Of a stretch of DNA of 59,474 nucleotides, positions 1 through 59,474 are shown piece by piece. The DNA is from an uncultured Erysipelotrichaceae bacterium. Its GTDB lineage: Bacteria > Bacillota_I > Bacilli_A > RF39 > UBA660. A program made the position numbers and the translations under genes. Positions within the stretch are counted from its first letter, which is position 1. Every line of letters starts with the position of its first letter. The notes beneath the pieces are model-generated. The model worked only from the letters and a program-made list of their open reading frames with translations. It ran no database searches and was not told the DNA's origin. The stretch is taken from positions 1-59,474 of the forward strand of contig CAOJNP010000004.1 in NCBI GenBank assembly GCA_948439995.1, read 5' to 3'.

Positions 1-1
1 A

Positions 2-181
2 CAAGTAAGACAGATTGGATCATGGTATCAAGACGAAGCCTGGTTTGTCTATACTACTGAACCTTGGTTTATACGTGGTCATGAGTTTCTTGGTGGAGCT
101 TGTGTTGGAGTGTTTGCTTTGGGTCATTCTCTTGGTAGTATGTTTTCATGGGCTGGTTTTCGCGTCGTGCTAGCGCTTTAG
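2..181 (+). CDS. DGR target protein, 3' end only (C-type-lectin-like variable C-terminus); truncated by the window start
   Basis: Frame 2 reads QVRQIGSWYQDEAWFVYTTEPWFIRGHEFLGGACVGVFALGHSLGSMFSWAGFRVVLAL*, stop TAG at 179-181. It ends in the GFR motif typical of CLec-fold DGR targets and contains the VR. Confidence 0.85.
   Translation, partial: QVRQIGSWYQDEAWFVYTTEPWFIRGHEFLGGACVGVFALGHSLGSMFSWAGFRVVLAL
41..164 (+). repeat. DGR variable region (VR)
   Basis: Identical to 2941-3064 except at 4 nt (122-123 GG vs AA; 143-144 TT vs AA), all of which are adenines in the repeat copy. Confidence 0.92.
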
Positions 182-186
182 CGCTA
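171..186. promoter_or_regulatory. Hairpin just 3' of the VR/IMH (candidate DGR target-recognition stem-loop)
   Basis: TAGCGC-TTTA-GCGCTA, perfect 6-bp stem with 4-nt loop. It follows the VR and is absent after the TR copies. Confidence 0.65.
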
Positions 187-253
187 ACTCTGCTTTTGTA
201 AAATTAAATCGAAGAAGTGGATTAAAATTAAAAGAAAAATCTATGAATGTTTG

Positions 254-352
254 AAGCCTTTCGCTCCCTTTTTGGCGAAAGGCTTTTGCAGTTTTCTACC
301 AGCGTTAGCTGGTAAAAAAAGTATGCGCTTTTCCGTTTTGGGAAAAGCGCAT
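254..352. other. Three consecutive GC-rich hairpins
   Basis: AAGCCTTTCGC/GCGAAAGGCTT (254-285), TACCAGC-GTTA-GCTGGTA (297-314), ATGCGCTTTTCC/GGAAAAGCGCAT (323-352). Confidence 0.75.
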
Positions 353-387
353 GTAAATTTTTTTTTCTACGAAGAGTTCGATTTAAT

Positions 388-416
388 TTGACATTTTTCG
401 CAAATAACAATATAAT
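388..416 (+). promoter_or_regulatory. Consensus sigma-A promoter for the DGR accessory-avd-RT operon
   Basis: TTGACA (388-393), 17 bp spacer, TATAAT (411-416). Confidence 0.8.
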
Positions 417-713
417 TTGAATAGGAAGGAATAGAAAATATTTTTTCTAAACCTTTCTTCAATTACAGGATTTAAAATATAATATTGGTTTTCAAAAAGT
501 CTCAAAAAAATCGTCCTGTTTTTGAGTAGTAAGATGTAATATCAAATGTTTTTACATTTGGTAGTGTTATAAGAGTTGGTAGTTTTTACTAGCTCTTATT
601 TCATCCTTTTGGAAAAATTCTTTGTTTTTCAAAGTTATGGTCGAATTCTTCCAAGTCAATTTAAATGAATTTTAGCAGTACATGATTTTTGTATTGCTTT
701 TTTTTGGAGGTAA

Positions 714-1100
714 ATGATGAGTAAAATTTATGAAAAATATCTTGCATTAAAAGAAAGTGATCCAGATAAATTATATTTATTTCGTTGTGGAAACTTTTAT
801 ATCTTTTTAGCAGATGATGCTGATTTTATTAATAATTATGTTGTATTAAAACGAACAAAATTTTCAAAAGAAGTGATGAAATGTGGTTTTCCCGTGGGAA
901 GTAAAGAAGAATATTTAAAAGTATTTGAACATCAAAATTTAAAAATTGAAGTAATTGAAAATCCATTGTTGCCAGTAGAAATTAGTGAACGAGAAAAATT
1001 TGTTGTAAATTATTTAAAAAATATAGAAATCAATATGCTTACACCGATTGATGCAATTAATAAATTAAAAGAATTACAGGAGATGTTTTATGAATCATAA
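714..1100 (+). CDS. MutS domain-I-like small DGR accessory protein (MSL type)
   Basis: YLALKESDPDKLYLFRCGNFYIF resembles the MutS N-terminus (FRMGDFYELF). C-terminal NMLTPIDAINKLKELQ resembles the MutS C-terminal helix. GGAGG RBS; overlaps avd. Confidence 0.7.
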   Translation: MMSKIYEKYLALKESDPDKLYLFRCGNFYIFLADDADFINNYVVLKRTKFSKEVMKCGFPVGSKEEYLKVFEHQNLKIEVIENPLLPVEISEREKFVVNYLKNIEINMLTPIDAINKLKELQEMFYES

Positions 1101-1464
1101 AGAAGAAACAAAAACTGTAGAAGATTTAATTATCTATAAGCAATATATTGAATTAATTTATTATACCGAAAATATATTAATGAAATATCCAAAATGTGAA
1201 AGATTTGCATTAGCAAGTACGATTAAAAATGCTACTTATGAGGGAATGCGATGTGTTATAAATGCATTTAAAGAATATAATCGTGATCAAAAATTATCGA
1301 ATTTAAATCATTTAGATACGACTTTAAAAATGATTAAAGTTATGATCAGAGTATCTTACAAAAAAAGATATATTAATGCAAAAAATTATACAGCATGGGG
1401 GAAAAAACTGGCTAATTTGGGTAACTTGCTTGGAGGATGGATGAAATCATGCCTAAAACAATAA
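1090..1464 (+). CDS. avd: DGR accessory variability determinant (Avd-like four-helix bundle)
   Basis: 124 aa with YPKCERFAL and terminal LGNLLGGW motifs; directly upstream of and overlapping the RT gene. Confidence 0.88.
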   Translation: MNHKEETKTVEDLIIYKQYIELIYYTENILMKYPKCERFALASTIKNATYEGMRCVINAFKEYNRDQKLSNLNHLDTTLKMIKVMIRVSYKKRYINAKNYTAWGKKLANLGNLLGGWMKSCLKQ

Positions 1465-2477
1465 GAAATGTTTATGATGAAAAATTAACATTTATTAAAC
1501 TTTTAGAGGCTCATGAACGCGCAAGTAAAAATAAAAAAAATCATAAAGATGTGATTTTATTTGAAATGGATTTAGAAAGTAACATTGCGAATTTATTACA
1601 TAAAATAAAAACAGGAACTTATCGTATGGGGAAATATCATGAATTTTATGTGTATGAACCAAAGCAAAGACTGATTAAAGCACTACCTTATGTTGATCGA
1701 ATTGTGCATCAATGGTATGTAGAAGAATTTATAAAACCATATATGGCACCCCGATTTATTTTTACTAGTTTTGCATGTATTGAAGAAAGAGGTGCCCATA
1801 AAGCAGTGGATTTTTTACAGAAATATATGAGAATAATGAAACGAAATTATGGCAATTATTATATTTTAAAATGTGACATCAAAAAATATTTTTATAATAT
1901 TGATCGTAACATTTTATTTCAAATTTTATCTCGTTATATTTCGGATAAAAAATTACTTGATTTTACAAAGTTATTATTATTTGATGAACCAGAATCTATT
2001 GGAATTCCAATTGGAAATTACACGAGTCAGTATTTTGCCAATATTTATTTAAATGAATTAGACCATTATGTGAAGGAGAAACTAAGAGTCAAATATTATT
2101 TAAGATATATGGATGATTTTATTTTGCTTTGTAAAACAAAAGAAGAAGCAAGAGAATATAAGAAGATTCTTGAAGAATTTCTTTCTTTTAAATTACATTT
2201 AGAATTTAACAAAAAAACTAGATATTATCCAAATAGTATGGGAGTAGATTTTTGTGGATATAAAGTTTTTGAAACACATCGTTTAATACGAAAAAGAAGT
2301 AAAGATAAAATGCGACGTCACATTAAAAAGTGGAATAAAAAGTATCGTTTAGGAACTTTAGATTTAAAAGAAGTAGAACAAAGTTGGAATGCGTGGCTTG
2401 GACATATTAAACATGCAAATTGTTATACTCTTCAAAATCGTTATCATGATTTAATGGAGTTTCGAGACATCTTTTAG
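1449..2477 (+). CDS. DGR reverse transcriptase
   Basis: KCDIKKYF, GIPIGNYTSQYFANIYL (SQ motif of DGR RTs), YLRYMDDF, GVDFCGY. About 342 aa with no maturase or endonuclease domain. Confidence 0.95.
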   Translation: MPKTIRNVYDEKLTFIKLLEAHERASKNKKNHKDVILFEMDLESNIANLLHKIKTGTYRMGKYHEFYVYEPKQRLIKALPYVDRIVHQWYVEEFIKPYMAPRFIFTSFACIEERGAHKAVDFLQKYMRIMKRNYGNYYILKCDIKKYFYNIDRNILFQILSRYISDKKLLDFTKLLLFDEPESIGIPIGNYTSQYFANIYLNELDHYVKEKLRVKYYLRYMDDFILLCKTKEEAREYKKILEEFLSFKLHLEFNKKTRYYPNSMGVDFCGYKVFETHRLIRKRSKDKMRRHIKKWNKKYRLGTLDLKEVEQSWNAWLGHIKHANCYTLQNRYHDLMEFRDIF

Positions 2478-2540
2478 GAAATTTTGTCAAAATCATTTTT
2501 ATTCTTTTAAAAGAGTGATACATTTTTTATGGTGAATAAA

Positions 2541-2768
2541 ATGAATTTATATTATCAAAATGAGACACTTTTTATTGATGTAAATGGTATTTTAGATGAA
2601 GAACATATGAAATATTTAAAACGAAAAATCTTTCGAATTGTAGATGATTATGATATTAATCATATTATTCTTAGAAGTTATCCTAATAATTTAGAATATA
2701 AAAAAATGTTTCAGCAAATAAAAAAAGAATATAATCAAAAATATACGGGATATTTTGTCATAAGATAA
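2541..2768 (+). CDS. Small protein resembling the N-terminal half of STAS/SpoIIAA
   Basis: TLFIDVNGILDEEHMKYLKRKIFRIVDDYDINHIIL parallels the SpoIIAA IRLTGELD...LKQKV...DIRHIVL pattern, but has no DSSG phosphoserine motif. Confidence 0.45.
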   Translation: MNLYYQNETLFIDVNGILDEEHMKYLKRKIFRIVDDYDINHIILRSYPNNLEYKKMFQQIKKEYNQKYTGYFVIR

Positions 2769-2940
2769 TTTAATTTGTCTTTCTTTTATCCCTTAATATG
2801 ATTTTAGTAATATTTTTCTAAATATATAGTATGCTTTTTTCTTTCATGTAGTAAGAATTCTTAGAGTGGTTTCGCAGAAATTTATTAAATTATTTGAAAA
2901 TTTAAATTTTAATGTTATATTTATTAGGGATTACGATAAG

Positions 2941-3064
2941 TGGTTTGTCTATACTACTGAACCTTGGTTTATACGTGGTCATGAGTTTCTTGGTGGAGCT
3001 TGTGTTGGAGTGTTTGCTTTGAATCATTCTCTTGGTAGTATGAATTCATGGGCTGGTTTTCGCG
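2941..3064 (+). repeat. TR1, cognate template of the VR at 41-164
   Basis: 120/124 identical to the VR; all mismatches are at TR adenines. Confidence 0.9.
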
Positions 3065-3237
3065 ATAGTAACTATGATAAATAAAGTTTAAAATTAATTT
3101 ACGAATTAATAAAGAATTGTCATAGAGTTGTAATTCCATTTCTTCGGAATAAATACATTTAATTATTAAAACAAGATTAGTAAAAATATTCGAACTTTTT
3201 GTTTTATATTTTACTTTGTTTCATGGGATTATAACAA

Positions 3238-3361
3238 AGGTTTGTCTATACTGCTCAGCCTTGGTACACTCGTGGTGGTGTGTTTTCAGTCGGCATTGGT
3301 GCTGGAGTGTTTGCCATTCATCCTAATCATGGTAGAGTGGATCTGGCTTATGGTTTTCGCG
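3238..3361 (+). repeat. TR2 cassette
   Basis: Same length and scaffold as TR1; translates RFVYTAQPWYTRGGVFSVGIGAGVFAIHPNHGRVDLAYGFR. Confidence 0.8.
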
Positions 3362-3533
3362 ATAGTAACTATGATAAATAAAGCTTAAAATTAATTTACG
3401 AATTAATAAAGAATTGTCATAGAGTTATAATTCCATTTCTTCGGAATAAATACATTTATTATTAAAACAAGATTAGTAAAAATGTTTGAACTTTTTGTTT
3501 TATATTTTATTTTGTTTCATGGGATTATAACAA

Positions 3534-3657
3534 AGGTTTGTCTCTACTGTTCAGCCTTGGTTTCTCCGTAGTGGTGGTCATTTTATTGGATTGGATGCCG
3601 GAGTGTTTGCCATTGGTCGTGCTTTTGGTAGTGTGGATCCAAACATTGGTTTTCGCG
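3534..3657 (+). repeat. TR3 cassette (downstream spacer diverged)
   Basis: Translates RFVSTVQPWFLRSGGHFIGLDAGVFAIGRAFGSVDPNIGFR. Only ACTATGATAA of the spacer is retained downstream. Confidence 0.78.
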
Positions 3658-3732
3658 GTTTTATACTATGATAATTTAATTATGACAAATAAGTTTAAGG
3701 ATTTAATTCATTTTAGAAGAAAATAAATTCAT

Positions 3733-3768
3733 AAAAAAATAAGGTATAAACAAAATACCTTATTTTTT
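3733..3768. terminator. Bidirectional intrinsic terminator between the TR array and the symporter gene
   Basis: AAAAAATAAGGTAT-AAACAAA-ATACCTTATTTTTT. Confidence 0.65.
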
Positions 3769-3774
3769 CTTTTT

Positions 3775-4971
3775 CTATTCTTTTAATAATTTTTCAATAA
3801 ACATGGTTGATGGAACATCGCCTGTTGCATTTAAACATGTTGCTGGAGCATCAATGAGCCATGCAATAGTTGTTAATAATATATAAGCTGAAGTTGGAAA
3901 ACCAAAAATAGATAATATTAATAATTCACTAATTAAACCACCTGATGGAATTCCTGACATTGCCATGCAAATAAATGTTGCAAGTAAGAGTGTGATTAGT
4001 ATATTTGGAAGTGTAAAGAAATTTTTTCCATAGATTGCGAATAAAAACATTACTTTTAAAACAGTTCCCATACTTGAGCCTTCCATGTGAGTAGCAGCAC
4101 CTAACGACATACTAACACTACTTATTTCGTTTTTCACTTTTAATTTTTTTGCAGCTTCAATATTGATTGGTAGTGTTGCAAGAGAAGAACAGGTAGCAAG
4201 TGATGTAAAAGCAGAACTTGAAATGTGTTTCCAAAGATCTTTTACTCCATTTTTTCCTCTACTTAAAACCGCATATAAACTATAGAATAATGCAAAATAA
4301 ATAACACATGCAATTAAATAAATGACGAGATAAGATGCATAGGAACCGATCAATTCGGGACCCATTTCTGCAATGAGATTTGCAAAGTAAGCACAAATTC
4401 CAATTGGAGCATAATACATAATGATATCAATTACTTTTAGTAAAGCCTCATTTCCACCTTCTAATAATCTTTTTACGGTTTCCCCTTTTTCTTTTGCAGC
4501 AGCAACGCCAAAACCTACTAAGCAAGAGAAAATAATCAGTGGTAATAAATGTTTTCTTGATAATAATTCTGAGAAATCTGAAACAGTAATGGTTTCAACA
4601 ATTTTTTCTTTGATATCAATATTTTCTACTTCTAAGTTTTCAGTTGGTATAGGGTTGTCTATTTTTGGTCTCGCAAGTGAGAGTGTTCCCATCATGAAGA
4701 TAGAACTAATTAAACTTGTTGTTAAAAATACAATAAGTGTTGTGCGTACAATTTTACCAAATTTCTTTCCTGAACCAAATTTTGCAATGGAACTTGATAT
4801 TAAGAAAAAAACAAGCGGTACTACGATGGTAAATAATAAATTGATGAAAATATCTCCTAAGGGTTTGATGATGCTTACTTGTTCTTTTAAGAAAATTCCG
4901 AGTAAACATCCAATTATCATGGCAATAATTAATACAATTGATGATTTCCATTTGATTTTTATCTTTTTCAT
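3775..4971 (-). CDS. Dicarboxylate/amino acid:cation symporter (DAACS/SDF family)
   Basis: Multiple TM helices with motifs KPLGDIFINLL, TCSSLATLP, LGAATHMEG, GIPSGG, LNATGD. Confidence 0.9.
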   Translation of the reverse strand: MKKIKIKWKSSIVLIIAMIIGCLLGIFLKEQVSIIKPLGDIFINLLFTIVVPLVFFLISSSIAKFGSGKKFGKIVRTTLIVFLTTSLISSIFMMGTLSLARPKIDNPIPTENLEVENIDIKEKIVETITVSDFSELLSRKHLLPLIIFSCLVGFGVAAAKEKGETVKRLLEGGNEALLKVIDIIMYYAPIGICAYFANLIAEMGPELIGSYASYLVIYLIACVIYFALFYSLYAVLSRGKNGVKDLWKHISSSAFTSLATCSSLATLPINIEAAKKLKVKNEISSVSMSLGAATHMEGSSMGTVLKVMFLFAIYGKNFFTLPNILITLLLATFICMAMSGIPSGGLISELLILSIFGFPTSAYILLTTIAWLIDAPATCLNATGDVPSTMFIEKLLKE

Positions 4972-5169
4972 AAAAATACCTCCTAGTTTCATTATATCGA
5001 TACTTTTTTAAAAATAGAAAGAAAAATTGACATTTCTTGACATTTTTCTTTTTTTTCTTGAAACAGGAATTTAATTTTTCATAAAAGAATAAATTTTCTT
5101 TAGAGAATTCAAAGGAAAAGTCTTGAGAATTTTCTTCTATTTTGATAAAATACAAGTGGCTTTTAGTAA

Positions 5170-5260
5170 GCAAATAGACATGTGAAAGGGAAAAAGGAAT
5201 TCGAGTGCCGAAGAGGTGAATTTCTTTTGTTGATCTTTACAGGTGAAAAACGAAGGAGGA
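5170..5260 (+). promoter_or_regulatory. Possible structured rpsB (S2) leader
   Basis: Stem AAAAGGAATTC...GAATTTCTTTT encloses GAGTGCCGAAGAGGT upstream of the rpsB RBS. Confidence 0.4.
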
Positions 5261-5266
5261 TTTATT

Positions 5267-6205
5267 ATGGCCGTAGTTTCTATGAGTAACCTTTTAGAAG
5301 CTGGAGTTCATTTTGGACATCAAACAAAACGTTGGAATCCAAAAATGAAACCTTATATCTTTGCTGCAAGAGAAGATATTTATATTATTGACTTGCAAAA
5401 AACTGCAGAAAAATTGGAAATTGCTTATCAAGAAGTAAAGACAATTGCAGAAAATGGTGGAACATTCTTGTTTGTAGGAACTAAAAAACAAGCAAGTGAA
5501 GTATCCAAAGAAGAAGCAGAAAGAAGTAATTCATTTTATGTAAATGAAAGATGGCTTGGAGGAACGCTTACCAATTTCCGTACAATTAGAAGAAGAGTAA
5601 AACGTTTAGAAGAAATTGAAAACATGGAGAAAAATGGAACATTTGAAGTGTTACCGAAAAAAGAAGTTATCGGACTTAAAAAAGAATATGAAAAATTAAA
5701 TCGATTATTGTGTGGAATTCGTGGAATGGTAAAAATTCCACAAGCATTGATTATTGTTGATCCAAAAAAAGAAATCAATGCGATTCGTGAAGCAAGAAAA
5801 TTAAATATTCCAGTATTTGGTCTTGTTGATACCAATTGTGATCCAGATGATGTTGATTTTGTAATACCTGGAAATGATGATGCAGTTCGCTCTGTAAAAG
5901 TTGTTTTAGGTGTTTTAAACAATGCTATTTGTGAAGCAAATCATTTAGAAATGGTAGATTATGTAACAGAAGAAGATAAGAAAAAAGCTATAACAAAAGA
6001 AAATACTACCGAAGAAGTAAAACCAATTATGGAGGAAGCTTTAAAAGAAGATCAATCAGTAAAAGAAATGGCAGCAGCAGAAGAAGAAATCAGTGATTTA
6101 TCGAGAAAAACATTAGCAGAATTAAAAGCCATGGCAAAAGAAGCAAACATTAAAGGTTATAGTACCATGAAAAAAGATGATTTAATTGCATCTTTATCAA
6201 AATAA
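5267..6205 (+). CDS. rpsB: 30S ribosomal protein S2 with C-terminal Rho_N-like extension
   Basis: [35 protein letters not shown]. Confidence 0.97.
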
Positions 6206-6219
6206 TTGGAGGGATATTT

Positions 6220-7095
6220 ATGATTACCGCTGAAATGGTAAAGAATTTAAGAGAAACAACTGGTGCAGGCATGATGGATTGTAAAAAAGCACTTGCAGAA
6301 TGCAATGGAGATATGGAAGCTGCTGTCGATTATTTAAGAGAAAAAGGAATTGCCAAAGCGAATAAAAAAGAATCTCGTATTGCAGCAGAAGGTTTATCAA
6401 ATATTTTTATTGATGGAAATAAAGCCATCATATTAGAAGTAAATTCTGAAACAGACTTTGTAAGTAAAAATGATGAATTTAAAGAAATGATTGAAGAAAT
6501 TGGGAAAACAATTTTAAGTGGTAATGCAACTACTTTAGAAAGTGCTTTAGAACTTCAAACAAAAGAAGGAACAATTCAAGATTTAATTGTTTCTAAGACT
6601 GCTAAAATAGGAGAAAAATTATCTCTTCGTCGATTTGAAGTTTTAGAAAAAGAAGACAATGAAGTATTTGGAGCTTATTTACATTTAGGAGGTAGAATTG
6701 CAGCATTATCTGTTTTATCAAGTACAACAGAAGAGATTGCCAAAGATGTTTCTATGCAATCTGCAGCAATGAGTCCAAAATATGTTTTCCGTGAAGAAGT
6801 TCCAGCTGATGAAGTAGAAAGAGAAAAAGAAATCTTAAAAGAACAGGCAATGAATGAAGGAAAACCTGAAGAAATTGCTATGAAAATGGTAGAAGGAAGA
6901 CTTCATAAATTCTTCAAAGAAATTTGTCTTAGTGAACAAGCTTTTATTAAAAATGGCGATATGGATGTTGCTACTTATGTAAAAAATCATGGTGGTACGA
7001 TTAAAAAAGTAGTTCGTTATGAAGTTGGCGAAGGAATGGAAAAAAGACAAGATGATTTTGCACAAGAAGTTATGAATCAAGTGAATGGAAATTAA
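6220..7095 (+). CDS. tsf: Elongation factor Ts
   Basis: LRETTGAGMMDCKKAL, EVNSETDFV. Confidence 0.98.
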   Translation: MITAEMVKNLRETTGAGMMDCKKALAECNGDMEAAVDYLREKGIAKANKKESRIAAEGLSNIFIDGNKAIILEVNSETDFVSKNDEFKEMIEEIGKTILSGNATTLESALELQTKEGTIQDLIVSKTAKIGEKLSLRRFEVLEKEDNEVFGAYLHLGGRIAALSVLSSTTEEIAKDVSMQSAAMSPKYVFREEVPADEVEREKEILKEQAMNEGKPEEIAMKMVEGRLHKFFKEICLSEQAFIKNGDMDVATYVKNHGGTIKKVVRYEVGEGMEKRQDDFAQEVMNQVNGN

Positions 7096-7099
7096 TTTT

Positions 7100-7126
7100 G
7101 ACACTTTCTTAGGAAAGTGTCTTTTT
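7100..7126 (+). terminator. Intrinsic terminator after tsf
   Basis: GACACTTTC-TTAG-GAAAGTGTC followed by TTTTT. Confidence 0.75.
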
Positions 7127-7171
7127 AGATGAATTGCTTTATGTTATACTTTATTTAAGTGAGTGATTTAG

Positions 7172-7774
7172 ATGAAAGTAGAAAAAAAACCAATGTCAAT
7201 GACTCAGAAAATAATTTATGCCCTTTGTTTTATTGGATTAATATGGGCTTTTATTTTTTTGGGAACAAGAAATTATAAAGTAAAAGAATTAACCGATTCA
7301 GAATTATTTAGTAAAGAATATAAAACCATTTCTGAAAATAATTTATTTCAAGTTTTCAATTCTTCGGAAGCATTAACATTTTTAGAAAAAGGAACTGGAA
7401 TTTTATTTTTCGGTTTTCCAGAAAATAAATGGAGTAATAGTATTGCAGAAATGTTACATGAAGTTAGTTTAGAACAAAACTATTCCATTTCTTATTTTAA
7501 TTTTTTAGAAGAACGTCAAAGTCGTCATGATAATTATATTGGTATGATTCGTGAAATGGATGATTATTTAAGAAGTGATGATGAAGGAAAACTAAATATA
7601 TATGCTCCTATCATTGTTTCTGTAATTCATGGAAAAGTAATCTATTTTGATGATCAATTTACTTTTGTAAATAATCATTTGGATCCAAAAGATTATTGGA
7701 CTGCAGAAAAAAAAGAAGAGTTTATGAATCGTTTGCGTCACATCATAAATGAATTAAAAGCGGTAGAAAAATGA
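7172..7774 (+). CDS. Membrane-anchored protein, probable Cys-less thioredoxin-like fold
   Basis: N-terminal TM; GTGILFFGFPENKWS at the usual CxxC position; YAPIIVSVIHGK. Confidence 0.55.
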   Translation: MKVEKKPMSMTQKIIYALCFIGLIWAFIFLGTRNYKVKELTDSELFSKEYKTISENNLFQVFNSSEALTFLEKGTGILFFGFPENKWSNSIAEMLHEVSLEQNYSISYFNFLEERQSRHDNYIGMIREMDDYLRSDDEGKLNIYAPIIVSVIHGKVIYFDDQFTFVNNHLDPKDYWTAEKKEEFMNRLRHIINELKAVEK

Positions 7775-8235
7775 GTTCGTTTCAAAAAAATATTTTCACC
7801 AAACAACAAATCTTTTTTTGTATTTTTTCTGTTTTCTTTTTTCTTTTTCTTCTTTGTGGTGATTGGATTGTTACAAGATTTATTCCAGTTAATCCCAATC
7901 AAGAATATTTTTTAAATTCTAAATTAGAACAAGATGATTTGATTGAAATTTCCCTAGAAGAAGCATTTCATCTCATTTTAAGCGAAGAGCAAATTAATTT
8001 ATTATTTATAGAAAAAGAAAAAATTAATTCGGTCGAAAAAATGAAACATTTAGAATCTCTTTATTTTGTAGATTTAAATACTATTCATCAAGATGAAAAA
8101 ACATTTTTAACTTTTCGAGAAAAAATTCCAGAAATAAAATTGGAACAATCGAGTTTTTTTTCCTTTCAAAATGGTGAATTAAAAGAATATTATGAAGTAG
8201 TCAGTGAAAAAAATGATACCATAAAAGAATCGTGA
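7771..8235 (+). CDS. Hypothetical membrane-anchored protein
   Basis: N-terminal TM; ATGA overlap with the previous gene. Confidence 0.55.
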   Translation: MSSFQKNIFTKQQIFFCIFSVFFFLFLLCGDWIVTRFIPVNPNQEYFLNSKLEQDDLIEISLEEAFHLILSEEQINLLFIEKEKINSVEKMKHLESLYFVDLNTIHQDEKTFLTFREKIPEIKLEQSSFFSFQNGELKEYYEVVSEKNDTIKES

Positions 8236-8307
8236 TTTTAGTTGCGAAAGTTTTATTTCTTCGATATAATATAATGAAGAAATAGATAATAGAAAGAGAG
8301 CTTTTTT

Positions 8308-8841
8308 ATGAAAAATGATGCTGAACAAAAATTTAAAAAAACGTTGGAAGCTTTGGATATTAAATTAATAAATATACGCGCTGGACGTGCAAACCCTGCT
8401 ATGTTAAATGGAATTCAAGTGGAGTATTATGGAACGCTAAGTCCCATTAGTTCTTTAGCGAATATTACGGTTCCAGAAGCAAGACAGCTTTTCATTAAGC
8501 CTTTTGATAAAAGTGTGTTAAAAGAAATTGAACGAAGTATTAATGAAGCAAATATAGGGATTACCCCTATTAATAATGGAGAAGTAATTATTCTTACGGT
8601 TCCAGAATTGACAGAGGAAAGAAGAAAAGATTATGTAAAACAAGCCAAAAGTATTTGTGAAGAAGCAAAGGTTGCAATACGTAATATTAGACAAGAAGTA
8701 AATAATGATATTAAGCATGCGGAGTTACCAGAAGATCAAGAAAAACAAGAATTACTAATGATTCAAGATCTGGTTAATGAATATAATAAATTAATTGAGG
8801 ATAAACTAAAAGAAAAAGAAAAAGAATTGATGAGTTTTTAA
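8308..8841 (+). CDS. frr: Ribosome recycling factor
   Basis: IRAGRANP, PELTEERRK, KVAIRNIR. Confidence 0.97.
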   Translation: MKNDAEQKFKKTLEALDIKLINIRAGRANPAMLNGIQVEYYGTLSPISSLANITVPEARQLFIKPFDKSVLKEIERSINEANIGITPINNGEVIILTVPELTEERRKDYVKQAKSICEEAKVAIRNIRQEVNNDIKHAELPEDQEKQELLMIQDLVNEYNKLIEDKLKEKEKELMSF

Positions 8842-8915
8842 AGATTTATTTTAGAATTCACAAAAAATAAATTTTGTGGTAGACTATTAGGTAGTATAGA
8901 TGATTTGGTGATATT

Positions 8916-9605
8916 ATGAATTATAAAAATATAATGAAGAAAGAAACAAAAGTAATTGCTTATGTTGTCATTTGCTTAACACTTGTTGTAGTAGGTGTTA
9001 GTTATGCAATGTTTTTACAAGTTGATAAAAATACCGAAAATCAAGTAGTTGAAACAGGTTCTTTGGTGATTACATATCAAAATGGAAATGGTGAAAACAT
9101 TGGTGAAGGAGATGTTATTACTAGTAGCTCTTGTTTAGAACCAATGAGTGATAGTGATGCATCTATTATGACAGATTGTTCTTATAAATTAAATATTTTA
9201 AATAAAGGTAGTCTACCAGCAAGTTATAAAATTGTTATGTATAATAATGTTTCTGAACTTCCAAGTGGGAAAACATTTGTTGATCATAGTTTAATTCGAG
9301 TAGGATTAAAAAAAGGAAATCAAACATTGGAGTCTATAGGTACTTATACATTAGGAGACATTAATAAAACGCCAGAAACAGCTTCTTTAAGTGGTCAAAA
9401 TAATTATAAATATATTTTGGATGAAGGAACCTTAGAAGCAGGAAGTGATATTTCTTATAGTGTCCAAACATGGATTAATGATGCACTTGCCACAGCAGCA
9501 GTAAGTGGTCAATATGTTTATTTAAAAATTGATGTAAAAAGCGTAGTTACAGAAAATGCTCCCATTACAGAAGACAATGACTCTGGTTTAGAAAATCCAG
9601 CATAA
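8916..9605 (+). CDS. Secreted protein with a SipW-type signal peptide (TasA/camelysin-like)
   Basis: Hydrophobic stretch ending GVSYAMF, followed by NQVVETGSL and NKGSLPASY. Confidence 0.55.
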   Translation: MNYKNIMKKETKVIAYVVICLTLVVVGVSYAMFLQVDKNTENQVVETGSLVITYQNGNGENIGEGDVITSSSCLEPMSDSDASIMTDCSYKLNILNKGSLPASYKIVMYNNVSELPSGKTFVDHSLIRVGLKKGNQTLESIGTYTLGDINKTPETASLSGQNNYKYILDEGTLEAGSDISYSVQTWINDALATAAVSGQYVYLKIDVKSVVTENAPITEDNDSGLENPA

Positions 9606-9694
9606 TAGCACGATAAGTGCTTTTTTTCTGGAAAAATTGTTGCGAAGAGGATTATCTGGTGATATAATTTTGGTAGCAGAAGGGAGGGAAAAAT

Positions 9695-9880
9695 ATGACA
9701 AAAGTTGTAGTAACAAATGGAAATATTGATGGAGCTTTAAAAAAGTTTAAAACCAAAGTTGCTCGAAGTGGTGTCCCTTCTGAATTGAAAAAGAGAAAAC
9801 ACTATGAAAAACCTGGAGTAAAAAGAAGAGAAGCAAAAAAAGAAATGATTCGTAATGCGAAGAAACATAAAAATTATTAG
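9695..9880 (+). CDS. rpsU: 30S ribosomal protein S21
   Basis: ALKKFK...ELKKRKHYEKPGVKRR. Confidence 0.95.
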   Translation: MTKVVVTNGNIDGALKKFKTKVARSGVPSELKKRKHYEKPGVKRREAKKEMIRNAKKHKNY

Positions 9881-9914
9881 AAATGGGCATCCATTTCTTT
9901 TTTTTTCATATAAT
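9879..9914 (+). terminator. rpsU terminator overlapping a possible sigma-E-type -10 element for yqfC
   Basis: AGAAATGG-GCAT-CCATTTCT plus T-run, then CATATAAT at 9907-9914. Confidence 0.55.
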
Positions 9915-9929
9915 TTATTGGTGAAGAAG

Positions 9930-10172
9930 ATGCAATTAGTGAATAAAGTACGCAGTTTTTTAGTTGATCAAAATTACTATATTGATATTTATGAAAATAA
10001 TATTCACATTTTTCATTACATTGATATTATGAAATTACAAAACGAAGAAATCATTTTACAAATGGATGGATTTCGTCTTATTTTAACAGGAGAAAATTTT
10101 CGAGTAAAACGATTAGAAAATCGGGAAATATTAGTTTCTGGTTTACTTAAAAATATAGTTTTTGAGCGATGA
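9930..10172 (+). CDS. yqfC: YabP/YqfC family sporulation protein
   Basis: Size, sequence (L.ITGENF.VKRL...EILVSG) and position before yqfD. Confidence 0.75.
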   Translation: MQLVNKVRSFLVDQNYYIDIYENNIHIFHYIDIMKLQNEEIILQMDGFRLILTGENFRVKRLENREILVSGLLKNIVFER

Positions 10173-11311
10173 AGAGATTTATTTGGATTGAAGTAGAAGC
10201 TTACGAACCTAGTAAAGTTCTACTAAAGTTATTTAAGCAAAATATCAATGTATTAGATGTACAATATTTAAAACATGGTCTTCGCTTTCAAATGGATGCA
10301 TCACAAGTAAAAAAATTAAAAAAAATAGTTGGGTATCGATTTCGCAAAATTCATGAAAGTGGAATTTATGCTTTTTTCGATTATTTTAAGCAAAAATGGC
10401 TTATTTTTGCAGGTCTCATTTTATTTTGTTTTTTTCTATTTCTTTTGTCTCATATTATGGTATCGGTTCAAGTGATTCATTCTAATAAAGAAATTCGTGA
10501 ATTGGTAACAAAAGCTTTGGATCAATATGGAATTCGAAAATTAACATTGAAAAAAGATTTTGGTGAGATATCTCAAATTAAAGAGCAAATATTAAAAGAT
10601 TTTCCGGATCAATTAGAATGGCTAGAAATTGAAGTGAGTGGTATGAAATATGTCGTTCGAATTGAAGAAAGAATAATTACAAAGCAAGAACCGAAAAAGG
10701 AAAGATGTCATTTAATTGCAACAAAGTCTGGAATTGTAAAAAAAATGATTTTTTCTGTTGGGGATGCCAAAGTTGCAGTAAATGATTTTGTAAAAGAAGG
10801 GGATATTTTAGTAAGTGGAGAATTGATTGCCAATGAAGTGGTAACTGGTAATGTTTGTGCTACTGGGGAAGTTTTTGGAGAAGTTTGGTATACAACCAAT
10901 GTTAGTATTCCTTTGAATTATGAAGAAAAAGAAGAAACGGGAAAAGTTCGTTATAATTTGGAATGGTCAAAAGGTTCGTTAAATCATTTGATCTTTCGTC
11001 CTCGTTTAAAAAATTATGTAGATGAAAAAAAAGAATTGTTTTCTTTGTTTGGAATTCCGATCTCGTTTGTCAAACAAAAAGAAGTAAATGTAACTCCAAA
11101 AGTTTATACAGAAGAAGAAGCTTTAGAAAAAGCATTACAATTAGTGGATGAAAAATTTAATATGAAATTGAGTGAAAAAGAAGAAATATTGTCAAAAAAT
11201 GTTTTGAAAAAACAGGTGAATAATAGTACAATGGAAGTAGAGGTTTTTGTGTCTATAATCGAACAGATTAGTGGACAAGTCGAATTCCAGGAGAACAAAG
11301 AAGAAGGTTAG
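10169..11311 (+). CDS. yqfD: Sporulation protein YqfD (SpoIV)
   Basis: HLIATKSGIV, VKEGDILVSG, ATGEVFGEVWY. Confidence 0.9.
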   Translation: MKRFIWIEVEAYEPSKVLLKLFKQNINVLDVQYLKHGLRFQMDASQVKKLKKIVGYRFRKIHESGIYAFFDYFKQKWLIFAGLILFCFFLFLLSHIMVSVQVIHSNKEIRELVTKALDQYGIRKLTLKKDFGEISQIKEQILKDFPDQLEWLEIEVSGMKYVVRIEERIITKQEPKKERCHLIATKSGIVKKMIFSVGDAKVAVNDFVKEGDILVSGELIANEVVTGNVCATGEVFGEVWYTTNVSIPLNYEEKEETGKVRYNLEWSKGSLNHLIFRPRLKNYVDEKKELFSLFGIPISFVKQKEVNVTPKVYTEEEALEKALQLVDEKFNMKLSEKEEILSKNVLKKQVNNSTMEVEVFVSIIEQISGQVEFQENKEEG

Positions 11312-11315
11312 AGTT

Positions 11316-11933
11316 ATGATACTAAATTTATTCACCAATGCAATTGCAAAAATTTGGCCAATGTTAACAATTTTTTTGGTTGTTATTATTGCCATTCGTG
11401 TTTCTTATTTACGGATCAATCATGAAAAGTTTGTGTTTTATCGTGAATTTTGGAATCTTATTTTTGTAATATATGTTTTAATTTTATTTCAATTATTAAC
11501 AGATTCTGAAGTAAATACAACAGGTGGGTTAAATTTAGTTCCTTTTACAGAAATGTTTCGCTATAAATTAGGAAGTCCTTTATTTTATTCTAATGTCATT
11601 GGCAATATTGCTATTTTTGTACCATTTGGATATTTTGTCTCTAGCTATATTCATGCTAGTAAAATCAGCCATATTTTATTTATTAGTATTATAAGTAGTT
11701 TTACAGTCGAGTTAGTTCAGCTTCAAATCGGACGTAGTTTTGATGTTGATGATATTATTTTAAATGTAGTTGGAGCAGTTATTGGTTTTCTTCTTTTTAT
11801 TGCATTAAATGCAATTAAAAAACATTTACCACGTTTTTTTCAAAGTGATGTTTTTTATAATTTGATTTGCATTTTGTTTTGTCTGATCTTTTTAATTTAT
11901 TTTACAAAAATTATGGGATTAGGGTGGTTTTAA
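11316..11933 (+). CDS. VanZ family membrane protein
   Basis: NLVPF, GNIAIFVPFG, ELVQ, RSFDVDDIILN. Confidence 0.88.
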   Translation: MILNLFTNAIAKIWPMLTIFLVVIIAIRVSYLRINHEKFVFYREFWNLIFVIYVLILFQLLTDSEVNTTGGLNLVPFTEMFRYKLGSPLFYSNVIGNIAIFVPFGYFVSSYIHASKISHILFISIISSFTVELVQLQIGRSFDVDDIILNVVGAVIGFLLFIALNAIKKHLPRFFQSDVFYNLICILFCLIFLIYFTKIMGLGWF

Positions 11934-12373
11934 TGGATTCCGTTTTGATTAATGATGAATATGGTTATCAAAATTATGATTATTTACATGATGTCATTAA
12001 AGCAACGTTAAAGCATGAAAAAGCAGAAAATAGTATTTTGTCGATTATTTTTGTTGATGAAGAAAAAATTCAGGATTTGAACCGAGAATATCGAAATATT
12101 GATCGTATTACGGATGTTATTAGTTTTGCTTTTGAAGATACGAAAAATACTCTGCCAAAAGAAATACGTGTTTTAGGAGACATTTATATATGTATTCCGA
12201 AAATGATATTACAAGCTCGTGATTATGGTCATAGTGAGAAAAGAGAACTTTCTTTTTTAACAGTTCATGGTTTACTACATTTGCTTGGTTATGATCATAT
12301 GAAAAAAGAAGAAGAAGAAATTATGTTTCCCTTGCAAGAAGAAATTCTTTCTAGTATGGGTATTATAAAATAG
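11933..12373 (+). CDS. ybeY: rRNA maturation endoribonuclease YbeY
   Basis: TDVISF, LGDIYI, HGLLHLLGYDH. Confidence 0.96.
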   Translation: MDSVLINDEYGYQNYDYLHDVIKATLKHEKAENSILSIIFVDEEKIQDLNREYRNIDRITDVISFAFEDTKNTLPKEIRVLGDIYICIPKMILQARDYGHSEKRELSFLTVHGLLHLLGYDHMKKEEEEIMFPLQEEILSSMGIIK

Positions 12374-12389
12374 ATTTGGAAGTGGTAAT

Positions 12390-13277
12390 TTGAAAAGTGG
12401 TTTTGTTAGTATTATTGGACGCCCTAATGTTGGAAAAAGTACTTTGATTAATACAATTATTCAAGAAAAAATAGCAATAACTTCAAAAACTGTACAAACA
12501 ACAAGAAATATTATTCAAGGAATTTATAATGAACCAGGTTATCAAATTGTTTTTATGGATACACCAGGAATTCATAAACCAAAAAGTAAGTTAGGAAAAA
12601 TTTTAAATAAAGAATCTTATTCTTTAATGAAAGATGTCGATGCAGTATTATTTGTAATTGATGCTTCTACTGGATTTGGAAGCGGTGATAAATTTATCAT
12701 GGAAAGTTTGAAAACCAGTAAAGTTCCTGTTATTTTAGTTTTAAATAAGATTGATTTGATCACCAATGAAAAACTTCTTTTGATGATTGGAGAATACAAA
12801 AATTATTTTAATTTTTCGGATATTGTTCCAGTCAGTGCTTTTAAAAATGATAATGTAAATCGTCTTTTGGATGTTATTAAGACTTATTTAAAAGATGATG
12901 TGATGTATTTTAATACAGACATGAAAACGAGTAGTAGTAAATACTTTATGATAAGCGAATTGGTAAGAGAAAAGTTATTTGAAGTAACAATTGAAGAAGT
13001 CCCACATAGTCTTACTTGTTTGACTTCCAATTATGAAGAAGAAGAAAATTTAATTCGAATTGGTGTTGATATTATTGTCGATCGTGATTCTATTAAAAAA
13101 ATAATTATTGGACGTCATGGTGAGCGATTAAAAATTGTTGGTACATTAGCTCGTAAAGAAATGGAAAGTATGCTTCATAAAAAAGTTTATTTGGAATTGT
13201 TTGTAAAAACAGTTAAAAACTGGAGAGAAAAGGAAAAATATTTAAAAGAATTAGGTTTTTATGAATTTGAGTCATAA
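12390..13277 (+). CDS. era: GTPase Era
   Basis: GRPNVGKST, QTTR, DTPG, NKID and a KH domain. Confidence 0.97.
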   Translation: MKSGFVSIIGRPNVGKSTLINTIIQEKIAITSKTVQTTRNIIQGIYNEPGYQIVFMDTPGIHKPKSKLGKILNKESYSLMKDVDAVLFVIDASTGFGSGDKFIMESLKTSKVPVILVLNKIDLITNEKLLLMIGEYKNYFNFSDIVPVSAFKNDNVNRLLDVIKTYLKDDVMYFNTDMKTSSSKYFMISELVREKLFEVTIEEVPHSLTCLTSNYEEEENLIRIGVDIIVDRDSIKKIIIGRHGERLKIVGTLARKEMESMLHKKVYLELFVKTVKNWREKEKYLKELGFYEFES

Positions 13278-13342
13278 AATGAATCAGAATTGAATAAAAT
13301 TCTATCACAAGAAACATAATAGAAATAGAAAAGGTGATAGAA

Positions 13343-13429
13343 ATGAATAAAAAGGAATTGTGGCAAATGTTTCGAAAAACAGGGAAAATAGAATATTATT
13401 TGGCATACAAAAAAGCAGAAGAGAAGTGA
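13343..13429 (+). CDS. yqzL: YqzL-like small protein (28 aa, below the ORF track cutoff)
   Basis: MNKKELWQMFRKTGKIEYYLAYKKAEEK* with AAGGTGA RBS, located between era and recO as in other Bacillota. Confidence 0.75.
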   Translation: MNKKELWQMFRKTGKIEYYLAYKKAEEK

Positions 13430-13433
13430 TAAA

Positions 13434-14165
13434 ATGATTACCAAAGTAGAAGGATTTATCTTAAGTGAAGTGAGTTATGGTGAAACTTCGAAAGTAATCA
13501 ATGTTTTTACAAAAGAATTTGGAATCATAGGGATCATGTGTAAAGGTGTAAAAAGCTTAAAAAGTCGTTTGAGAGCTTTAACTTTACCATTTACTTATGG
13601 TTTTTTTTATATTTATAAAAAAGAAGATAAACTTTCTCTTTTAAAAGATGTCGATATTATCGATTCTTTTTGCTATATTCATTCGGATATTGAATTATTA
13701 GGTTATTTGAATTATATTTCTGAACTCACTAGTCAAGTTTTTAAAGAAAGTAATGATCCAGAAATTTATGCTTACTTTATTACTACCTTAAAAAAGCTCG
13801 ATCAGAAATTGGATCCATTGGTTCTTACTAATATTTTAGAAATTAAATATTTGGATTTTTTAGGAGTAGGACTGAATTTAAATGCTTGTAGTAGATGTGG
13901 TGATACCAAAAATATTATTACGATTGATGCTGATGCGGGAGGTTATCTTTGTAAAAATTGCATTAGAAATGAATTTATCGTGTCATTAAAAACAGTTAAA
14001 ATGCTTCGTATGTATTATTATGTTGAAATAAAAAGCATTACAAAGTTGAATATTAGTGAAGAAACCAAATCAGATATTAATCAATTTTTGACAAAATATT
14101 ACGATCGCTATACTGGAATGTATTTAAAAAGTAAGGATTTTTTAAAAAAATTAGAAAATTTATAA
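13434..14165 (+). CDS. recO: DNA repair protein RecO
   Basis: YGETSKVINVFTKEFG; CxxC...CxxC zinc finger; follows era. Confidence 0.93.
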   Translation: MITKVEGFILSEVSYGETSKVINVFTKEFGIIGIMCKGVKSLKSRLRALTLPFTYGFFYIYKKEDKLSLLKDVDIIDSFCYIHSDIELLGYLNYISELTSQVFKESNDPEIYAYFITTLKKLDQKLDPLVLTNILEIKYLDFLGVGLNLNACSRCGDTKNIITIDADAGGYLCKNCIRNEFIVSLKTVKMLRMYYYVEIKSITKLNISEETKSDINQFLTKYYDRYTGMYLKSKDFLKKLENL

Positions 14166-14221
14166 CAATCGAAATGATTCCATTCTTTTCTGATTGCTTT
14201 TCTTTCTATTTATGTTAGAAT

Positions 14222-14962
14222 ATGCAAAAAAAGGATGATTATTTTATGAAGTTAATGTTACATGAACAAGATAAATTTTCTAATTATGCACGAAAAAAAA
14301 TTTTTGATTTTTTATTTTATGGGGTCTCAGAGCAAGATTTTATTAATATGATTGGAGATATTAAGATCTCTAATTATTTATCACATGATTCTTTTTTTCA
14401 TTCACTTCATGCTTATATATTATCTGAACCGATTACTTTATCCGCTAGAAAACGAATTTATGTTTTTTTACAATATTTTCGAAATTGTTCTCAAGAAATT
14501 TCTTTTCCAGAACATAGTGAAAGTCATTTGAAAATCAATCAACTTTTTTCTCTTTTATCTTCTAAGGAAAATGTTTCAACGGTGTCGTTTTACAAAGAAC
14601 AATTGCTTATGAGATCAATTTTTGGTTCAACGTTATTTGATCATTATAATGATATTATATCCATTGTACGAGATTTGGAACTATTATGTGCTTGTTCGGA
14701 AAATACGAAGGAAGAAGCATTTCAAAAATATTTAAGACATTTTTTATTATCTCAATTTACATTAGATTCGATTTGTGTTATGGAGTGTGAATGTCCTCCT
14801 TGTTTTCATGATTCTATTTTTATAAAACGTATTCTTTTTATTTTAACTCAAAATGTTTATCAGCTTCAAAAAAAGGAATCCTTGAGTTATTTTGGGGGAA
14901 ATCAAGATCAACTTTCTAGTTTTTCTAAACAAAATCAGGAAATACAGCGAATTTTATCTTAA
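14222..14962 (+). CDS. Hypothetical protein
   Basis: 246-aa ORF with no recognised motif. Confidence 0.55.
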   Translation: MQKKDDYFMKLMLHEQDKFSNYARKKIFDFLFYGVSEQDFINMIGDIKISNYLSHDSFFHSLHAYILSEPITLSARKRIYVFLQYFRNCSQEISFPEHSESHLKINQLFSLLSSKENVSTVSFYKEQLLMRSIFGSTLFDHYNDIISIVRDLELLCACSENTKEEAFQKYLRHFLLSQFTLDSICVMECECPPCFHDSIFIKRILFILTQNVYQLQKKESLSYFGGNQDQLSSFSKQNQEIQRILS

Positions 14963-15035
14963 TCTATGAAAAAACTTTAGAAAAGAAATAAAGATTTGCC
15001 AACTAGTTTAAAAACTCAAAAAGGTTTAATTATTC

Positions 15036-15198
15036 TTGCATTTTATCTTTATCTTTTTTATAATTTAACTATACAAGCGATGATGGTGTGGAATACCGAA
15101 GCTATATATTTTAAAGTGATTCTTCCAAATAGAATAAATAGGGTGGAACCGCGGAATTCATCCGTCCCTAATGTTTTAGGAAGTTTTTTCTTTTTTAG
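15036..15198 (+). promoter_or_regulatory. Sigma-A promoter plus T-box riboswitch (probably Gly), very short leader
   Basis: TTGCAT-17-TATAAT (15036-15064); AGGGTGGAACCGCG (15140-15153); antiterminator partner CCGTCCCT; terminator stem with T-run. Lies upstream of the operon ending in glyQS. Confidence 0.85.
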
Positions 15199-15208
15199 GA
15201 GTTGATTT

Positions 15209-15742
15209 ATGAAAGTTTTTGTCGGATGTTCTTCCAGGAATGAAATACCAAAAGAGTTTTTAAATTTAGCTTTGCAAGTGGGAGAGTTGTTAAAAGAAGA
15301 AGAAGTCATTATTGGGGGAACCAAATTTGGAATGATGGGAAATGTTGTTAACAATATTCCATTGAAACAAGTGAAACAAATTATTTTGAAAGATTATGTT
15401 AAAGAGGGAATGACTTTTCAAAATTCTTATCAGATTTGCAATTCTTCTTTTGAACGGTTAAATGAAATATGGAAACAAGCAGATGTCTTATTAATATTAC
15501 CAGGAGGAACAGGAACATTAGGAGAAATTTTCTTTTTTCTAGAAGAAAATCGTATGAATTTAGAAAAGAAAAAGTTGATTCTTTTTAATGATCAAGATTA
15601 TTATGATGAAATCATAACATTTATAGAGAAATTAAAACAATTAAATTTTGTGAATGAAGCAATTTTAGATGGTCTTAATCTAGTTTTCAGTTTAGAAGAG
15701 TTAATGAATTGTTTGGAAAGGATAAAACATGAAATATTTTAA
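15209..15742 (+). CDS. LOG family protein
   Basis: VFVGCSS, GMMG, LPGGTGTLGEI. Confidence 0.85.
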   Translation: MKVFVGCSSRNEIPKEFLNLALQVGELLKEEEVIIGGTKFGMMGNVVNNIPLKQVKQIILKDYVKEGMTFQNSYQICNSSFERLNEIWKQADVLLILPGGTGTLGEIFFFLEENRMNLEKKKLILFNDQDYYDEIITFIEKLKQLNFVNEAILDGLNLVFSLEELMNCLERIKHEIF

Positions 15743-16271
15743 AAAATTAGAAGGAGAGCGAATCTATTTTTCTCCTGTATCAATCGAAGATGCGGAAATT
15801 TATACGAAATGGATGAATGATGAAGTGATTTGTAAAAATACAAATAATATGAGTCGTGTTACTTCCTTATTCAGTGAGAAAAATTGGTTAACTCAAGATC
15901 ATCCTTATACTTTTGCTATTCTTAAAAAAGAGAATGATGAATTAATCGGAAATATTGGCTTGGAATCGGTTGATTTTTTACATCAAAATGCGGAACTTGG
16001 AATTATGATTGGCGAAGAAAAAAATCGTCATTCTGGATATGGATCGGAAGCAATTCGTTTGATGTTAAAATATTGTTTTCAATTTTTAAATTTTCATTCG
16101 ATTCAACTCACTGTATTATCTTTTCATAACCAGGCAATTTCTTGTTATAAAAAGATAGGATTTCAAGAAGTAGGAAGAATTCAAGAAGTTATTTATATGG
16201 ATGGTAAGTATTATGATCGTATTATCATGCAATTATTAAAAAAAGATTGGAGAGAAAATGATGAAGAATAA
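15729..16271 (+). CDS. RimL/RimJ-type GNAT acetyltransferase
   Basis: AELGIMIG, GYGSEA, AISCYKKIGF. Confidence 0.88.
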   Translation: MKYFKKLEGERIYFSPVSIEDAEIYTKWMNDEVICKNTNNMSRVTSLFSEKNWLTQDHPYTFAILKKENDELIGNIGLESVDFLHQNAELGIMIGEEKNRHSGYGSEAIRLMLKYCFQFLNFHSIQLTVLSFHNQAISCYKKIGFQEVGRIQEVIYMDGKYYDRIIMQLLKKDWRENDEE

Positions 16272-17646
16272 AACAATGGAAGAATTGGTAAATTTTTGTA
16301 AGCAATATGGATTTATTTTTCAAGGAAGTGAAATTTATGGAGGATTATCAAATACTTGGGATTATGGTCCTTTGGGAATTCTTTTAAAAGAGAATGTACG
16401 TCGTGCTTGGTGGAAAAAGTTTATTCAAGAAAACCCTTATAATTATGGAATTCAAAGTTCGATTTTAATGAATCCTAAAGTGTGGGAAGCAACTGGACAT
16501 GTTACGAATTTTAACGATCCACTAATGGATTGTAAACGATGCAAAAATCGTTATCGTGCTGATAAAATTGTCGATGCTTATTTGCATGAGCATGATATTG
16601 ATCAAAATAGCGATGGATGGAGTAAAGAAAAATTAGAAACTTTTATTCGGGAAAGTAATAGTCCTTGCCCTAATTGCGGAGCTTGTGATTTTACTGAAAT
16701 TCGCCAGTTTAATACCATGTTTAAAACATTTCAAGGAGTAACAGAAGATGCCAAAGCAACGGTTTATTTACGTCCTGAAACGGCACAAGGAATGTTTGTA
16801 AATTTTTTAAATGTTCAAAGAAGTATGCGACTTAAACTTCCTTTTGGAATTGGACAAACAGGGAAAAGTTTTCGTAATGAAATTACACCAGGAAATTTTA
16901 CTTTTCGAACTCGAGAATTTGAGCAAATGGAATTAGAATTTTTTTGTAAACCTGGAGAAGATTTAGAATGGTTTGGTTATTATAAAAGTTATTGTATGGA
17001 TTTTTTAACTAGTTTAGGTCTTTCCAAAGAACATTTAAGATATCGAGATCACGAAAAAGAAGAATTAGCATTTTATTCTGTAGCTACTACTGATATTGAA
17101 TATGAATACATTCATGGTTTTGATGAATTATGGGGAATTGCTGATCGTACGGATTATGATTTATCAGTTCATCAAGAATATTCCAAAGAAGATTTACGTT
17201 ATTTGGATCCTGATACCAATGAAAAATACATCCCTTATGTTATTGAACCAGCAGTAGGTCTGGATCGAATGATTTTAGCTTTTTTAACCGAAGCTTATCA
17301 AAAAGAGATTGTAGAAGGAGAAGAAAGAATAGTTTTAAAAATACATTCTTATCTTGCTCCAATTAAAGTAACCATTTTGCCACTTGTTAAAAAAATTCAT
17401 GGAGATAAAGCCAAAGAAATTTATGGAGATCTTGCAAAATATTTTCAAGTTTCTTATGATGAATCTGGAAGTATTGGGAAACGATATCGTAGAAGCGATG
17501 CAATTGGTACTCCATTTTGTATTACAATCGATGATGAAACATTAAATTTTCATACTGTAACTGTTCGAGATCGAGATACAATGAAACAGATTACAATTGA
17601 TTTAAATGAGTTAAAAGATTATGTTTTAGAAAAGATTCAATTTTAA
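16258..17646 (+). CDS. glyQS: Glycine--tRNA ligase (alpha2 type)
   Basis: LRPETAQG, FRNEITPGNF, REFEQME, GSIGKRYRR. Confidence 0.97.
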   Translation: MMKNKTMEELVNFCKQYGFIFQGSEIYGGLSNTWDYGPLGILLKENVRRAWWKKFIQENPYNYGIQSSILMNPKVWEATGHVTNFNDPLMDCKRCKNRYRADKIVDAYLHEHDIDQNSDGWSKEKLETFIRESNSPCPNCGACDFTEIRQFNTMFKTFQGVTEDAKATVYLRPETAQGMFVNFLNVQRSMRLKLPFGIGQTGKSFRNEITPGNFTFRTREFEQMELEFFCKPGEDLEWFGYYKSYCMDFLTSLGLSKEHLRYRDHEKEELAFYSVATTDIEYEYIHGFDELWGIADRTDYDLSVHQEYSKEDLRYLDPDTNEKYIPYVIEPAVGLDRMILAFLTEAYQKEIVEGEERIVLKIHSYLAPIKVTILPLVKKIHGDKAKEIYGDLAKYFQVSYDESGSIGKRYRRSDAIGTPFCITIDDETLNFHTVTVRDRDTMKQITIDLNELKDYVLEKIQF

Positions 17647-17751
17647 AAGTCCTTTGATTGGACTTTTTTCATTCCTATTTGTTTTTTTAGTTCTTTTTTG
17701 TCAAAACAGAATTCTTATGTTAGAATAGATGTAGAATTTGGAGAATCGTTT

Positions 17752-18426
17752 ATGAAAGAAAGAAAATTTGCAGAAGGAATATGCTTTTGGAAATTGTTTT
17801 GGATCTTTTTAATAGGTTCTATTTTTGGAGCATATTATGAGCAAATTTTAAATCTAATGATTCATTATCATTATCATCATGAATTTGTATGGCAATTAAG
17901 AAGAGGGGTAATTTATGGTCCCATTAGTCCAGTTTATGGAGCTGGAGCTTTGTTATTTGCTCTTTTTTTAATTCGTCATTTTAAAAGTAATTTTCATCTT
18001 TTTTTTAAAGCTGCATTGATTGGTGGTTTTTTTGAGTATGCGATGAGCTTTTTTCAAGAGACATTTTTGGGTACTATTTCATGGGATTATAGTAATGAAT
18101 TTTTAAATCTAAATGGTAGAACAACCATTCCGTTCATGATTGTTTGGGGACTTTTTGGACTTTTATTTGCAAAAGTAATTTATCCTATGATTTCTAATTA
18201 TATTGAATATTTTCCCAAAAAATTTGGTCAAATTTTTAGTATTATTTTGTTGGTTCTTTTAATTCTTGATTTTACAATTTCTTGGGGAGCTTTATTTCGT
18301 CAGAGATTGCGTTTAAAAGGGCATGAACCAATTACTTTTATTGGAGAATTTTTTGATCATCATTTTTCTGATGAATTTTTACGAAAATATTATTCAAATA
18401 TGAAAATTATTCCAGTTTCAAAATAA
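17752..18426 (+). CDS. Putative ABC transporter permease-like membrane protein (CmpB/DUF1113-like)
   Basis: GPISPVYGAG, EY...WDYS...LNLNGR. Confidence 0.75.
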   Translation: MKERKFAEGICFWKLFWIFLIGSIFGAYYEQILNLMIHYHYHHEFVWQLRRGVIYGPISPVYGAGALLFALFLIRHFKSNFHLFFKAALIGGFFEYAMSFFQETFLGTISWDYSNEFLNLNGRTTIPFMIVWGLFGLLFAKVIYPMISNYIEYFPKKFGQIFSIILLVLLILDFTISWGALFRQRLRLKGHEPITFIGEFFDHHFSDEFLRKYYSNMKIIPVSK

Positions 18427-18565
18427 TATATTTAAGGTTGTTTTGAAAAGTCACATTAGTTCTTCTTATAATAATCAATTCTTTTTTTTAGTTTAATAAA
18501 AGTATTGTCCAATAGATGGAGTAAATAGTTTATTTTGGTGTGTGGGGATAAAAGTTTTATAACGA

Positions 18566-18830
18566 TCAATTTTTTATATTTTGTTTGTTAACAAAGGCAA
18601 GACGTAACTTAATAATCTTTCTAAGCATTTTATATGAATATCCTTTAGATCTAGAAGAAGTAAGAGTAGCAATATTATGAGAATTTGTGATTCCATAGGA
18701 CAACTCATTTTGTATTGGAGAGCCTTTAATATCATTCCAGTTAGAGATAATATAATTATATTTTTGCTGGTAGTATCTTCACGTTTAGGAATGTGTTGAT
18801 TTTGTACCTTATGAAATAGAATATGCAACA
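18566..18830 (-). pseudogene. Frameshifted remnant of an ISLre2/UPF0236-like transposase C-terminus
   Basis: Joining two minus-strand frames gives YIISNWNDI / SCPMESQI / SHNIATLTSSRSKGYSYKMLRKIIKLRL, which resembles the Y..NNW...E...SH....R..G.S......LR pattern of this family. Confidence 0.5.
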
Positions 18831-19422
18831 CATTCTAATTATTATTTAGGAAGAAAATGTGATAAAGAATATCAACATAATCGTATTATAAATAAAAAAA
18901 GAAATTAAGTGCAAATTACGATTTTTATTTGCAAGAATCTTAATTCATAGTTTTACAATTATTATCTTTTAATATTACTAAATTTTTTTAGAAATTACTA
19001 TGATACATGTTTCATGCTATATAATAAAGGTAATACTATAAAGCGAAAACTTTAGTTGCTTTGCAACTAGTCTCGCCTATAAAACTATACTTCAATACTA
19101 TGCAACCCCATAGTATCTTTTTAATATTTAAAAATTAATGTTTTAAAAAAATTTCAAATTTTTACTACTAATTTACTACTTTTGAAAGTTAAAATTTAAG
19201 GATTCTAACAATTTTTTAAGAAATATCCTTAAAAAATAAATTAGTTGTATCCATAGATAAATAAGGGTTACGAGAATATTTAAGAATTTATGAAATATAC
19301 TCAAAAAATACTGTATTTTTTACTAAAAAGGACAACAAAGTTTAAAAAAGGAAAGAAATTATTGGAACTAAAACTAGCAATTTTTGAATAAAAAATATAT
19401 AATGAAGAAATAGAAGCCTGAG

Positions 19423-20733
19423 GTGAGAGTTTTGAAAAATATTGAAATTCGAAATGTGAAAGGAACATTTGATTATTTACCAAAAGAACAACAAATAAGA
19501 AATCAAGTAGAGAATAGTTTAAAAGAAGTTTTTGAATCTTTTGGATATCTACCAGTTGTTACACCAACACTTTGCTATTACGACGTATTAGCTAGTAAAT
19601 ATGGGGGTGGAGCAGAAATTTTGAAAGAGGTTTATCATTTAACTGATCAAGGAGAAAGAAATCTTGCACTTCGTTATGATTTAACCGTTCCTTTTGCAAA
19701 ACTAATTACTCTTACAAAAGATTTAAACATGCCTTTTAAACGATATGAAATTGGTAAAGTATTTCGTGATGGTCCAGTTAAAGTGGGTAGAAATCGTGAA
19801 TTTATTCAATGTGATGTCGATGTTGTTGGCGTTTCAGATGTAATGATTGATGCAGAACTAATTAGTCTTTACATTCATGCTTTTAATAAATTGAATATTT
19901 CTTATACCGTTTTTTATAATAATCGCAAGTTAATGACTGGAATTTTACAAGTTTGCGGAGTAGAAGAAGAAAAAATGAATTCTGTAATTACTGTGATTGA
20001 TAAATTTAAAAAATTATCTCAAAATGAGATTAAAAAGGAATTTTTTAATTGTGGTATGAAAGAAGAGCAAATCTCTAAATTATATGAATATTTTAATATG
20101 GAATTTGAAGAAATTCTTGCTCAATTTCAAGAAACAGATCATTCTTTAATTCAAGAAGGAATTAAAGAATTAAAGGAAGTAAAAGATTATTTAAACACTT
20201 TAGGTGTGGAAGAAAAGACTCAAATTGATTTTACTTTAGCAAGAGGTCTTGATATTTATACAGGAACAGTATTTGAAGTTTTTGCAAAAATTAGTAACAT
20301 GACTTCTGCAATCGGTGGTGGTGGAAGATATGATAAAATTATTACTAATTTTATTGATGATGGATTGGAATATCCAGCTGTTGGATGTAGTTTTGGATTG
20401 GATGCCATTGTTGAAGTGTTAAAAGAGCAAGAAATTCTTCAAAAAAGAAGTACAATTGATTTATTTTTGGTGCCACTGAATACCAAAAAAGAATCTTTGA
20501 AATTAGCAAATGAACTTCGAAAAAGAGGAATTAAAGTAGATATTCAATATAACGAAAGAAAATTAAATAAAATATTAAATTCGATAGATCGAGAAAATAT
20601 CCCCTTTGTTATTGTTTTAGGAGAAAATGAAGTAAAAGAAAATAAAATAATTTTGAAAAATATGATTCATAAAACAAATCATGAATTTTCTATTCAGGAT
20701 TATGAGAATATTAGTAAAATGATTCGAGAATGA
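19423..20733 (+). CDS. hisS: Histidine--tRNA ligase
   Basis: KGTFDY, LRYDLTVP, FRDGP, REFIQCDVD, RGLDIYTG, GGGRYD. Confidence 0.96.
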   Translation: MRVLKNIEIRNVKGTFDYLPKEQQIRNQVENSLKEVFESFGYLPVVTPTLCYYDVLASKYGGGAEILKEVYHLTDQGERNLALRYDLTVPFAKLITLTKDLNMPFKRYEIGKVFRDGPVKVGRNREFIQCDVDVVGVSDVMIDAELISLYIHAFNKLNISYTVFYNNRKLMTGILQVCGVEEEKMNSVITVIDKFKKLSQNEIKKEFFNCGMKEEQISKLYEYFNMEFEEILAQFQETDHSLIQEGIKELKEVKDYLNTLGVEEKTQIDFTLARGLDIYTGTVFEVFAKISNMTSAIGGGGRYDKIITNFIDDGLEYPAVGCSFGLDAIVEVLKEQEILQKRSTIDLFLVPLNTKKESLKLANELRKRGIKVDIQYNERKLNKILNSIDRENIPFVIVLGENEVKENKIILKNMIHKTNHEFSIQDYENISKMIRE

Positions 20734-20779
20734 GAATTTCTCTTTTTTTATGAATTAGTGTCAATCTGATGAATCATAA

Positions 20780-22253
<1,474 letters not shown>

Positions 22254-22333
22254 TAAATTCCTTTTTTATAGATGATAGATTCTTATTTATTAAATCAAAA
22301 AACTTAACCTTTTAGTTAAGTTTTTTTGTGACT

Positions 22334-22705
22334 TTAGGATCCATTTGTTTTTCTATTAATTCCAATCATTGCACTTACAATACTTATGATTAAAATAATT
22401 AAATAATAAAGAACTCTATAAATTGTTAATGGGGACCAAAAAAAGATCATGTTTAAGAAAATTAAAGTTAAAATTAGTATTCCACCAATTTTGAGTCCTT
22501 TTAAATAACCATTTTTTAAAGCAAGTTTTCCTGATGAATAACCGATATAAAATGTGATTATAAGCATATAAATGATTAATATGATTTGACTTGTTTTGCC
22601 AACAAATATACCAAAATAATTCAATATACTAAGAAGTAGAGATAAAAGAATGCTACTTCCTAAAAATAAAAGTAAAACTTTTCCATAGTGTTTTAATTGT
22701 TTCAT
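22334..22705 (-). CDS. TIGR04086/YrzE-like membrane protein
   Basis: Four TM helices, KNGYLKG, terminal MIGIN; synteny with tgt and yrbG. Confidence 0.65.
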   Translation of the reverse strand: MKQLKHYGKVLLLFLGSSILLSLLLSILNYFGIFVGKTSQIILIIYMLIITFYIGYSSGKLALKNGYLKGLKIGGILILTLIFLNMIFFWSPLTIYRVLYYLIILIISIVSAMIGINRKTNGS

Positions 22706-22782
22706 TATATCAATTCCTTTAATAAATTGTATGATCATGATTAAAAATTTATTCTTTTGACCATAATACTATTGGTGATAAT

Positions 22783-23430
22783 ATGAATGAAATTTTTAAA
22801 ATTTTAATCCGAACTACTTTTTTTTACTTTTTTATTGTTTTATTGTATCGAATTATGGGAAAGCGAGAAATTGGTCAATTAGGAATCATTGATTTAATTG
22901 TTTCTATTTTGATTGCAGAATTAGTAGCAATCAGTATTGAAAATATTGATGCATCTATTTGGATGACCATTGTCCCTTTAACATTATTAGTTGGTTTGGA
23001 GCTATTGTTAGCATTCGTTAGTATCAAATCAAGAACATTTCGAACTTTTTTTGGGGGAAAACCATCCTTAATAGTGGTAAATGGAAAAGTAAATTATCGT
23101 GAAATGGTTCGTCAGCGTTACTCAATGGATGATTTACTTTTAAGTCTTCGTCAAAAATCAATTAAGAGTATTGATGAAGTAGAATATGCTTTTTTGGAAC
23201 CAAATGGAAAGCTATCTATTTTTCAATATAATTTTTTCAAGTTGAGTTCAGATTATCCAATGCCACTTATTTTGGATGGAAGCTTACAAAAGAAAGCATT
23301 AGAATATATTCATAAAAGTGAATATTGGTTGCAAAAGGAATTATCGCGAAAGAACTTAAATGTAAGTGACGTTTTTTACGCATTTTATAAAAAGAAAAAA
23401 ATTTACTTAATTCGAAAATGCGACTTATAA
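22783..23430 (+). CDS. DUF421 (YetF/YrbG) membrane protein
   Basis: RIMGKREIGQL, LEPNGKLS, PLILDG. Confidence 0.9.
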   Translation: MNEIFKILIRTTFFYFFIVLLYRIMGKREIGQLGIIDLIVSILIAELVAISIENIDASIWMTIVPLTLLVGLELLLAFVSIKSRTFRTFFGGKPSLIVVNGKVNYREMVRQRYSMDDLLLSLRQKSIKSIDEVEYAFLEPNGKLSIFQYNFFKLSSDYPMPLILDGSLQKKALEYIHKSEYWLQKELSRKNLNVSDVFYAFYKKKKIYLIRKCDL

Positions 23431-23645
23431 CAAATTGTTAAAAAAAGATTTTTTTAAGAGCAGTGGAAAAGATTGATAAGTGATTATTTATTCCTTTTAA
23501 AACAACCTGATTAATTTTTACTTTTTTTTTGAAATCAATTTATGAATTTCTTTAAATTTTTTGAAAAAAATTGTAAGAAATCTTTTTTATTTTTTCCTAG
23601 AATGCTATAATAAATCATAAGATTTATAAAAAAGGAGATGCTGGT

Positions 23646-24176
23646 ATGGAAAAGAAAAAAAAGAGTCGCATTAAGCGAGCAAGATTCCGTCTGTTTTTTT
23701 TAGTAATCGGTTGTATTTTAGGGATTGGTGTTGTTTTTCTTTTCTTGATACATCATCTTTTTGAAATTCAAATTCCAGAACGTCTTCGTTATATTAAAGA
23801 TTATCAAGAATTTACACTATCTGTTGATACCGTTCCAGGTTGTACAGATGAAATTTATCCTTTGTTTCAATATGAAAATCAGATTTATAATGGAATCTGT
23901 GTTTGGAATGTTAGCGTTAATTATGGAACGGTAAAAGCACCTTTAAAAATGGTTTTAGAAGAGAAATATATTGAATTAAAAGATGTTTTAAAAAAGATGG
24001 GTCAATTGCAAGTAGATCCTCAAAGTGATTTTTTAGCTCAATATGAATATCGTAGAAGCGATCTAACGAATGAAAATTATCGGGTTACCGTTCTTCAAAA
24101 TCCATATCAAAATGTAGAATTAACACAAGTAACATTTGAACCATTCTTGGAAAAAATAGAAGAAAATGAAAATTAG
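23646..24176 (+). CDS. Hypothetical membrane-anchored protein
   Basis: AAGGAG RBS; single N-terminal TM. Confidence 0.65.
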   Translation: MEKKKKSRIKRARFRLFFLVIGCILGIGVVFLFLIHHLFEIQIPERLRYIKDYQEFTLSVDTVPGCTDEIYPLFQYENQIYNGICVWNVSVNYGTVKAPLKMVLEEKYIELKDVLKKMGQLQVDPQSDFLAQYEYRRSDLTNENYRVTVLQNPYQNVELTQVTFEPFLEKIEENEN

Positions 24177-25471
24177 GAAGCAAATAGATACTTCCTAATT
24201 TTTTTCATATTTAAAAATACCACAATGATGATATTAATCATTTCCGCATAAATTAAACTATACATGCCAATTTGACAAAAACATAAAATCGTTAAAGAAC
24301 TTAATTTTATAATTTCGCCGATTAAAGTAATTTTCATGGTTTCTTTGGCATAACCAAGTGCTTGTAACATGCTCATGAGTGGAGCTTCCAAATAAAATAA
24401 AACAAAAAATGGAGCCAGTATACGAATATAATCTAAACCTAAATTGGTATTATAAATCATATGTAATAAGGATTCTCGATAACAATATATGGTAATTGAA
24501 AAGAAAAGTCCAACGAAAAACGAAAAACCAATTGCTTGCCAAAATCTTCGCTTGATCATAGTTTTATTTCTCATCCCTAAATATTTACTGATTTCTGGAA
24601 TTAAAGCGGAGCAGACAGCTCCTACGAAAAAACTTGGCATTGTTAAAAGGGCAATAGTATATGCATTATAAGCTCCATATTCTCTTAAAATGTATTCATT
24701 CGAATAACCACAAAAAAGTAATAAGTTGGTTAAAATAATTGGTTCTAAAAAGAATCCAATATTCCCAATAAATCGAGATGAAACAGTGGGAAGAGAAATT
24801 GCAAATACTTCTTTCATCGTTTTTTTATTTGGTTTGATATCTTCTTTTTTTATTGTAAATTTTTTAGGAGCAAAACAAATAAAAGTAATGATACTTACGA
24901 TTTCTGTCACAATATTAAATAAAATTAAACCCATGACAGCGAAAAAAATAGATTGCTTCATAAGAAGGGGAAGCAAAAAAAGAATTAGCATAATTTTGAC
25001 GATTTGTTCTATGATGTTGGAAATAGTATTAGGTATCATTTTTTGTTTTCCAAAAAAGTATCCTCTTAAAATAGAAGAGATACTAATAAATGGGAGAGTT
25101 AGTGTCATTGCAATTAATAAATAATAGCAATCAGGATTTTTTAATAAATTGGTTGCGATAGTTTTGCTCATGAAAAACATAAAAGTGACAAGTATGATAT
25201 TTAATAGCATGATAATGAAGCTTGCTGAAAATAATATTTTGGAACTTTTAAATTTTTGTTCTGCAATCATTTTACTAATGGCAATGGGAAGACTTAAAGA
25301 TGCAATAGTAATTAAAAGAGAATAGGTTGGCATGACAATCGAATATAAACTCACTCCGGTTTCTCCAATAATTCTGGTATACATAATTTTAATGAAAAAA
25401 CCTAGTATTCTGGTAATTGCGCCACCTAACATTAGAATTAAAGTAGATGTAATAAATTTATTTTTCCTCAT
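24173..25471 (-). CDS. spoVB: SpoVB-like MOP flippase
   Basis: TRILGF...R.IG, LPIAISK, LRGYF.G, IEQIV; synteny yrbG-spoVB-comN. Confidence 0.8.
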   Translation of the reverse strand: MRKNKFITSTLILMLGGAITRILGFFIKIMYTRIIGETGVSLYSIVMPTYSLLITIASLSLPIAISKMIAEQKFKSSKILFSASFIIMLLNIILVTFMFFMSKTIATNLLKNPDCYYLLIAMTLTLPFISISSILRGYFFGKQKMIPNTISNIIEQIVKIMLILFLLPLLMKQSIFFAVMGLILFNIVTEIVSIITFICFAPKKFTIKKEDIKPNKKTMKEVFAISLPTVSSRFIGNIGFFLEPIILTNLLLFCGYSNEYILREYGAYNAYTIALLTMPSFFVGAVCSALIPEISKYLGMRNKTMIKRRFWQAIGFSFFVGLFFSITIYCYRESLLHMIYNTNLGLDYIRILAPFFVLFYLEAPLMSMLQALGYAKETMKITLIGEIIKLSSLTILCFCQIGMYSLIYAEMINIIIVVFLNMKKIRKYLFAS

Positions 25472-25552
25472 AATTACTCCTTTTCTAAAAAAATTCTTTG
25501 ATATATAATAAATGTATGCATAACATATTGTTTTTAGATTTCAGGTGAGAAT

Positions 25553-25816
25553 ATGGAAGAAATAATTGAATCATTAGATCGTCTTTATGAGCGATTAGTC
25601 CCTGCTTTAAAAAGTAAAGAGTTGGAAATGCATAAAAATCATATGATTTATATAACAAAAAAAGATATTTGGAATTTTTTTTATCATACTAAATGGAAAA
25701 AAGGAATGGATTTAACGTTAGCAGATTTGGTAGATGATATTTTAAATACAGATAATTTTGAAATTGATGAATATGTGAGAAAAGAAAGAGAGACCAATTA
25801 TGAATCCAAAGATTAA
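25553..25816 (+). CDS. comN: ComN-like post-transcriptional regulator
   Basis: PALKSK..E, DIWN...KWK, LVDDIL; divergent from spoVB. Confidence 0.75.
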   Translation: MEEIIESLDRLYERLVPALKSKELEMHKNHMIYITKKDIWNFFYHTKWKKGMDLTLADLVDDILNTDNFEIDEYVRKERETNYESKD

Positions 25817-26438
25817 TGTTTTTGCACAAAATTCCATTTTGATTAGTGGGTCTTATAAGGTTTATTTTGACCCATTTCATATTCCTGAAAATTTTCATGA
25901 TGCGGATTATGTTTTTATTACACATCCTCATTGGGATCATTTTTCATTAGTAGATCTTTTAAAAGTTAGAAATGAAAATACTTCTTTTTTTGTTCCCAAA
26001 GAAATATATGAAGAACTTTTGGACATAGGAGTCAAAGAAGAACAAATCAAAGTAGTAAAACCGGATGAAATTTACTATTTTGAGAAGATGAGTTTTCAAG
26101 TGATTCCAGCATACAATATTTTAAAAGATCATCATTTGAAAGAAAGCAATTGGATGGGATATTTACTGACTATGGATGAAATTATTTATTATATTGCAGG
26201 AGATACTGATGTGACTCCAGAAAATAAAAATATTGCAGCAGATGTTTTATTTTTACCAGTAGGTGGAACTTATACGATGAATTATGAAGAAGCTGCGAAT
26301 CTTGCGAATTTGATTCATCCAAAGCTTGCAATTCCAACTCATTATTTGACTGTTGTCGGAAGTATTTCAGATGCAGAAAATTTTTGCAATTTATTAAAAA
26401 AAGAGATTGCAAGTAAAATTTTTTATAAAGAAAAGTAA
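25800..26438 (+). CDS. MBL-fold metallo-hydrolase
   Basis: THPHWDH, YIAGDT, LPVGG.YTM, IPTHY. Confidence 0.9.
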   Translation: MNPKINVFAQNSILISGSYKVYFDPFHIPENFHDADYVFITHPHWDHFSLVDLLKVRNENTSFFVPKEIYEELLDIGVKEEQIKVVKPDEIYYFEKMSFQVIPAYNILKDHHLKESNWMGYLLTMDEIIYYIAGDTDVTPENKNIAADVLFLPVGGTYTMNYEEAANLANLIHPKLAIPTHYLTVVGSISDAENFCNLLKKEIASKIFYKEK

Positions 26439-26446
26439 GGTGTATT

Positions 26447-28585
26447 ATGGAAGAGAGTATAACCATTGAAAAATTAGTTTCAGTAATTGAACCGATTATG
26501 TCAATGGAAGAAATTATTAAGATAAAAGAAGCATATTTCTATGTAAAAGAAAAATATCAAAAAGAAACAGAATTAGCAAAAGATTTTATTGAGCATTCTT
26601 TATCGGTTGCTTATATTTTAACTGATCTTCATGTAGATTCAACCACCATTTGTGCTGCTTTACTTCATGAAATATTAAGTAAAACTGAGACTTCAAAAGA
26701 AGAACTACAAGAAAAATTCGGTTCAGCAGTCATTGAAATTGTTGATTCATTAAGTAAAATTAATCATTTAGAATTACCGGATGATTCGGAAACTTCAGCT
26801 ATTTATTTAAGAAAAGTATTAGTAGGTCTTGCCAAAGATGTCCGAGTGATTTTTATTAAATTAGCCGATCGATTGCATGTACTTCGAAATGCCAGTTGTT
26901 TATCTATACAAGAACAAAAACAAAAAGCCAATGAAACGATGAGTGTATTGGTTCCAATTGCAAGTCGATTGGGAATCAATTCTATTAAAAGTGAACTAGA
27001 GAATTTATCTCTTTATTATTTAAAGCCAGAAGTTTATCAAGATATTTTAACGAGATTAAATGCATCTGAAGAAGAATTAAAAGATGTATTAGAAGACATG
27101 CAAGATTCGATTAGTAATATTTTAATGGAAAATGGAATTCATTTTTATATCAAAAGCCGTGTCAAAAGTGTACATAGTATTTATAATAAGTTGAACAATG
27201 GAAAGAAATGGAACAACATTTATGATATTTTGGCATTACGAATTATCGTTGATAAAGTAAGCGATTGCTATACTACAATTGGCTTAATTCATGCGAAGTA
27301 TCGTCCGATGCCAGGGAGATTTAAAGATTATATCGCAATGCCAAAAGAAAATATGTATCAAAGTTTGCATACAGGTGTTTTTGGAATTGATGGAAATTGT
27401 TTTGAAATCCAAATACGTACGTGGGAAATGGACGAAATTGCTGAAAAAGGAATTGCTTCTCACTGGTCTTATAAAGAAAAAGGTACAAAAAAAGTTCAAA
27501 GTATGATGGAACAAAAACTAGAGATTTTTCGTAATCTTATTGAAGCAAATGAAGAGGAAAATGATACCGATTTTGCAAGTACCATTACCAATGATTTTTT
27601 AAATGATTTTATTTATGTTTTTACCCCAAAAGGGGATGTAGTTGAATTACCAAAAGGATCTACTCCCATTGATTTTGCTTATCGAATTCATACTGCAGTT
27701 GGTGATAAAGTGGTGGGTGCTTTGGTAAATGATACTATTGTTCCATTAAATTATGAACTGCAAGATCAAGATATTGTCAAAATTAATACCAAAGAAACAA
27801 GTACACCATCCAAAGAATGGTTACAATTTGTTAAAACGAGTCAAGCAAAAAATAAAATTAAATCATATTTTAATAAACAAGATAGAGAACATTATATTTT
27901 AAAAGGAAAAGAAATATTAGAAAGTACTTTAAGAAAGAAAAAATTATCTTTTGAAACTGTTTTAAGTAACGAAAATATTAAAAAAGTTTGTAAAGACTTA
28001 AAATTAGATGATTTAAATGAAATTTATTTTGCAATTGGAACTCTTCGTTATACTCCCCTTTATATTATTAACTTAACCATGGAAGATAAGAAAAATGTTC
28101 AAGATGCTTTAATTGAAAAAGTAAGTCGTTCAAGTAATGTAGAACTAAAGCCTCAAAAAAGTGAAATTATTGTTGCTGGATCGAATGATATTTTAGTGAG
28201 TTTAGCAAAATGTTGTCATCCTGTTCGGGGAGATGCAATCAAAGGATATGTCACCAAAGGGGAAGGGGTTAGTGTTCATTTAGAAAATTGTCCAAATATA
28301 AAAGATAAAACAGAACGAATTATTGATGTTTCTTGGAATGCCGAAAAAGAAGGTAATTATTATACAACACTTTTTATTTCTGTTTTATTAGGAAAAAATT
28401 ATTTACTAGATATTATTGCTTGTTCTACGACTAAAAATATTTATATTGATTCTATCAAAACAAAGGAAGATATTAATTCTTTGAATTATGAAATAACGAT
28501 TAAAGTAAAAAATAAAGAAGAATTGGATGCCTTTATTTCAACATTGGAACAAAAAGAATTTATTAAGAAAGTAAGAAGAATTTAA
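26447..28585 (+). CDS. relA: Long RelA/SpoT homolog with a degenerate hydrolase motif
   Basis: RFKDY, YQSLHT, EIQIRT, TGS domain (FTPKG...DFAY.IH), AKCC.P, ACT domain. Confidence 0.95.
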   Translation: MEESITIEKLVSVIEPIMSMEEIIKIKEAYFYVKEKYQKETELAKDFIEHSLSVAYILTDLHVDSTTICAALLHEILSKTETSKEELQEKFGSAVIEIVDSLSKINHLELPDDSETSAIYLRKVLVGLAKDVRVIFIKLADRLHVLRNASCLSIQEQKQKANETMSVLVPIASRLGINSIKSELENLSLYYLKPEVYQDILTRLNASEEELKDVLEDMQDSISNILMENGIHFYIKSRVKSVHSIYNKLNNGKKWNNIYDILALRIIVDKVSDCYTTIGLIHAKYRPMPGRFKDYIAMPKENMYQSLHTGVFGIDGNCFEIQIRTWEMDEIAEKGIASHWSYKEKGTKKVQSMMEQKLEIFRNLIEANEEENDTDFASTITNDFLNDFIYVFTPKGDVVELPKGSTPIDFAYRIHTAVGDKVVGALVNDTIVPLNYELQDQDIVKINTKETSTPSKEWLQFVKTSQAKNKIKSYFNKQDREHYILKGKEILESTLRKKKLSFETVLSNENIKKVCKDLKLDDLNEIYFAIGTLRYTPLYIINLTMEDKKNVQDALIEKVSRSSNVELKPQKSEIIVAGSNDILVSLAKCCHPVRGDAIKGYVTKGEGVSVHLENCPNIKDKTERIIDVSWNAEKEGNYYTTLFISVLLGKNYLLDIIACSTTKNIYIDSIKTKEDINSLNYEITIKVKNKEELDAFISTLEQKEFIKKVRRI

Positions 28586-29124
28586 TGGAAAATGAAGTAA
28601 AAATTTTAGAAGTTGATACAGAAAAATGGATTTCTATGTTAGAAGAAATGGGTGCTAAGAAAATTGGTAGTTGGATACAGAAAAGAAAAGTTTATGATTT
28701 TCATCCTGTAAAAGAAAAAAAATGGATTCGTTTAAGAACCAATGGAGAAAAAACGACTTTAACGATCAAAGAAATATTGGATTCTACTAAAATTGATGGG
28801 GTTAGAGAGTTAGAAATTGAAGTTTCTGATTATGAAAAAACAGCTGAAATTTTAGAAGAATTGGGATATTATGCGAAAGCGATTCAAGAAAATAAACGAA
28901 TTCGTTATCTTTATGGAGATATCGAAATTGATATCGATACTTGGCCTTTGATTCCTACTTATGTTGAAATAGAAGGAAGAAATGTAGAATCAGTAGAACA
29001 ATTTTTGAAAAAAATTGATTATGACAAAGAAAAAATTACAACGTTAGATGTTGAAAATGTTTATCGTGAATATTATGGAATCGATATCAATCATTATCCA
29101 AATTTAACTTTTGAATTGGAATAA
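28585..29124 (+). CDS. CYTH domain protein
   Basis: N-terminal ENEVK (ExExK), WIRLR, LTIK, ELE, YVEIEG. Confidence 0.88.
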   Translation: MENEVKILEVDTEKWISMLEEMGAKKIGSWIQKRKVYDFHPVKEKKWIRLRTNGEKTTLTIKEILDSTKIDGVRELEIEVSDYEKTAEILEELGYYAKAIQENKRIRYLYGDIEIDIDTWPLIPTYVEIEGRNVESVEQFLKKIDYDKEKITTLDVENVYREYYGIDINHYPNLTFELE

Positions 29125-29261
29125 AAATGATTTATTGAATCCATTTTTTCTTTTGGAGGTTTTATGTTTTCAAATGAATGAAAGCTTTTTCATCATTTAA
29201 CAATTGAAATCATTTTAAATATTTGCTAAAATGGTGGAGTAGAATATAGGAGGCTAGTAAC

Positions 29262-29669
29262 ATGGGTTTAAGTAAACTGAAAAAAATTTTTGCAGATGAT
29301 GATGAAGATACTTTAATGGGAACAGAAGATGAATATTATTCTGTTAGTGAAGAAGAAGCCTTACAAGAAGCTGATAAGACCGGAAATAAAATGATATTAT
29401 TAGAGCCAAGAGCTTATTCCGAATCACAGCAAATTGCTGATCATTTAAAAAATAGAAATAGTGTTGTAGTAAATTTAAAAAGAGTGACAAGCGAGCAAGC
29501 AAAAAGAATCATTGATTTTTTATCTGGATGTATTTATTCTATTGGTGGAAAAATGCAAAAAATTGGAGTTGGAATATATTTATGTACTCCAAAAAATGTG
29601 AATATTCAAGGTAAAATAAGTGATGAAGCAGAAAAACCAAAAGAGATTGATGATGAGATAGAATGGTAA
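29262..29669 (+). CDS. sepF: Cell division protein SepF
   Basis: EPRAYSE, VVVNL, AKRIIDFLSG, LCTP.NV. Confidence 0.93.
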   Translation: MGLSKLKKIFADDDEDTLMGTEDEYYSVSEEEALQEADKTGNKMILLEPRAYSESQQIADHLKNRNSVVVNLKRVTSEQAKRIIDFLSGCIYSIGGKMQKIGVGIYLCTPKNVNIQGKISDEAEKPKEIDDEIEW

Positions 29670-29699
29670 AGATAATTTAATTGATCGTGAGGTGAAAGC

Positions 29700-30125
29700 A
29701 TGAAAAAATTTAGTACTAGTTTTAGTGGTTATAATAAGGTAGAAGTAAATGAGTTTGTAAAAGATGTCACAAAAGAATATGAAAGCATGCTTAACACCTT
29801 AAAAAAACGAGACCATGAAATGGAAGTTTTAAAACAAAAATTAATTAATTATCAAAATATGGAACATACATTGAATCATGCTTTAATGGTTGCTGAAGAT
29901 GCCTCTAGTCAAATCAAAAAAATGGCGAGAGAAGAATCCAAAGGAATCATTGATGATGCGAAAAGAAATGCTTCTCGGATTGTAAATGAAGCTTTAATGA
30001 GAGCAACAAAATTGGAAGAAGAAGCTGAAAACTTGCAACGAAGAATTATTAATTTCAAGCGTAAAATACGACAATCTATTGAATTGGAATTAGAAAATAT
30101 TGAAGGTATTGAAGAGGATTATTAA
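29700..30125 (+). CDS. divIVA: DivIVA protein
   Basis: F..SFSGYNKVEVNEF followed by a coiled coil; follows sepF. Confidence 0.85.
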   Translation: MKKFSTSFSGYNKVEVNEFVKDVTKEYESMLNTLKKRDHEMEVLKQKLINYQNMEHTLNHALMVAEDASSQIKKMAREESKGIIDDAKRNASRIVNEALMRATKLEEEAENLQRRIINFKRKIRQSIELELENIEGIEEDY

Positions 30126-30210
30126 ATCCTTTTTTTCTTTTTATAACATTAAAATAAGAACGATTCTGATTTTCTTTTTTATAATTAAATTATAAGAAAA
30201 GAGGAATAAA

Positions 30211-31716
30211 ATGAAAAAATTGTTTCTATCAGTATTGGCTTGTTCTAGTATAATTTTGACTACGAATTATGTTCATGCGAAAGAAATCATACCAGAAGAA
30301 TCTAATCTAGTAGTGAATCCAAACAAAGTGGTCCAACTGGAAGAGGTAAAAAAATTAATACCTGATCAAATTAAATTAAACATGAAAGATACGGATCTTT
30401 TTCAAAATGAAGAAACTATGTTTGATAGTATTCTTTATGAAAAAGGAAAAACATTTATAAATTCTATTTTAAGAGCAAATGTAGAATTTGTAACTGAAAC
30501 AATTACGAGTGGTAATTATACTTATGAGCAGGAAAATTTTATAGTAAATGGAACTAAAATGTATTTTGATCTTTTTGTAACTGATTGGCGTACTATTGAA
30601 TTATCGATTTATGAAAGAAAATCACCAGATTTTTATCATTGTAGTAGTGAAGAAGAATGTAAGGATAAAGATATTGAAAAAACACTTCAATTTCGAAAAA
30701 AATTACAAGTAGTATATATCAATCATGATCAATTTGATCCAACTATAGAAGCATATGTAAAAAATGCTATTCAAAATGTAAATTTTAACAAAATTAGTAG
30801 TAACTTCAATTTAGAATATGAAGAATCATTTCATCAATTTAAAGACTATGTTAAGAAAAATATAAATGATGATTCTTTGCAACTTTATTTTTCTAGTTTT
30901 ACAGGTGGAGGGGATGGAGATTATTCAGTACAAGGAATTATGATAGCAATTGCTAAAAATGGAGTTGTTTATGAAGTTGTTCCAGGGTATGATGTTACTT
31001 TTAATGCTGTTATGATTCCAGAACATATTATAGATACTGATGAAGCATATATTCAATATGCTTTACCCAAAATCGAAGAAATTTGGAATCAATATTCTAT
31101 TTTGAATGTATCTAAATTAGCTGATCCAATTATTTCTGTATTTGATACAGAAATAACAAATGATGGGACTTTTTATAAAATTTTACTAAGTGGAGATGCA
31201 TGCAGTGATTCAGAGGAATGTTTTGCCAGAGTGATTTTAAAAAAAGAAAATAAGACCAAAGTAATTGATCATATTTCCATTTCAAATGATGCTAATATAA
31301 CATTAAAAGCAACAAAAATGGACAGAAATAGTAGTATTTATCAAGAAATGTTTGAAAAAGCAAAGTTAAATGGATTTTCTAATTTATTTGGGGCATACGA
31401 ATTAAGTTTCATTAGTGGAAATATCAAAGATGGTCTCGATATTACTTTCAGTTTAGGAGAACAATACAATGGAATCAATGCTTATGTTTTGCATCAAAAA
31501 AGTGATGGAACTTATGAAGAATTTAGAAAGAAAGTAGAAAATGGAACGATTGTAATTACGGTTTTTGAATTATCTCCATTTCTTATTTCTTTGGATGAAA
31601 CTCCAAATAATGTTCAAACGTCTTCTTTAAATGTTTTGTTTTATAGTATTATATCAGCTAGTTCTTTGTTTTTCATTGTATTCTTACAATTTAAAAAGAA
31701 AATGAAAAGAATTTAA
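30211..31716 (+). CDS. Surface protein with signal peptide and C-terminal anchor
   Basis: Signal peptide ending VHA; ELSPF motif; PNNVQT, TM helix and basic tail. Confidence 0.7.
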   Translation: MKKLFLSVLACSSIILTTNYVHAKEIIPEESNLVVNPNKVVQLEEVKKLIPDQIKLNMKDTDLFQNEETMFDSILYEKGKTFINSILRANVEFVTETITSGNYTYEQENFIVNGTKMYFDLFVTDWRTIELSIYERKSPDFYHCSSEEECKDKDIEKTLQFRKKLQVVYINHDQFDPTIEAYVKNAIQNVNFNKISSNFNLEYEESFHQFKDYVKKNINDDSLQLYFSSFTGGGDGDYSVQGIMIAIAKNGVVYEVVPGYDVTFNAVMIPEHIIDTDEAYIQYALPKIEEIWNQYSILNVSKLADPIISVFDTEITNDGTFYKILLSGDACSDSEECFARVILKKENKTKVIDHISISNDANITLKATKMDRNSSIYQEMFEKAKLNGFSNLFGAYELSFISGNIKDGLDITFSLGEQYNGINAYVLHQKSDGTYEEFRKKVENGTIVITVFELSPFLISLDETPNNVQTSSLNVLFYSIISASSLFFIVFLQFKKKMKRI

Positions 31717-31828
31717 AAAAGCAAAAATAGATATCTGTTTTTCAATCGTTATCTATTTTTTTGTCATTATTTGCGAATATTATTTTCTTTTTTTAAAATC
31801 TTTGGTATATTTTTGTAACCAGGTAATT

Positions 31829-32965
31829 ATGAAAATCATTGAAATCAAAACAGTAGAGGATTTTGAACAATTAAGAAAATTAAATAAAAAGGAATCTGTT
31901 TTACTAAAAATTTATGATCCGATGTCTAAAGTACAACTCTCATCGATTGATTTAAAAGGATTTCGAGGAAGGATTACTGTTTCTTTTCAGAATTCAAAGC
32001 ATCCATATTACTTTAATGTAATAGTTGAAAATGAAAATGGGAACACTTTTATATTTTCCAATGTTAATAGTAGTATTATTTATCTTGATCAAGGAAATAT
32101 GAAGTTTTTTATCAGGTGCAACCGAAAATCTATGGGATAACAGAAGATGCAGATTTTAATTCTTTACCAAAAAGATTATTACCAAAAACAAAATTAATTT
32201 TGCAACAGGATCTTGTTTTAAAGCAACGAATTTTACCTTCTTTAAGATGTAATATTGGATGGTAATAATCATACTATTTACGCGACCAAAGAAATTATTA
32301 TTTCTTGGAATTAATGTGGAATAACATTTCAAAATGTTTGTTTTCAAGAAATAGATCACGTTTTACCCATTCAAAATTTTTCAGATTTAGGGAACATTTT
32401 AAAATATTCAAACGATCGATTTGTTGCATATTTAACACAAAATATTAAACAGAAATGGATTACTCCAGTTTCATTAGAAGGCTTTTATGGAACCCTTATT
32501 TTACTTGGAAACGGATATGTATTAGATCATGTGCAATTAAAAAATAATCATGAGAATTCCATTGGATTAATTTCTTCTATTTCTAATTATACCAATTTTT
32601 TTTGTAAAGATTTTCATATTGTTCATCTCACTTTTCCAAAAGCAAATAAAAAAAAGATAGGGACAATTTTAGGAGAAAAAAAGTTTATCCAAATAAGTAT
32701 GTCACTGCTCCAGGTTATATATTTCAAAATTGTAATGTAAAAAATTCTTATATTCCTAATTTTTTACAAGCAGGTGTGTGTAGGAGAAGCTGATGAATTT
32801 ATTGAATTTATTCAATGTGGTACAGAACATATTTTAGAAATTTCAAATACGAAATTTATGTCACTTCCATATTTTGATGAAAGTCATTGTTTTTGTGCTA
32901 AGCATTATGATGGAAGAAAACGAATTGTCATTCCATCAAAAAGATATCGAAAAGAAATCAAGTGA
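31829..32965 (+). pseudogene. Fragmented hypothetical gene
   Basis: Several short same-strand ORF fragments (31802-32140, 32531-32740, 32774-32965) span about 1.1 kb. Confidence 0.45.
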
Positions 32966-33008
32966 ATTTTTTAAATTGTATTACATAACTATTATTAAGG
33001 AGTGTAAT

Positions 33009-33330
33009 ATGTTTTTAATTCAATTATTTAAAAGTCTTTTCTTTTTTACTGGATCCTATTCGAATCAAGTTTTTCCGGATCCACTTAGTTTAGAAGAAGA
33101 AGAAAAGTGTATTGATTCTATGTTAGCTGGAAATTTAGATGCTCGTAATCAATTAATTGAACATAATTTAAGATTAGTAGCTCATATTGTAAAAAAATTT
33201 GAAACAAAAGATACAGATACTGATGATTTAATTAGTATTGGTACCATTGGACTTATTAAAGGAATTGATTCTTACAATAAAGAGAAAGCAACGCGAATTA
33301 CTACTTATGTAGCACGATGTATTGAAAATG
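33009..33330 (+). CDS. sigK: Pro-sigma-K, 5' half (spoIVCB-like)
   Basis: AAGGAG RBS; hydrophobic pro-sequence; LIEHNLRLVAHIVKKF, DDLISIGTIGLIK, TYVARCIEN then diverges. Confidence 0.95.
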
Positions 33331-33340
33331 CAGTACTCAC

Positions 33341-33841
33341 ATGATGGAAATTAATGTATTGATTAGTGATCTATTCTATAGATTAAAAGATACAATAGAA
33401 ACAGAAATAATAATTAAATCTACTCCTACATGGAAAATAGATTCTATAAATAAAGATAGTAGCATAGGAGAACAGATCAAGTATTATCGTAGACTTGCAG
33501 GGTATAAACAACCTGAATTAAGTTTAAAACTTGGATTTACTAGACAAGCACTCCATCATTTAGAAAATCAAGAAATGAAACTTGTAGATATTAGATTATT
33601 AAAAGGTGTTATAGAAGAACTTGGAATTGAAGATAAAATAATTATTAATGATGACTACATAAAATTTTTACTTAATGATCCATGTAAAAATATTATTAAT
33701 ATAAGAGAACGTATGAATTTAACTAGACAAGAATTTGCTAATATGTTAGAGGTGTCTATTACATCAGTTAGAAGATGGGAAAATGGCAATAGTCATATAT
33801 CTAGAAATAAGTATGATAAACTAAAAAAATGTATGAGTTAG
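33341..33841 (+). CDS. Double XRE-type HTH protein
   Basis: IGEQIKYYRRLAGYKQPELS...LEN and IRERMNLTRQEFANMLEVSITSVRRWENG. Confidence 0.85.
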   Translation: MMEINVLISDLFYRLKDTIETEIIIKSTPTWKIDSINKDSSIGEQIKYYRRLAGYKQPELSLKLGFTRQALHHLENQEMKLVDIRLLKGVIEELGIEDKIIINDDYIKFLLNDPCKNIINIRERMNLTRQEFANMLEVSITSVRRWENGNSHISRNKYDKLKKCMS

Positions 33842-34035
33842 TCGCTCGTACATTCTTTTTTTGCTTCTTCTTCAAGATGATCTAAAACTAAATTTAAAAC
33901 TTTTTCTTTAGAAGAATCATTTATTTTTAGATTTTTAATTTTTTCTAGCATAAGTGTTGCATGGAATCTAGCCACACCATTTGCTAATACTTTCCTTTCC
34001 TCAGGTGTTTGTGGTAAATTGACAAAGACTTTCAA
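33838..34035 (-). CDS. Small hypothetical protein
   Basis: AGGAGG RBS, TTG start, 65 aa. Confidence 0.6.
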   Translation of the reverse strand: MKVFVNLPQTPEERKVLANGVARFHATLMLEKIKNLKINDSSKEKVLNLVLDHLEEEAKKECTSD

Positions 34036-34082
34036 GCAAACACCTCCTATAGTAAAATATATGAATTTTATTAAGGTTAATT

Positions 34083-35635
34083 CTATTTATCTTTTCTAAC
34101 TTTAAAATAGTTAGGATCTTCTGCTTCTTTTTCTTCTACATATTCGTTTACTAGTTTATCTCCATCAATTTCTAATTCATCATCTCCAATATCATATCTT
34201 CTATGAATATCAGACATTGTTTTTCTTGTAATTTCAAATGGTTTTAAAATTACTGGTTCAATTTCACTATCAATATTAAATACTTGTACGACATTATGGT
34301 TTCCATCTACAAACATACCAGCGATTCCATCTTTTAATAAATCATGGGCATCTGTATTTTCTAATATAATTTTAGATAAAATATCATCAGCAAATCCACA
34401 AAACTTAAATTTTAAATTTGAGTTAATTTGAGGTGGTATAATATCAGCTGATAATCTTTGACTATTTATGCACAAATGCACACCAGTTGCACGACCTTTA
34501 CGAGCGATTTCTTTTAATCTTTCTATACAATCTAAATATTCTTCTTTTGCTTCTTTTGATAAGCTTTTAACATCTATATCAAATACATCAGCAGCTTCTT
34601 CTAGGACTAGAAAAATATGCTTTCTAGGTTGTACTGGATTTTTAAATTTATTAAATGAATCTATGTTATAGCATGGAAATTTTAATTCATCTGTTCTATT
34701 TAAATGGATTTCATAAACCATTTTAACCATGTTTTGAAATCCTATTATACTATTAACAATCGTACAATTTTTTAATCTTTTCCAAATTCCAGTATAATCA
34801 ATTTTCTTGCCATCATAGATAAAAAGCTCACAATTTTGTCTTAATGCCTGATAGCAAATTGATTTTTGAACTATGCTCTTACCTGCACCAGTTGCCCCCC
34901 TAATTTTTCGTGTATTAGCTTTTTTGTATTCCAAATATATGGCTCATCAAAATTATTGATTCCAAGATTAAACTTTGGACTACCAGCTTTATAAGAAATA
35001 AGAAATTTATCATTCCAATTAATAGTTTCAGGATTAGATGGATCTAATTTACTTAAATTTATTAAGACTTTATTAGAAGCATGTGGTCTAACTCCCTTAA
35101 CATATTTTTTATCTAGAAAATTTTGTATTAGTTCTTGATTATTAATAAATTCATCTGTTTTTTTACTATTCTTATAAATTAACCAAAACTCATTATTTTT
35201 ATTGTTTGGATTAGGATACATAACAATCGTTTTAGGAGCTAAACCTTTGATTTTGTCATCACTAGTTTTAGGCATTAATGCTTTAACTAATTGTTCATCT
35301 TTTTCTTCATATTTAATTGGTTTAAAAAATAATTTACATATCACTATAATAGGAATTATTGATAGAACATGGATCAAAATATAAAATAAATTTATTTTCT
35401 TTCCTAAAAGTGTATTTAGTAATGGAATTTGTAAATTAACTTTATTTATATAGGGGATTATATTTAAATTCAAATTAAACATCAATAACATATATATTGT
35501 TAAGAATAATATACAAATCTTTATAATATAGCTTTTCCAGTTATGATATATTTGTAAAAATATTGTTTCTAGCTTTCTATATATACTAGATAAACTAAAT
35601 CTCTTTTTCTTCATGATCTTTGTTCTCCTTTTCAT
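34083..35635 (-). pseudogene. FtsK/SpoIIIE (TcpA-like) membrane ATPase split by a frameshift
   Basis: Two TM helices in 34871-35635; GATGAGKS, LVLEEAAD, ARKGRATGVHL..SQR in 34083-34934. One extra G in the G6 run (C6 at 34895-34900) joins them as IHEKLGGATGAGKS. Confidence 0.8.
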
Positions 35636-36662
35636 TTATTAGTTTATTTTCTTCCATTTTATTTTTAGTAATTTCATTAGTCCAACCCTCTTTTTTAGTT
35701 TCCTTATGAACTATTATATTAGGCGATCCATCAGAATTTTTTCTAAACTCAAAAATGTTGTGAATGCGTCTACACCACGCACTATAAGTTGATGGATTCA
35801 TAACTCTATCATAAGCATAAATATTATCAAAACATTCGTTCGTACAAAAGTAAATATGTTCATACATTGCGATTTTATTATTGTACCTAGCACTTAAATT
35901 TAGTACTGGAAATCGATCAGTTAGAATCAACATTAATTCGATAGGAATTTGACCTTTAAACTCATCAAATAAGATTACAGATTGACCTGCATACCCATCC
36001 CATAACGAATTTAAATTTTGATAATTATAGATCCTAAAAATATCTTTTGCATTATATCTAGAATAGACATAGGTTGTCTTATAGGTAGCTGTCGCCCCAT
36101 ATATAAAAGTACAATCAATATTTCTAAATTCTGTTGAATATTTTTCTTTTAAATATTCTTGCCTAATATTCTCTATATCTTTTAAATGAAATAATAAATT
36201 TTCATTTTCTTCAATAATTTCTAAATTAGTTTTTCCATCTTTAATTTTTTGTAATACCTCTGCTTTTTCAGAAAGCCTTTTTTCCTTTACTGACATAGGG
36301 ATCTCTCCAGCTTCTTCAAAATCAATTAAAGTTTCGTTTTTATCTATGTACTTATCTGTTTTCATAAGATAATTTCGATTGTCAGTTGCACTTCCAAGAG
36401 CTTGTTCGATATGGGCATATTTGAATCTTTTTTTACAAGTTGAAAATCTTACAGGGCTATTACATTTAAAATAAGCATGATAATGTGGAGTTTTTTCTTT
36501 AATTCCTATTTCTTCTGATATACAAAAATAAATAGGTTTAAATTTTAAAATAGTTTCTTTAAAACTTTCTCTAGTAATGTTATATTTACTAGGATTATTC
36601 TGTGTAATTTGATAGGATCTAGATTGACTATCTTTTTTAACTTTACTAGCTATAAAAACCAC
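35595..36662 (-). CDS. CRESS/pCRESS-like rolling-circle Rep (HUH endonuclease plus SF3 helicase)
   Basis: Motif I ITQNNP, motif II PHYHAY, motif III NYLMK, Walker A-like GATATYKT, WDGY, Walker B LFDEF, motif C FCTN. Start codon is uncertain because the GTG overlaps the RBS. Confidence 0.88.
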   Translation of the reverse strand: MVFIASKVKKDSQSRSYQITQNNPSKYNITRESFKETILKFKPIYFCISEEIGIKEKTPHYHAYFKCNSPVRFSTCKKRFKYAHIEQALGSATDNRNYLMKTDKYIDKNETLIDFEEAGEIPMSVKEKRLSEKAEVLQKIKDGKTNLEIIEENENLLFHLKDIENIRQEYLKEKYSTEFRNIDCTFIYGATATYKTTYVYSRYNAKDIFRIYNYQNLNSLWDGYAGQSVILFDEFKGQIPIELMLILTDRFPVLNLSARYNNKIAMYEHIYFCTNECFDNIYAYDRVMNPSTYSAWCRRIHNIFEFRKNSDGSPNIIVHKETKKEGWTNEITKNKMEENKLINEKENKDHEEKEI

Positions 36663-36688
36663 TCCTTTATAAAAAAATTTTAAATGTC

Positions 36689-36780
36689 GCTACATTGCTA
36701 CAAACTATGCTATAAGGTAATACTATACTTATAGCATGGGGCTACGTAAGGCTTAACGCCTTACTTGCCCTCACTATAAA
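36689..36780 (-). other. Rolling-circle origin/nick site: stem-loop with TAGTATTAC nonanucleotide
   Basis: ATGCTATAAG (36707-16) and CTTATAGCAT (36728-37) form the stem; the loop reads TATAGTATTAC on the minus strand. GCTACA repeats and a second hairpin GTAAGGC/GCCTTAC are adjacent, directly upstream of rep. Confidence 0.85.
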
Positions 36781-36790
36781 TATTTAATGT

Positions 36791-36985
36791 TTAGCTATTG
36801 TTAGACATTTTGATCTTTTGATTATGATTGTTTCCATAAGTCATAATTGCAAGTTCAATTTCAGCAGAGTCTAGAAATACTTTCTTTTCGTATGTTGGAG
36901 TTAATTGAATAATTACTACTACATATTCATTTCCAGTTTTCTCACTCACACGTGTTTCAATTCTACATGGTAGATCTAATTTCAT
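36791..36985 (-). CDS. Small protein upstream of rep (possible ssDNA-binding protein)
   Basis: AAGGA RBS; SEKTGNEY beta-hairpin-like motif. Function inferred from position only. Confidence 0.5.
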   Translation of the reverse strand: MKLDLPCRIETRVSEKTGNEYVVVIIQLTPTYEKKVFLDSAEIELAIMTYGNNHNQKIKMSNNS

Positions 36986-37259
36986 ACTTATATTTTCCTT
37001 TCTACATTTAGCTTACCTTGTTGGGATCAAGTTAATATAAACTAAATGACTTTATTTATTTTTCCCTAATTTCCTTATTCAAGAGAATTGTTTAGCTACT
37101 TTAAATATGTTATAATATCTCTTGAAATCAAGCTTTTTTATAGGCCTATATCTCTGCTTGATAGCTATATCTTACCATAGGCGAATATGGTAAATATATT
37201 TGTAAAAATGGGTATTTATTAAATTTATTTTGGTATATATAAGAAAGGAGTTCTATTTG

Positions 37260-37850
37260 ATGTTAGAAATTAAAAGAAAAGAAAGAATAAAAGAAATATT
37301 TTCTATTGATGAAGATAAAAAAGAACATGTAGATAGTATAAATCATGCAGTAAAAGAGGTTTCTAGAAATCGTGTTAGATACTTACGAAAAAGTTTAGGA
37401 TTAAGTGTTGGCGAATTTTTAGATGAAATTGATGGCTTTAGTGAAGAAACTCTACAATCTATTGAAAAAGGAAATTGTGGCTTAACTTTAGATAAAGCTT
37501 TAAAAATTTCTCAAAAACATGAGGTTAGTTTAGATTATTTATTTGGAATAAGTGATTATATGAGCGAAAATGAAATAGCTTTAGAAAAAGCATTTGAATA
37601 CATTTTTGATATTCAATTTCCTTTATTCGATAATGAATCAGATCCTACACTAGTAGTAAATTTCTCTACAAATAAATATTTATTAGAATACTTTTATCAT
37701 AAAAAATTACTAGAACACCAAAAAGAAAATAAAGAGATTACAATAGAAGAATTTGATCTTGAAATTGAAAATTTAAGAAATAAATATTTTGAATTGATTA
37801 AGTCACCTATAGTAAAAAATGTAAAGTATAATTGCACTAAAATTGATTAA
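37260..37850 (+). CDS. XRE family transcriptional regulator
   Basis: RVRYLRKSLGLS...IEKG...VSLDYLFG. Confidence 0.85.
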   Translation: MLEIKRKERIKEIFSIDEDKKEHVDSINHAVKEVSRNRVRYLRKSLGLSVGEFLDEIDGFSEETLQSIEKGNCGLTLDKALKISQKHEVSLDYLFGISDYMSENEIALEKAFEYIFDIQFPLFDNESDPTLVVNFSTNKYLLEYFYHKKLLEHQKENKEITIEEFDLEIENLRNKYFELIKSPIVKNVKYNCTKID

Positions 37851-37899
37851 TATTTAATTATAAAAAAATTATAGACTTTTTGATCTATAATTTTTATTT

Positions 37900-38367
37900 T
37901 TATCCTATTCTAATTAAGCAACCATCTTTACTAGCAATTCTAATATCACCAAATTCAGAGCAATCAGGATCAGACAAATTATACGTATATGTAGAAATCA
38001 TGTATATATCGGCTTTTCTATAATCATATCCATAGTAAAATAATCTTTCAGTATTCCAATACATTTTTATATCTCCTACACATAGCAAAGATAAACAATT
38101 GCCAAAACTAAATCTTTCTTCTACACAATAATAAACAACATGATCATATTCATTTTCAAAATCAGAAACTAATTTTTTATATTCAGGTAATAAATCTAAA
38201 TCAATCAGTTCATTATTTCTACACACTTTTGTTTTTCCTTGCTCAAAATCATTTAAGATAATAGGATCTAAATTAAATGTTTTTGATAACTTTTTTAATC
38301 TTCTTTTTGCTTCTTCTATTTGTTGTTCTTTTGATATATTTCTACTCATGATACCAATTCCTTTCAA
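37900..38367 (-). CDS. Hypothetical protein
   Basis: 155-aa ORF ending SEFGDI...LIRIG. Confidence 0.65.
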   Translation of the reverse strand: MKGIGIMSRNISKEQQIEEAKRRLKKLSKTFNLDPIILNDFEQGKTKVCRNNELIDLDLLPEYKKLVSDFENEYDHVVYYCVEERFSFGNCLSLLCVGDIKMYWNTERLFYYGYDYRKADIYMISTYTYNLSDPDCSEFGDIRIASKDGCLIRIG

Positions 38368-38596
38368 TTATTTTATTTATCAACATTAACTAGTATTTCG
38401 TTGACAAATAAATGGTATCATAAGTATTAATGGTAAATAAATTTTGAAAATAGGTATTTATTAAAAATGTTTTGGTATATTTTAAAATTTATATGTTTTA
38501 TAAAAAAATTATGGATCAATTTATAAATCCATAACTTTTTTTCATGCAGTAACTAACGAAATTTAAAATCATAATCTATTTAAACATTAATAAATA

Positions 38597-38866
38597 TTAA
38601 AGTTTACGATCAACAAAAAACTCTTTAATGTCTATTTCTAAAACACGAGAGATCCTATATAGTACGGCGATACTAAAAGATTGTTGAACTTTAGTAGATT
38701 CTATATTACTAATTAGACTATGGCTTAAATCACATTTTTCTGCAAGTTGTTCTTGTGTCATTTTCCCATACGAACTATATTTACTATTATTATGAAGTCT
38801 AAAATATTTTATATTCTTACTAACTAATTCATAAATATATCTGTCATCTTCAGGACTAAAATTCAT
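38597..38866 (-). CDS. XRE family HTH regulator
   Basis: MTQEQLAEKCDLSHSLISNIES. Confidence 0.88.
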   Translation of the reverse strand: MNFSPEDDRYIYELVSKNIKYFRLHNNSKYSSYGKMTQEQLAEKCDLSHSLISNIESTKVQQSFSIAVLYRISRVLEIDIKEFFVDRKL

Positions 38867-39016
38867 ATTATCACCACCTATATATATTTTCTCATTTATA
38901 GTAGATGTTTATAATATTCTTATTATAGATAAATGTTCTATAATAAGTGGCTTTCTGTGAAAAGTTATGTTATACTTATATTGAACTGATGGAGTTTAAA
39001 AAGTGAGAGGTGAAAA

Positions 39017-39694
39017 ATGATAAGTAGAATACTTAAAAAACTATTAAAGGCATTTTGCTATTTTATGATACTTGGACTTATATTCCAATATTTTCCTTTA
39101 TTATACATTCCTATATCGTTGTACTTAATTTTTAAATTATATAAAAATGATTTTTTTACTAAATTTTTAATAAAATATAAAATAAAAAAAGAATATAAAA
39201 ACATAAAATTTATAAATAAAATTAATTTATATGAAAATTTCAAAGAATATAACGAAGAAAATTTTGATAAAAATATATATGAATACAAAAAACACTTTAT
39301 ATGTTTATCAAAAAATAAGGTATCTATAATTGGCTATAACTCTATAAAAAATGAATTATATAAAAAAGATTTTGAGATCAATAATATAGAAGAAATATAT
39401 TTTGAAAATTCAACTGATGTTTATACATATACTACTTTTGATACAAAAACATATTATAGAACGATAACTACTCAATATAATTCATATACTGAAACTGTTA
39501 ATGAGCGAACACCTACTACAGCGAAAGGTTATAGAAAAGATTTTGGCTATGTAAATATTATATTTCAAGATATAGAAGAAAATGGAATAATGTTTGACTT
39601 TGGAAGACATAAAGATAGATATACAATACCTATAAAATTTAGAAGAATTTGTAGAAGAATTGGAATAAAAAATATATCAAAAATTCAATTATAA
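39017..39694 (+). CDS. Hypothetical membrane protein (element cargo)
   Basis: GAGGTG RBS; N-terminal hydrophobic segment. Confidence 0.65.
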   Translation: MISRILKKLLKAFCYFMILGLIFQYFPLLYIPISLYLIFKLYKNDFFTKFLIKYKIKKEYKNIKFINKINLYENFKEYNEENFDKNIYEYKKHFICLSKNKVSIIGYNSIKNELYKKDFEINNIEEIYFENSTDVYTYTTFDTKTYYRTITTQYNSYTETVNERTPTTAKGYRKDFGYVNIIFQDIEENGIMFDFGRHKDRYTIPIKFRRICRRIGIKNISKIQL

Positions 39695-39715
39695 AAAAGA
39701 AAGAGGTAAAAGAAA

Positions 39716-40249
39716 ATGAAAAAGATAAAATATTTAAGTCTAATTATGATAATAGCTTTCATGCTAACAGGTTGTGGTGGCAGTTCTGAAAAGGTAGTTT
39801 TGGCTAATGTAGTACATCCTACATCAGCAGAATACAATTATTATACGTTTAACGAAGTGAAAAATTTTGATAAAGTTTCTGTTAGTGGAATTAAATTAAA
39901 ACATAAAGAAAATAAAGTAAATAATAATAAAACACTTGGTGGAGATGTGGAATATGAATTTACTATAAAAAATACATCCAAAGAAACGATAGATAATATT
40001 GGTTATATGCTTTTCTTAAAAGATTCTAATGGAAGATCATTTGCAATTAGAGGAAAAGAAACAATAAGTTTAAAAGCAGGAGAAAAAACAAAAATAAAAG
40101 TATCTAGTATGTGGTGTAAAGATGATTGCGATAAATCAACTACTCAAATGCTTTTTATAGATGATTACAACAAAGATTATGCTACTTTAAACGTATATCA
40201 ATTAATTAGTACAAATTCAGATCAAACAATTAATACATCTGAATTATAA
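39716..40249 (+). CDS. Lipoprotein (element cargo)
   Basis: Lipobox LTGC; Ig-like beta pattern (FTIKNTS...SLKAGEK). Confidence 0.8.
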   Translation: MKKIKYLSLIMIIAFMLTGCGGSSEKVVLANVVHPTSAEYNYYTFNEVKNFDKVSVSGIKLKHKENKVNNNKTLGGDVEYEFTIKNTSKETIDNIGYMLFLKDSNGRSFAIRGKETISLKAGEKTKIKVSSMWCKDDCDKSTTQMLFIDDYNKDYATLNVYQLISTNSDQTINTSEL

Positions 40250-40269
40250 AAAGAAAGGAAGAATAGAAA

Positions 40270-41076
40270 ATGAAAAATGTAAAATATTTAAGTTTAATTA
40301 TGATTATGGCTTTAATGCTAACAGGTTGTGGAGATAAAGAAAATTCTAGTGGTGGAATTGATAATGTAAGTAATAAGAAAGTAGAATATTATAGTGAAGC
40401 TGAAACAATTTATTTTAATGCAGAAACAGGAAAGATATGTAATGATTATAAAGAAGAAAATAGCGAACGTTCAAATACTAATGGTTGTTTAAAATGGTAT
40501 TTATATAGTGATAATGGAGATAAAACTGTTAATCTTCTTTTAGATCATAATATATCTAACTCTATTGCTTGGAATACTAGAGAAAATCTAGTAAATGGTC
40601 CAAGTGATGAATTACTAACAACATTAAAAGAAAATACTAAAAAATGGACTGGTGTAGATGATCGAAAAGATCAATATACATTAAATTTGGGAGAAATCAA
40701 TTACACAATAGATTATAAAGGATATAAAGCAAGATTAATCTCTGGAGAAGAAATCAAAGAAATTGTAAAAGATACCTCATCAAATCAAAATGGAGATATT
40801 TATTTTGACAAATCTACTTGTAAATTTGATAGAGACTCTACTCCTAAATGCCAATATGGATGGTTATTTGATAGAACACAAAGCGATTGTAAAAATTATG
40901 GTTGCTTCAATGAGGGTGGTAGTTCTTATTGGACTAGTACAGCTTATTCAAATGATAGTTATAAAACAGCTTATAGAGTTTATTTAGGATTCTTAAGTCC
41001 TACTACTATTGATTCAAAAGATATTAGTATTGGAATTAGACCAGTAATAACAATAGATAAATCTCTAGTTAAATAA
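40270..41076 (+). CDS. Lipoprotein with a DUF6273/CLec-like C-terminus (element cargo)
   Basis: Lipobox LTGC; LLLDHN, ARLIS.EEI, YWTST, GIRPVI. Confidence 0.7.
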   Translation: MKNVKYLSLIMIMALMLTGCGDKENSSGGIDNVSNKKVEYYSEAETIYFNAETGKICNDYKEENSERSNTNGCLKWYLYSDNGDKTVNLLLDHNISNSIAWNTRENLVNGPSDELLTTLKENTKKWTGVDDRKDQYTLNLGEINYTIDYKGYKARLISGEEIKEIVKDTSSNQNGDIYFDKSTCKFDRDSTPKCQYGWLFDRTQSDCKNYGCFNEGGSSYWTSTAYSNDSYKTAYRVYLGFLSPTTIDSKDISIGIRPVITIDKSLVK

Positions 41077-41192
41077 TGATAGAATTGGACTTTATAAAAT
41101 AAAAGTCTTTTTCTTTTGCTTTAATCTATCTATTATTTCACTTTTGTGATATACTATATTAAGTTGATACATGTTGGAAAGGAATTGAAATT

Positions 41193-42944
41193 ATGAAAAG
41201 TACGAATAAGAAAAAAGATGATCGTAAAATAGCAATCTACTCTAGAAAATCAAAATATACAGGTAAAGGAGAAAGCACCAAGAATCAAATAGAAATGTGT
41301 AAAAAGAAAATCGCTTTTCAATTTGATGATATAGATTTAGATAATGATATTATTGTCTATGAAGATGAAGGATTTACTGGTTATAACATGAATCGCCCTG
41401 CTTTTCAAAAAATGTTAAAAGATATTAGAGATAATAAAATTAAAATCATAGCTTTTTATAGATTAGATAGAATTAGTCGTAATGTAACTGATTTTAGTAA
41501 TTTAGTAACAGAATTAGATAATTATGGAGTTGTTTTTTTATCAGCTACTGAAAATATAGAAAGCGTAACCCCTAGTGGTCGTGCTATGATGTTTATGAGT
41601 TCTGTATTTGCTCAATTAGAAAGAGATACTACTGCTGAACGTATAAGAGATAATATGATAGATCTTGCTAAAACTGGTCGTTGGCTTGGGGGGAATACTC
41701 CTACAGGTTTTGATTCAGAACAAATAGAACATATTACAATAGATGGAAAAAAACGTAAATTATTTAAACTTACAGAAAATGAAGAAATGCCTATTATAAT
41801 TACTCTATTTAAAAAAATGTTAGAATTAAAATCTTTAACTAAATTAGAAACTTATACGATTCAACATGATATAAAAACTAAAAATGATAAGTATTTTTCA
41901 CGTTGGGGATTAAAAAATATATTAACGAATCCTGTTTATGCTTATGCTGATAAAGACACACTAGAATACTTTAAAACGTTTGATGTAGAGATTTATGCAG
42001 AAGAAAAAGATTTTAATGGGGATCATGGTTTAATGGTTTACAATAAAACAGAACACAAAGGAAAAAATAAAGTCGTTATCAAAAGAGATGTAGAAGATTG
42101 GATTATTTCTATTGGAAAACATAAAGGAGTTGTTAGTGGTAAAGAATGGGTAGAAATTCAAGAATTAATCCTAAAAAATAGTGATATGAGGTATCGCAAA
42201 CCATCTGCTAGTAATTCTCTACTTTCAGGGCTTATAAGGTGTTCTCATTGTGGATCTTTCATGCGACCTAAACTAAAAAATAAAACTATTAGTGAAGATG
42301 ATAGAAGAAGATTCGATTATATGTGTGAGTTAAAAGATAAAAGCAGAAAACAAAAGTGTCAATGTAAAAATATTAATGGATTAGAAGCAGATGATTTAGT
42401 TATGGAAAAAATAAAAGAACTTGCTAATCCTAAATCTCTATTCTATCAATCATTAAAAGAAATATCTAAAAATACATTTACAGAAGAATATAAAAACAAT
42501 GAGGAGTTAAAAGCTTTAAGAACATCACTTACAAAAAATGAAAAAGATATATCTTCCTTACTCGATAAAATAAAATATGTAGATATTGATTTATTAGATG
42601 ATATTTCTAAAGAAATAAAATCTTTAAAAGAACAAAATTTAAAGATAGAAAAACAAATAAAGGATCTAACAAATACCAATTATGAAGAAATAAACGATAA
42701 AGATACTGCTGACCTTTTATTAAACGTTTTAGATACCTATTTTAACGAATTTAACGAATTAGACTTAAATACCAAAAGAAACCTAATAAAGCTTCTTGTA
42801 AGCTCTGTAACAACTGATGGAGAGGATATTACAATTAACTTTATAGGAGCTAGAACACTACAAGATAAAGATGTATGTGCTTGTAATAAAACAAGTGATG
42901 TATTAAGAATATCAGGATTTCCAACAGGTGAAGACAGCAAATGA
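41193..42944 (+). CDS. Large serine recombinase (SpoIVCA-like)
   Basis: IYSRKS, DEGFTG...RPAF, RLDRISR, FAQLER, LLSGLIRCSHCG zinc ribbon. Its stop codon overlaps the right att site. Confidence 0.96.
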   Translation: MKSTNKKKDDRKIAIYSRKSKYTGKGESTKNQIEMCKKKIAFQFDDIDLDNDIIVYEDEGFTGYNMNRPAFQKMLKDIRDNKIKIIAFYRLDRISRNVTDFSNLVTELDNYGVVFLSATENIESVTPSGRAMMFMSSVFAQLERDTTAERIRDNMIDLAKTGRWLGGNTPTGFDSEQIEHITIDGKKRKLFKLTENEEMPIIITLFKKMLELKSLTKLETYTIQHDIKTKNDKYFSRWGLKNILTNPVYAYADKDTLEYFKTFDVEIYAEEKDFNGDHGLMVYNKTEHKGKNKVVIKRDVEDWIISIGKHKGVVSGKEWVEIQELILKNSDMRYRKPSASNSLLSGLIRCSHCGSFMRPKLKNKTISEDDRRRFDYMCELKDKSRKQKCQCKNINGLEADDLVMEKIKELANPKSLFYQSLKEISKNTFTEEYKNNEELKALRTSLTKNEKDISSLLDKIKYVDIDLLDDISKEIKSLKEQNLKIEKQIKDLTNTNYEEINDKDTADLLLNVLDTYFNEFNELDLNTKRNLIKLLVSSVTTDGEDITINFIGARTLQDKDVCACNKTSDVLRISGFPTGEDSK

Positions 42945-43311
42945 AATCTTGATGTATTTTCGTGGAAATAAAAAAAATGGAAACAATGTCAGTTTGAATG
43001 ATTCTATCGGTTATGATAAAGATGGAAATGAAATTAATTTAATTGATGTAATTAAAGATAATTCTATTGATATTGCTGATACTTTGCATACTAAACATAA
43101 TTTAGAATTATTGAATCATTATTTGAAAGATTTGAGTCCTAGAGAACAAGAAATAATTAAGAAAAGATATGGACTTTGTTTGGAAAAGGAACAAACTCAA
43201 AAAGAAATTGCCAAAGAATTAGGAATTTCTAGAAGCTATGTTTCTCGAATTGAGAAAAGAGCTTTAATGAAAATATTAAAAGAATTTTTAAAAAGTAAAA
43301 ATGATCTTTAA
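42939..43311 (+). CDS. sigK: Sigma-K, 3' half (spoIIIC-like)
   Basis: NEILMYFR, IGYDKDGNEI, TQKEIAKELGISRSYVSRIEKRAL. Confidence 0.95.
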
Positions 43312-43421
43312 GAATCTTGAAACATTGATTTTTTCAATGTTTTTTTGTGTATTTTTTTCAATGCTTCGTTTACGAAACAAGTTTCTCATGATATAATATT
43401 TTAGAAATGTAGGTGTCATCG

Positions 43422-43925
43422 ATGGATTCTTTTATTCCAGATATTTATCAAAAAAGCATTTTTACAATTGATTATAAAAATTTAAAAAAAACAGGAATCA
43501 AATGTATTCTTTTTGATTTAAATGATACGATTGCTCCAGAGAGTATGTCTGTTCCAGATAAAAAATTAAAAGATTTATTTGCATATTTGGAAGGATTAAA
43601 ATTTAAACTTATTATTTTATCAAATGCCAGTAAAAATAGAGTAGAACCTTTTAAAGAAAAATTAAATGTCGATTCGGCTTTTCAAAGTGGAAAACCAAGC
43701 TTACATAAATATGAAAAAATTTTAGATTTATATCGCTTTGATGTTCATGAAATAGTTTGTATTGGAGATCAATTATTTCCAGATATTTATTGTGCAAATA
43801 AAATGGGATTTCGAAGTATTTTAATCAATGCTATTAGTAATAAAAAAGCAACGTTTTTAAATCGTTTTTTGTTTCAGCAATTAAGAAAAAAAGGAATATT
43901 AGAAAAAGGAGTTTATTATGAATAA
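43422..43925 (+). CDS. yqeG: YqeG family HAD IIIA phosphatase
   Basis: FDLNDT, LSNA, KP, IGDQLFPDI; upstream of yqeH. Confidence 0.85.
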   Translation: MDSFIPDIYQKSIFTIDYKNLKKTGIKCILFDLNDTIAPESMSVPDKKLKDLFAYLEGLKFKLIILSNASKNRVEPFKEKLNVDSAFQSGKPSLHKYEKILDLYRFDVHEIVCIGDQLFPDIYCANKMGFRSILINAISNKKATFLNRFLFQQLRKKGILEKGVYYE

Positions 43926-44901
43926 AAAATGTTTCGGATGTGGAAGTATTTTGCAATCTATAAATCCTTCTTCAATAGGTTATATTCCAATCAAAAAAGC
44001 AGATGCTATTTATTGTGAACGTTGTTTTCGATTACTTCATTATCATGAGTTAAGAATGGATTTATTACCTTTTACCAATCAAGAATTATTGGAGCAAGCA
44101 AAAAAATTACAAAAACCAGTTTATTATTTTTTAGATTTATTTCAAGTTTCAGAAGAAGCCCTTGCACCTTTTTTAGAAATTTCTCAAGAAAAATATCTTG
44201 TGTTAACAAAAATTGATTTGATTCCGAAAACAATTTCTGTGGATCGTTTATTAAAACGAATTCAAAATATTTATCAAATAAAGGATAAGATTTTTGCTTA
44301 TACCAGAAAGAGCGAAAAATTACTTTTAACGATATTAAATCACATGAGAAATTTTGAAGCGTGTGTTTTACTTGGAATGACAAATGCGGGAAAAAGTAGT
44401 TTTTTAAAAGAAGCTATTTCGTATTGCAATCATGAAAATTGTCCTGCATTAGTTAGTGAAATGCCAAATACTACGCTTTCTTTTTTGGATTGGAAAGTGG
44501 ATCATTTTCATTTAACAGATGCTCCTGGTTTTTCTTTTCAAACAAAATGGGATGCTGAGATTTTATTAAAATCAATTCCAAAACATTTTATGAAACCAAT
44601 TACAATGCAAATGAAAAAAGAAACAATTTTAAATTTTGAAAACGTAGTTTTTTTATCTCAAAACTTAGATCAAAATAGTATTACGTTTTATGGAAATCAA
44701 GAATTTTTGTTGGAAAAAAAATATAAGATGGAAGAAAAAATGGAACAAGAAATTCAAATTAAAATTCCAAAGAAAAGCGATTTGGTTTTTCCAGGAATAG
44801 GTTTTTTTTCCATTTCTAAGCCTTGTCATATCATGATTCAATCGAATTTCGATCTTTCTTATGAAATTCGACCATCTTTGTTTGGAGGTTGTGATGATTG
44901 A
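43918..44901 (+). CDS. yqeH: YqeH-like circularly permuted GTPase
   Basis: CFGCG...CERCF, TKIDL, GMTNAGKSS, PNTT, DAPG. Confidence 0.82.
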   Translation: MNKKCFGCGSILQSINPSSIGYIPIKKADAIYCERCFRLLHYHELRMDLLPFTNQELLEQAKKLQKPVYYFLDLFQVSEEALAPFLEISQEKYLVLTKIDLIPKTISVDRLLKRIQNIYQIKDKIFAYTRKSEKLLLTILNHMRNFEACVLLGMTNAGKSSFLKEAISYCNHENCPALVSEMPNTTLSFLDWKVDHFHLTDAPGFSFQTKWDAEILLKSIPKHFMKPITMQMKKETILNFENVVFLSQNLDQNSITFYGNQEFLLEKKYKMEEKMEQEIQIKIPKKSDLVFPGIGFFSISKPCHIMIQSNFDLSYEIRPSLFGGCDD

Positions 44902-45397
44902 AATCAAAAAATTAACAAAAGAAAAAGTAGCTGAATTTGTAACAGCTCACTTAAAATGTTGGGAAGAAACTTATGTGGGAATTTTTCCACCTGATGTCAT
45001 GGAATCTCGTTGGAAAAAGAAAGATGATCGAGTGACTCATATTACAAATCGATTGTATCATTCTGATTACTATTATTTTTCTTTAACACGTAATGATGAA
45101 ATCATTGGACTTTTGATATTTAGTATCATTGATGAAATTGCTTTGTTGGATGCAATTTATATTATGAAGCCATATCAGAAAAAAGGATATGGAACGAAAC
45201 TTTTAGAATTTATGGAACGTATTTTAAAAACTCAAAATATTACACAGTATTCTGTATATGTATTTAAGTCTTTAAAATCAAAAGACTTCTTTTTGAAAAA
45301 AGGGGCAATAAAAATAGAAGAAGATTATATTACGATTCATGGTAATGATTATAAGGAAATTCAATACGAAATAAAAGTAGGTGAGTTTGATGAATAA
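44894..45397 (+). CDS. GNAT acetyltransferase
   Basis: W.ETY.GI, YQKKGYGTKLL. Confidence 0.85.
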   Translation: MIEIKKLTKEKVAEFVTAHLKCWEETYVGIFPPDVMESRWKKKDDRVTHITNRLYHSDYYYFSLTRNDEIIGLLIFSIIDEIALLDAIYIMKPYQKKGYGTKLLEFMERILKTQNITQYSVYVFKSLKSKDFFLKKGAIKIEEDYITIHGNDYKEIQYEIKVGEFDE

Positions 45398-47141
45398 AAT
45401 TCGAGTAATGGATGAGAATTTAGCAAATAAAATTGCTGCAGGAGAAGTCGTTGAAAAGTGCTCTTCTATTGTTAAGGAATTAGCAGAAAATAGTGTAGAT
45501 GCGGGTGCTACTGAGATTTTAATTCATTTAAAAGAGGGTGGTATTGGGAGTATTCATGTAATTGATAATGGAAGTGGTATGGACAAAGAAGATGCTTTAT
45601 TAGCATTTCAAAGACATGCAACAAGTAAACTTTATAAAGATGATGATTTATTTTTTATTGATACATTAGGATTTCGTGGGGAAGCGCTTCCATCAATTGC
45701 TAGCGTTTCTCATGTAACTTTAAAGACTTCTACTGGAGAAGTTGGAACATTTTTAAAAATAGAAGGTGGTGTTTTAAAGACAGTAGAAGAAGCTGATGCA
45801 AGAAAAGGTACTATTTTGTCAATAGATCATTTATTTTATAATACTCCTGCCAGATTGAAATATTTAAAAAGTGAACAGTCTGAATTGGCTTCTTGTGTTT
45901 CTTTTGTAGAACGTTTTTCCCTTGCACATCCGAGTGTCAGTTTTACTTTAACAAATGATGATCGTGTCTTAGTTAAAACCAGTGGAAGTGGTAATTTACA
46001 TAAAACGATTCATGAAATTTACGGATTACAAATTTCTAGTAAAATGATTGAAGTACAGGCAAGTAATAATGATTTTGATTTGTATGGATATATTGGAAAG
46101 CCAGAGATTTTAAAGTCAAATCGCAATCATATGATCGTGATGGTCAATGGAAGAGTAATTAAAAATTTAGATATTTTAAGAGCAATCAATGATGCATATT
46201 ATACTTATAAGCCTGATATAAAATATCCAGTTGTAGTATTAAAAATTGATACAGATCCTACTTTAATTGATGTGAATATTCATCCAACGAAACAAGATAT
46301 TAAAATTAATAAAATGAATATTTTATATGAATTAATTGTGACGACCATTAAAGATGCTCTTTATCAAAATTTATTAATTCCAAGTGCTGTGGAACGGCTA
46401 AGTGATATCAACTCGATTAAGCAAGATGTAATGAAATCCATAATAAAAGAAACAATGGAAGAATCTGTAAATGATTCAGTTCAAGCAACATTTGATCTTG
46501 GAAGTGTAGCGATAAATGAAAAAGAAGAGCCAGTTGTTTTTAATAAGGAAATGAAACAATTAAAATTATATCCAGTTGGTCTTGCTCATGGAACTTATAT
46601 TATTGCTGAAAATGAAGAAGGAATCTATTTAATCGATCAACATGCTGCACAAGAACGAGTGAACTATGAAAAAAATATGGAAGCTTTAAAAAATAAAAAA
46701 GTTTTTACAACAGATTTATTATTTCCTATTACAATAGAATTATCAAATAGTGAATTTTTAAAATTACAAGAACAAGCTACAACATTAAAAGAAATGGGAT
46801 TTGATTTAGAAGAATTCGGTTTGAATACTTTTGTTTTTAAGGGACATCCAACATGGATTTTGGAGGGATATGAAGAGGAGAGTATTCGTAAAATCATCGA
46901 TTTGATTATTGGAGGTCTTACCAGTTTTGATCGAGTAAAATTTAATGAAAGTATAGCCATTACTTTGGCATGTAAAATGAGTATTAAAGCCAATATGCAT
47001 ATTAGTCATGAAGCACAAGAAGAATTATTAAACGCATTATGTGAATGTGATAATCCTTATCATTGTCCCCATGGAAGACCAACGATCATAAAATTTAGTA
47101 TTTATGATTTAGAAAGAATGTTTAAAAGAGCAATGAATTAA
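45390..47141 (+). CDS. mutL: DNA mismatch repair endonuclease MutL
   Basis: IAAGEVVE, GFRGEAL, DQHAAQER, CPHGRP. Confidence 0.98.
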   Translation: MNKIRVMDENLANKIAAGEVVEKCSSIVKELAENSVDAGATEILIHLKEGGIGSIHVIDNGSGMDKEDALLAFQRHATSKLYKDDDLFFIDTLGFRGEALPSIASVSHVTLKTSTGEVGTFLKIEGGVLKTVEEADARKGTILSIDHLFYNTPARLKYLKSEQSELASCVSFVERFSLAHPSVSFTLTNDDRVLVKTSGSGNLHKTIHEIYGLQISSKMIEVQASNNDFDLYGYIGKPEILKSNRNHMIVMVNGRVIKNLDILRAINDAYYTYKPDIKYPVVVLKIDTDPTLIDVNIHPTKQDIKINKMNILYELIVTTIKDALYQNLLIPSAVERLSDINSIKQDVMKSIIKETMEESVNDSVQATFDLGSVAINEKEEPVVFNKEMKQLKLYPVGLAHGTYIIAENEEGIYLIDQHAAQERVNYEKNMEALKNKKVFTTDLLFPITIELSNSEFLKLQEQATTLKEMGFDLEEFGLNTFVFKGHPTWILEGYEEESIRKIIDLIIGGLTSFDRVKFNESIAITLACKMSIKANMHISHEAQEELLNALCECDNPYHCPHGRPTIIKFSIYDLERMFKRAMN

Positions 47142-48864
47142 TTGCTCTTTGTTTGTTCGTTTCGATATAAATTTTGATAAATATGATTTTCTTTTAAAAG
47201 ACTTTCATGAGTACCAATTGCATCAATTTTTCCATGATTTAAAACTACAATCTTGTCATGGTTTAAAATAGTAGAAAGTCGATGAGCAATCGTTACAATG
47301 GTTTTTCCATTTAATTTTGCTAAATTGTTTTGAATTTTTTTTGCGTTTTATTATCAAGAGCGCTGGATGCTTCATCTAATAGAAGAATGGGAGTGTTTTG
47401 TAGTAAACTTCTTGCAATAGCAAGACGCTGTTTTTGTCCTCCACTTAAATTAAAACCATTTTCTTGAATTATAGTTTGATATCCATTCGGCATTTTTAAA
47501 ATGTCTTCATGGATTTCTGCTTGCTTACAAGCTTTTATCATTTCGTCTTTTGTTATTTTTTGATTTCCTTTTAAGTTTTCTTCTATACTCATAGTAAAAA
47601 GATAGGAAGATTGGGAAACGATAGAAATATGATTTCTAATTTCTTCTTCTTTTAAATTTTCTATGTTTTCTCCAAAGAAAAGAATATTTCCTTCTTGTGG
47701 CTGATATAATTTGGTTATAAGCCGAAACAATGTTGTTTTTCCACAGCCACTAGACCCCACAAAAGCAACGGACTCTGCTTCTAAAATTTTAAAAGAAATA
47801 TTTTCTAAAATTGGTTTTCTGCTTTCATAAGAAAAAGAGACATTTTGAAATTCTAAAGCAGTTTTTGTTTTAGAAATGAGAGAATGTTTGCCATATTCTT
47901 CTTTTTTTGCTATTTCATCGTTTAATATTTCTAATATTTGATTTGCAGATAGTCAAAATATTTTTATATTTTCTAAGAGTGATTCGGTATAATCTAGTAA
48001 ATCAAAAATACTTGTTTCATAATTTAGAGCCATTAAAGCAATGGATATGGTTAATTTGTTATAGTAAATTAAATAGATAGATAAAGAGAACAATAAATAG
48101 CGAAAAATATTTTTAATATTATTCGAGAAGAAAAGAAAAAAACGGTTTACTTCACCTACATTTAGAAGCGATTTATTAAAGTATTGAATATTTTCTTCTG
48201 TTTTTTTTAAAAATATTTTTTTTAGATTCAATAATTTTATTTCTTCTACTCCTTTAATCAGTTCAATATTACCATTCATTAAAGTTTCAACTTTTTCTCG
48301 TTTCTTTTTGATTTCTTCTGTAAAACGTTTGGTTTTCGTTTTTTTAATAAAAAAAAGTAGTATTAAAAAGTAAAGATAGAAAAAAAAGAGAATATGACTC
48401 ATTAAAAAAATAGTAATTAGTGATCCGATATTAATAAAAATATCAATGATGTCATCTGTAATTTTGATAAAGAAATCAGAAATATCAATCGTATCATCAG
48501 TCATTCTTTGAATAAAAAAGCCAGTATTATTAGATTGAATTGACTCATATTTTGTGTTTAAAAAGTTTTTTGTAATATCTAAATGAAGATTTTTATAGGT
48601 TGAAGTGATAAATTTTTGAGCATGATAACTTATGAAATATTTTAAAATACTATAAAAAAAATGAATCAAAAAAATAAGTAAAGTTATTTTATAAAGAGTA
48701 TCGATTGAATTTGAAGTTAAAAGAAGAGTTTGTTTCGAAATTAGAATCGGTAAAATAATCCATATAATAACCATAATAATTCCTATGAAACAATAAAGAT
48801 AAAAATCTTTTTTTTCTTTCTTTGCATAATTTAATAGCCATTTTGTTAAACTAGTTTTTTTCAT
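47138..48864 (-). pseudogene. ABC exporter (TM+NBD) pseudogene
   Basis: In-frame TGA at 47953-47955 plus a frameshift in the A8 run (T8 at 47335-47342). Motifs GSSGCGKT, LSGGQ, LLDEA and AHRL are present across the breaks. Confidence 0.8.
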
Positions 48865-48950
48865 TTTATCACCACATTTATTGTAAAATGAAATAAATTA
48901 AATTAACTGACTTTTTTGATGTTAATAAAATCATTAAAAAAGAAAACAAA

Positions 48951-50711
48951 TTATTTTTTTGTTTCCTTTAACTCTAATTCATATAATTTTTGATAACTTT
49001 TATTTTTTTGTAATAATTCTTGATGTGTACCGACATCTAAAATTTTACCATCTTCTATAAAAACTAAGCGATCACTATTAATGACAGTGGAAAGGCGATG
49101 GGCTATAATTAATATTGTATATTCTCCTTGCATATTATCAATCGCATTTTGAATCTCTTTTTGCGTTTCATTATCAAGAGCACTGGTTGCTTCATCAAAT
49201 AAGATAATTTCTGTTTTTTGAACCAAAGCTCTTGCAATAGCAAGTCGTTGTCTTTGACCTCCAGAAAGGGAAACACCACCTTCACCAACAATTGTATCAT
49301 AGCCATTTGGAAGAGACATAATGTAATCGTGCAAACATGCGAGTTTACAAGCTTCCATCATTTCTTCTTCCGTTAAACCTTCTTTGATTAAACTTAAGTT
49401 TTCTCGTATACTCATGTTAAAAATATAAGGACTTTGATTAATAATGGAAATGTTACCACGTAGTGAATCTTTATCCAAATCTTTGATATTAATTCCATCG
49501 ATGGTAATTTCACCTTGACTTGGTTCATACAACTTACAAAGTAAATTAAAAATGGTTGATTTCCCAGACCCGCTTTTTCCAACAAAAGATACTGTTTCAT
49601 TTGCTTTAATTTTAAAGCTAATATCTTTTAAAATTGGTTCGTTTTCTTCATAAGCAAAAGACACATTTTTAAATTCAAAATCTCCATGTACTTTTTCAAT
49701 ATGTTTGCTTCCAAATGTTTCTTTTTGATCACTTTCAATAATTTGGAATACTCGATTGGCAGAAAGATTATAATCTTTTATTGATTCTAATAATTTTCCT
49801 ACAAAATCTAAAGTATGCATTATTTGATTTCGATAATTAAATAAAATAATAGCGGTTGGAATATCAAGTAATTCTTGTTTGATTAAATATATGACTAATA
49901 TAAAATAACTAAAGTTTAAAATATCTCGAAGATTACTATAAATAAATCGAAAAATTTGATTTGTTAGAGACATTTTATAACGACATTCTTGTGTGCTTGA
50001 GATGCGCTTTTGTGTTTCTTTTAAAAAGCTATCTTCAGCATTCAATACTTTAATATCTTTGGCACCTCTTACTAATTCAGAAATTAAACTAGTTGCTTTT
50101 TCTTTCTTTTTTCGATATATTTTATCGTTTTTTTGATAAACATCATTTTTCTTTTTTTGAATTAGAAATAATATAATTAAGAAAAATAAATAGAAAATAA
50201 AAATGTATTTGTTTAAAATAAATATACTGATTAAAATTCCTAAATTGGTTATGATTTCAGTAAGATAATCACATATAACTAAATATATATCTGCAATTTT
50301 ACTAGAATCACTAGAAATACGTTCGATAAAATAACCACTTGATTTTTTATTAAATTCTTGCGATGTTGTTTTTAAAATTTCTGAAGTCATGGTAATTTGA
50401 ATGTTTTTTAATGTAGTTCGATAAAATACTTCTGCATCTTTATTAGCTATCAATATGAAAACATTTCTTAAAATTTCTAAGCAAATTAAGGCAATTGTAC
50501 TATATAAGAGTTGCTCCCATATACCATTTGAAATATGTAGGATTTGTTTTGCTGTAAACATTGGAACAACTGCTCCAATAATACAAAGAACGACAGAACC
50601 GATTAAATAATAAATAAAATTTTTTTTACTTTCTTTTGCATATTGATATGATTTTTTGATATTTTTTAATGTTTCCCATTTTTGTTTTGGGAATTCTTCT
50701 GAGTCTTTCAT
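48951..50711 (-). CDS. ABC exporter, fused permease/ATP-binding protein
   Basis: GKSGSGKST, LSGGQ, FDEATSALD, IAHRL. Confidence 0.95.
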   Translation of the reverse strand: MKDSEEFPKQKWETLKNIKKSYQYAKESKKNFIYYLIGSVVLCIIGAVVPMFTAKQILHISNGIWEQLLYSTIALICLEILRNVFILIANKDAEVFYRTTLKNIQITMTSEILKTTSQEFNKKSSGYFIERISSDSSKIADIYLVICDYLTEIITNLGILISIFILNKYIFIFYLFFLIILFLIQKKKNDVYQKNDKIYRKKKEKATSLISELVRGAKDIKVLNAEDSFLKETQKRISSTQECRYKMSLTNQIFRFIYSNLRDILNFSYFILVIYLIKQELLDIPTAIILFNYRNQIMHTLDFVGKLLESIKDYNLSANRVFQIIESDQKETFGSKHIEKVHGDFEFKNVSFAYEENEPILKDISFKIKANETVSFVGKSGSGKSTIFNLLCKLYEPSQGEITIDGINIKDLDKDSLRGNISIINQSPYIFNMSIRENLSLIKEGLTEEEMMEACKLACLHDYIMSLPNGYDTIVGEGGVSLSGGQRQRLAIARALVQKTEIILFDEATSALDNETQKEIQNAIDNMQGEYTILIIAHRLSTVINSDRLVFIEDGKILDVGTHQELLQKNKSYQKLYELELKETKK

Positions 50712-50852
50712 CTATTCACCTCGCCGAATTAACATTATAGCAAAAAAGGTAAAAAGATGCATTATAATTCTTAATTTTTAACATTAATGTTCCTGATGTT
50801 TTGACAAATAAAATTCTTTATGATAATTTTTTGAAAAGAGAGAAGGAAAATT

Positions 50853-51725
50853 ATGATTTTAGCAATTGTAGGTCCTACTGGTGTTGGAAAAACAAAATTA
50901 AGTATTGAACTTGCTAAGATTTATAATGGTGAGATTATTAATTGTGATTCTTTACAAGTTTATCGTGGTTTGGATGTTGGTACTGCTAAAATTACGAATC
51001 AAGAAATGGAACATATTCCTCATCATTTATTAAATATCAAGAATGTAGAAGAAACTTATACCGTATTTGATTATCAAAAAGATGCAAGAGAATGTATTGA
51101 ACAAATAAAAGCCAAGAAAAAAGTTCCTATTTTTGTTGGAGGAACAGGAATGTATTTAAAAGCGGCTTTGTATGATTATCGATTTTTAGAAGAAGAGGAT
51201 ACTACTTCTTTGTATGATAATCTTTCCAATGAAGAGCTCCAAAAAAGAATCGATGAATATGAAACGGGGATTGTATTTGATAAACAGAATAGACGTCGTA
51301 TGATCCGTCTTCTTTCTAAATTAGATCAAGGATTTACTTTAAGTCAAAATGGATTTCAATTATTATATGATGATGTGATATTTATTGGTTTAACAATAGA
51401 TCGTGAAATTTTGTATCAACGAATTCATAAACGATTTGATCAAATGCTTATTCCTCTTATTGATGAAGTAAAACCATATATTATAAATGGCGTGAAAACA
51501 AAGCCTTTGATGACGGGAATCGGATACAAAGAGTTTTATGCCTTTTTTGACAATAAAAAGACTTTACATCAAGTAGTAGAAGAATGTAAACAAAATTCTA
51601 GAAATTATGCAAAACGTCAATTTACATGGTTTACAAATCAAATGGATGTTACATGGTTTGAAGTGAATTATGAGTCATTTCAAGAAACAGTCCAAGATGT
51701 GGTGAAATATATTGATTCAATTTAA
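50853..51725 (+). CDS. miaA: tRNA dimethylallyltransferase
   Basis: GPTGVGKT, DSLQVY, GTAK, VGGTGMY, YAKRQ.TWF. Confidence 0.97.
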   Translation: MILAIVGPTGVGKTKLSIELAKIYNGEIINCDSLQVYRGLDVGTAKITNQEMEHIPHHLLNIKNVEETYTVFDYQKDARECIEQIKAKKKVPIFVGGTGMYLKAALYDYRFLEEEDTTSLYDNLSNEELQKRIDEYETGIVFDKQNRRRMIRLLSKLDQGFTLSQNGFQLLYDDVIFIGLTIDREILYQRIHKRFDQMLIPLIDEVKPYIINGVKTKPLMTGIGYKEFYAFFDNKKTLHQVVEECKQNSRNYAKRQFTWFTNQMDVTWFEVNYESFQETVQDVVKYIDSI

Positions 51726-51742
51726 AATGATTAAAAAAAAAA

Positions 51743-51985
51743 TTGACGATTTAAAAAAAAAAGATTACAATAAATGTATATTTCTAATGAGGAAAGATTT
51801 TAAAAGGAATTTCAAAAAGAGATGGTGGGTAGCTGAAAACACTAAAATTCTTTTTTTAAAGAACAGCCTCTATTCATTTAGAAATCGTAATACGACGTTA
51901 TCGTAATTTTGAGAGTACCTAGTAAAGTAAGGTGGCACCGCGGACTTTTTGTTCGTCCTTACATTTATTGGGCTTTTTTTATTTT
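51743..51985 (+). promoter_or_regulatory. Sigma-A promoter plus T-box riboswitch (candidate specifier AAC/Asn, uncertain)
   Basis: TTGACG-17-TACAAT; AGAGA and GCTGAA stem-I motifs; AAGGTGGCACCGCG (51929-51942); terminator T-run. Confidence 0.85.
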
Positions 51986-51994
51986 GGAGGATTT

Positions 51995-52927
51995 ATGAAA
52001 AAGAAAATACCATCGACTTTAGATATTTATGGACATCAAGCAAAAGAGTACGACTATTTATCTCGTGTGTTAGCTTCCTTTGCAGAAATTTATAATTATG
52101 ATTACAATGCTTCTGCTATTTTTGAAGAACAAGAAAATATCGTACGTTTTAATGGAATTCATGGCCGAATTCGAGCATATTTTGAATATCATTTTAATGA
52201 GGAAGAAATTCCTATCAAATGGTATTATCAAGAAGTTATTTATCATAAAGTTCAGAAAAATGAATTTGGTTTTCTTACTTTTGATAAAAATGATCAAAGT
52301 AATTTAGCCGAGATCATCTCCCTTGCGGTTCGTTTTTTGGAAGCTTGTGGACTTCGTAATTTAATCGTTCAGTTGAATGTTTTAGAACCTTTGTCATCAA
52401 ATATTTATAATGATTTAGATATTTTAGATATTAATTATGAAGAAAAAAAGATAGATTCTGATTTTTGTCAGAGTGTTGTATTTCAAATATATGGTTCCAA
52501 TGAAACAGATCAAAAAGTTCTTTTAATAGAAGGTGGAGATATGTCTCATCTAGTAAAAAAATGGAGTGGACTAACCAATTCTTTATATGGCTTTTTTGGA
52601 TATCTTGAAAATTTATTCGAAGTTTTACAAGGTAATTTATCACTAGAAAATAAAACATTGGATGTGATCGTAACATATGAAACCGATTTAGAAAAAGAAA
52701 AAGCTCTATATTTAACACAAGAATTACGTTTGAATGGTTTTAAAACAGAAAATATCAAACGATGTGAAAAAAGTTTTATAAAAAAGTATTATCCAACAAA
52801 ATATGTAATTTCTATAAAAGAAAAAACAATCAAAAATGATGAAATTATTTTAACGGATTTATATACCAATGAGAAAAAGACAGTCAAAGAGTTGGATTTA
52901 ATACAATATTTGGATATTAATTTTTAG
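51995..52927 (+). CDS. Degenerate HisRS-like protein
   Basis: Weak HisRS layout (TLDIY, IFE, P.KWYY, C-terminal anticodon-binding-like domain with LTQELRLNGF). Catalytic motifs are eroded (GGRYD position reads GGDMS). Confidence 0.6.
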   Translation: MKKKIPSTLDIYGHQAKEYDYLSRVLASFAEIYNYDYNASAIFEEQENIVRFNGIHGRIRAYFEYHFNEEEIPIKWYYQEVIYHKVQKNEFGFLTFDKNDQSNLAEIISLAVRFLEACGLRNLIVQLNVLEPLSSNIYNDLDILDINYEEKKIDSDFCQSVVFQIYGSNETDQKVLLIEGGDMSHLVKKWSGLTNSLYGFFGYLENLFEVLQGNLSLENKTLDVIVTYETDLEKEKALYLTQELRLNGFKTENIKRCEKSFIKKYYPTKYVISIKEKTIKNDEIILTDLYTNEKKTVKELDLIQYLDINF

Positions 52928-52936
52928 GAGGATTCA

Positions 52937-53434
52937 ATGAAAAGAAAAAAAATAATACAACAAAGAAATGGTAAAAATACTACACTAAATAAAATAAAAA
53001 AACTGTATCGTTACTATTTAGAGTGTATGAAACAAGAAGCAATAACAAAAGAAGATAAAAATAGACAAACCAATTTAATAAAAAGTTTTTTATGGAGATT
53101 AAACATTTCAGCTGCTCTTATGGAACAAAAAGATTTTGCAGCAAAATTTTTGAAAGGAGATTATGATCATTTATTAAATTTATCTATATTGAATCAATCT
53201 GGACAACCTTTCAATGCTAATAACAAAAAGAACAAACCGTGTTCTTTGTCCAAAAAAATTGATGAAGATGTTGATCCGCTTAAAAAAGCGTATGATCAAT
53301 ATAACAATGGAGTTTTACCTTATGAAAGTTTTCTTCTGATTTTTCAAGAGTATTTTTGTGCAATTATAGATGTTTATAATCTTGGAAAGTCTGATGTTGA
53401 AACGATTACAAAAAGAAATTTAAAAAGGAGATAG
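52937..53434 (+). CDS. Hypothetical protein
   Basis: AGGAGG RBS; within the T-box operon. Confidence 0.6.
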   Translation: MKRKKIIQQRNGKNTTLNKIKKLYRYYLECMKQEAITKEDKNRQTNLIKSFLWRLNISAALMEQKDFAAKFLKGDYDHLLNLSILNQSGQPFNANNKKNKPCSLSKKIDEDVDPLKKAYDQYNNGVLPYESFLLIFQEYFCAIIDVYNLGKSDVETITKRNLKRR

Positions 53435-53438
53435 AGAA

Positions 53439-54752
53439 ATGAAAAAAATATTTGTTTCTGAATTGGAAAAATACTATAATCAAGAAATTGAATTTCAAGG
53501 TTTTTTAGATAAGTTAAGAGATTTACCTTATGTTATGTTTTTGGTTTTAAGAGATGGTACTGGAAAACTTCAAGTAACAATTGAAAAAACAGAAGATAAT
53601 GAAAGATTAATCGAATTATTACAAAGTGCTACTTTAGAATCTACTATCCTTGTAAGAGGAGTTTTAAAAGAAACACCTAGTGTAAAATTAGGTGGAATGG
53701 AATTAATTCCAAATGAAATTTTGCTGACCAGTGAAAGTGCATCAGAACTTCCTTTTGATTATAATAAAAAAGATAATAGTTTAAGAGAAACGAGATTAGA
53801 TTATCGATTTGTTGATTTAAGAAGAAGTGATAACCATTTATTATTTCAAGTGGCAACTTTATTAGAGCATAGCTTGAGAGAATTTTGTATAAAAAATCAT
53901 TTTATAGAAATCCATTCTCCAAAAATTAGTGGTGCTGCAGCAGAAAGTGGTGCTGAAACTTTTTCATTAGAATATTTTGGAAAAACTGCTTATTTATCGC
54001 AATCACCTCAGTTTTATAAGCAGATGGCAATGGCTTCTGGCTTTGATAAAGTCTTTGAAATTGGACCAGCTTTTCGAGCTGAGAATTCTCATACTAGCTA
54101 TCATGCAACTGAAATTAATATGGCTGATATCGAGATATCTTGGATTCAAAATTATGTAGAAATTATGGATTTTGAAGAAGAATGGCTTAAATTTGCCATT
54201 CGAAAAGTTTATCAAACATTTGGTGTTGACATGGAAAAGGAATTTAAAGTGAATTTGACGGATTTAGAAAAACCATTTGCACGAATTTCATTTTCGGAAG
54301 CGAAAAATATTTTGAAAGAAAAATATCATTATATTGGAGAAAAAGAAGATGATTTTGAAAGAAAAGAAGAAAATTTATTATGCAAGTATGCAAAAGAAGA
54401 ATTTGGAACAGAATTTATTTTTGTTACTGAATTTCCTTTTGCAGCAAGACCTTTTTATCATATGTTAAATGAGCAAGGCAAAACGTGCAGTTATGATTTA
54501 TTATTTCGAGGAATTGAAATTACGACAGGTGCTCAAAGAGAACACCGGTTGGATGTTTTAAAAAAACAAGTTGTAGAAAAAGGTATTACTTTAGAAAGTT
54601 TAGATTTTTATTTAGAATTTTTCAAATATGGTATGCCACCTCATGGAGGATTTGCCATTGGAATCCAACGTTTATTAATGCTTTTGTTAGGAATTGATAA
54701 TATTCGTGAAGCAACATTTATTTATCGAGGCCCAACAAGACTTAATCCATAA
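53439..54752 (+). CDS. aspS: Aspartate--tRNA ligase, short archaeal-type (probably non-discriminating)
   Basis: 437 aa with no GAD insert; LSQSPQFYKQ, FRAENS, GAQREH, GMPPHGG. Confidence 0.9.
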   Translation: MKKIFVSELEKYYNQEIEFQGFLDKLRDLPYVMFLVLRDGTGKLQVTIEKTEDNERLIELLQSATLESTILVRGVLKETPSVKLGGMELIPNEILLTSESASELPFDYNKKDNSLRETRLDYRFVDLRRSDNHLLFQVATLLEHSLREFCIKNHFIEIHSPKISGAAAESGAETFSLEYFGKTAYLSQSPQFYKQMAMASGFDKVFEIGPAFRAENSHTSYHATEINMADIEISWIQNYVEIMDFEEEWLKFAIRKVYQTFGVDMEKEFKVNLTDLEKPFARISFSEAKNILKEKYHYIGEKEDDFERKEENLLCKYAKEEFGTEFIFVTEFPFAARPFYHMLNEQGKTCSYDLLFRGIEITTGAQREHRLDVLKKQVVEKGITLESLDFYLEFFKYGMPPHGGFAIGIQRLLMLLLGIDNIREATFIYRGPTRLNP

Positions 54753-54808
54753 AATAAGAAAAAAAGAATGATTTATTTCGGATGTCAAATAATAGTTAAA
54801 TAGGAGAG

Positions 54809-56182
54809 ATGAATATGTATTTAAAAGAATTAAAAGAAAAGAAAGATGAATTTTTAAATCGAGAAGTAAAGATTTCAGGTTGGATCAGAAATCATCGTCG
54901 TCAAAAAGATTTTGGTTTTATTGATTTTTCGGATGGAACAGATTTTGAGCACATGCAACTGGTTTATGATAAAGAAGTAGCAGATTTTGAAAAAATTTCT
55001 AGTTTGAAAAATGGAGCAAGTATTGAAGTAGTGGGGATATTACAAGAATCAAGTGGTACTGGGCAAGATTATGAAGTAGCAATGAAACAAGTTACATTAT
55101 TAGGAGATTGTCCTGATGATTATCCACTGCAACCAAAAGCTCATTCAAAAGAATTTTTGAGAACGATTGGCTATTTAAGACCAAGAGCTAATTTATTTCA
55201 GGCCGTTTTTCGTATTCGTTCTTTGGCTTCTATGGCTATTCATGAGTACTTTCAAAATAGAGGTTATGTTTATTTGCATGCTCCACTTATTACAGGAAGT
55301 GACTGTGAAGGTGCTGGAGAAATGTTTCAAGTAACTACTTTGCCTCTTGAAAAATTAAAAGGAGAAATAGATTATAAAAAAGATTTTTTTGGAAAAAAAG
55401 CAGGACTTACTGTTTCTGGACAATTACAAGGAGAGACATTTGCAATGGCGTTTTCCAAAGTTTATACGTTTGGTCCTACTTTTCGTGCAGAAGACTCGAA
55501 TACCAAAACTCATGCTGCCGAATTTTGGATGATTGAACCAGAAGTTGCTTTTTGTGATTTAAATGGAATCATGGACATTCAAGAAGATATGTTAAAGTAT
55601 ATTGTTCAAACTATTTTAGATAAAGCCAGTGAAGAATTAAAATTTTTAGATCGTTTTGCAGAAAAAGGTCTGATTGAAAAATTAACGACATTGGTTCATA
55701 GTAAATTTACAAGAATTACACATGAAGAAGTCATAACCATTTTAAAAAATGCTGATGTAAAGTGGGAATTTGAACCAGTTTATGGAGAAGATATTGCCAA
55801 AGAACATGAAAAATATATTACAGAATATTTTCATGGACCTGTTTTCATTACCAATTGGCCAAAAGACATTAAAGCCTTTTATATGAAACAAAACAGCGAT
55901 GGAAAAACCGTTGCAGCAGCAGATTTAGAAATTCCTGGTGTCGGTGAGTTAATGGGTGGTAGTCAAAGAGAAGAAAATTATGATAAGTTACTGACTCGTA
56001 TGAAAGAACTTTCAATGGATCCAGAAGAAATGGAATGGTACTTAAATTTAAGAAAATATGGAACTTGTGTTCATAGTGGTTTTGGAATGGGATTCGAGCG
56101 TTTATTAATTTATTTAACTGGAGTTGATAATATTCGCGATGTAATTGCTTATCCAAGAACTCCTGGAAATTGCGAATTTTAG
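54809..56182 (+). CDS. asnS: Asparagine--tRNA ligase
   Basis: LTVSGQL, FGPTFRAE, EFWMIEPE, GGSQRE. Confidence 0.96.
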   Translation: MNMYLKELKEKKDEFLNREVKISGWIRNHRRQKDFGFIDFSDGTDFEHMQLVYDKEVADFEKISSLKNGASIEVVGILQESSGTGQDYEVAMKQVTLLGDCPDDYPLQPKAHSKEFLRTIGYLRPRANLFQAVFRIRSLASMAIHEYFQNRGYVYLHAPLITGSDCEGAGEMFQVTTLPLEKLKGEIDYKKDFFGKKAGLTVSGQLQGETFAMAFSKVYTFGPTFRAEDSNTKTHAAEFWMIEPEVAFCDLNGIMDIQEDMLKYIVQTILDKASEELKFLDRFAEKGLIEKLTTLVHSKFTRITHEEVITILKNADVKWEFEPVYGEDIAKEHEKYITEYFHGPVFITNWPKDIKAFYMKQNSDGKTVAAADLEIPGVGELMGGSQREENYDKLLTRMKELSMDPEEMEWYLNLRKYGTCVHSGFGMGFERLLIYLTGVDNIRDVIAYPRTPGNCEF

Positions 56183-56272
56183 TTTGTTTTATAATTTTAA
56201 AAGAATATGAAAAGATTTGGTCTTTTCTTTTTCTTATGGTATAATCTTGTTTAAGATAAGAAGGGTTTATTT

Positions 56273-58117
56273 ATGTTTGGTAAAATTAAATTTATAAGTG
56301 ATAATATTGCACATGTAGAAAATGTTGGAGGTTCAGCGGGAACTCAAGATTTAATGAATGTTCATGTCATTTTTGAAGCGTCTGGACAACGAATTTTAGG
56401 AGAAATTACGGAAATTAATCCAGAAATTATTAAAATTCGATTTTTAGGAGAATTTACGAATAATCGTTATGTAAATGGTGTAATTCGAAAACCACTTTTA
56501 TCAAGTAAAATCCGGATTATAAGTGGAAGTGAATTAAAAGAAATTATTGGAGTTGAATCAAGCGAATCTTTTACACTTGGACATAGTGCAATATATCGTA
56601 ATTATCATATTTATCCTAGCATTAATGACTTTTTTTCCAATCATTTTTCTATTTTTGGAAATAGTGGAAGTGGAAAATCTTGTGGAGTAGCAAGAATTAT
56701 TCAAAATATTTTTGGAAATAAAAATATGTTTAATTTTCATGCTAATTTGGTTATTTTTGATTCATTTGGAGAATATAAAAATGCATTTCGATCTATTAAT
56801 CAATATCACGAAAATTATAACTACAAGTTTATTACAACCAATCCAACAGATTCAGAAGATGTTCCTTTACAAATTCCTGTTAATTTATTAAATTTAGATG
56901 ATTGGGCTTTGTTATTACAAGCTAATAATCACAGTCAATTACCTATTATTGAACGAACATTGAGGCTTGCTAAAATCTTTAGTCAAAATAATGAGGAAGC
57001 AGAAGAGTATAAAAATCATTTGATTGCGAAAGCATTGTTAGCAGTATTGTTTAGCAATCAAACAACAGCTAGTAAGAAAAATGAGATATTTACTATTATT
57101 GAAGTGTGTCATACTACTGATTTTAATTTTGATTCAAGAATTGCAGGGCTTGGTTATTCTAGAAGTTTTTCGGAGTGTTTTGAAATTGATTCGAATGGGA
57201 ATTTTGGAGAAAGTGTTTTGATAACCGATTATATTTTAAAACATGTCAATGATGATTTAGAAGAAGTAAAAGAGCCAACGATTTATTCTTTTGGAGTTTT
57301 GGACTTTTCTAAAGCAATGGAATTTACTTTGATCAGTGAAGGATTTCAAAACAATAGTAAAGTTTATGATGATGCTATTATATTAAAGGTTCGTTTAGCT
57401 AGTATTTTAAATACTAAAGTTGGAAATTATTTTGTGAATATGGGACATGGAACAAGTGAACAATTTATTGGAAATCTACTTATGAATCAAGGAAAAAAAT
57501 CACAAATAATTAATATTAATTTAGAGGATATTGATGATATTTATGCAAAAGTAATTGTTAAAATTATGTGTCGTATTTTCTTTGATTTTTCTAAAAGTTT
57601 AAAAAATCGTGCTAGTATTCCATTTCATTTAATTTTGGAAGAAGCTCACCGATATATTCAACATGATATTGATACTTTTTTACTTGGATACAACATCTTT
57701 GATCGAATTGCCAAAGAGGGAAGAAAATATGGAGTAATTTTGGGTATCATTTCTCAACGACCAGTGGAAATAAGTGATACTGTTATCGCTCAAGTATCTA
57801 ATTTCTTAATCTTTAAAATGACGCATCCAAAAGATATTAAATACATAGAAGAAATGCTACCAAATATCTCATCTGATGTAATTGCAAAACAAAAAACATT
57901 GCAGCCAGGAAGTTGTGTTGCATTTGGTGGAGCATTTAAAATACCTATGATTGTGTCACTCGATTTACCAAATCCTCTTCCTTACAGTTCTAATTGCAAT
58001 GTCTCAAATTGTTGGAATGTTAAGAAAAAAGAAGATCAATCGGTTCAAGATCAAGCAGAAACGATTAATAATATTAATTTACAAAATGAAATTGACTCAC
58101 AAAGTACAACTGCATGA
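56273..58117 (+). CDS. HerA/DUF87-like ATPase
   Basis: GNSGSGKS, FDSFGEY, LEEAHRY, IAKEGRKYG, SQRP. Confidence 0.88.
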   Translation: MFGKIKFISDNIAHVENVGGSAGTQDLMNVHVIFEASGQRILGEITEINPEIIKIRFLGEFTNNRYVNGVIRKPLLSSKIRIISGSELKEIIGVESSESFTLGHSAIYRNYHIYPSINDFFSNHFSIFGNSGSGKSCGVARIIQNIFGNKNMFNFHANLVIFDSFGEYKNAFRSINQYHENYNYKFITTNPTDSEDVPLQIPVNLLNLDDWALLLQANNHSQLPIIERTLRLAKIFSQNNEEAEEYKNHLIAKALLAVLFSNQTTASKKNEIFTIIEVCHTTDFNFDSRIAGLGYSRSFSECFEIDSNGNFGESVLITDYILKHVNDDLEEVKEPTIYSFGVLDFSKAMEFTLISEGFQNNSKVYDDAIILKVRLASILNTKVGNYFVNMGHGTSEQFIGNLLMNQGKKSQIININLEDIDDIYAKVIVKIMCRIFFDFSKSLKNRASIPFHLILEEAHRYIQHDIDTFLLGYNIFDRIAKEGRKYGVILGIISQRPVEISDTVIAQVSNFLIFKMTHPKDIKYIEEMLPNISSDVIAKQKTLQPGSCVAFGGAFKIPMIVSLDLPNPLPYSSNCNVSNCWNVKKKEDQSVQDQAETINNINLQNEIDSQSTTA

Positions 58118-58142
58118 GTCTTTTTTTGAAAGGTGTATATAA

Positions 58143-59342
58143 ATGAAAAAGAAATTAATTATAATTGGAGTCATTTTATTTATTTTAATTTTTTTAGTTG
58201 GTCTGTTTTTTTATTTGCGAATTCGATTTGCCAAAATAGAAGTGGAACTAAAAAGTGATTTGACCGTACCCATTCGTTCCAATGCAAAGTACTCTGATTT
58301 TTTAATTCATATCAATGGAACTTTATTAGAAGATCATCCAATTGATACCAGTAAAATTGGACCTCAAACAATTGAAATCCATTTTAAAAATGAGAATCAT
58401 ATTAAAGTAAAATATCAATTTACTATTGAAGTAGTAGACAAAGAACCTCCGATTGCATGGCTAAAAACGCAATATACCTTGTATCAAGGTTCTTCGGATG
58501 ATTTTTTTGACAGTATTATGTGTGCAGATAATTATGATTCGAATCCTGTTTGTGGTGTAGAAGGAAATTATGATATGAATACAATCGGAGAATATCCCTT
58601 AGAATTTGTGGCAAAAGATTTTAGTGGAAATGAAACAAGACGTCATTTTACTTTGCATATTATTGAAAAACCAACTGGTGGAAATTCTTCTAATCAATCT
58701 GGTTCTAAAACGCAAACTGATTTTTTAGAAGTAGTAAAAACTTATAAAAAAGAAAATACAGAAATAGGATTAGATATATCACATTGGCAAGGTGATGTAG
58801 ATTATGAAGCTTTAAAAAATGCTGGAGTAGAGTTTGTAATATTGCGTGTAGGAACTAGTAATGGAATGGATGGAGATTATATTTTGGATAAAAAATTTAT
58901 TCAAAATATTACAAGAGCAAATGAAGTTGGAATTCCAGTCGGTATTTATTATTATTCTTATGCAAATAATATGAAGCGTGCAGAACAAGATGCCAAATGG
59001 GTGTTAGAACAAATTAAAGATTATCAAGTAGATTTACCTATTGCATTTGATTGGGAAAATTGGGCTTCTTATAATGAATTTCATTTAAGTTTATTTGGTC
59101 TTTCTGATATGGCTGAAACATTTATGAGTGTTATCAGTAATGCTGGTTATGAAGGGATGTTATATAGTAGTAAATCTTATTTGGAACAAATTTGGTATCC
59201 AACGCGTTACAAAACTTGGTTAGCTCATTATACGAGTCAAACCAATTATAATGGCGATTATGAGTATTGGCAACTTTGTAGTGATGGTGTGATTAGTGGA
59301 ATACAAGGTGATGTAGATATTGATATTCGTTATAAAAAATAA
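58143..59342 (+). CDS. Membrane-anchored GH25 muramidase with Ig-like stalk domains
   Basis: GLDISHWQG, GIYYYSYA, FDWE, WLAHY, VDID. Confidence 0.9.
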   Translation: MKKKLIIIGVILFILIFLVGLFFYLRIRFAKIEVELKSDLTVPIRSNAKYSDFLIHINGTLLEDHPIDTSKIGPQTIEIHFKNENHIKVKYQFTIEVVDKEPPIAWLKTQYTLYQGSSDDFFDSIMCADNYDSNPVCGVEGNYDMNTIGEYPLEFVAKDFSGNETRRHFTLHIIEKPTGGNSSNQSGSKTQTDFLEVVKTYKKENTEIGLDISHWQGDVDYEALKNAGVEFVILRVGTSNGMDGDYILDKKFIQNITRANEVGIPVGIYYYSYANNMKRAEQDAKWVLEQIKDYQVDLPIAFDWENWASYNEFHLSLFGLSDMAETFMSVISNAGYEGMLYSSKSYLEQIWYPTRYKTWLAHYTSQTNYNGDYEYWQLCSDGVISGIQGDVDIDIRYKK

Positions 59343-59474
59343 TAATTTTTTAGAATAAAAATATGACTTGTGTAGTAGATCTTAGAATGATATAATAATA
59401 TTACCAAAGGATAGTTAGTTACATAAAACCGACTATGGTGATAATTGGGAGTCAGAACTCTATGTGGTGTAGAA

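Follow-up and report, generated by a model that had tools for sequence, protein, structure and literature searches.

The question raised by this locus is whether a DGR, whose textbook layout relies on one invariant template (TR), can work from several. The window (i.e., the whole stretch of 59,474 nt that was analysed) belongs to the assembly of a mouse-gut bacterium (G000), a metagenome bin of 52 contigs that is 90.6% complete, and the DGR occupies window positions 1–3775. The system departs from the one-TR norm: the 3′ end of the target gene with its variable region (VR), a MutS-like gene, avd, the reverse transcriptase (RT) gene, and a small ORF are followed by three template-type units, with the following features.

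2–181, + strand: 3′ end of the target gene, a listed ORF truncated by the contig start
41–163, + strand: VR of 41 codons, equal to the core of the first unit (TR1) except at four template adenines
171–186, + strand: GC-rich target-type hairpin (6 bp, 4-nt loop; hairpin scan), beginning 7 nt after the VR and, by position and structure, a candidate for the IMH role
321–354, no strand assigned: terminator-like hairpin 3′ of the target gene (terminator scan)
388–416, + strand: sigma-70-type promoter-like site upstream of the MSL-avd-RT operon, a consensus match (12 of 12 positions) of a kind found 27 times against 28 expected from shuffles
714–1100, + strand: small MutS-domain-I protein, an MSL-type DGR accessory gene (Pfam MutS_I, E 1.3e-11)
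1090–1464, + strand: avd, accessory variability determinant (Pfam bAvd, E 9e-21)
1437–2477, + strand: reverse transcriptase (Pfam RVT_1, E 2.7e-18)
2529–2768, + strand: 79-aa ORF between the RT and the array, with no Pfam family
2927–3137, + strand: template module 1, the template of the VR (R1 match at 3053–3139, 68.4 bits)
3225–3434, + strand: template module 2 (R1 match at 3350–3436, 66.9 bits)
3521–3657, + strand: template-like unit 3, with a GGGATT box (3521–3531) and the TR3 core (3534–3656)
3735–3772, + strand: AT-rich hairpin with a trailing T run, 3′ of the last unit (seen on folding the TR3 flank with RNAfold)

Homologues of the MSL-type gene, a class of DGR accessory genes described by Wu et al. 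2018 (PMC5758913), were found in 51 related loci, and Avd scored 81.2 bits against the NCBIfam model NF033474 (DivGenRetAVD; cut-off of 80). The RT was single-copy in the assembly (tblastn of the genome) and had a group II intron RT as its nearest NCBIfam model, below cut-off and in a library that holds no DGR-RT model; its relatives occur at loci whose TR/VR pairs are adenine-specific (L049, L074, and L076). DGR RTs bear an SQ motif, for which the sequence IGNYTSQ in the corresponding region of the window RT is a candidate. The remainder of the target gene was located at the end of contig C28, as a 3′-open ORF of 525 aa that overlaps the window ORF, and the complete target protein counts 566 aa (P0001; 100% identity over the query). 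The target stop codon (179–181) begins 16 nt past the end of the VR.

An earlier note had described three units with a period of 296–298 bp behind the RT, and the anchors GGTTTGTCT and GGTTTTCGC, situated at 42/155 (VR), 2942/3055, 3239/3352, and 3535/3648, indeed yielded periods of 297 and 296 bp (Tandem Repeats Finder on the window: period 296, 1.9 copies). Modules 1 and 2 share one layout, i.e., the 5′ half of a P1 duplex (2927–2937 and 3225–3235), a core (TR1 at 2941–3063, with CGCG ending at 3064, and TR2 at 3238–3360), the two arms of a P2 stem (3072–3080 / 3117–3125 and 3369–3377 / 3414–3422), and the 3′ half of P1 (3127–3137 and 3424–3434). As a correction to the note, unit 3 carries no P2/P1 3′ element and no match to R1, our model of that element, and TR3 may be inert. 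Recomputed over 123 nt, TR1 and TR2 differ at 40 positions, as had been counted (TR1 and TR3 at 41, TR2 and TR3 at 36), the core differences being spread over all codon positions (15/14/11) and all bases. All three cores are free of stops in the target frame, again in line with the note, and 15 of their 41 codons are invariant, rather than the 13 given there. The two complete spacers show the six differences noted before (96.6% identity), yet measure 174 and 173 nt instead of about 161 nt. Finally, the VR was confirmed to differ from TR1 at four positions (122, 123, 143, and 144), all of them A in TR1 and within two AAT codons (chance of 4/4 of about 6e-4); when the wildcard is set to C, G, or T instead of A, all four remain mismatches.

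The doubt that the array might be an assembly artefact was dispelled because Logan contigs of other samples bridge the units, i.e., from TR1 to TR2 in X9 (record 30, 2853–3268, two differences) and from TR2 to TR3 in X6 (record 23, 3333–3543). Moreover, unitigs of X1 span 3132–3800 without a single difference. Unit 3 itself varies between samples, with 18 differences over 3515–3800 in X4 and X6.

The library extends beyond the three units of the window locus. For its one RT, G000 holds ten template-like units, i.e., the three in the window and seven in RT-less arrays (C3/C49 and C47) that sit far from the RT, and eight of the ten carry the full 3′ RNA element (eight R1 matches), at odds with the textbook layout. 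A comparison of array copy number across relatives, all of them metagenome bins, returned 2–50 R1 matches in eight of ten other same-genus genomes, and in G009 a single row of 57–58 cassettes (ca. 12 kb) lies downstream of the RT. Since arrays are located at contig ends, these repertoires are incomplete and may include misjoins. RT orthologues were present in seven of the ten same-genus genomes; the two genomes without an R1 match also have no RT, and modules are restricted to genus members with an RT or, in one case, with an incomplete genome.

Each complete unit in the window carries the RNA helices seen around the single TRs of related canonical DGRs. In the G009 array, where P2 stands behind each of the units, 85.9% of P2 cells were paired (vs. 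72% in shuffles), with 66 double-change cells that none of 500 shuffles matched, and across 43 diverse modules P2 was 93.8% paired with 54 double changes, likewise reached by 0 of 500 shuffles. In eight canonical relatives, a P2-type stem follows the single TR but not the VR (judged by eye). The 11-bp P1 duplex was examined in 40 units (30 distinct sequences), where pairing with the unit's own partner occurred at 4.90 of 6 variable positions, vs. 3.40 with the partners of other units. Compensatory changes maintain both P1 and P2 in units from six species. A stem-loop and a duplex around the TR have been tied to cDNA synthesis, and both structures are widespread (207 of 278 Avd-DGRs; Handa et al., bioRxiv 10.1101/2023.10.23.563531). 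The DGR RNA of Bordetella phage BPP-1 similarly has a stem-loop just past the TR and an upstream/downstream duplex, equivalent, by position and length only, to the P2 (9 bp) and P1 (11 bp) of the window; in contrast to BPP-1, however, P2 encloses ca. 45–60 nt rather than a tetraloop, and each cassette has its own copy of the element.

The cassettes, although they lie outside any ORF, are also constrained at the protein level. In the target frame, stops occurred in only 10 of 115 cassettes, as opposed to 61 and all 115 in the alternative frames (i.e., 105 open cassettes vs. 54 and 0), scaffold residues are conserved, and the scaffold glycines (codons 19 and 32) are encoded by four synonymous codons. 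Cores that diverge at one position in three while flanked by 96.6%-identical spacers, yet keep frame, scaffold, and synonymous glycines, point to selection on the encoded product. The TR-specific helices, the open target frame, and the occurrence together with an RT thus support reading the extra units as template-type modules, and not as VRs or debris.

It bears weighing whether these units are mostly inert duplicates, with a few active ones (TR1, C49b, and the upstream TR of G009) and the others drifting under weak or past selection without a role. The incomplete unit 3 would agree with this, as would the long G009 array, where both P1 boxes were found in 5 of 68 units, most units have no P1 duplex, and 8 of 63 cassettes contain in-frame stops. 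The same holds for the low number of AAY codons in the cassettes of G000 and G009 (on average 1.5 and 1.7, respectively) and for the scarcity of imprints in VRs: a single one of 11 gene tails in G003 was related to any of its 26 modules (C43, whose match to a module from an array without an RT leaves 15 mismatches at A and 4 at non-A positions) and none of seven in G005 to any of its 21, so that most modules have no visible product in these comparisons, which omit the RT-adjacent VRs at contig ends. Nevertheless, inert duplication appears improbable in view of the divergent yet frame- and scaffold-keeping cores between near-identical spacers, the compensatory changes in P1 and P2, and the G001 and G006 cassettes, which average 8.1 and 7.1 AAY codons.

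The nearest single-TR relatives (L056, L048, L058, L073, L071, and L030, from related uncultured gut Bacilli) are canonical MSL-bearing DGRs, i.e., Architecture D as outlined by Wu et al. 2018 (PMC5758913). Like the window DGR, they have a target whose VR is C-terminal, the MSL-avd-RT operon, TR-to-VR differences that are specific to adenines, a GC hairpin behind the VR (and none behind the TR), and a TR framed by the GGGATT box, the P2 stem, and the AATTCC box. In these relatives, however, one TR lies between the target and MSL, where the window DGR has none; window-type DGRs instead carry modules in tandem behind the RT and in RT-less arrays, at 8–50 per genome. [quoted passage not shown]

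Several units seem to have served as templates, parts of them having apparently been copied into target genes, judging from how particular VRs relate to particular modules. The last 75 nt of VR_C37 (positions 50–124) differ from module C49b, which lies in the RT-less C3/C49 array, at seven positions, all seven at A (15 A in 75 nt, P of about 3e-6), and TR2 is the best donor for positions 1–46 of this VR (3 non-A and 2 A mismatches). In the related lineage L049, the VR is a mosaic of two TRs with nine of nine differences at adenines: one TR accounts for positions 1–62 (0 non-A, 7 A), another for positions 63–123 (0 non-A, 2 A), with control wildcards (C, G, or T) leaving 8–9 mismatches and TR vs. 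TR comparisons 9–19. In G009, one VR allele equals the upstream TR (0 non-A and 10 A mismatches over 104 nt), the other allele matches this TR over its last 60 nt only (0 non-A, 8 A), and the two best donors are complete modules outside the long array. The claim that this DGR possesses more than a single template is thus borne out, by structured units that are open in the target frame and by segments of several templates in VRs. The further idea that whole segments are swapped in and then tuned at adenines agrees with L049 and with VR_C37/C49b, but a search of the G000 assembly found no adenine-only VR partner of TR2 or TR3, the best VRs leaving 15/106 and 22/108 non-A mismatches, respectively.

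Comparison of contigs and unitigs between samples revealed both TR1-derived and non-TR1 VR alleles of the same target gene. P0001, a second allele of the target, has two codon differences from TR1 that are adenine-reachable and none of 41 codons that is not, and an X4 contig running into the unique flank (154–1216) starts with a non-TR1 core. In P0121, which is 94% identical to P0001, 13 of 41 VR codons are unreachable from TR1; this protein comes from another strain, whose own template set may differ from that of G000.

A multi-TR DGR with fixed pairs, of the kind that surveys have recorded, in which each template would have its own target, the partners of TR2, TR3, and other units would be absent from the incomplete assembly, and no switching would occur, could accommodate the at least 18 paralogous tails of G000, the breakage of contigs at VRs and arrays (which may leave partners unassembled), and L074 and L076, in each of which one VR matches one of 3–4 TRs with 0 non-A mismatches. 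We nevertheless find fixed pairing unlikely. TR1 marks VR_C4 as well as VR_C15, whose first 62 nt equal both TR1 and VR_C4 without adenine change, and VR_C37 and, in part, VR_C15 bear the mark of C49b, which resembles the end of VR_C15 (the second half of this VR leaves 4 non-A mismatches to its best donor), so that the mapping of templates to targets is many-to-many. The two alternatives of the earlier note, switching and separate targets outside the window, do not exclude each other: such targets are served by templates too, and targets are also served from templates that lie outside the window. The clean two-TR mosaic of L049 and the TR1-type and non-TR1 alleles of the RT-adjacent target also run counter to fixed pairs, and dedicated partners are not in sight for four of the seven G000 tails compared, which leave at least 19 mismatches to every module, or for nearly all of the 18 tails of G003 and G005.

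Silent-cassette systems of antigenic variation (i.e., Borrelia vlsE/vls, Neisseria pilE/pilS, and the tprK donor sites of Treponema pallidum) copy faithfully by DNA recombination, and chicken immunoglobulin pseudogene conversion with hypermutation provides an analogy. The array cassettes share with them promoterless, frame-keeping partial cassettes with a conserved framework (cf. the 105 of 115 open cassettes), variable patches, and segmental mosaics in the expressed copy; unlike them, window-type donors bear retroelement RNA structures and adenine differences, and their arrays accompany an RT. Gene conversion, with the arrays as homologous-recombination donors and the RT used only for adenine mutagenesis from TR1, would suit the segments that VRs share with one another, as cassettes do, and that are bordered by conserved blocks, the adenine-unchanged start of VR_C15, and the remoteness of arrays from the RT, but is very unlikely, given that the named donors differ from their VRs at adenines only (4/4, 7/7, and 9/9) where copying should be faithful, that recombination donors would have no need of TR-type helices kept by compensatory changes, and that genus members without an RT have no modules.

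We consider it reasonably probable that the DGR works from a library of template modules, with one RT/Avd/MutS-like set serving many. A module would open with an upstream box made up of GGGAUU and 5 further nt, followed by a coding-competent cassette of 123 nt and by P2 (a stem of ca. 9 bp starting 5–12 nt past the cassette); it would close with a downstream box, 5 nt and then AAUUCC, whose pairing with the first box forms P1. Such modules would stand in tandem behind the RT, as do the three in the window, and in arrays remote from any RT. Each module RNA would be reverse-transcribed with misincorporation at adenines, after which the cDNA would replace a 3′-anchored part of the VR in one gene among several paralogues that encode surface proteins, and a scaffold block common to all cassettes would be the site of the 5′ junction. 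Because replacement at shared scaffold blocks would be partial, VRs would become mosaics of templates plus adenine changes. In this view, distant modules would be served by the RT in trans, and the mosaics presumably arise by partial retrohoming instead of recombination; TR2 and the many modules without a visible VR partner would likewise be active, with active switching between templates. If so, the piecewise use of many cassettes would greatly widen the writing range of the mutator.

A bolder extension of this library, to which we attach little likelihood, is that the arrays form a heritable, evolving repertoire, with one RT drawing on tens of modules genome-wide and joining pieces of their templates at scaffold blocks, which would add combinatorial diversity to adenine mutagenesis, and with successful VRs possibly being written back into modules. 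Such write-back would, if true, explain why cores diverge at a third of their positions between near-identical spacers, and why certain cassettes of the G009 array resemble copies of the upstream TR mutagenised at adenines, a signal that is confounded since the variable sites are adenine sites. The earlier description of the cores as pre-diversified found no support.

DGR variable proteins typically adopt a C-type-lectin-like fold; the target protein had no Pfam family and no PDB match by sequence profile. Two AlphaFold models reached mean pLDDT values of 63.6 and 60.7, being poor over the VR domain (below 50 in the VR part), and with these low-pLDDT models Foldseek placed the Thermus DGR variable protein 5vf4 at rank 2–3, a weak match (E of 0.14–0.19). 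Downstream of the last unit, the hairpin at 3735–3772 is possibly the end of the operon transcript; it was absent from the terminator scan list because it has too few G-C pairs. The 79-aa ORF showed a faint, below-threshold similarity to STAS/anti-sigma-antagonist proteins, and a homologue was present 3′ of the RT in seven of seven same-genus loci and in L050.

As DGRs are understood, the adenines of one fixed template set the variable codons, and the framework and all non-adenine positions are frozen. The DGR of the window, located at 1–3775, has three template-type units, and comprises the following features:

2–181, + strand: last 59 codons of the target gene, with the 41-codon variable region (VR)
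41–163, + strand: VR, 41 codons
171–186, + strand: 6-bp hairpin after the VR
321–354: terminator-like hairpin
388–416, + strand: promoter-like site (consensus match)
714–1100, + strand: small MutS-domain-I gene (MSL)
1090–1464, + strand: avd
1437–2477, + strand: RT
2529–2768, + strand: 79-aa ORF
Within 1–3775, + strand: three tandem units, then an AT-rich hairpin with a T run

The tandem arrangement of three differing template cores (TR1–TR3, 123 nt each) described in the earlier note was borne out by remeasurement, with unit periods of 297 and 296 bp, 40, 41, and 36 of 123 nt differing between cores, 6 differences in 174 nt between the two full spacers, and a VR that departs from TR1 at only four adenines, in two AAT codons. 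Its count of 13 codons invariant among the cores should read 15. Since contigs from three other studies span the TR1–TR2 and TR2–TR3 junctions, the array is real and not an assembly artefact. The upstream part of the target gene was found at the end of contig C28, and the full target protein (allele P0001) counts 566 aa. Two structure models of this protein were of low confidence, Foldseek returned nothing at E ≤ 0.001, and no match was found in the PDB by sequence. A scan for unit promoters yielded 27 sites vs. 28 in shuffles (i.e., no excess), and no promoter is therefore claimed for single units; a 10/12 promoter-like site with TG extension from this same scan is located at 2894–2921, 5 nt upstream of the GGGATT box in unit 1.

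The source organism is an uncultured, small-genome member of the gut Bacilli from mouse gut samples, and its assembly (G000) spans 1.14 Mb in 52 contigs (90.6% complete). Seven further units of the same build came to light when the full assembly was searched by motif and by adenine-tolerant scanning, i.e., two at the end of contig C3, three at the start of C49, and two on C47. Because their spacer ends match, the C3 and C49 units probably form one array between ordinary genes. By tblastn, the assembly contains only one RT, one avd, and one MSL, and ~18 genes with related C-terminal tails (contigs with such paralogous tails being C8, C10, C12, C17, C18, C23, C24, C25, C29, C35, C40, and C44, plus C4, C15, and C37, with C4 being the window). 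R1, a covariance model built from the 3′ element of the unit, recognises eight of the G000 units as complete modules; in TR3, the upstream box is present and the 3′ element is missing, and unit C3b is truncated by the contig end. A putative tRNA-like sequence lies directly upstream of the two-unit C47 array (L003, ~2255–2509, – strand), and the C3 array begins at the stop codon of the gene before it, which together suggest read-through transcription.

The units are template modules, in which the cassette is surrounded by two RNA helices. The stem of the first (P2) starts 5–12 nt past the CGCG end of the cassette, opening with ACUAU and closing with AUAG around ~45–60 nt. Across 49 spacers of the same-genus genome G009, 85.9% of cells were paired (vs. 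72% when shuffled and 34–47% when slid), with 66 double-change cells, and in a set of 43 modules drawn from six species plus three canonical relatives the paired share was 93.8%, with 54 double changes, a number of double changes that 0/500 shuffles matched in either set, with the reservation that these shuffle controls are inflated by relatedness and that the structure was derived from the same sequences. Despite this inflation, the low slid controls and the varied stem sequences argue in favour of P2 as a real helix. In the second helix (P1, 11 bp), GGGAUU and 5 variable nt, located 10–25 nt upstream of the cassette, are complementary to 5 variable nt and AAUUCC after P2. Among 40 units with 30 distinct upstream sequences, pairing with the own partner reached 4.90 of 6 variable positions, vs. 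3.40 with the partners of other units. Related canonical DGRs likewise have both helices around their only TR, whereas their VRs bear a short GC hairpin instead. Most units of the long G009 array carry P2 without P1. Handa et al. (bioRxiv 10.1101/2023.10.23.563531) describe two RNA elements around the TRs of 207/278 Avd-DGRs, i.e., a stem-loop just downstream of the TR and a duplex of upstream and downstream segments, and connect them with cDNA synthesis. P2 and P1 match these elements in position, the equivalence being one of position and length only.

The imprint of the modules on target genes was examined by painting every VR with modules from the same genome, leaving donor-adenine mismatches free and penalising donor switches, with C, G, or T as free letter in the controls.

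Donors of VR segments (non-adenine/adenine mismatches)
G000 VR_C4 (window VR), whole length: donor TR1, 0/4
G000 VR_C37, 50–124: donor C49b (C3/C49 array), 0/7
G000 VR_C37, 1–46: closest to TR2, 3/2
G000 VR_C15, 1–62: donor TR1, identical
G000 VR_C15, remainder: resembles C49b, 4/4
L049 VR, 1–62: donor TR at 7561, 0/7
L049 VR, 63–123: donor TR at 7899, 0/2
L076 VR, 22–125: donor TR at 12034, 0/12
L074 VR: one of its TRs, 0/10
G003 C43 tail: module of an RT-less array, 4/15

Judging from these alignments, several modules seem to have been copied piecewise into VRs. The adenine-only match of VR_C37 50–124 (15 A in 75 nt) has a P of ~3e-6. In L049, an RT locus of another lineage, other wildcards left 8–9 mismatches and TR-against-TR comparisons 9–19, and nt 1–21 of the L076 VR are identical to another TR copy, at 11836. 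The G009 scaffold contains two VR versions separated by a 10-N run (G009:C1 ~143,230–143,480; L027 12228–12480), probably reflecting population VR heterogeneity collapsed into one scaffold. The first version matches the upstream TR along 104 nt, with 0 non-A and 10 A mismatches. In the second, this TR accounts for the final 60 nt only (0 non-A, 8 A), and the initial 64 nt most resemble a complete module located on a different contig (4 non-A, 8 A).

The earlier note had also considered that TR2 and TR3 might have VR partners of their own. When G000 was scanned in full with TR1–TR3 and the seven further units, tolerating adenine mismatches, no adenine-only partner emerged for TR2 or TR3, the best candidates showing 15/106 and 22/108 non-A mismatches, respectively. 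Moreover, only C4, C15, and C37 among the seven painted G000 tails relate to any module at the DNA level, as do one of 11 gene tails to any of 26 modules in G003 and none of seven to 21 modules in G005 (RT-adjacent VRs excluded in both). Such sparse matching would follow from a small number of active target loci, each showing only its last one or two donors, and is equally well accounted for by idle modules.

Alleles were also compared across samples. In P0001, a second allele of the target in the window, two adenine-reachable codons are the only departure from TR1, and P0121, a 94% identical allele from another strain, has 13/41 VR codons that cannot be reached from TR1 and is closest to C49b (7 unreachable codons). 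In sample X4, a contig running into the unique flank downstream of the window VR (154–1216) starts with a core that aligns to TR2 and not to TR1, with 44 nt on TR2 at ≥88% followed by 7 nt unexplained by TR2; TR3, C49b, and C47a (another RT-less-array unit) all fit its last codons via adenine changes. In sample X9, a contig continues from the 5′ part of the window VR into sequence identical to the central part of C47a. The donors of the X4 and X9 contigs cannot be named with certainty, and VR stretches without coverage in X4, X6, and X9 were not counted alone as evidence. Joints 41→3239 in X4 and X6, considered as a TR2-derived VR, were rejected, as they fit the paralogous C37 VR, with which the 5′ flank is common. 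In these same two samples, the flank of the C24 paralogue is preceded by a TR2-aligned core, unlike the C24 tail in G000. Outside the VR, P0001 and P0121 differ at 11/16 residues in 285–300 and at only 6 positions elsewhere, so that residues 285–300 look like a second hypervariable patch, for which no template is known.

An RT with cassette arrays is a layout that characterises the genus. Of the 10 other same-genus genomes, 7 have RT orthologues (79–88% identity), and every RT contig carries cassette arrays that reach contig ends (19, 11, 10, 7, and 5 nhmmer matches). In G009, the RT is located on a 237-kb contig and, together with the small ORF, is followed by 57–58 cassettes with a ~200-bp period over ~12 kb, with more arrays on three other contigs. 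Per genome, R1 matches numbered 8 (G000), 15 (G001), 0 (G002), 27 (G003), 0 (G004), 24 (G005), 10 (G006), 2 (G007), 4 (G008), 50 (G009), and 9 (G010), and G002 and G004 (each ~90% complete) are also without RT. The largest RT-less array observed, L231 (G003:C2 58,430–63,979), has ~20 R1 matches with a ~290-bp period at the end of a 64-kb contig.

Smaller arrays also occur in other lineages of the group. Iterated nhmmer on 83 RT loci revealed further small arrays in L049 (7 copies), L076 (5), L074, L055, and L064 (4 each), and L068 (3), and closer analysis covered L049, L076, and L074. At 6837–9030 of L049 (RT 61% identical), a VR precedes six tandem TRs upstream of MSL-avd-RT, each TR keeping an IMH-like flank and an ACTATGA motif; TR-like copies number four in L076 and three in L074. 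Among relatives, the canonical arrangement of a single VR with a single TR predominates. A family-wide R1 search with strict filters (28 candidates scored per genome) gave matches in 4/151 genomes and missed known canonical TRs of relatives, and is therefore no proof of absence outside the genus. An RT search of metagenome contigs found no same-genus locus, the best match being partial at 70% identity.

Despite lying in no gene, the cassettes are constrained as coding sequence. In the target frame, 10/115 cassettes contain in-frame stops, vs. 61/115 and 115/115 in the other frames. Scaffold positions F2, V3, W9, R12, G19, F25, G32, and S39-F40-R41 are 92–98% conserved in G009, and all four synonyms are used for glycine codons 19 and 32. 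AAY codons average 8.1 and 7.1 per 41-codon cassette in G001 and G006 (rich), and 1.5 and 1.7 in G000 and G009 (poor). In a confounded test of the G009 array as an archive, its cassettes had a median residual of 22 against three N-rich complete modules with A as wildcard (28–31 with other letters), and only 4 fell below 10. Rates of module evolution differ between strains; TR3 and its flank (window 3515–3800) show 18 differences in X4 and X6, some of them non-adenine in the core, and the TR1–TR2 stretch in X9 shows 2/416.

The system shows all the testable hallmarks of a DGR apart from the single template, and its donor-library logic resembles silent-cassette antigenic variation. If true, interchangeable structured templates combined piecewise would lift the frozen-framework limit, and the accessible sequence space would multiply the choice of cassette by the choice of junction and by adenine mutagenesis. 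Elsewhere, two-tier logic of this kind is familiar from the antigen-variation systems of vertebrates and pathogens. A DGR RT could then also use template RNAs encoded far away, which matters for engineering multiplexed DGR mutagenesis, and for annotation because DGR pipelines, as outlined in PMC11661182, seek one TR near the RT and discard extras. MSL-type DGRs are a described architecture (PMC5758913). Supplements and subscription journals aside, we found no published account of structured TR modules arrayed in their tens, whether in tandem or dispersed, or of VRs as two-TR mosaics. The group to which the organism belongs, gut Bacilli with reduced genomes, has received little study, and a notable share of a 1.1–1.4 Mb genome in it goes to such modules (up to 50) and to the ~18 paralogous genes encoding surface proteins.

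Finally, the ORF directly 3′ of the RT (75–79 aa; e.g., window 2529–2768 and L027 9171–9398) is present in 7/7 same-genus loci with 41–53% identity. A homologue in L050, a locus without cassette array, rules it out as an array-specific factor. The ORF bears a faint, sub-threshold similarity to anti-sigma-factor antagonists (STAS).

What the first reader, a model, noticed from the sequence alone, without database searches (positions are those of the whole stretch)
2941..3656. The templates themselves look like products of adenine mutagenesis
Seen: the cores contain only 19, 18 and 16 adenines per 123 nt in a very AT-rich genome. TR1 has just two AAT codons (3022, 3043), and these are exactly the two changed in the VR (to GGT and TTT). 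Many variable columns vary at codon positions 1-2 with a fixed T (act/gct/gtt, aat/cat/ggt, tct/aat/gct, ctt/cat/ttt, gct/tat/att), as expected from an ancestral AAT. Known: normal TRs are AAY-rich and are not overwritten. Inference: cDNA or VR sequence has been written back into the TR loci, so the array may archive selected variants. Some third-position differences need ancestral AAA codons or ordinary mutation.
Basis: partly seen in the sequence, partly recalled or inferred. Interest (0 to 1): 0.88.

Follow-up and report, generated by a model that had tools for sequence, protein, structure and literature searches.

The report
Retroelement with many adenine-poor templates
A mutation-generating retroelement in a small mouse-gut bacterium carries many template copies instead of one, and these templates look as if already-mutated sequence had been copied back into them, which would make the array a store of receptor variants.

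Summary
The three 123-nt cores (2941-3063, 3238-3360, 3534-3656) have 19/18/16 A. Unit 1 differs from the VR (41-163) at four bases, all A, in its only two AAT codons. They belong to a DGR (MutS_I, Avd, RT) whose usual TR slot is empty. The genome holds 10 such units in three arrays. Eight align to a covarying three-helix RNA scaffold. A second VR is a mosaic of three units with 9 A-changes. Congeners carry arrays of up to 55 cassettes. Two have A-rich cassettes; outgroups have one AAY-rich TR.

For write-back: differences among the window's cores fall on ancestral-A columns (26/33 vs 26/87, p=3e-6). Only 29% of ancestral A survive, against 48% in real VRs. Within arrays, flanks are mostly 92-100% identical and cores 74-86%. 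In a congener, two cassettes differ from the A-rich master only at A over their 3' parts.

Against: about half of the differences lie elsewhere, strain differences in unit 3 are not A-specific, and third-position T is general.

Verdict: multi-template use is well supported. Write-back is plausible but unproven.

The parts
1..181 (+). 3' end of the target gene (cut by the contig start); VR = 41-163
   Evidence: Open frame 2..181. Window 1-55 is identical to the end of contig C28, which carries a 525-aa open frame with an N-terminal hydrophobic stretch. Differs from unit 1 at 4 positions, all A in unit 1.
164..186 (+). VR-specific 3' flank with a G+C-rich hairpin (stem 171-176 / 181-186)
   Evidence: Read and folded. 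The flank is shared by the VRs on C15 and C24 and absent after all 10 template units.
714..1100 (+). accessory gene, MutS domain I only (128 aa)
   Evidence: Pfam MutS_I, E 1.3e-11. Conserved in order in 7 congeners.
1090..1464 (+). Avd accessory gene
   Evidence: Pfam bAvd, E 9.2e-21.
1437..2477 (+). DGR reverse transcriptase; the only RT found in the assembly
   Evidence: Pfam RVT_1, E 2.7e-18. YMDD and IGNYTSQ are in the translation. tblastn finds one copy.
2529..2768 (+). conserved small ORF (79 aa) of unknown role
   Evidence: 42-54% identical copies at the same place in 7 congeners. No Pfam family.
2926..3160 (+). template unit 1: P1 2926-2937/3126-3137, core 2941-3063, P2 3072-3080/3116-3124, P3 3138-3142/3145-3149
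   Evidence: Template of the adjacent VR: 4 A mismatches, 0 other. Scaffold helices with compensatory changes.
3223..3458 (+). template unit 2: P1 3223-3234/3424-3435, core 3238-3360, P2 3369-3377/3414-3422, then P3
   Evidence: Scaffold as unit 1. Donor of the 5' part of the VR on C37. Contigs of other samples join VR flanks to a unit-2-like core.
3519..3672 (+). template-like unit 3: core 3534-3656 with the 5' strand of P1 only; no downstream P2/P1/P3 partners
   Evidence: Alignment and sequence. Its core is closest to a unit of another array (C47) although the flanks differ.
3741..3768 (+). terminator-like hairpin and T run that end the array
   Evidence: Sequence. Its 7-nt loop reads inverted in three other samples.

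Best explanation
The three cores are template repeats of a multi-template diversity-generating retroelement. Units 1 and 2, and six more units elsewhere in the genome, are each a self-contained template RNA gene. A helix (P1) closes the 123-nt core, a second helix (P2) follows it and a small hairpin (P3) comes last. The single RT with Avd copies these RNAs. The cDNA replaces the variable region of several paralogous surface-protein genes. A variable region can therefore be rewritten from different units. It ends up as a mosaic of units plus A-to-N changes at the few adenines left. The units are adenine-poor because the ancestral AAY codons of the template have been replaced, differently in each unit, by the kind of codons seen in variable regions. 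The most likely route is that diversified sequence (cDNA, or a variable region by homologous exchange) was copied back into template loci over the core only. The array thereby holds fixed, pre-tested binding-site versions that can be recalled. SHOWN: the DGR gene set. SHOWN: A-only differences between unit and VR in four lineages. SHOWN: the covarying RNA scaffold. SHOWN: divergence limited to the core. SHOWN: loss of ancestral adenines beyond the level seen in VRs. INFERRED: the direction and mechanism of the copy-back. INFERRED: that all units are transcribed and used. INFERRED: that the array serves as an archive.
For: DGR parts.
Unit 1 to VR: 4 A mismatches, 0 other, p=4.3e-4.
Second VR (C37): three donor segments, 9 A mismatches and 1 other. 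Cost 4.0 against 9.5-11 when C, G, T or no base is made free. The one other mismatch is a unit-2 allele seen in other samples (3258 G>A).
Congener G001: the VR equals the third downstream cassette with 10 A mismatches, 0 other. Outgroup L031: the VR equals two of six TRs with 7+2 A mismatches, 0 other.
Scaffold (22 units of 7 genomes): 94.7% of cells paired against 79% in shuffles (0 of 500 reach it) and 44-54% when slid. 15 of 26 pairs show compensatory change.
Coding capacity is kept. G000: 0 in-frame stops in 10 units, against 5 and 30 in the other frames. G009: stops in 1 of 55 cassettes (the frameshifted one), against 59 and 229 stops in the other frames of all 57 units including VR and master. 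50 of its 55 cassettes are exactly 122 nt.
Copy-back: within arrays flanks are mostly 92-100% identical but cores 74-86%. The extreme case is 1 mismatch in 169 flank bases against 21 in 122 core bases.
An orthologous TR slot in G009 and G003 has flanks 83-96% identical but a core of 77/122.
Ancestral-A columns vary in 26/33 against 26/87 elsewhere.
A kept at those columns: canonical TR 0.83, VR 0.48, A-rich arrays 0.59-0.64, this genome 0.29.
Bases that replace A in G009 (G125 T96 C40) match the A-to-N spectrum of 10 real TR/VR pairs (G58 T44 C23).
G009 cassettes 11402 (positions 51-122) and 18409 (3' half) each differ from the A-rich master at 5 A and 0 other. 18409 overall: 12 at A, 7 other, Fisher 2.6e-5.
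In nearly identical shared segments, 11 of 15 (G000) and 7 of 9 (G009) mismatches involve an A, although A is 13-16% of the sequence.
Passages of PMC12875486 say the stem-loop is not strictly needed for retrohoming and that cDNA probably anneals to single-stranded target DNA.
Against: 46-48% of inter-unit differences in this genome lie outside ancestral-A columns, and 14 of 52 variable columns are third positions.
A-rich sister arrays also show a 1.8-2.0-fold excess at ancestral-A columns, so part of the 3.0-fold excess here is ordinary divergence at binding-site codons.
With cassettes as targets in G009, making A free gives no general advantage: mean cost 14.4 against T 12.8, G 15.3, C 16.8.
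The unit-3 locus differs between samples at 6 core positions, only 2 of them at A. Unit 1 shows none listed and unit 2 one.
Template units lack the VR's flank and hairpin.
Some VR segments equal a unit exactly with all A unchanged: C15, 62 nt with 10 A; a 44-nt piece in sample X4. That fits non-mutagenic exchange as well.
Only contigs, not raw reads, could be laid. No transfer event and no transcript was seen.
The 22 scaffold units were picked by a motif search, so conservation of that motif is by choice.
Confidence: 0.5

Rival explanations
1. It is a multi-template DGR, but nothing was written back. The units are old paralogous templates. They lost AAY codons by ordinary substitution under selection for defined, low-mutability templates. 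They exchange pieces only among themselves. The near-identical spacers come from concerted evolution or constraint on the RNA scaffold.
For: About half of the differences are outside ancestral-A columns, and A-rich arrays show a similar though weaker excess. Strain-level changes in unit 3 are mostly not at A. Cores are mosaics of each other across arrays: unit 3 against the C47 unit is 91% in the core and 75% in the flanks. Parts of the spacers are under structural constraint. No general A signal appears with cassettes as targets.
Against: Replacing about 70% of ancestral A by G, T and C in a 27% G+C genome runs against its mutation bias, yet copies the A-to-N spectrum of real VRs. The 170-nt flanks are up to 99% identical also outside the helices, while cores differ by 14-26%. 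The 5/0 A-only differences of two G009 cassettes from the master are hard to get by point mutation.
Confidence: 0.3
2. The units are silent VR-like targets (or decoys) of an A-rich master TR that the assembly lacks, as in congener G009. There the master sits between the VR and the MutS_I gene.
For: G009 has such a master with many AAY codons and a full scaffold. 52 of its 55 cassettes lack the downstream scaffold. Parts of 2-3 cassettes derive from the master with A-only changes. The G000 assembly is 90.6% complete in 52 contigs, and two arrays touch contig ends.
Against: The master slot is cleanly deleted in this genome. No A-rich copy is among the hits (unit A counts 13-23 of 120). Unit 1 itself explains the VR (4 A, 0 other). 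Eight units carry the full template scaffold. Even in G009 the master explains few cassettes: columns where the master has C, G or T also differ in 43%, 29% and 19% of cassettes.
Confidence: 0.12
3. The extra units are decaying duplicates of a TR, or assembly chimeras, with no function.
For: Unit 3 lacks the downstream scaffold. Contigs break at VRs with 55-nt overlaps.
Against: No in-frame stop in 10 of 10 units, and fixed core length across 50 of 55 G009 cassettes. Compensatory changes in the scaffold. The array is recovered in contigs of four studies. A-only VR matches to non-first cassettes.
Confidence: 0.04

Closest known systems
Prototype DGR of Bordetella phage BPP-1 (passages of PMC12875486 read; abstract of PMC6182149 seen in the listing; otherwise recalled)
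   Same: RT plus Avd. A template RNA flanked by structured RNA. cDNA with errors opposite template adenines. Replacement of a VR at the 3' end of a receptor gene. A hairpin after the VR.
   Different: One invariant, AAC-rich TR lies between avd and the RT gene there. Here there are 10 units in three places, all downstream of the RT or unlinked, with 1-2 AAY codons in each of the three window units. A MutS-domain-I accessory gene is present. The cores have changed far faster than their flanks.
DGRs with more than one predicted TR in genome surveys (PMC6642488, passages read: loci with two TRs; one atypical locus with 6 TRs and 91 TR-VR pairs)
   Same: More than one template per element and several target genes.
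   Different: Those passages describe no tandem arrays of tens of units, no adenine-poor templates and no mosaic VRs drawn from several templates. The 6-TR case is described as having few A-to-N substitutions. Supplements could not be seen.
TR variants between Treponema denticola strains (PMC4891356, passages read)
   Same: The template sequence differs between lineages (81% identity between two types), so templates are not immutable over evolutionary time.
   Different: One TR per genome there. The variation is between strains, not an array within one genome.
Cassette-based antigenic variation such as pilE/pilS or vlsE (recalled, not searched)
   Same: An array of partial, in-frame, non-expressed copies and an expression site that becomes a mosaic of them.
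   Different: Those use DNA recombination without a reverse transcriptase. Here A-only differences show an RT step for at least part of the transfers, and most units in this genome carry an RNA scaffold.

Membership tests
Diversity-generating retroelement (DGR) | Reverse transcriptase of the DGR type next to an Avd-type accessory gene | tested here: met
   Pfam RVT_1 2.7e-18 and bAvd 9.2e-21. YMDD and IGNYTSQ are in the translation. That the second is the DGR hallmark motif is recalled.
Diversity-generating retroelement (DGR) | Template/variable repeat pair whose mismatches lie at template adenines | tested here: met
   Unit 1 against VR: 4 of 4 mismatches at A, p=4.3e-4. C37 VR: 9 at A, 1 other over three donors.
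Diversity-generating retroelement (DGR) | VR at the 3' end of the target gene, followed by a target-specific flank and hairpin | tested here: met
   VR 41-163 ends 18 nt before the stop. Hairpin at 171-186, absent after the templates. Its function in homing is not testable here.
Diversity-generating retroelement (DGR) | Template RNA held in structured flanks that recruit the RT | tested here: met
   Three helices with 15 of 26 pairs compensatory; 94.7% paired against 79% in shuffles. Priming itself is not testable.
Diversity-generating retroelement (DGR) | Target domain of the C-type-lectin / FGE-like fold | tested here: inconclusive
   No Pfam family for the 525-aa part on C28. No structure was predicted.
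Canonical DGR architecture | A single, invariant, AAY-rich template | tested here: not met
   10 units. Each of the three window units has 1-2 AAY codons. Canonical relatives have TRs with 27-40 A of 120. Cores diverge faster than flanks.
Silent VR-like targets of a master TR | An A-rich master from which all copies differ only at its adenines | tested here: not met
   No master in G000 (assembly 90.6% complete). In G009 a master exists but explains only parts of 2-3 of 50 cassettes.
Recombinational cassette switching (pilS / vls type) | Expression-site sequence is a mosaic of several silent copies | tested here: met
   C37 VR from 3 donors. L031 VR from 2. G009 VR from 4.
Recombinational cassette switching (pilS / vls type) | Transfer by DNA recombination without reverse transcription | not testable with these tools
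   Exact segments with all A unchanged (C15: 62 nt, 10 A) would fit. A-only changes elsewhere argue for an RT step.

The most novel reading that the evidence does not exclude
The retroelement writes diversified, selected receptor sequence back into its own template library. The array (10 units here, 55 in a congener) is then a heritable memory of binding-site variants. Variants can be recalled into several surface-protein genes by retrohoming. That would be an adaptive store for protein specificities, built by the same enzyme that creates the diversity.
Probability: 0.3. Interest if true: 0.9.

Novelty: new variant of a known kind. Interest (0 to 1): 0.72.

Why it matters
DGRs are taught as a one-way system: one protected template, many variable copies. 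Here a genus of small gut Bacilli has turned the template into an array of up to 55 in-frame cassettes. In two species the cassettes are adenine-rich. In five they are adenine-poor and look like variable regions. Variable regions are demonstrably written from different cassettes.

If templates are themselves rewritten, the directionality rule of DGRs has an exception. The system would combine random search with stored solutions, which bears on how gut commensals keep up with changing ligands. For the engineering use of DGRs, a natural multi-template design with a compact, covarying RNA scaffold of about 235 nt is directly testable.

Tried and rejected

Making one base 'free' in a copying model with cassettes as targets gave no general adenine signal. 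I therefore do not claim that cassette-to-cassette differences as a whole are adenine-driven.

'Positions 1-2 vary with a fixed T' proved unspecific, because third-position T is as frequent in invariant codons.

Promoter-like sites were not above chance (11 against 9.6 expected) and the scan found no terminator. Separate transcription of each unit is not shown.

Rfam gave nothing relevant. Pfam gave nothing for orf79 or for the target protein.

Duplex energies against shuffles were uninformative in this A+T-rich sequence. Covariation counts replaced them.

All runs were held as contigs only, so minority A-to-N variants inside template loci could not be looked for. Uncovered stretches are no evidence.

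A script error stopped before the G003 and G009 VRs were run. G009 had been done. For G003 I saw only that contig start and end share a 55-mer, which is an assembly overlap and not a TR-VR test.

I considered that ORFs 2866-3084 and 3538-3726 are genes. They are the open VR frame of units 1 and 3 and nothing more.

Rows dropped before counts:
- and later: units not exactly 120 nt (or 122 nt in G009: 5 of 55) or without the terminal CGN.
- 10 of 19 two-unit loci used as canonical pairs (at least 5 A mismatches and at most 2 others). Nine were dropped.

Literature searches returned no paper that describes tandem arrays of tens of templates or rewritten templates. Supplements were closed.

Full report
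WHAT IS AT THE COORDINATES

The window starts inside the last 181 bases of a gene. Its body lies on another contig: window 1-55 equals the end of C28, which holds a 525-aa open frame with an N-terminal hydrophobic stretch. Downstream come:
- a conserved non-coding stretch;
- a 128-aa protein that is only MutS domain I (Pfam 1.3e-11);
- Avd (bAvd, 9.2e-21);
- a reverse transcriptase (RVT_1, 2.7e-18; YMDD and IGNYTSQ in the translation);
- a conserved 79-aa ORF without a family.

Then follow three tandem units with a period of 296-297 nt. This is a diversity-generating retroelement (DGR). The RT is the only one found in the 1.14-Mb, 27% G+C assembly (90.6% complete, 52 contigs).

THE OBSERVATION

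Every number is right.
- The cores have 19, 18 and 16 A of 123, against 40% A in the spacers between them.
- Unit 1 has two AAY codons, AAT at 3022 and 3043.
- Its only four differences from the variable region (VR, 41-163) are those four adenines (to GG and TT).
- Four of four mismatches on 19 A of 123 has a chance of 4.3e-4.

The 'fixed T' part is weaker. 52 of the 120 columns compared vary among the three cores (19, 19 and 14 by codon position). 13 of 27 variable codons keep their third base. T is the third base in 62% of invariant codons too.

THE THREE UNITS ARE PART OF SOMETHING LARGER

The genome has 10 such units:
- three in the window;
- at least five in an array split over contigs C3 and C49;
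- two on C47 beside a tRNA-Gln gene.

It also has about 17 paralogous target-gene ends, many at contig breaks. None of the 10 units has an in-frame stop, against 5 and 30 stops in the other two frames.

Seven of 10 congeneric genomes have the orthologous RT (79-88% identity) with the same gene order. In six of the seven, five or more template-like cassettes follow the RT. The seventh lies on a 2.6-kb contig that shows one.

The largest array is in G009: 55 cassettes over 12 kb on a 237-kb contig. Fifty of them are exactly 122 nt. Only one, a frameshifted cassette, has stops in frame. The other two frames of all 57 units (VR and master included) hold 59 and 229 stops.

More distant relatives (RT 48-67%) mostly have the textbook layout. 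Nineteen loci show just a VR and one TR upstream of the RT, and the TR has 27-40 A of 120 in many AAY codons. One locus, L031, has six TRs. On the RT tree the genus is one clade (100/99). The two species with A-rich cassettes (G001, G006) pair together (99/98). The rest is unresolved.

THE UNITS ARE REAL TEMPLATES

(a) A-only differences recur.
- Unit 1 to the adjacent VR: 4 at A, 0 other.
- The VR on C37 is explained by unit 2 (positions 1-30), a C3 unit (31-46) and a C49 unit (47-120), with 9 A mismatches and 1 other. The cost is 4.0, against 9.5-11 when C, G, T or nothing is made free. The single other mismatch is the unit-2 allele 3258 A seen in other samples.
- In G001 the VR equals the third downstream cassette with 10 A mismatches and 0 other.
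- In L031 the VR equals two TRs with 7 and 2 A mismatches and 0 other.
- In G009 the 3' 59 nt of one VR version derive from its master TR with 8 A mismatches and 0 other.

(b) Twenty-two units from seven genomes were chosen because a motif search found a hairpin after them. They share a three-helix scaffold:
- P1 closes the core;
- P2 lies just 3' of the core;
- P3 is a small hairpin.

94.7% of cells pair, against 79% in shuffles (0 of 500 reach it) and 44-54% when the partners are slid. 15 of 26 pairs show changes on both sides. Eight of the 10 units of this genome are among the 22. Unit 3 has only the 5' strand of P1. One C3 unit is cut by the contig end.

(c) In contigs from other mouse-gut samples, a VR upstream flank and the C24 VR downstream flank each abut a unit-2-like core. 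In sample X4 the VR next to the DGR itself carries a 44-nt stretch identical to unit 2. These are contigs, not reads.

DO THE TEMPLATES LOOK LIKE PRODUCTS OF ADENINE MUTAGENESIS?

Ten clean canonical TRs defined 33 ancestral-A columns.
- Among the three window cores, 26 of 33 such columns vary, against 26 of 87 others (p=2.6e-6). At codon positions 1-2 alone it is 26/33 against 12/47.
- For all 10 units it is 31/33 against 40/87.

A is kept at those columns as follows:

| Set | A kept at ancestral-A columns |
|---|---|
| Canonical TRs | 83% |
| Their VRs | 48% |
| A-rich arrays of G001 and G006 | 64% and 59% |
| This genome | 29% |
| G009 | 35% |

The bases that stand in for A in G009 (G125, T96, C40) match the A-to-N spectrum of the real pairs (G58, T44, C23). 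That runs against the A+T bias of the genome.

Within arrays the 170-nt downstream flanks are 92-100% identical, apart from unit 3, whose downstream element is degenerate (about 80%). The cores are 74-86%. The extreme is 1 mismatch in 169 flank bases beside 21 in 122 core bases.

An orthologous template slot in G009 and G003 has flanks of 83-96% but a core of 77/122. So some process changes cores and spares flanks.

In G009 an A-rich, fully scaffolded master TR sits in the canonical slot. Over their 3' parts, two cassettes each differ from it at 5 A and nowhere else. One of them differs overall at 12 A and 7 other positions (Fisher 2.6e-5). That 3' polarity is the one expected of retrohoming.

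In nearly identical segments shared by two units, 11 of 15 (this genome) and 7 of 9 (G009) mismatches involve an A.

WHAT SPEAKS AGAINST, OR LIMITS, THE READING

- 46-48% of inter-unit differences in this genome lie outside ancestral-A columns. The excess at those columns is 3.0-fold here, but already 1.8-2.0-fold in the A-rich arrays. These are the ligand-binding codons, so selection and mutagenesis are confounded.
- With G009 cassettes as targets there is no general adenine advantage.
- Columns where the G009 master has C, G or T also differ in 43%, 29% and 19% of cassettes.
- Between samples the unit-3 locus differs at six core positions, only two of them at A. Unit 2 differs at one position. 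No difference is listed for unit 1.
- The units lack the VR flank and hairpin.
- Some VR stretches equal a unit exactly with all adenines intact: 62 nt with 10 A on C15. This fits non-mutagenic exchange, selection, or the context dependence of misincorporation reported for the Bordetella enzyme (passages of PMC12875486).
- No master TR is in this assembly and its slot is deleted, but the assembly is incomplete.

MECHANISM I COMMIT TO

This is a multi-template DGR (about 0.8 for that part). One RT serves many template RNAs. VRs of several paralogous genes are rewritten from different units, 3' end first. That leaves mosaics plus changes at the few remaining adenines.

The adenine-poor state most likely arose because diversified sequence re-entered template loci over the core only (about 0.5). 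The route was either cDNA annealing at a homologous locus without the hairpin, or exchange with VRs. For the first route, the reconstitution study reports reduced but not abolished homing without the stem-loop, and proposes annealing to single-stranded target DNA (PMC12875486, passages).

Whether the array is used as an archive is inference.

In G009, 52 of 55 cassettes lack P1-3' and P3. There most cassettes cannot be independent templates and must act, if at all, through recombination with scaffolded units.

COMPARISON AND NOVELTY

Surveys mention loci with two TRs and one atypical case with six (PMC6642488, passages). Strain-level TR variants are described for Treponema denticola (PMC4891356, passages). 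My six searches returned nothing on tandem arrays of tens of templates, adenine-poor templates or rewritten templates. Supplements were closed and subscription papers are not covered.

I file it as a new variant of a known kind.

Noticed in passing
window 3748-3754: The 7-nt loop of the terminator-like hairpin after unit 3 reads as its reverse complement in contigs of three other samples (X4, X6, X7). This is a small loop inversion between strains.
   Followed up: no
window 230-360: Three G+C-rich hairpins between the VR and the MutS_I gene are conserved in G009, G003 and G001, although the surrounding sequence is not (alignment). Their role is unknown; they could be terminators or part of target recognition.
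   Followed up: no
window 620-700: The canonical template slot is empty. Compared with G009 and G003, the segment that holds the template and its scaffold is cleanly missing, and only the last ~40 nt before the MutS_I gene align. G001 lacks it too.
   Followed up: partly
window 714-1100: A stand-alone MutS domain I protein is a fixed part of this DGR in all 7 congeners with the RT. A mismatch-binding accessory beside a system that creates mismatched heteroduplexes invites a test.
   Followed up: no
window 2529-2768: A 79-aa ORF without a Pfam family always sits between the RT and the first cassette (42-54% identity in congeners).
   Followed up: no
L104 (contig C47) 1812-2503: A two-unit template array unlinked to the RT lies directly beside a tRNA-Gln gene.
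   Followed up: no
L013 reverse strand, about 3520-3790 (G009): The scaffold has a run of N inside the VR, with two different VR versions on either side. One version derives from the master TR only at A. The other is a four-donor mosaic.
   Followed up: partly
L031 6816-9000: A more distant relative (RT 61%) has six templates of graded adenine content upstream of the RT. Its VR is drawn from two of them. This may be an independent or earlier stage of template multiplication.
   Followed up: partly
G000 contigs C8, C10, C12, C15, C17, C18, C23, C24, C25, C29, C35, C37, C40, C44: About 17 paralogous surface-protein gene ends with the same C-terminal domain sit in a 1.14-Mb genome. Only four (C4, C15, C24, C37) share the VR-type flank or match units. 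Many sit at contig breaks.
   Followed up: partly

Follow-up and report, generated by a model that had tools for sequence, protein, structure and literature searches.

A sigK-intervening element with a probable pCRESS-type plasmid backbone in an uncultured mouse-gut bacterium

Introduction

What kind of element splits the late-sporulation sigma factor gene of an uncultured mouse-gut bacterium, and could the gene be restored? The window analysed here is a stretch of 59,474 nucleotides in which sigK is interrupted by a 9.6-kb mobile element. The sigK-intervening elements that we found in the literature are prophages or prophage remnants. An initial annotation had instead proposed a skin element built on an integrative element with a CRESS-like Rep, and the analysis sustains this: the element is non-phage, it combines a Rep, a hairpin origin and an FtsK/TcpA-like protein, and sigK is restorable. 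With a probability of about three in four, it is a sigK-intervening (skin) element with a backbone of the pCRESS kind, an integrated rolling-circle plasmid or integrative mobilizable element and not a prophage. The features are listed in Table 1.

Table 1. Features of the split sigK locus (positions in the window)
Feature	Position	Strand	Basis or remark
sigK 5' half	33009..33330	+	Sigma70_r2; pro-sequence-like N terminus
attL core AAATG	33326..33330	+	Comparison with intact sigK
attP inverted repeat, right arm	33337..33350	+	12/14 pairing with 42918-42931; partly read from sequence
HTH166, two XRE-type HTH domains	33341..33841	+	Starts 10 nt past core
Terminator-like hairpin, HTH166 end	33828..33854	+	
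orf65, candidate recombination directionality factor (RDF), 65 aa	33838..34035	-	Co-occurrence and complex model
Intergenic gap upstream of orf65	34036..34082	-	Nearly invariant in 4 elements; CATATATT -10-like motif
FtsK/TcpA-like membrane ATPase gene, two-TM	34083..35635	-	Broken into ORFs 34871-35635 and 34083-34934
rep, HUH endonuclease and SF3 helicase, circovirus/pCRESS type	35595..36662	-	Viral_Rep, RNA_helicase
Origin hairpin	36707..36737	-	10-bp stem (36728-36737, 36707-36716), 11-nt loop
Second hairpin, G+C-richer, adjoining origin hairpin	36739..36770	-	
orf64, conserved small ORF upstream of origin and rep	36791..36985	-	Deleted in G008
HTH206, XRE-type regulator	37230..37850	+	Divergent from orf64-rep-ftsK-orf65 string
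orf155, conserved backbone gene, function not assigned	37900..38367	-	
HTH89, XRE-type regulator	38597..38866	-	98-100% identical across elements
Variable cargo: 225-aa membrane protein and two lipoproteins (177, 268 aa)	39017..41076	+	L-T-G-C lipobox
Large serine recombinase	41193..42944	+	Resolvase, Recombinase, Zn_ribbon_recom
attP inverted repeat, left arm	42918..42931	+	Pairs with 33337-33350
attR core AAATG	42939..42943	+	Comparison with intact sigK
sigK 3' half	42939..43311	+	Sigma70_r4; ORF 42928-43311

The split gene and the element boundaries

Both sigK halves score higher as SigK than as SigE; against the NCBIfam SigK model NF004471 the N-terminal half gave 150.9 bits (profile positions 9-116 of 235) and the C-terminal half 156.2 bits (positions 112-233). 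Similarity to the intact sigK of relatives stops at 33330 and restarts at 42939, with a 5-nt overlap, AAATG. The insert bounded by this core spans 33331-42943 (9,613 bp) and lies at nt 322 of sigK, in the codons for CIEN/EILM. The halves are co-oriented, and precise excision would restore the frame: the in silico junction reads C-I-E-N-E-I-L-M, in frame and identical to TGTATTGAAAATGAAAT in the six same-genus intact sigK genes displayed, so that the precisely restorable gene of the initial annotation is borne out. In the integrated state the 5' ORF extends past the split to a stop at 33342-33344 (ORF 33009-33344), which the start of HTH166 overlaps. The arms of the attP inverted repeat would lie 18 nt apart in the predicted circle, with the AA of the core at the centre.

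An intact sigK elsewhere, together with excision never being detected, had been named as what would speak against the proposal; the 1.14-Mb genome, which is 90.6% complete, yielded no second sigK. Its other strong sigma hit was rejected as sigK because it adjoins spoIIGA and is sigE. The suggested survey of relatives was carried out, and sigK is intact in 7 of the 11 genomes of the genus and split in two, the present one (G000) and G008. Genome G381 contains three different sigma genes, every one split at the same site.

As had been noted from the sequence, phage structural genes are absent from the element; the PHROGs matches comprise regulators, one integrase and one protein resembling FtsK, and nothing else. 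A capsid gene of the CRESS-DNA virus type was likewise not found in the element.

Replication and coupling genes

The Rep protein matches Viral_Rep with 26.6 bits (cut-off 26) and RNA_helicase with 21.8 bits (cut-off 21.5), and the profile built from its family covers both domains of full-length PCV2 Rep (7LAR; E 1.6e-22), which agrees with the CRESS-type rep first assigned. The HUH motif (HYH), Y-x2-K and Walker A and B motifs are present; the P-loop is unusual, G-x4-Y-K-T, with the second G replaced by Y.

The proposed nonanucleotide origin was also recovered. The sequence TAGTATTAC, at 36717-36725 of the minus strand, is part of a hairpin loop, and the hairpin precedes rep by 63 nt. Its folding z-score is -4.98, with 0 of 200 shuffles folding as well. 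CRESS-DNA viruses likewise have, next to rep, a stem-loop whose nonanucleotide is of the (T/N)AGTATTAC type. On its own, the 8-mer origin motif shows no enrichment across the window (10 observed, 8.2 expected). Among 10 loci examined, this loop occurs on a well-formed stem ahead of rep in G000, G064, G205 and an inovirus; the stems of G000 (10 bp) and G064 (12 bp) are near-identical, those of G205 and the inovirus are unrelated (8 bp), and a fifth locus with the loop, bajarodino 13, has a stem of 4 bp only.

The FtsK-like ATPase gene of the initial annotation is present, but here it is split by a frameshift of 1 nt at a G6 run (about 34895), just ahead of the Walker A motif; the same frameshift occurs in an independent assembly of the probable source run. 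The protein is intact in G008, G064 and G381 (516 aa in relatives), the frameshift being confined to the G000 copy, and the intact G008 protein matches Pfam FtsK_SpoIIIE (24.7, cut-off 24) and phrog_1358 (2.4e-34). This copy of the element is probably transfer-defective, since its coupling-protein gene is frameshifted. Some copies of the element are decaying, as in G008, where the left arm of the origin and orf64 are deleted and HTH166 is disrupted.

Recombinase, orf65 and HTH166

The recombinase domain matches have E-values of 2e-31, 3e-13 and 2e-11. The gene abuts attR, its TGA stop consisting of the TG of the core and the first base of the sigK 3' half. Excision would join its ORF in frame to HTH166, the gene adjoining attL, and the frame of this 753-aa recombinase-HTH166 fusion is open in G000 and G064.

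Co-occurrence and a complex model suggest that orf65 is likely the directionality factor of the recombinase. The modelled complex scored 0.64 (best of 3 controls 0.00), a mark that 116 of 157 solved complexes attained, as did 2 of 215 mismatched pairs, although a pass may stem from likeness to solved integrase-RDF complexes. The runs share at least 59% of contacts with a partner pLDDT of at least 73, and the modelled interface comprises recombinase residues 394-429 and 497-556, in the C-terminal region. Of 401 genomes from one bacterial family, 18 carry this recombinase lineage, on different backbones; orf65-family hits occur in 16 of the 401, and 13 of these 16 are among the 18, a count in which the genomes are related and hence not independent. 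Two of the hits sit immediately upstream of the gene for the recombinase.

Transfer between genera and selection

The element recurs in sigK of other genera. In a genome of another genus (G064) it lies in sigK, with proteins 90-100% identical to those of G000 except HTH206 (70%) and the N-terminal part of FtsK (72%), while the SigK halves of the two genomes share 65% and 62% identity. The dS is 0.16-0.38 for the element versus 1.1-1.26 for sigK, and recombinases 95-96% identical adjoin SigK C-terminal halves of 69%, 62%, 59% and 59% identity. Element identity is thus far above host SigK identity, indicating, from sequence comparison, recent horizontal transfer between genera into the same spot of sigK. 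The core genes are under purifying selection (dN/dS 0.06-0.2): Rep has a ratio of 0.06-0.10, the recombinase 0.06-0.09, FtsK 0.17-0.20 and orf65 0.16-0.19. The suggestion that the element might still be mobilisable therefore holds for the family, in which elements of 90-100% protein identity sit in sigK alleles 59-69% identical and the core genes are constrained; for the G000 copy it is qualified by the frameshifted coupling-protein gene.

Proposed mechanism and alternatives

If the element is a skin of the pCRESS kind, the recombinase with orf65 as directionality factor would recombine attL and attR in the mother cell, restoring sigK and releasing the circle. Two routes to orf65 expression are conceivable, as last gene of the orf64-rep-ftsK-orf65 string, divergent to HTH206, or from its own conserved CATA-type promoter-like site; promoter assignments use general consensus sequences, and a sigma-70 scan gave fewer sites than shuffled sequence. 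Outside sporulation, excision could be followed by nicking of the hairpin by Rep and by rolling-circle replication, transfer or both, transfer relying on the type IV secretion system of a helper as well as on the FtsK/TcpA-like coupling protein. On contig C10 of the same genome lie genes of the helper type, for a VirD4-like protein (3.9e-55), an ATPase resembling TraG/VirB4 and a TrbL-like protein. We infer that excision restores sigK and is needed for sporulation, and this copy is probably still able to excise.

The proposed search for the junctions of excision returned neither: 33330/42939 (attB) and 42943/33331 (circle) were both absent from the Logan contigs of 4 runs, which is weak evidence because assembled contigs lose rare forms. 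The attP form was not found among 11 metagenome loci or in IMG/VR.

A further, tentative and rather doubtful extension is that the integration state acts as a switch that reads the developmental programme of the host. In the chromosome there is no space for a separate HTH166 promoter; the gene would then be transcribed from the sigK promoter, and the element could sense sigK transcription in the mother cell and trigger its own excision. Excision would also remove the recombinase stop codon, half of which comes from sigK, and the resulting fusion could keep the circle from integrating again, or could re-programme it towards replication and transfer. The recombinase would recognise a sequence conserved in several SigK/SigE-like paralogues, for which the triple split in G381 may be compared.

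It is unlikely that the insertion is a dead end, in which a mobilizable element inactivated sigK in a host that no longer needs or makes sigma-K and performs no developmental excision. The missing excision junction, the very small genome, the decayed element parts in G000 and G008 and the state of the gene immediately upstream of sigK, a pseudogene with six TAA stops, would fit such a course. Against it, the sigK halves are free of stops and frameshifts in 13 recombinase-adjacent loci (12 full-length; G015 ends with its contig after 35 residues), and their dN/dS is 0.014-0.045 between two split alleles. The constraint on recombinase and orf65 and the intact sporulation genes spoIVA (646 bits) and spoIIGA-sigE also argue for a functional arrangement, and the same design works in B. 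subtilis and C. difficile (PMC5025042).

That the element is the degenerate prophage of a filamentous phage (inovirus), which would make this a prophage-like skin after all, is very improbable. Such Reps are described mostly from integrated plasmids that lack viral structural genes (Kazlauskas 2019, PMC6668415). The nearest named Rep relatives in the phage collection are six inovirus records, 'bajarodino virus', from rodent faeces (34-37.5% identity), of similar size range (5.7-10 kb) and in one case with the same hairpin. However, no Zot/pI-type morphogenesis ATPase or coat-like small membrane proteins were found in the element, the ATPase being of the FtsK/SpoIIIE type, and orf64 and orf65, as read from their sequences, have no hydrophobic helix.

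Least probable of all is a self-transmissible element like the actinomycete AICEs (pSAM2), with an FtsK/TraB-like translocase that alone moves double-stranded DNA and a Rep that only amplifies the circle: the gene set parallels that of AICEs (integrase, directionality factor, rolling-circle Rep, membrane FtsK-like ATPase, regulators) and NCBIfam gives a weak match to plasmid_TraB (E 1.1e-4), but TraB-type transfer is not known outside mycelial actinomycetes. In Firmicutes the precedent for this pairing comes from mobilizable elements that combine a TcpA-type coupling protein with putative relaxases of the Viral_Rep type (PMC5357655), and the genome itself contains a set of type IV secretion genes.

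Comparison with known systems

On the preferred reading, a pCRESS-type skin, the skin role is open to rolling-circle plasmids or mobilizable elements, and such elements would still cross genera, hitting the same codons of a developmental sigma factor. The recombinase with its candidate RDF would be a portable module, given the 18 genomes noted above. The locus connects three bodies of work, on programmed DNA rearrangement during sporulation, on integrative mobilizable elements and on the plasmid origins of CRESS-DNA viruses. Its att sites, candidate RDF, origin hairpin and predicted gene fusion upon excision are concrete parts that can be tested.

The skins of B. subtilis (SpoIVCA and Skr) and C. 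difficile (CD1231 and CD1234) likewise interrupt sigK and carry a large serine recombinase at the edge. Their excision restores sigK in frame, as predicted here, and needs a directionality factor of 64-72 aa, to which the 65-aa orf65 corresponds as candidate; the sigma-K pro-sequence-like N terminus is shared with B. subtilis. The classical skins measure about 48 kb in B. subtilis and about 15 kb in C. difficile. They are described as prophage-like (PMC5025042, PMC6957869), whereas the present element has 9.6 kb, a rolling-circle plasmid backbone and no phage genes. Phage PhiS63 inserts at nt 427 of sigK, a location similar to those of skinCd and skinCt (PMC3442830), in contrast to nt 322 here.

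The one published non-viral gene-intervening element that we found is gin in gerE of B. cereus, which is excised by the serine recombinase GirC and the small factor GirX, has an att site with an imperfect inverted repeat around a central AA, and is suspected by its authors of horizontal spread (Abe et al. 2017, PMC5595907). The element described here resembles it in its non-viral nature, its serine recombinase with a candidate small factor and the repeat around AA. Its target differs, and gin as described there has no Rep, origin or coupling protein and no known transfer route (PMC5595907), whereas the present element has a replication and mobilization module and transfer between genera documented by sequence. 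New here are this transfer, the purifying selection, orf65 as candidate RDF and the predicted recombinase-HTH166 fusion on excision.

The integrated pCRESS plasmids (Kazlauskas, Varsani, Koonin & Krupovic 2019, PMC6668415) share with the element an HUH and SF3 Rep related to those of CRESS-DNA viruses, the lack of structural genes and site-specific integration into Firmicute chromosomes. Likeness of the Rep to the pCRESS2 group was judged by eye only, in the supplementary alignment of that paper, whose supplements contain 'sigK' and 'serine recombinase' 0 times each. An example plasmid from that paper has a XerD-type integrase, in contrast to the serine recombinase here. Streptococcal IMEs in which an integrase accompanies Rel_PF02407 (Viral_Rep) and a coupling protein of the TcpA type (Coluzzi et al. 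2017, PMC5357655) are, like this element, compact and without a type IV secretion system of their own; only two with Rel_PF02407 and TcpA were found in that survey, and the relaxase function is putative in them as well. The Rel_PF02407 IMEs, as described there, have a tyrosine integrase with an excisionase and no developmental-gene target, whereas the element reported here has a serine recombinase and lies in sigK.

Split sigK and its restoration

The insert in sigK and its genes are listed in the table. For both gene halves the SigK model outscored the SigE model in domain scans. In BLASTN comparison with intact sigK genes of relatives, homology stops at 33330 and restarts at 42939 with a 5-nt overlap, AAATG, found at 33326-33330 and again at 42939-42943; the insert is therefore 33331-42943, 9,613 bp including one copy of the core. 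Joined in silico, the gene reads ...C-I-E-N-E-I-L-M... with the frame kept, and the joined sequence is identical to ...TGTATTGAAAATGAAAT... in the six displayed intact sigK genes of the same genus. Break points, core and in-frame join thus bear out the precisely restorable sigK of the initial annotation, whose interpretation of the insert as an integrative element with a CRESS-like Rep holds; anatomy and site-specific insertion are established.

That annotation had named an intact sigK elsewhere, together with excision never being detected, as evidence against its reading; no second sigK was found in G000, the genome of the window (1.14 Mb, 52 contigs, 90.6% complete). The sole stronger hit there (257.6 bits) is sigE, directly downstream of a SpoIIGA-like membrane protease gene. 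The proposed survey of relatives covered 11 genomes of the genus: sigK is full-length in seven, split in two (G000 and G008), cut by a contig end in one and ambiguous in one (65% complete). An assembly artefact was rejected because an independent assembly of sequencing run X1 matches the whole 11.5 kb without a single difference and the junctions recur in G008, in G064 (another genus of the family) and in metagenome loci. The element is a real feature of the genome; excision and transfer of such elements are predicted. Directly upstream of sigK lies a pseudogene (31829-32965, plus strand) with six in-frame stops, all TAA, which aligns over its full length, at 42% identity, with an intact 381-aa ORF of G008.

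Features of the split sigK gene and of the intervening element (window positions)
Feature	Position	Strand	Remarks
sigK N half	33009-33344	co-oriented with C half	Sigma70_r2; NCBIfam SigK NF004471, 150.9 bits, profile positions 9-116 of 235
HTH166			Starts 10 nt past core; start overlaps stop of truncated sigK ORF (ATGA)
XRE-type regulators			Three: HTH166, HTH206, HTH89
orf65	33838-34035	-	Last of four-gene row orf64-rep-FtsK-like-orf65
FtsK-like gene	34083-35635	-	Between rep and orf65; broken in window
rep	35595-36662	-	Pfam Viral_Rep 26.6 (cut-off 26), RNA_helicase 21.8 (cut-off 21.5); narrow passes
Origin hairpin	36728-36737 with 36707-36716		63 nt upstream of rep; 10-bp stem, 11-nt loop with TAGTATTAC
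orf64	36791-36985	-	First of four-gene row
Variable cargo			One membrane protein, two lipoproteins
Large serine recombinase	41193-42944	+	Resolvase 2.1e-31, Recombinase 2.9e-13, Zn_ribbon_recom 2.3e-11
sigK C half	42928-43311	co-oriented with N half	Sigma70_r4; NF004471, 156.2 bits, profile positions 112-233

Rep, origin and further gene content

In an alignment of 20 members of its family, Rep shows motif I (..ITxNNP), HUH (here H-Y-H), Y-x2-K, Walker A and B and the arginine finger; a profile built from the family finds full-length porcine circovirus 2 Rep (7LAR) with E 1.6e-22 over both domains. Walker A (residues ~189-196) is G-A-T-A-T-Y-K-T, with Y where a second G is usual; G-x4-Y-K-T is kept among the nearest Reps, a clade that reaches down to 53% identity, and G-x4-G-K-T occurs in remoter members. 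Rep relatives in the plasmid collection were only 25-29% identical (Bifidobacterium plasmid, phytoplasma plasmid). The 101-nt origin region folds at -17.5 kcal/mol (z = -4.98), none of 200 shuffles folding as well; the 8-mer by itself shows no enrichment across the window (10 copies, 8.2 expected). With the Pfam passes and the circovirus match, the fold confirms the predicted rep gene and nonanucleotide origin. It is the setting of the motif that counts: TAGTATTAC lies in a loop upstream of rep in five of the 10 Rep loci examined, and the exact motif is absent from four remoter ones. Stems are near-identical in G000 (10 bp) and G064 (12 bp), unrelated in G205, another family genome, and bajarodino virus 56 (8 bp), and just 4 bp long in bajarodino virus 13; in G008 the motif is degenerate (TAGTTATAC) and no stem surrounds it.

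The predicted FtsK-like ATPase gene is present, with a continuous frame in G008, G064 and G381 (also of the family), but the window copy is frameshifted: a 1-nt loss at a G6 run (~34895), just upstream of Walker A, leaves ORFs of 254 and 283 aa. The assembly of X1, the probable source run, shows the same frameshift. Runs X9 and X14, from other studies, hold a 99.4%-identical variant (48 differences and one gap over 7,771 nt) in which 34895 carries a base change plus a one-base insertion, so that the frame is restored. This variant, from other mouse-gut samples, matches only from 33316, and in X9 the match ends at 41594, inside the recombinase gene; the host flank and, in X9, the 3' part of the recombinase gene therefore differ by more than 10%. 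The G008 protein (516 aa) has two N-terminal hydrophobic helices and matches FtsK_SpoIIIE (24.7, cut-off 24) and phrog_1358 (2.4e-34); it has no likeness to Zot. PHROGs searches found no capsid, tail, portal, terminase or lysis families in the element, in agreement with the reported lack of phage structural genes, and orf155, a further gene of the element, had no usable match in the ESM Atlas.

Recombinase and candidate directionality factor

The recombinase matches the phrog_95 integrase (1.6e-99), and its TGA stop takes TG from the core and its last letter from the opening base of the sigK 3' half. Of 401 genomes, 18 hold members of its lineage (40-100% identity). At 13 of the 19 loci the recombinase gene is directly followed by a sigK-type 3' half; one of the other six is cut by a contig end. 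In the family genome G107 a 58%-identical recombinase (C1:343381-345063) has no sigK half downstream within the fetched stretch, and split sigK halves lie on other contigs (C3:135889-136233; C4:3-314); only three recombinase candidates per genome were scored, so a further copy is possible.

Matches to the family of orf65, the candidate recombination directionality factor, occur in 16 of 401 genomes, 13 within the 18 recombinase-positive genomes and three (one weak) within the 383 recombinase-negative ones; this co-occurrence assumes the same 401 genomes in both searches, with which the genus tallies concur. Match and recombinase share a contig in 11 genomes. In two family genomes, G200 and G201 (contig C35), the match directly precedes the recombinase gene; in a third, G232, ~500 nt separate it from the sigK 5' half, a distance like that in the window.

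A complex model of recombinase and orf65 (alignments of 15 and 5 rows) scored 0.64, the best of three controls 0.00; 116 of 157 solved complexes attained this mark, as did 2 of 215 mismatched pairs. Runs concurred in at least 59% of contacts, with a partner pLDDT of at least 73. The pass may be partly due to resemblance to solved complexes. Modelled contacts involve recombinase residues 394-429 and 497-556, directly after the zinc ribbon (343-408) and in the C-terminal tail; the base of the coiled-coil in that region is where serine integrases are bound by their directionality factors. The 47-nt gap upstream of orf65 (34036-34082) is almost invariant in four elements, more conserved than the adjacent coding sequence, and holds CATATATT ~27 nt before the start codon. 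This motif resembles the CATA-type -10, the consensus of mother-cell sigma factors; by our own estimate 50 AT-rich bases would hold such a motif by chance with a probability of ~0.1. A sigma-70 promoter scan was uninformative (77 sites found, 88.5 expected).

Relatives, transfer and selection

G008 carries a collinear 11.6-kb element with other cargo that lacks window 36731-37160, and with it orf64 and the origin hairpin's left arm; since G064 and G381 have orf64, and the G205 element outside sigK has it at 46% identity, the G008 state is a deletion. G064 carries the same element, over two contigs, at the same insertion place. Between G064 and G000, protein identity is 94-96% for Rep, 96% for the recombinase, 93% for HTH166, 92% for orf65, 90% for orf155, 100% for HTH89 and 90% for the C part of FtsK, with lower values of 70% for HTH206 and 72% for the N part of FtsK. 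SigK identity is just 65% and 62% for the two halves, and the flanks are not alignable at the nucleotide level. dS is 0.16-0.38 for element genes and 1.1-1.26 for sigK. Recombinases of 95-96% identity also adjoin SigK C halves of 59% (G201), 69% (locus L071) and 59% (locus L073) identity. This incongruence between element and SigK divergence is the main evidence for transfer between hosts, and indicates, from sequence comparison, that the element was recently transferred horizontally into the same sigK site. A separate acquisition by G008 was dropped: at the protein level element divergence exceeds that of SigK, yet dS is 0.24-0.73 for the element and 0.8-1.2 for sigK (the HTH206 row, misaligned in its coordinates and containing a stop, was left out). 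On these values the G000/G008 pair does not discriminate vertical descent from transfer.

dN/dS is 0.06-0.10 for Rep, 0.06-0.09 for the recombinase, 0.17-0.20 for the FtsK C part, 0.16-0.19 for orf65, 0.17-0.21 for orf155 and ~0-0.02 for HTH89; between two split alleles the sigK halves gave 0.045 and 0.014. These low ratios show selection on the genes, by which the core genes of the element are maintained.

Modularity and multiple split sigma genes

Ten of 301 family genomes encode homologues of Rep. In G205, G250, G241 and G114, sigK is intact and Rep/FtsK-like elements are located elsewhere. The Rep family was found in none of 10 other genomes with the recombinase lineage, a search without positive control whose empty answer shows little. 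Both parts are combined in G000, G008, G064 and G381. Judged from recombinases without Rep and from Rep elements outside intact sigK, the recombination unit specific for sigK is a module separate from the Rep backbone, which fits the proposal that mobile elements exchange int-attP-rdf units (PMC6957869). In locus L040 (G241:C4:6000-25999), where sigK is intact, Rep is just 42% identical to that of the window element, HTH89 94% and a 177-aa lipoprotein 78%; regulator and cargo modules have thus apparently been swapped between backbones.

G381 has three SigK/SigE-like sigma genes, all split at the same ...ENEILM site (L065, C14:7000-24000; L066-L069, starts of contigs C13, C19, C4 and C16). On C14 a full Rep-type element splits a divergent paralogue, its halves 29% and 35% identical to the window SigK. 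Contig ends interrupt both the true sigK (67%, 61%) and another paralogue (45%, 38%), and the element termini there are identical, which implies a second element type in two copies. Co-binned strains may explain the three split genes (contamination 1%).

Attachment sites and proposed mechanism

attL (...TTGAAAATG|CA..., the sigK 5'-half junction) and attR (...CAAATG|AAAT..., the 3'-half junction) are common to all compared elements. In the in-silico circle, 42918-42931 and 33337-33350 form an inverted repeat with 12 of 14 pairs, 18 nt apart and centred on the AA of the core, as expected for a serine-integrase attP (cf. PMC5595907). The check proposed in the initial annotation gave neither junction: assembled Logan contigs of four runs (X1, X4, X14, X9; region 32400-43900) contain no 33330-42939 or circle joint. 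Joints listed there were regarded as spurious, their sides being only 20-25 nt of AT-rich sequence. An IMG/VR search for a free circular form gave only a 29% recombinase relative, and the three close loci among 11 metagenome loci returned are all integrated beside sigK, with no free form. Contigs of X1, X14 and X4 join 43726 back to 38489 with 28 extra letters between (one base differs in X4); the sides of this joint are probably short, and its origin may be another organism.

Given where it starts relative to the core and the truncated sigK ORF, integrated HTH166 can hardly be transcribed except from the sigK promoter; the hairpin at 33828-33854 after it is the only terminator-like one found in the region. 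In the predicted circle the recombinase ORF would have no stop and would read in frame into HTH166, an extension of the 583-aa form by 170 residues in G000 and G064 (753 aa in all) and by 35 in G008, where HTH166 is disrupted.

In the mother cell, recombinase and orf65 would recombine attL with attR, restoring sigK and releasing a 9.6-kb circle, following the excision model of skinBs and skinCd (PMC5025042, PMC6957869); recombination of skinCd has been assayed heterologously in E. coli (PMC5025042). Excision could likewise follow in vegetative cells when the orf64-rep-ftsK-orf65 string is de-repressed. Rep would then nick the hairpin of the excised circle for rolling-circle replication and/or transfer through a T4SS supplied by a helper, for which the FtsK/TcpA-like protein would serve as coupling protein, a role proposed for IMEs with Viral_Rep and TcpA (PMC5357655). 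The window copy is probably excision-competent and transfer-defective, the latter because its coupling protein is frameshifted. A possible helper for mobilization is a T4SS-type gene set on G000 contig C10 (10000-30000, L082), which encodes a VirD4-like coupling protein (743 aa, 3.9e-55), a TraG P-loop/VirB4-like ATPase (595 aa), a TrbL_4 protein (708 aa) and an M15 cell-wall hydrolase (729 aa). Sporulation genes in G000 include spoIVA (646 bits), spoIIGA-sigE and a SpoIIID-like match (55.6 bits, under the cut-off). Just downstream of spoIIGA-sigE (C9, L001:325-1290, minus strand) lies a 321-aa reverse-transcriptase-like ORF of retron/group II type with a YADD motif.

Comparison with known systems

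Integrated plasmids with CRESS-like Reps are already known (PMC6668415), and the supplements of that source contain 0 mentions of 'sigK' and 0 of 'serine recombinase'. A literature search on sigK with mobilizable or rolling-circle elements found no such skin described; PDF supplements may hold more. The closest named relatives of Rep are inoviruses of rodent faeces, which the element resembles in Rep (34-37.5% identity) and from which it differs in having no Zot and coat genes. The gin element in gerE is the published non-viral gene-intervening element and is without replication or transfer genes (PMC5595907). In the papers found, skin elements are prophage-like or functional phages (PMC5025042, PMC3442830); phage PhiS63 inserts at sigK nt 427, a site comparable to those of skinCd and skinCt (PMC3442830), whereas the present element is at sigK nt 322. 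It differs from these skins in being a non-phage, Rep-bearing element.

Follow-up and report, generated by a model that had tools for sequence, protein, structure and literature searches.

In a 9.6-kb element that interrupts the sporulation gene sigK and splits it in two, the gene for the large serine recombinase (LSR) and a double-HTH ORF at the other end (the tail ORF) probably belong together as halves of a single composite gene whose linker contains attP. This gene would be whole when the element is free and split on integration. On the sequence comparisons below, we give this reading a probability of about 0.62. The element lies in a 59,474-nucleotide stretch of DNA from an uncultured Erysipelotrichaceae bacterium (the window), and the coordinates of its features are collected in Table 1.

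Table 1 Features of the interrupted sigK locus and its element, by position in the window
Feature	Position	Strand	Basis
sigK 5' part with 4 element-encoded codons and stop TGA (33342-33344)	33009..33344	+	Translation; Sigma70_r2; tblastn of relatives
attL core AAATG, common to attR	33326..33330	+	Sequence; symmetry analysis
P' arm of attP, right half of imperfect inverted repeat	33329..33352	+	Symmetry analysis
Double-HTH tail ORF, 166 aa from ATG; frame open from 33326	33341..33841	+	Two HTH_3 domains
Terminator-like hairpin with T run, directly at tail ORF end	33828..33864	+	1 found; mean of shuffles 0.3
FtsK/SpoIIIE-like ATPase	34083..34934	-	phrog_1358, E 1.7e-24; weak Pfam match
Rep-like protein, Viral_Rep and RNA_helicase domains	35595..36662	-	E 7e-6 and 2.8e-4, just over Pfam cut-offs
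Second HTH regulator, 206 aa	37230..37850	+	Domain and phrog searches
Third HTH regulator, 89 aa	38597..38866	-	Domain and phrog searches
LSR, 583 aa when integrated	41193..42944	+	Resolvase, Recombinase, Zn_ribbon_recom domains
P arm of attP, motif ATTTCCA, within last 9 LSR codons	42916..42939	+	Symmetry analysis
attR core AAATG; central AA 42940-42941	42939..42943	+	Sequence; symmetry analysis
sigK 3' part, starting EILMYFRG and running to stop	42943..43311	+	Sequence; Sigma70_r4

When the element was removed in silico, the 107-codon N part and the 122-codon C part of sigK joined in frame at CIEN|EILM, with Asn107 (33327-33329) as the last sigK codon of the 5' part, and the rejoined gene encoded a 229-aa sigma factor with both Sigma70_r2 and Sigma70_r4 (Pfam). 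The insertion point was common to most of 80 genome loci, where the matches to the sigK C part begin at residue 1. Spo0A, SpoIVA, and SpoIIID are present in the host, which therefore has to restore sigK. The contigs of four runs showed no excision junction. The Rep-like protein suggests that the excised circle can replicate, and together with the FtsK-like gene it suggests spread of the element.

The LSR carries PF00239 (the N-terminal resolvase domain with the catalytic serine, E 2.1e-31; Y16-S17-R18 invariant in 33 aligned relatives), PF07508, and PF13408, and in the model of the relative P0277, residues 435-497 form the long paired helices of the coiled coil. Its ORF ends AAA TGA. To the right of the shared AAATG, the first differing base is A 42944 in the host against C 33331 in the element, so the stop at 42942-42944 is completed by host sigK sequence, as the earlier note had read it. 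The inferred attL crossover dinucleotide AA is 33327-33328, positions 2-3 of a Lys codon in the LSR frame. The two attP arms of the window were complementary at 18/24 positions in register 0 and at 4-7 in shifted registers, and all 16 loci with both ends gave 14-19 of 24 in register 0 and 2-9 when shifted, with AA at the centre. The attP is roughly 50 bp long and imperfectly palindromic around the 2-bp crossover, as LSR attP sites are, and the TGGAAAT motif of its P' arm also provides ATG/TTG at codons +5/+6. Among the 120 best LSR relatives, 88 stop exactly at the crossover codon by pattern and 2 more by eye, 19, in hosts that use AAC, continue for a few codons into sigK, and the last codons of 4 are in another frame.

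Across the joined ends, the LSR frame runs through codon 33329-33331 and AGT ACT CAC into the ATG ATG at 33341, which gives the in-frame 753-aa recombinase-HTH-HTH product (583 + 4 + 166) already proposed for the circle junction. The frame-conservation check suggested at that time has now been run on relatives. The LSR end and the tail ORF share one frame across the crossover codon in 16/16 paired loci, whose identity to the window is 44-100% for the LSR and 25-100% for the tail. Of 55 distinct attL junctions, 44 bear the tail ORF and 11 are tail-less, and in 42 of these 44 the LSR frame is open from the crossover, for at least 120 aa in 40 and to the contig end in 2; the other two frames were never longer than 71 aa in 24 genome loci. 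One distinct junction (L099 = L100) has TGA just after the crossover codon, so fusion is impossible there, and its stand-alone tail ORF has an ATG at +13. The tail ORF is frameshifted internally in L124 and in the same-genus relative G008, and L020 has a truncated remnant. By these counts, the frame continuity in relatives exceeds the 1-in-3 accident that the earlier note allowed for the in-frame join. However, frame conservation is weaker evidence than it seems, because both ORF ends lie inside the indel-intolerant attP arms, and the conserved frame may go back to a single ancestral 1-in-3 event and have been frozen afterwards by attP geometry. In codons +1 to +7, dS was reduced to 0.62.

Outside the arms, the linker codons +8 to +45 had a dS of 1.16 and a dN/dS of 0.45, with 2-codon indels in frame, and the HTH part had a dS of 1.14 and a dN/dS of 0.27 (26 ORFs, 220 pairs for both). 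By these values, the stretch from the crossover to the first HTH evolves as coding sequence. The tail ORF has two HTH_3 stretches (Pfam, E 6.9e-13), and it matched the PDB sequences of SinR, HipB, HigA2, and 434 repressor at E 1e-5 to 1e-2, which makes it, by homology, an XRE-family Cro/C1-type HTH protein. A word-index search gave 93 tail homologs, mostly of 150-176 aa, and one aimed at longer relatives of the tail gave none; gene callers annotate free tail proteins of 165-174 aa. The terminator-like hairpin stands at the tail end, and the same kind of scan found none after the LSR stop.

How the tail could be expressed in the integrated state depends on its start. In the window, its ATG overlaps the stop of truncated sigK as ATGA, and no Shine-Dalgarno-like purine run was seen by eye in the 22 nt upstream; both points agree with the earlier note. 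From the overlap, some free tail may be made in the mother cell, and expression from the sigK promoter is plausible here. But this cannot hold for relatives in general, because 5 of the 40 full tail ORFs have a start codon from neither host nor element. A canonical start lies within 19 codons in 29/40, and codons +1 to +19 of the other 11 contain no ATG/GTG/TTG; in 10 of these (L028 left out), the first one comes at codon 34-129. Five of the start-less ORFs (L028, L117, L119, L120, and L125) cannot use the in-frame host ATG/GTG at codon -3 either, which is absent or blocked by a stop in the host sequence. The start-less relatives still keep intact 170-aa tail ORFs under purifying selection. 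A usable host start was found at 15/40 tail-bearing and 5/11 tail-less junctions, after 4 tail-bearing loci had been removed by hand from 15 short-frame junctions. sigK provides ATG (from Arg-Cys codons) and TGA in the same frame, so an element using both signals is in frame automatically. In the GTTCTTT/AAAGAAC clade, whose attP arm motif covaries, the TTG at +6 is gone while the tail ORF is kept, and this TTG is therefore part of the attP motif and not a conserved start.

Natural full-length LSR-HTH homologs, another check that had been proposed, were found in several places. P0277 (753 aa) is 65% identical to the LSR of L026 over residues 18-556 and 52% identical to the left-end ORF of the same locus over 575-752. 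P0312, of 716 aa, was present on 15 contigs of up to 37.5 kb, and P0310 is a partial sequence of 736 aa; all three have Resolvase, Recombinase, Zn_ribbon, and HTH_3 domains. In G041, where sigK has a tandem insertion, the inner junction contains a fused ORF of 750 aa. The 120 best LSR relatives included no fused form. The tail profile matched 41 metagenome loci, with the sigK 5' part directly upstream in 33 and the remaining 8 unplaceable, and no intact attP junction was among them. Two complete phage genomes encode LSRs with HTH tails at the C terminus: the integrase of Paenibacillus phage Harrison has 695 aa and two HTH domains, and that of Clostridium phage CP51 has 655 aa and one. Both have low identity (24-34%) to the family in sigK, and the profile of this family aligned at both of its HTHs with the tail of Harrison (probability 86%, E 4.9e-6). 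Inverted repeats were found downstream of the integrase stop in CP51, whose attP is probably outside the integrase gene, and in Harrison no short-range inverted repeat was found, either in the 3' portion of the integrase gene or immediately after it.

In the AF2 model of P0277 (mean pLDDT 78.2, pTM 0.40), two folded parts are separated by a low-confidence stretch (555-577), the only long one in the model. The junction K575|C576 lies within this stretch and is thus predicted to fall in a disordered linker. For the tail and LSR residues 330-583, the predicted contact scored 0.53 (runs 0.25, 0.53, and 0.53), and the best of 3 controls scored 0.03; the runs agreed in at least 73% of contacts, with a partner pLDDT of at least 78. 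The contact mark was reached by 58/80 solved complexes and 2/110 mismatched pairs, and 7 of those 80 complexes and both mismatches reached it at a score of 0.60 or below, counts that hold roughly here since the tail-LSR prediction used its own alignments. This prediction gives weak support to the binding of the tail to the LSR.

We propose that wherever attP is intact, as on the excised circle, on a copy that has just entered the cell, or between the two copies of a tandem insertion, the composite gene would be whole. It would encode an enzyme of about 750 aa in which the LSR core is joined to two XRE-type HTH domains by a flexible linker that the attP arms encode, and it would close with the terminator-like hairpin after the tail. 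Integration into sigK would cut the gene within the linker and leave an LSR of 583 aa whose TGA is completed by the host, and the tail ORF, with no RBS and in many relatives with no start, would be left directly behind the sigK 5' half. Excision would rejoin the composite gene, so the state of the DNA would set which form of the enzyme can be made. Such a dependence of the fused and split forms on recombination state had been suggested before, and it is now backed by the frame in relatives, the start-less tails, the evolution of the linker, the natural fusions, and the phage integrases. We infer that the fused protein is translated and of consequence; in the free element, its tail would act in cis, either on the recombinase to which it is joined or on DNA next to attP. 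A possible division of roles, offered tentatively, is that the enzyme with the tail serves the integration phase and the one without it waits for an excision signal.

The join on the circle could also be a frozen accident, produced by attP geometry with the host ATG and TGA in one frame, and the double-HTH protein would then work only as a free protein in the integrated state, with the fusion irrelevant. Free tail could be made from the sigK promoter with coupling to the stop of truncated sigK, from a host ATG/GTG, or from its own ATG/TTG. The ATGA overlap makes this plausible in the window, and the 29/40 early starts, the 15/40 usable host starts, the stand-alone ORF of L099/L100, the attP arms that cover both ORF ends, and the annotated free proteins all fit it, as does the SPbeta-type rdf described in this very position, across attP from int, in the accessible part of PMC6957869. 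We still regard the accident as unlikely, though with some weight: 11/40 tail ORFs have no early start and 5 of them no usable host start either, yet they are under purifying selection; the +6 TTG is lost where the attP motif covaries; the window tail has no Shine-Dalgarno-like sequence; usable host starts are no commoner at tail-bearing than at tail-less junctions; and phages carry the LSR-HTH fusion permanently. That the tail is a decaying remnant, expressed in no state, is highly improbable, since the frameshifts in G008 and L124 and the truncated copy in L020 stand against the low dN/dS of both tail parts, the 93 homologs, and the 40 distinct full ORFs among the loci.

An LSR catalyses attP x attB alone and needs an RDF for attL x attR. 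The tail might be this RDF, which would be the strongest form of the switch in directionality or timing that the earlier note proposed. It would act in trans when the mother-cell sigK promoter makes it as a free protein, so that the short LSR excises the element, and in cis after excision, which would cut the tail off that promoter and fuse it to the LSR, preventing re-integration into restored sigK. The tail does lie across attP from int, like sprB/sprA, a mother-cell-specific RDF sets the time of excision in the sigK and spsM elements already described, and engineered C-terminal fusions of integrase and RDF reportedly promote attL x attR (excerpts of PMC6957869 and PMC8270828, of PMC5025042 and PMC6957869, and of PMC5737554, PMC12286644, and PMC6511857, respectively). 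The predicted tail-LSR contact, with its rough calibration, lends this weak support, and the sporulation genes of the host call for sigK to be restored. However, sigK would be unrestorable in the 5/40 relatives with no canonical start if the free tail were the sole RDF, in Harrison and CP51 the tail is a permanent part of an enzyme that has to integrate, and tail-less LSR relatives occur in sigK at 11 junctions. A cis-acting RDF would also impede integration after transfer, yet the Rep and FtsK-like genes suggest spread, and the excerpts of the RDF literature contained no XRE-type RDF. On balance, we consider this role quite unlikely.

Compared with known systems, the element resembles skin of B. 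subtilis (SpoIVCA/Skr) and skinCd of C. difficile (CD1231/CD1234), LSR elements in sigK whose excision restores the gene, and the insertion point of B. subtilis is in a different part of sigK, according to portions of PMC5025042 and PMC6957869. The RDFs of these elements are small separate genes driven by sigma-E/SpoIIID (Skr has 64 aa; PMC6957869, in part), whereas the 166-aa tail here is continuous with the LSR, and the accessible skin and skinCd texts mention no recombinase reading across attP into another ORF as it does here. A skinCd mini-element is described as retaining "the 3' end of the CD1231 gene" (PMC5025042, excerpt), which suggests that its att site also overlaps the recombinase 3' end. 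In the SPbeta-type unit attL-rdf...int-attR, the positions of int and rdf, flanking attP on the circle, fit those of the LSR and tail; however, the SPbeta rdf is a small RDF gene with its own start and promoter, and the second part here is a double XRE-type HTH of 166 aa in one continuous ORF with no gap or stop and often no start. In mycobacteriophage BPs and its relatives, with their integration-dependent immunity, attP is reportedly inside a gene whose protein differs in length between the free and integrated states; the split gene is said to be the repressor and the integrase to be of the tyrosine type, whereas here it is the integrase itself that contains attP. In SSV-type suicidal integrases of archaea, too, the att site is in the gene of the integrase itself; integration splits this gene and excision makes it whole again, but these are tyrosine integrases whose catalytic protein is cut, and the split enzyme is thought to be inactive (PMC8371274, available portion), while the serine recombinase here keeps all three LSR Pfam domains on the 583-aa part and loses only a C-terminal tail. 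The same review states, in that portion, that recombinases disrupting their own gene occur only in archaea. In engineered phiC31 Int-gp3 fusions, a C-terminal partner on the LSR changes the reaction performed (PMC6511857, PMC12286644, PMC5737554), and engineered latches indicate that the DNA state can set the expressed form (PMC6511857, PMC12286644; excerpts in each case). Those integrase-RDF fusions are man-made, whereas the arrangement here is natural and the role of the partner putative. In the LSRs of Harrison and CP51, a single ORF permanently joins the core to one or two HTH domains of the XRE type, whereas the tail of the sigK element would be split off by integration.

The sigK gene of the window is interrupted by a 9.6-kb insertion, and AAATG is common to its left and right junctions, attL (33326-33330) and attR (42939-42943); the first rightward difference is A at 42944 in attR versus C at 33331 in attL. 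The gene of the large serine recombinase (LSR) ends AAA TGA, so its stop codon is completed by host sequence, and when the element ends are joined the LSR frame crosses four codons and enters the left-end helix-turn-helix (HTH) ORF, called the tail here, at its ATG ATG, giving a composite of 583 + 4 + 166 = 753 aa. In the window the tail ATG overlaps the stop of the truncated 5' part of sigK (sigK') as ATGA, no Shine-Dalgarno-like run was seen upstream of the tail ORF, and a terminator-like hairpin lies at the end of the tail ORF, with none after the LSR stop. What the earlier note had stated on the stop, the junction, the frame, the 753-aa fusion, the ribosome-binding site and the ATGA overlap all holds in the window sequence. 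Our main reading, to which we give a probability of roughly 0.6, is that the LSR ORF and the tail ORF are the halves of one gene, with attP (the joined element ends) in its linker.

Features of the split sigK gene, the inserted element, attP and the LSR-HTH proteins
Feature	Position	Strand	Length	Description
sigK 5' part	from 33009; last sigK codon Asn107, 33327-33329; TGA 33342-33344			Sigma70_r2 (Pfam); four foreign codons between Asn107 and TGA
sigK 3' part	42943-43311			Sigma70_r4 (Pfam); begins EILMYFRG
LSR	41193-42944		583 aa	Right end of insertion, reads towards sigK; Resolvase, Recombinase, Zn_ribbon_recom domains
Tail ORF	33341-33841		166 aa	Left end, orientation as LSR; two XRE-type HTH domains
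Element interior	between tail and LSR			FtsK/SpoIIIE-like ATPase, Rep-like protein, two more HTH regulators, membrane proteins, two lipoproteins
Rep-like protein	35595-36662	(-)		Viral_Rep and RNA_helicase (SF3-like) domains; adjoins FtsK-like ATPase
attP P arm (LSR side)	last nine LSR codons			Motif ATTTCCA, peptide FPTG...
attP P' arm (tail side)	first eight codons past crossover			Motif TGGAAAT
P0277 (database protein)			753 aa	Resolvase, Recombinase, Zn_ribbon, HTH_3
P0312 (database protein)			716 aa	Resolvase, Recombinase, Zn_ribbon, HTH_3; 15 contigs, longest 37.5 kb
P0310 (database protein)			736 aa, partial	Resolvase, Recombinase, Zn_ribbon, HTH_3
Harrison integrase			695 aa	Two HTH; tail vs both family-profile HTHs: probability 86%, E 4.9e-6
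CP51 integrase			655 aa	One HTH; tail vs second HTH: 68%, E 4.8e-5

The insertion has the appearance of a small integrative element, probably with circle replication or transfer, and the domain pairing of its Rep-like protein is the architecture of small circular ssDNA replicons. Two lipoprotein genes that lie side by side have a common 84-nt 5' stretch (39694-39777 and 40248-40331, 87% identical) which spans the RBS, signal peptide and lipobox, the mature parts being unlike. A 46-nt AT-rich direct repeat (37200-37245 and 38442-38487, 80%) lies with one copy upstream of a 206-aa HTH gene and the other in the gap before an 89-aa HTH gene, and may represent common promoter or operator regions; a search of repeats within the element for tail operators gave nothing assignable. 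The host genome (1.14 Mb, 52 contigs, 90.6% complete) encodes Spo0A, SpoIVA and SpoIIID (C1:8263-8574, C5:25391-26101 and C1:60410-60634) besides sigK, so sigK should matter to this host, which seems to be a mouse-gut spore former with a very small genome. In sequencing run X4 of another mouse-gut study, a 16.6-kb contig (record 25) covers 33225-43035 with 91 differences and diverges afterwards; it seems to be the same element in a somewhat different host background.

The LSR family is large and occupies the same sigK point across Bacillota: at most of 80 genome loci from an LSR-profile search, the sigK 3' part follows the LSR and matches from residue 1. The crossover codon is the exact LSR end in 88 of the best 120 relatives, plus two judged by eye, while 19 run a few codons into sigK (the host Asn there being AAC, not AAT), four have their last codons in another frame, and the remainder are truncated or odd. 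On the other side of the crossover, 12 of 24 genome loci with a left junction are open for 170-208 aa in the LSR frame, the other two frames giving at most 71 aa across the same 24 loci; the other 12 are without a tail ORF and read through for 0-44 aa. Conservation of the frame across homologous elements, which the earlier note had named as the check on its fusion, was then judged with 41 metagenome loci from a tail-profile scan added, making 55 distinct left junctions. The tail ORF, present at 44 of them, is open from the crossover at 42 (40 for at least 120 aa and 2 to the contig end), and the LSR end and the tail ORF have a common frame in all 16 loci that hold both, so that the frame is indeed kept. 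These loci range over LSR identities of 44-100% and over two deeply separated tail clades, one near 170 and the other near 205 aa. L099 (equal to L100) has a TGA straight after the crossover codon and an ATG at codon +13 past the crossover, and L124 has a frameshift near codon 26. In L011/L002, from genome G008 of the window's genus, the sigK 5' part is 93% and the tail ORF 68% identical to the window's, with a frameshift near codon 33 that is either decay or a MAG assembly error. [quoted passage not shown]

How much of this conservation comes from the DNA site itself was weighed on attP symmetry, for which the 24 nt left of the central AA (attR) were set against the reverse-complemented 24 nt on its right (attL) at the 16 two-ended loci. 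The arms match at 14-19 positions in register 0 versus 2-9 in registers shifted by 1-3, which makes attP an imperfect inverted repeat some 50 bp long, centred on the last two bases of the LSR final codon and with both arms coding. DNA constraints alone are expected to produce near-junction peptide conservation and an absence of indels, and the lowered synonymous divergence at codons +1 to +7 (dS 0.62 vs 1.15 elsewhere) is consistent with such a constraint from attP. The open frame could thus be a by-product, a reading that we consider rather unlikely, and three observations, namely the evolution of the linker, the start codons and the loss of TTG/ATG at +5/+6, are not explained by attP geometry. 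Codons +8 to +45, from the P' arm to the first HTH, show coding-type evolution (dS 1.16, dN/dS 0.45, in-frame two-codon indels), and dN/dS is 0.27 in the HTH part (26 ORFs, 220 pairs). Many tail ORFs would have no possible start of their own, to judge from their codons: ATG, GTG and TTG are absent from +1 to +19 in 11 of 40 full tail ORFs, ten of those 11 (L028 left out) have their first canonical start at codon 34-129, and no purine-rich run precedes it among the start-less ORFs shown. The sigK Arg-Cys codons supply an in-frame ATG/GTG three codons before the crossover, which gene callers often choose, hence the 173-174-aa annotations beginning MYRKCN. This host-supplied start is absent or blocked by a host stop in 25 of 40 (e.g. 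Ile-Glu as ATT GAA, giving TGA), and a usable one is no more frequent with a tail (15/40 tail-bearing vs 5/11 tail-less junctions, the latter being 15 listed junctions minus four tail-bearing loci removed by hand). The TTG/ATG at +5/+6 belongs to the attP arm motif, and in a clade whose arms covary to GTTCTTT/AAAGAAC it is lost with the ORF intact. Five ORFs have neither start source (L028, L117, L119, L120 and L125), and the one route that could translate the whole ORF in all of these tail-bearing elements alike is from the LSR start through an intact attP. A programmed shift of frame from sigK' to the tail was also considered and rejected, as there is no slippery site beyond a four-A run.

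The search for natural full-length LSR-HTH homologs that the earlier note had proposed was successful: an exhaustive tail search found the tail at the LSR C-terminus of P0277, P0312 and P0310, and to these are added an ORF of genome G041 and two phage integrases. Residues 18-556 of P0277 are 65% identical to the LSR of locus L026 and residues 575-752 are 52% identical to the L026 left-end ORF, so P0277 represents, in joined form, an element whose split form is seen in L026. In its AF2 model (mean pLDDT 78.2, pTM 0.40) the junction K575|C576 falls inside residues 555-577, which separate the LSR core from the tail and are the sole long stretch of low confidence. A word-index search found no longer tail relatives, and since the exhaustive representative search found fused forms, this blank reflects a limit of sensitivity. 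The sigK gene of G041 holds two different LSR elements in tandem (L142, G041:C28:39300-47000, and L029), and at their inner junction a 750-aa ORF (L142:5156-7408) leads from the first LSR in frame into the tail of the second element. The left G041 element lacks a left-end HTH ORF, and 732-aa and 429-aa genes lie on its other strand. The phage integrases come from two complete genomes, Paenibacillus phage Harrison and Clostridium phage CP51; no attP-like inverted repeats were found inside either integrase gene, and those of CP51 lie after the stop, so the fusion there is probably permanent. An HTH repressor-like gene precedes the HTH-tailed integrase in CP51 (L136 1488-4453) and Harrison (L137 2116-4543), with a metalloprotease also preceding it in CP51, an order which we take to be the immR-immA-int order of ICEBs1-like modules.

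Among the 41 metagenome tail-profile loci no attP junction was shown; the sigK 5' part lies directly upstream in 33, and the other 8 have no such match. Among the loci without it, L096 starts inside the tail ORF, L135 is without any tblastn match, the L123 sequence opens 28 bases ahead of the match, an in-frame stop lies 15 bases ahead of the ORF in L103, and in L128, L132 and L134 the tail is preceded by other sequence. Neither the tail profile nor P0277 had any match in IMG/VR, tblastn of the tail found none among 50,697 phage records, and in a class-wide open-frame survey the tail profile matched only 2 of 400 scored genomes, both as 171-aa frames, too few to use. Four mouse-gut Logan contig sets searched over 32800-43500 contained neither the 33329/42943 joint nor a back-joint from the LSR end to the element left end; assembled contigs drop rare forms, so this blank says nothing on excision. 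One contig of run X14 ends at 33316, near attL, an end to which we attach no meaning.

If the two ORFs are halves of one gene, the free element would make an enzyme with the tail, and the integrated element would make a tail-less enzyme and leave the tail ORF behind sigK' silent or only weakly expressed. In the window, with its ATG ATG and ATGA overlap, some free tail may be made when the sigK promoter fires. As to what the tail does, we tentatively suggest, at less than even odds, that the tailed form is the integration-phase enzyme and that loss of the tail marks the integrated state. A different role would make the tail the recombinase's recombination directionality factor (RDF), which from the sigK promoter would trigger excision in the mother cell and be welded to the LSR by that excision, so that the free-element enzyme would carry its factor in cis. 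The tail lies across attP from the LSR as sprB does from int in SPbeta, in the descriptions given in parts of two reports (PMC6957869, PMC8270828), and mother-cell timing by the RDF is the rule in the known sigK and spsM elements, in the sections that treat them (PMC5025042, PMC6957869). A predicted complex of the tail with LSR residues 330-583, made with own alignments, gives weak support, since its score of 0.53 (runs 0.25, 0.53 and 0.53; best control 0.03) is in the range of 0.60 or under: of the 58 solved complexes (among 80) and 2 mismatches (among 110) that attained the mark, just 7 complexes and both mismatches did so in that range. The runs have at least 73% of their contacts in common, and partner pLDDT is at least 78. 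Against a trans-acting RDF stand the five start-less tail ORFs, and also the phage integrases with a permanent tail, which must still integrate. We regard this role as improbable; if true, a single gene would hold a self-resetting directionality latch, nature's equivalent of the engineered integrase-RDF fusions, and its product would be the first recombinase in bacteria to split and rejoin its own gene.

Serine integrases are prized because their direction is set by a separate factor, and, to our knowledge, its timing in natural elements has been worked out in only a few systems. With both ORFs as one gene, it is the state of the DNA that determines which recombinase, tailed or tail-less, can be made, and many sigK-resident elements, from gut and other Bacillota, retain this layout. 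If the tail alters the action of the enzyme, this would be a compact protein-coded memory of the integration state and a natural design for one-way or self-limiting recombination switches. No literature describing an LSR ORF that runs across attP into an HTH ORF was found, as judged mostly by titles and abstract openings.

The composite belongs to the LSRs and to the sigK-intervening elements. The SPbeta unit is similar in layout but has a separate rdf gene, which the tail ORF here is not. The sigK-element arrangement recalls integration-dependent immunity systems, as far as the part of the report dealing with them goes (PMC4557955). The archaeal SSV-type integrases are alike in having the att site within the gene, but here the enzyme is a serine recombinase and its core is kept. 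The relevant passage of a 2021 review gives self-splitting recombinases as known only from archaea (PMC8371274), and the split LSR-tail gene would extend such own-gene-splitting integrases from archaeal tyrosine to bacterial serine enzymes.
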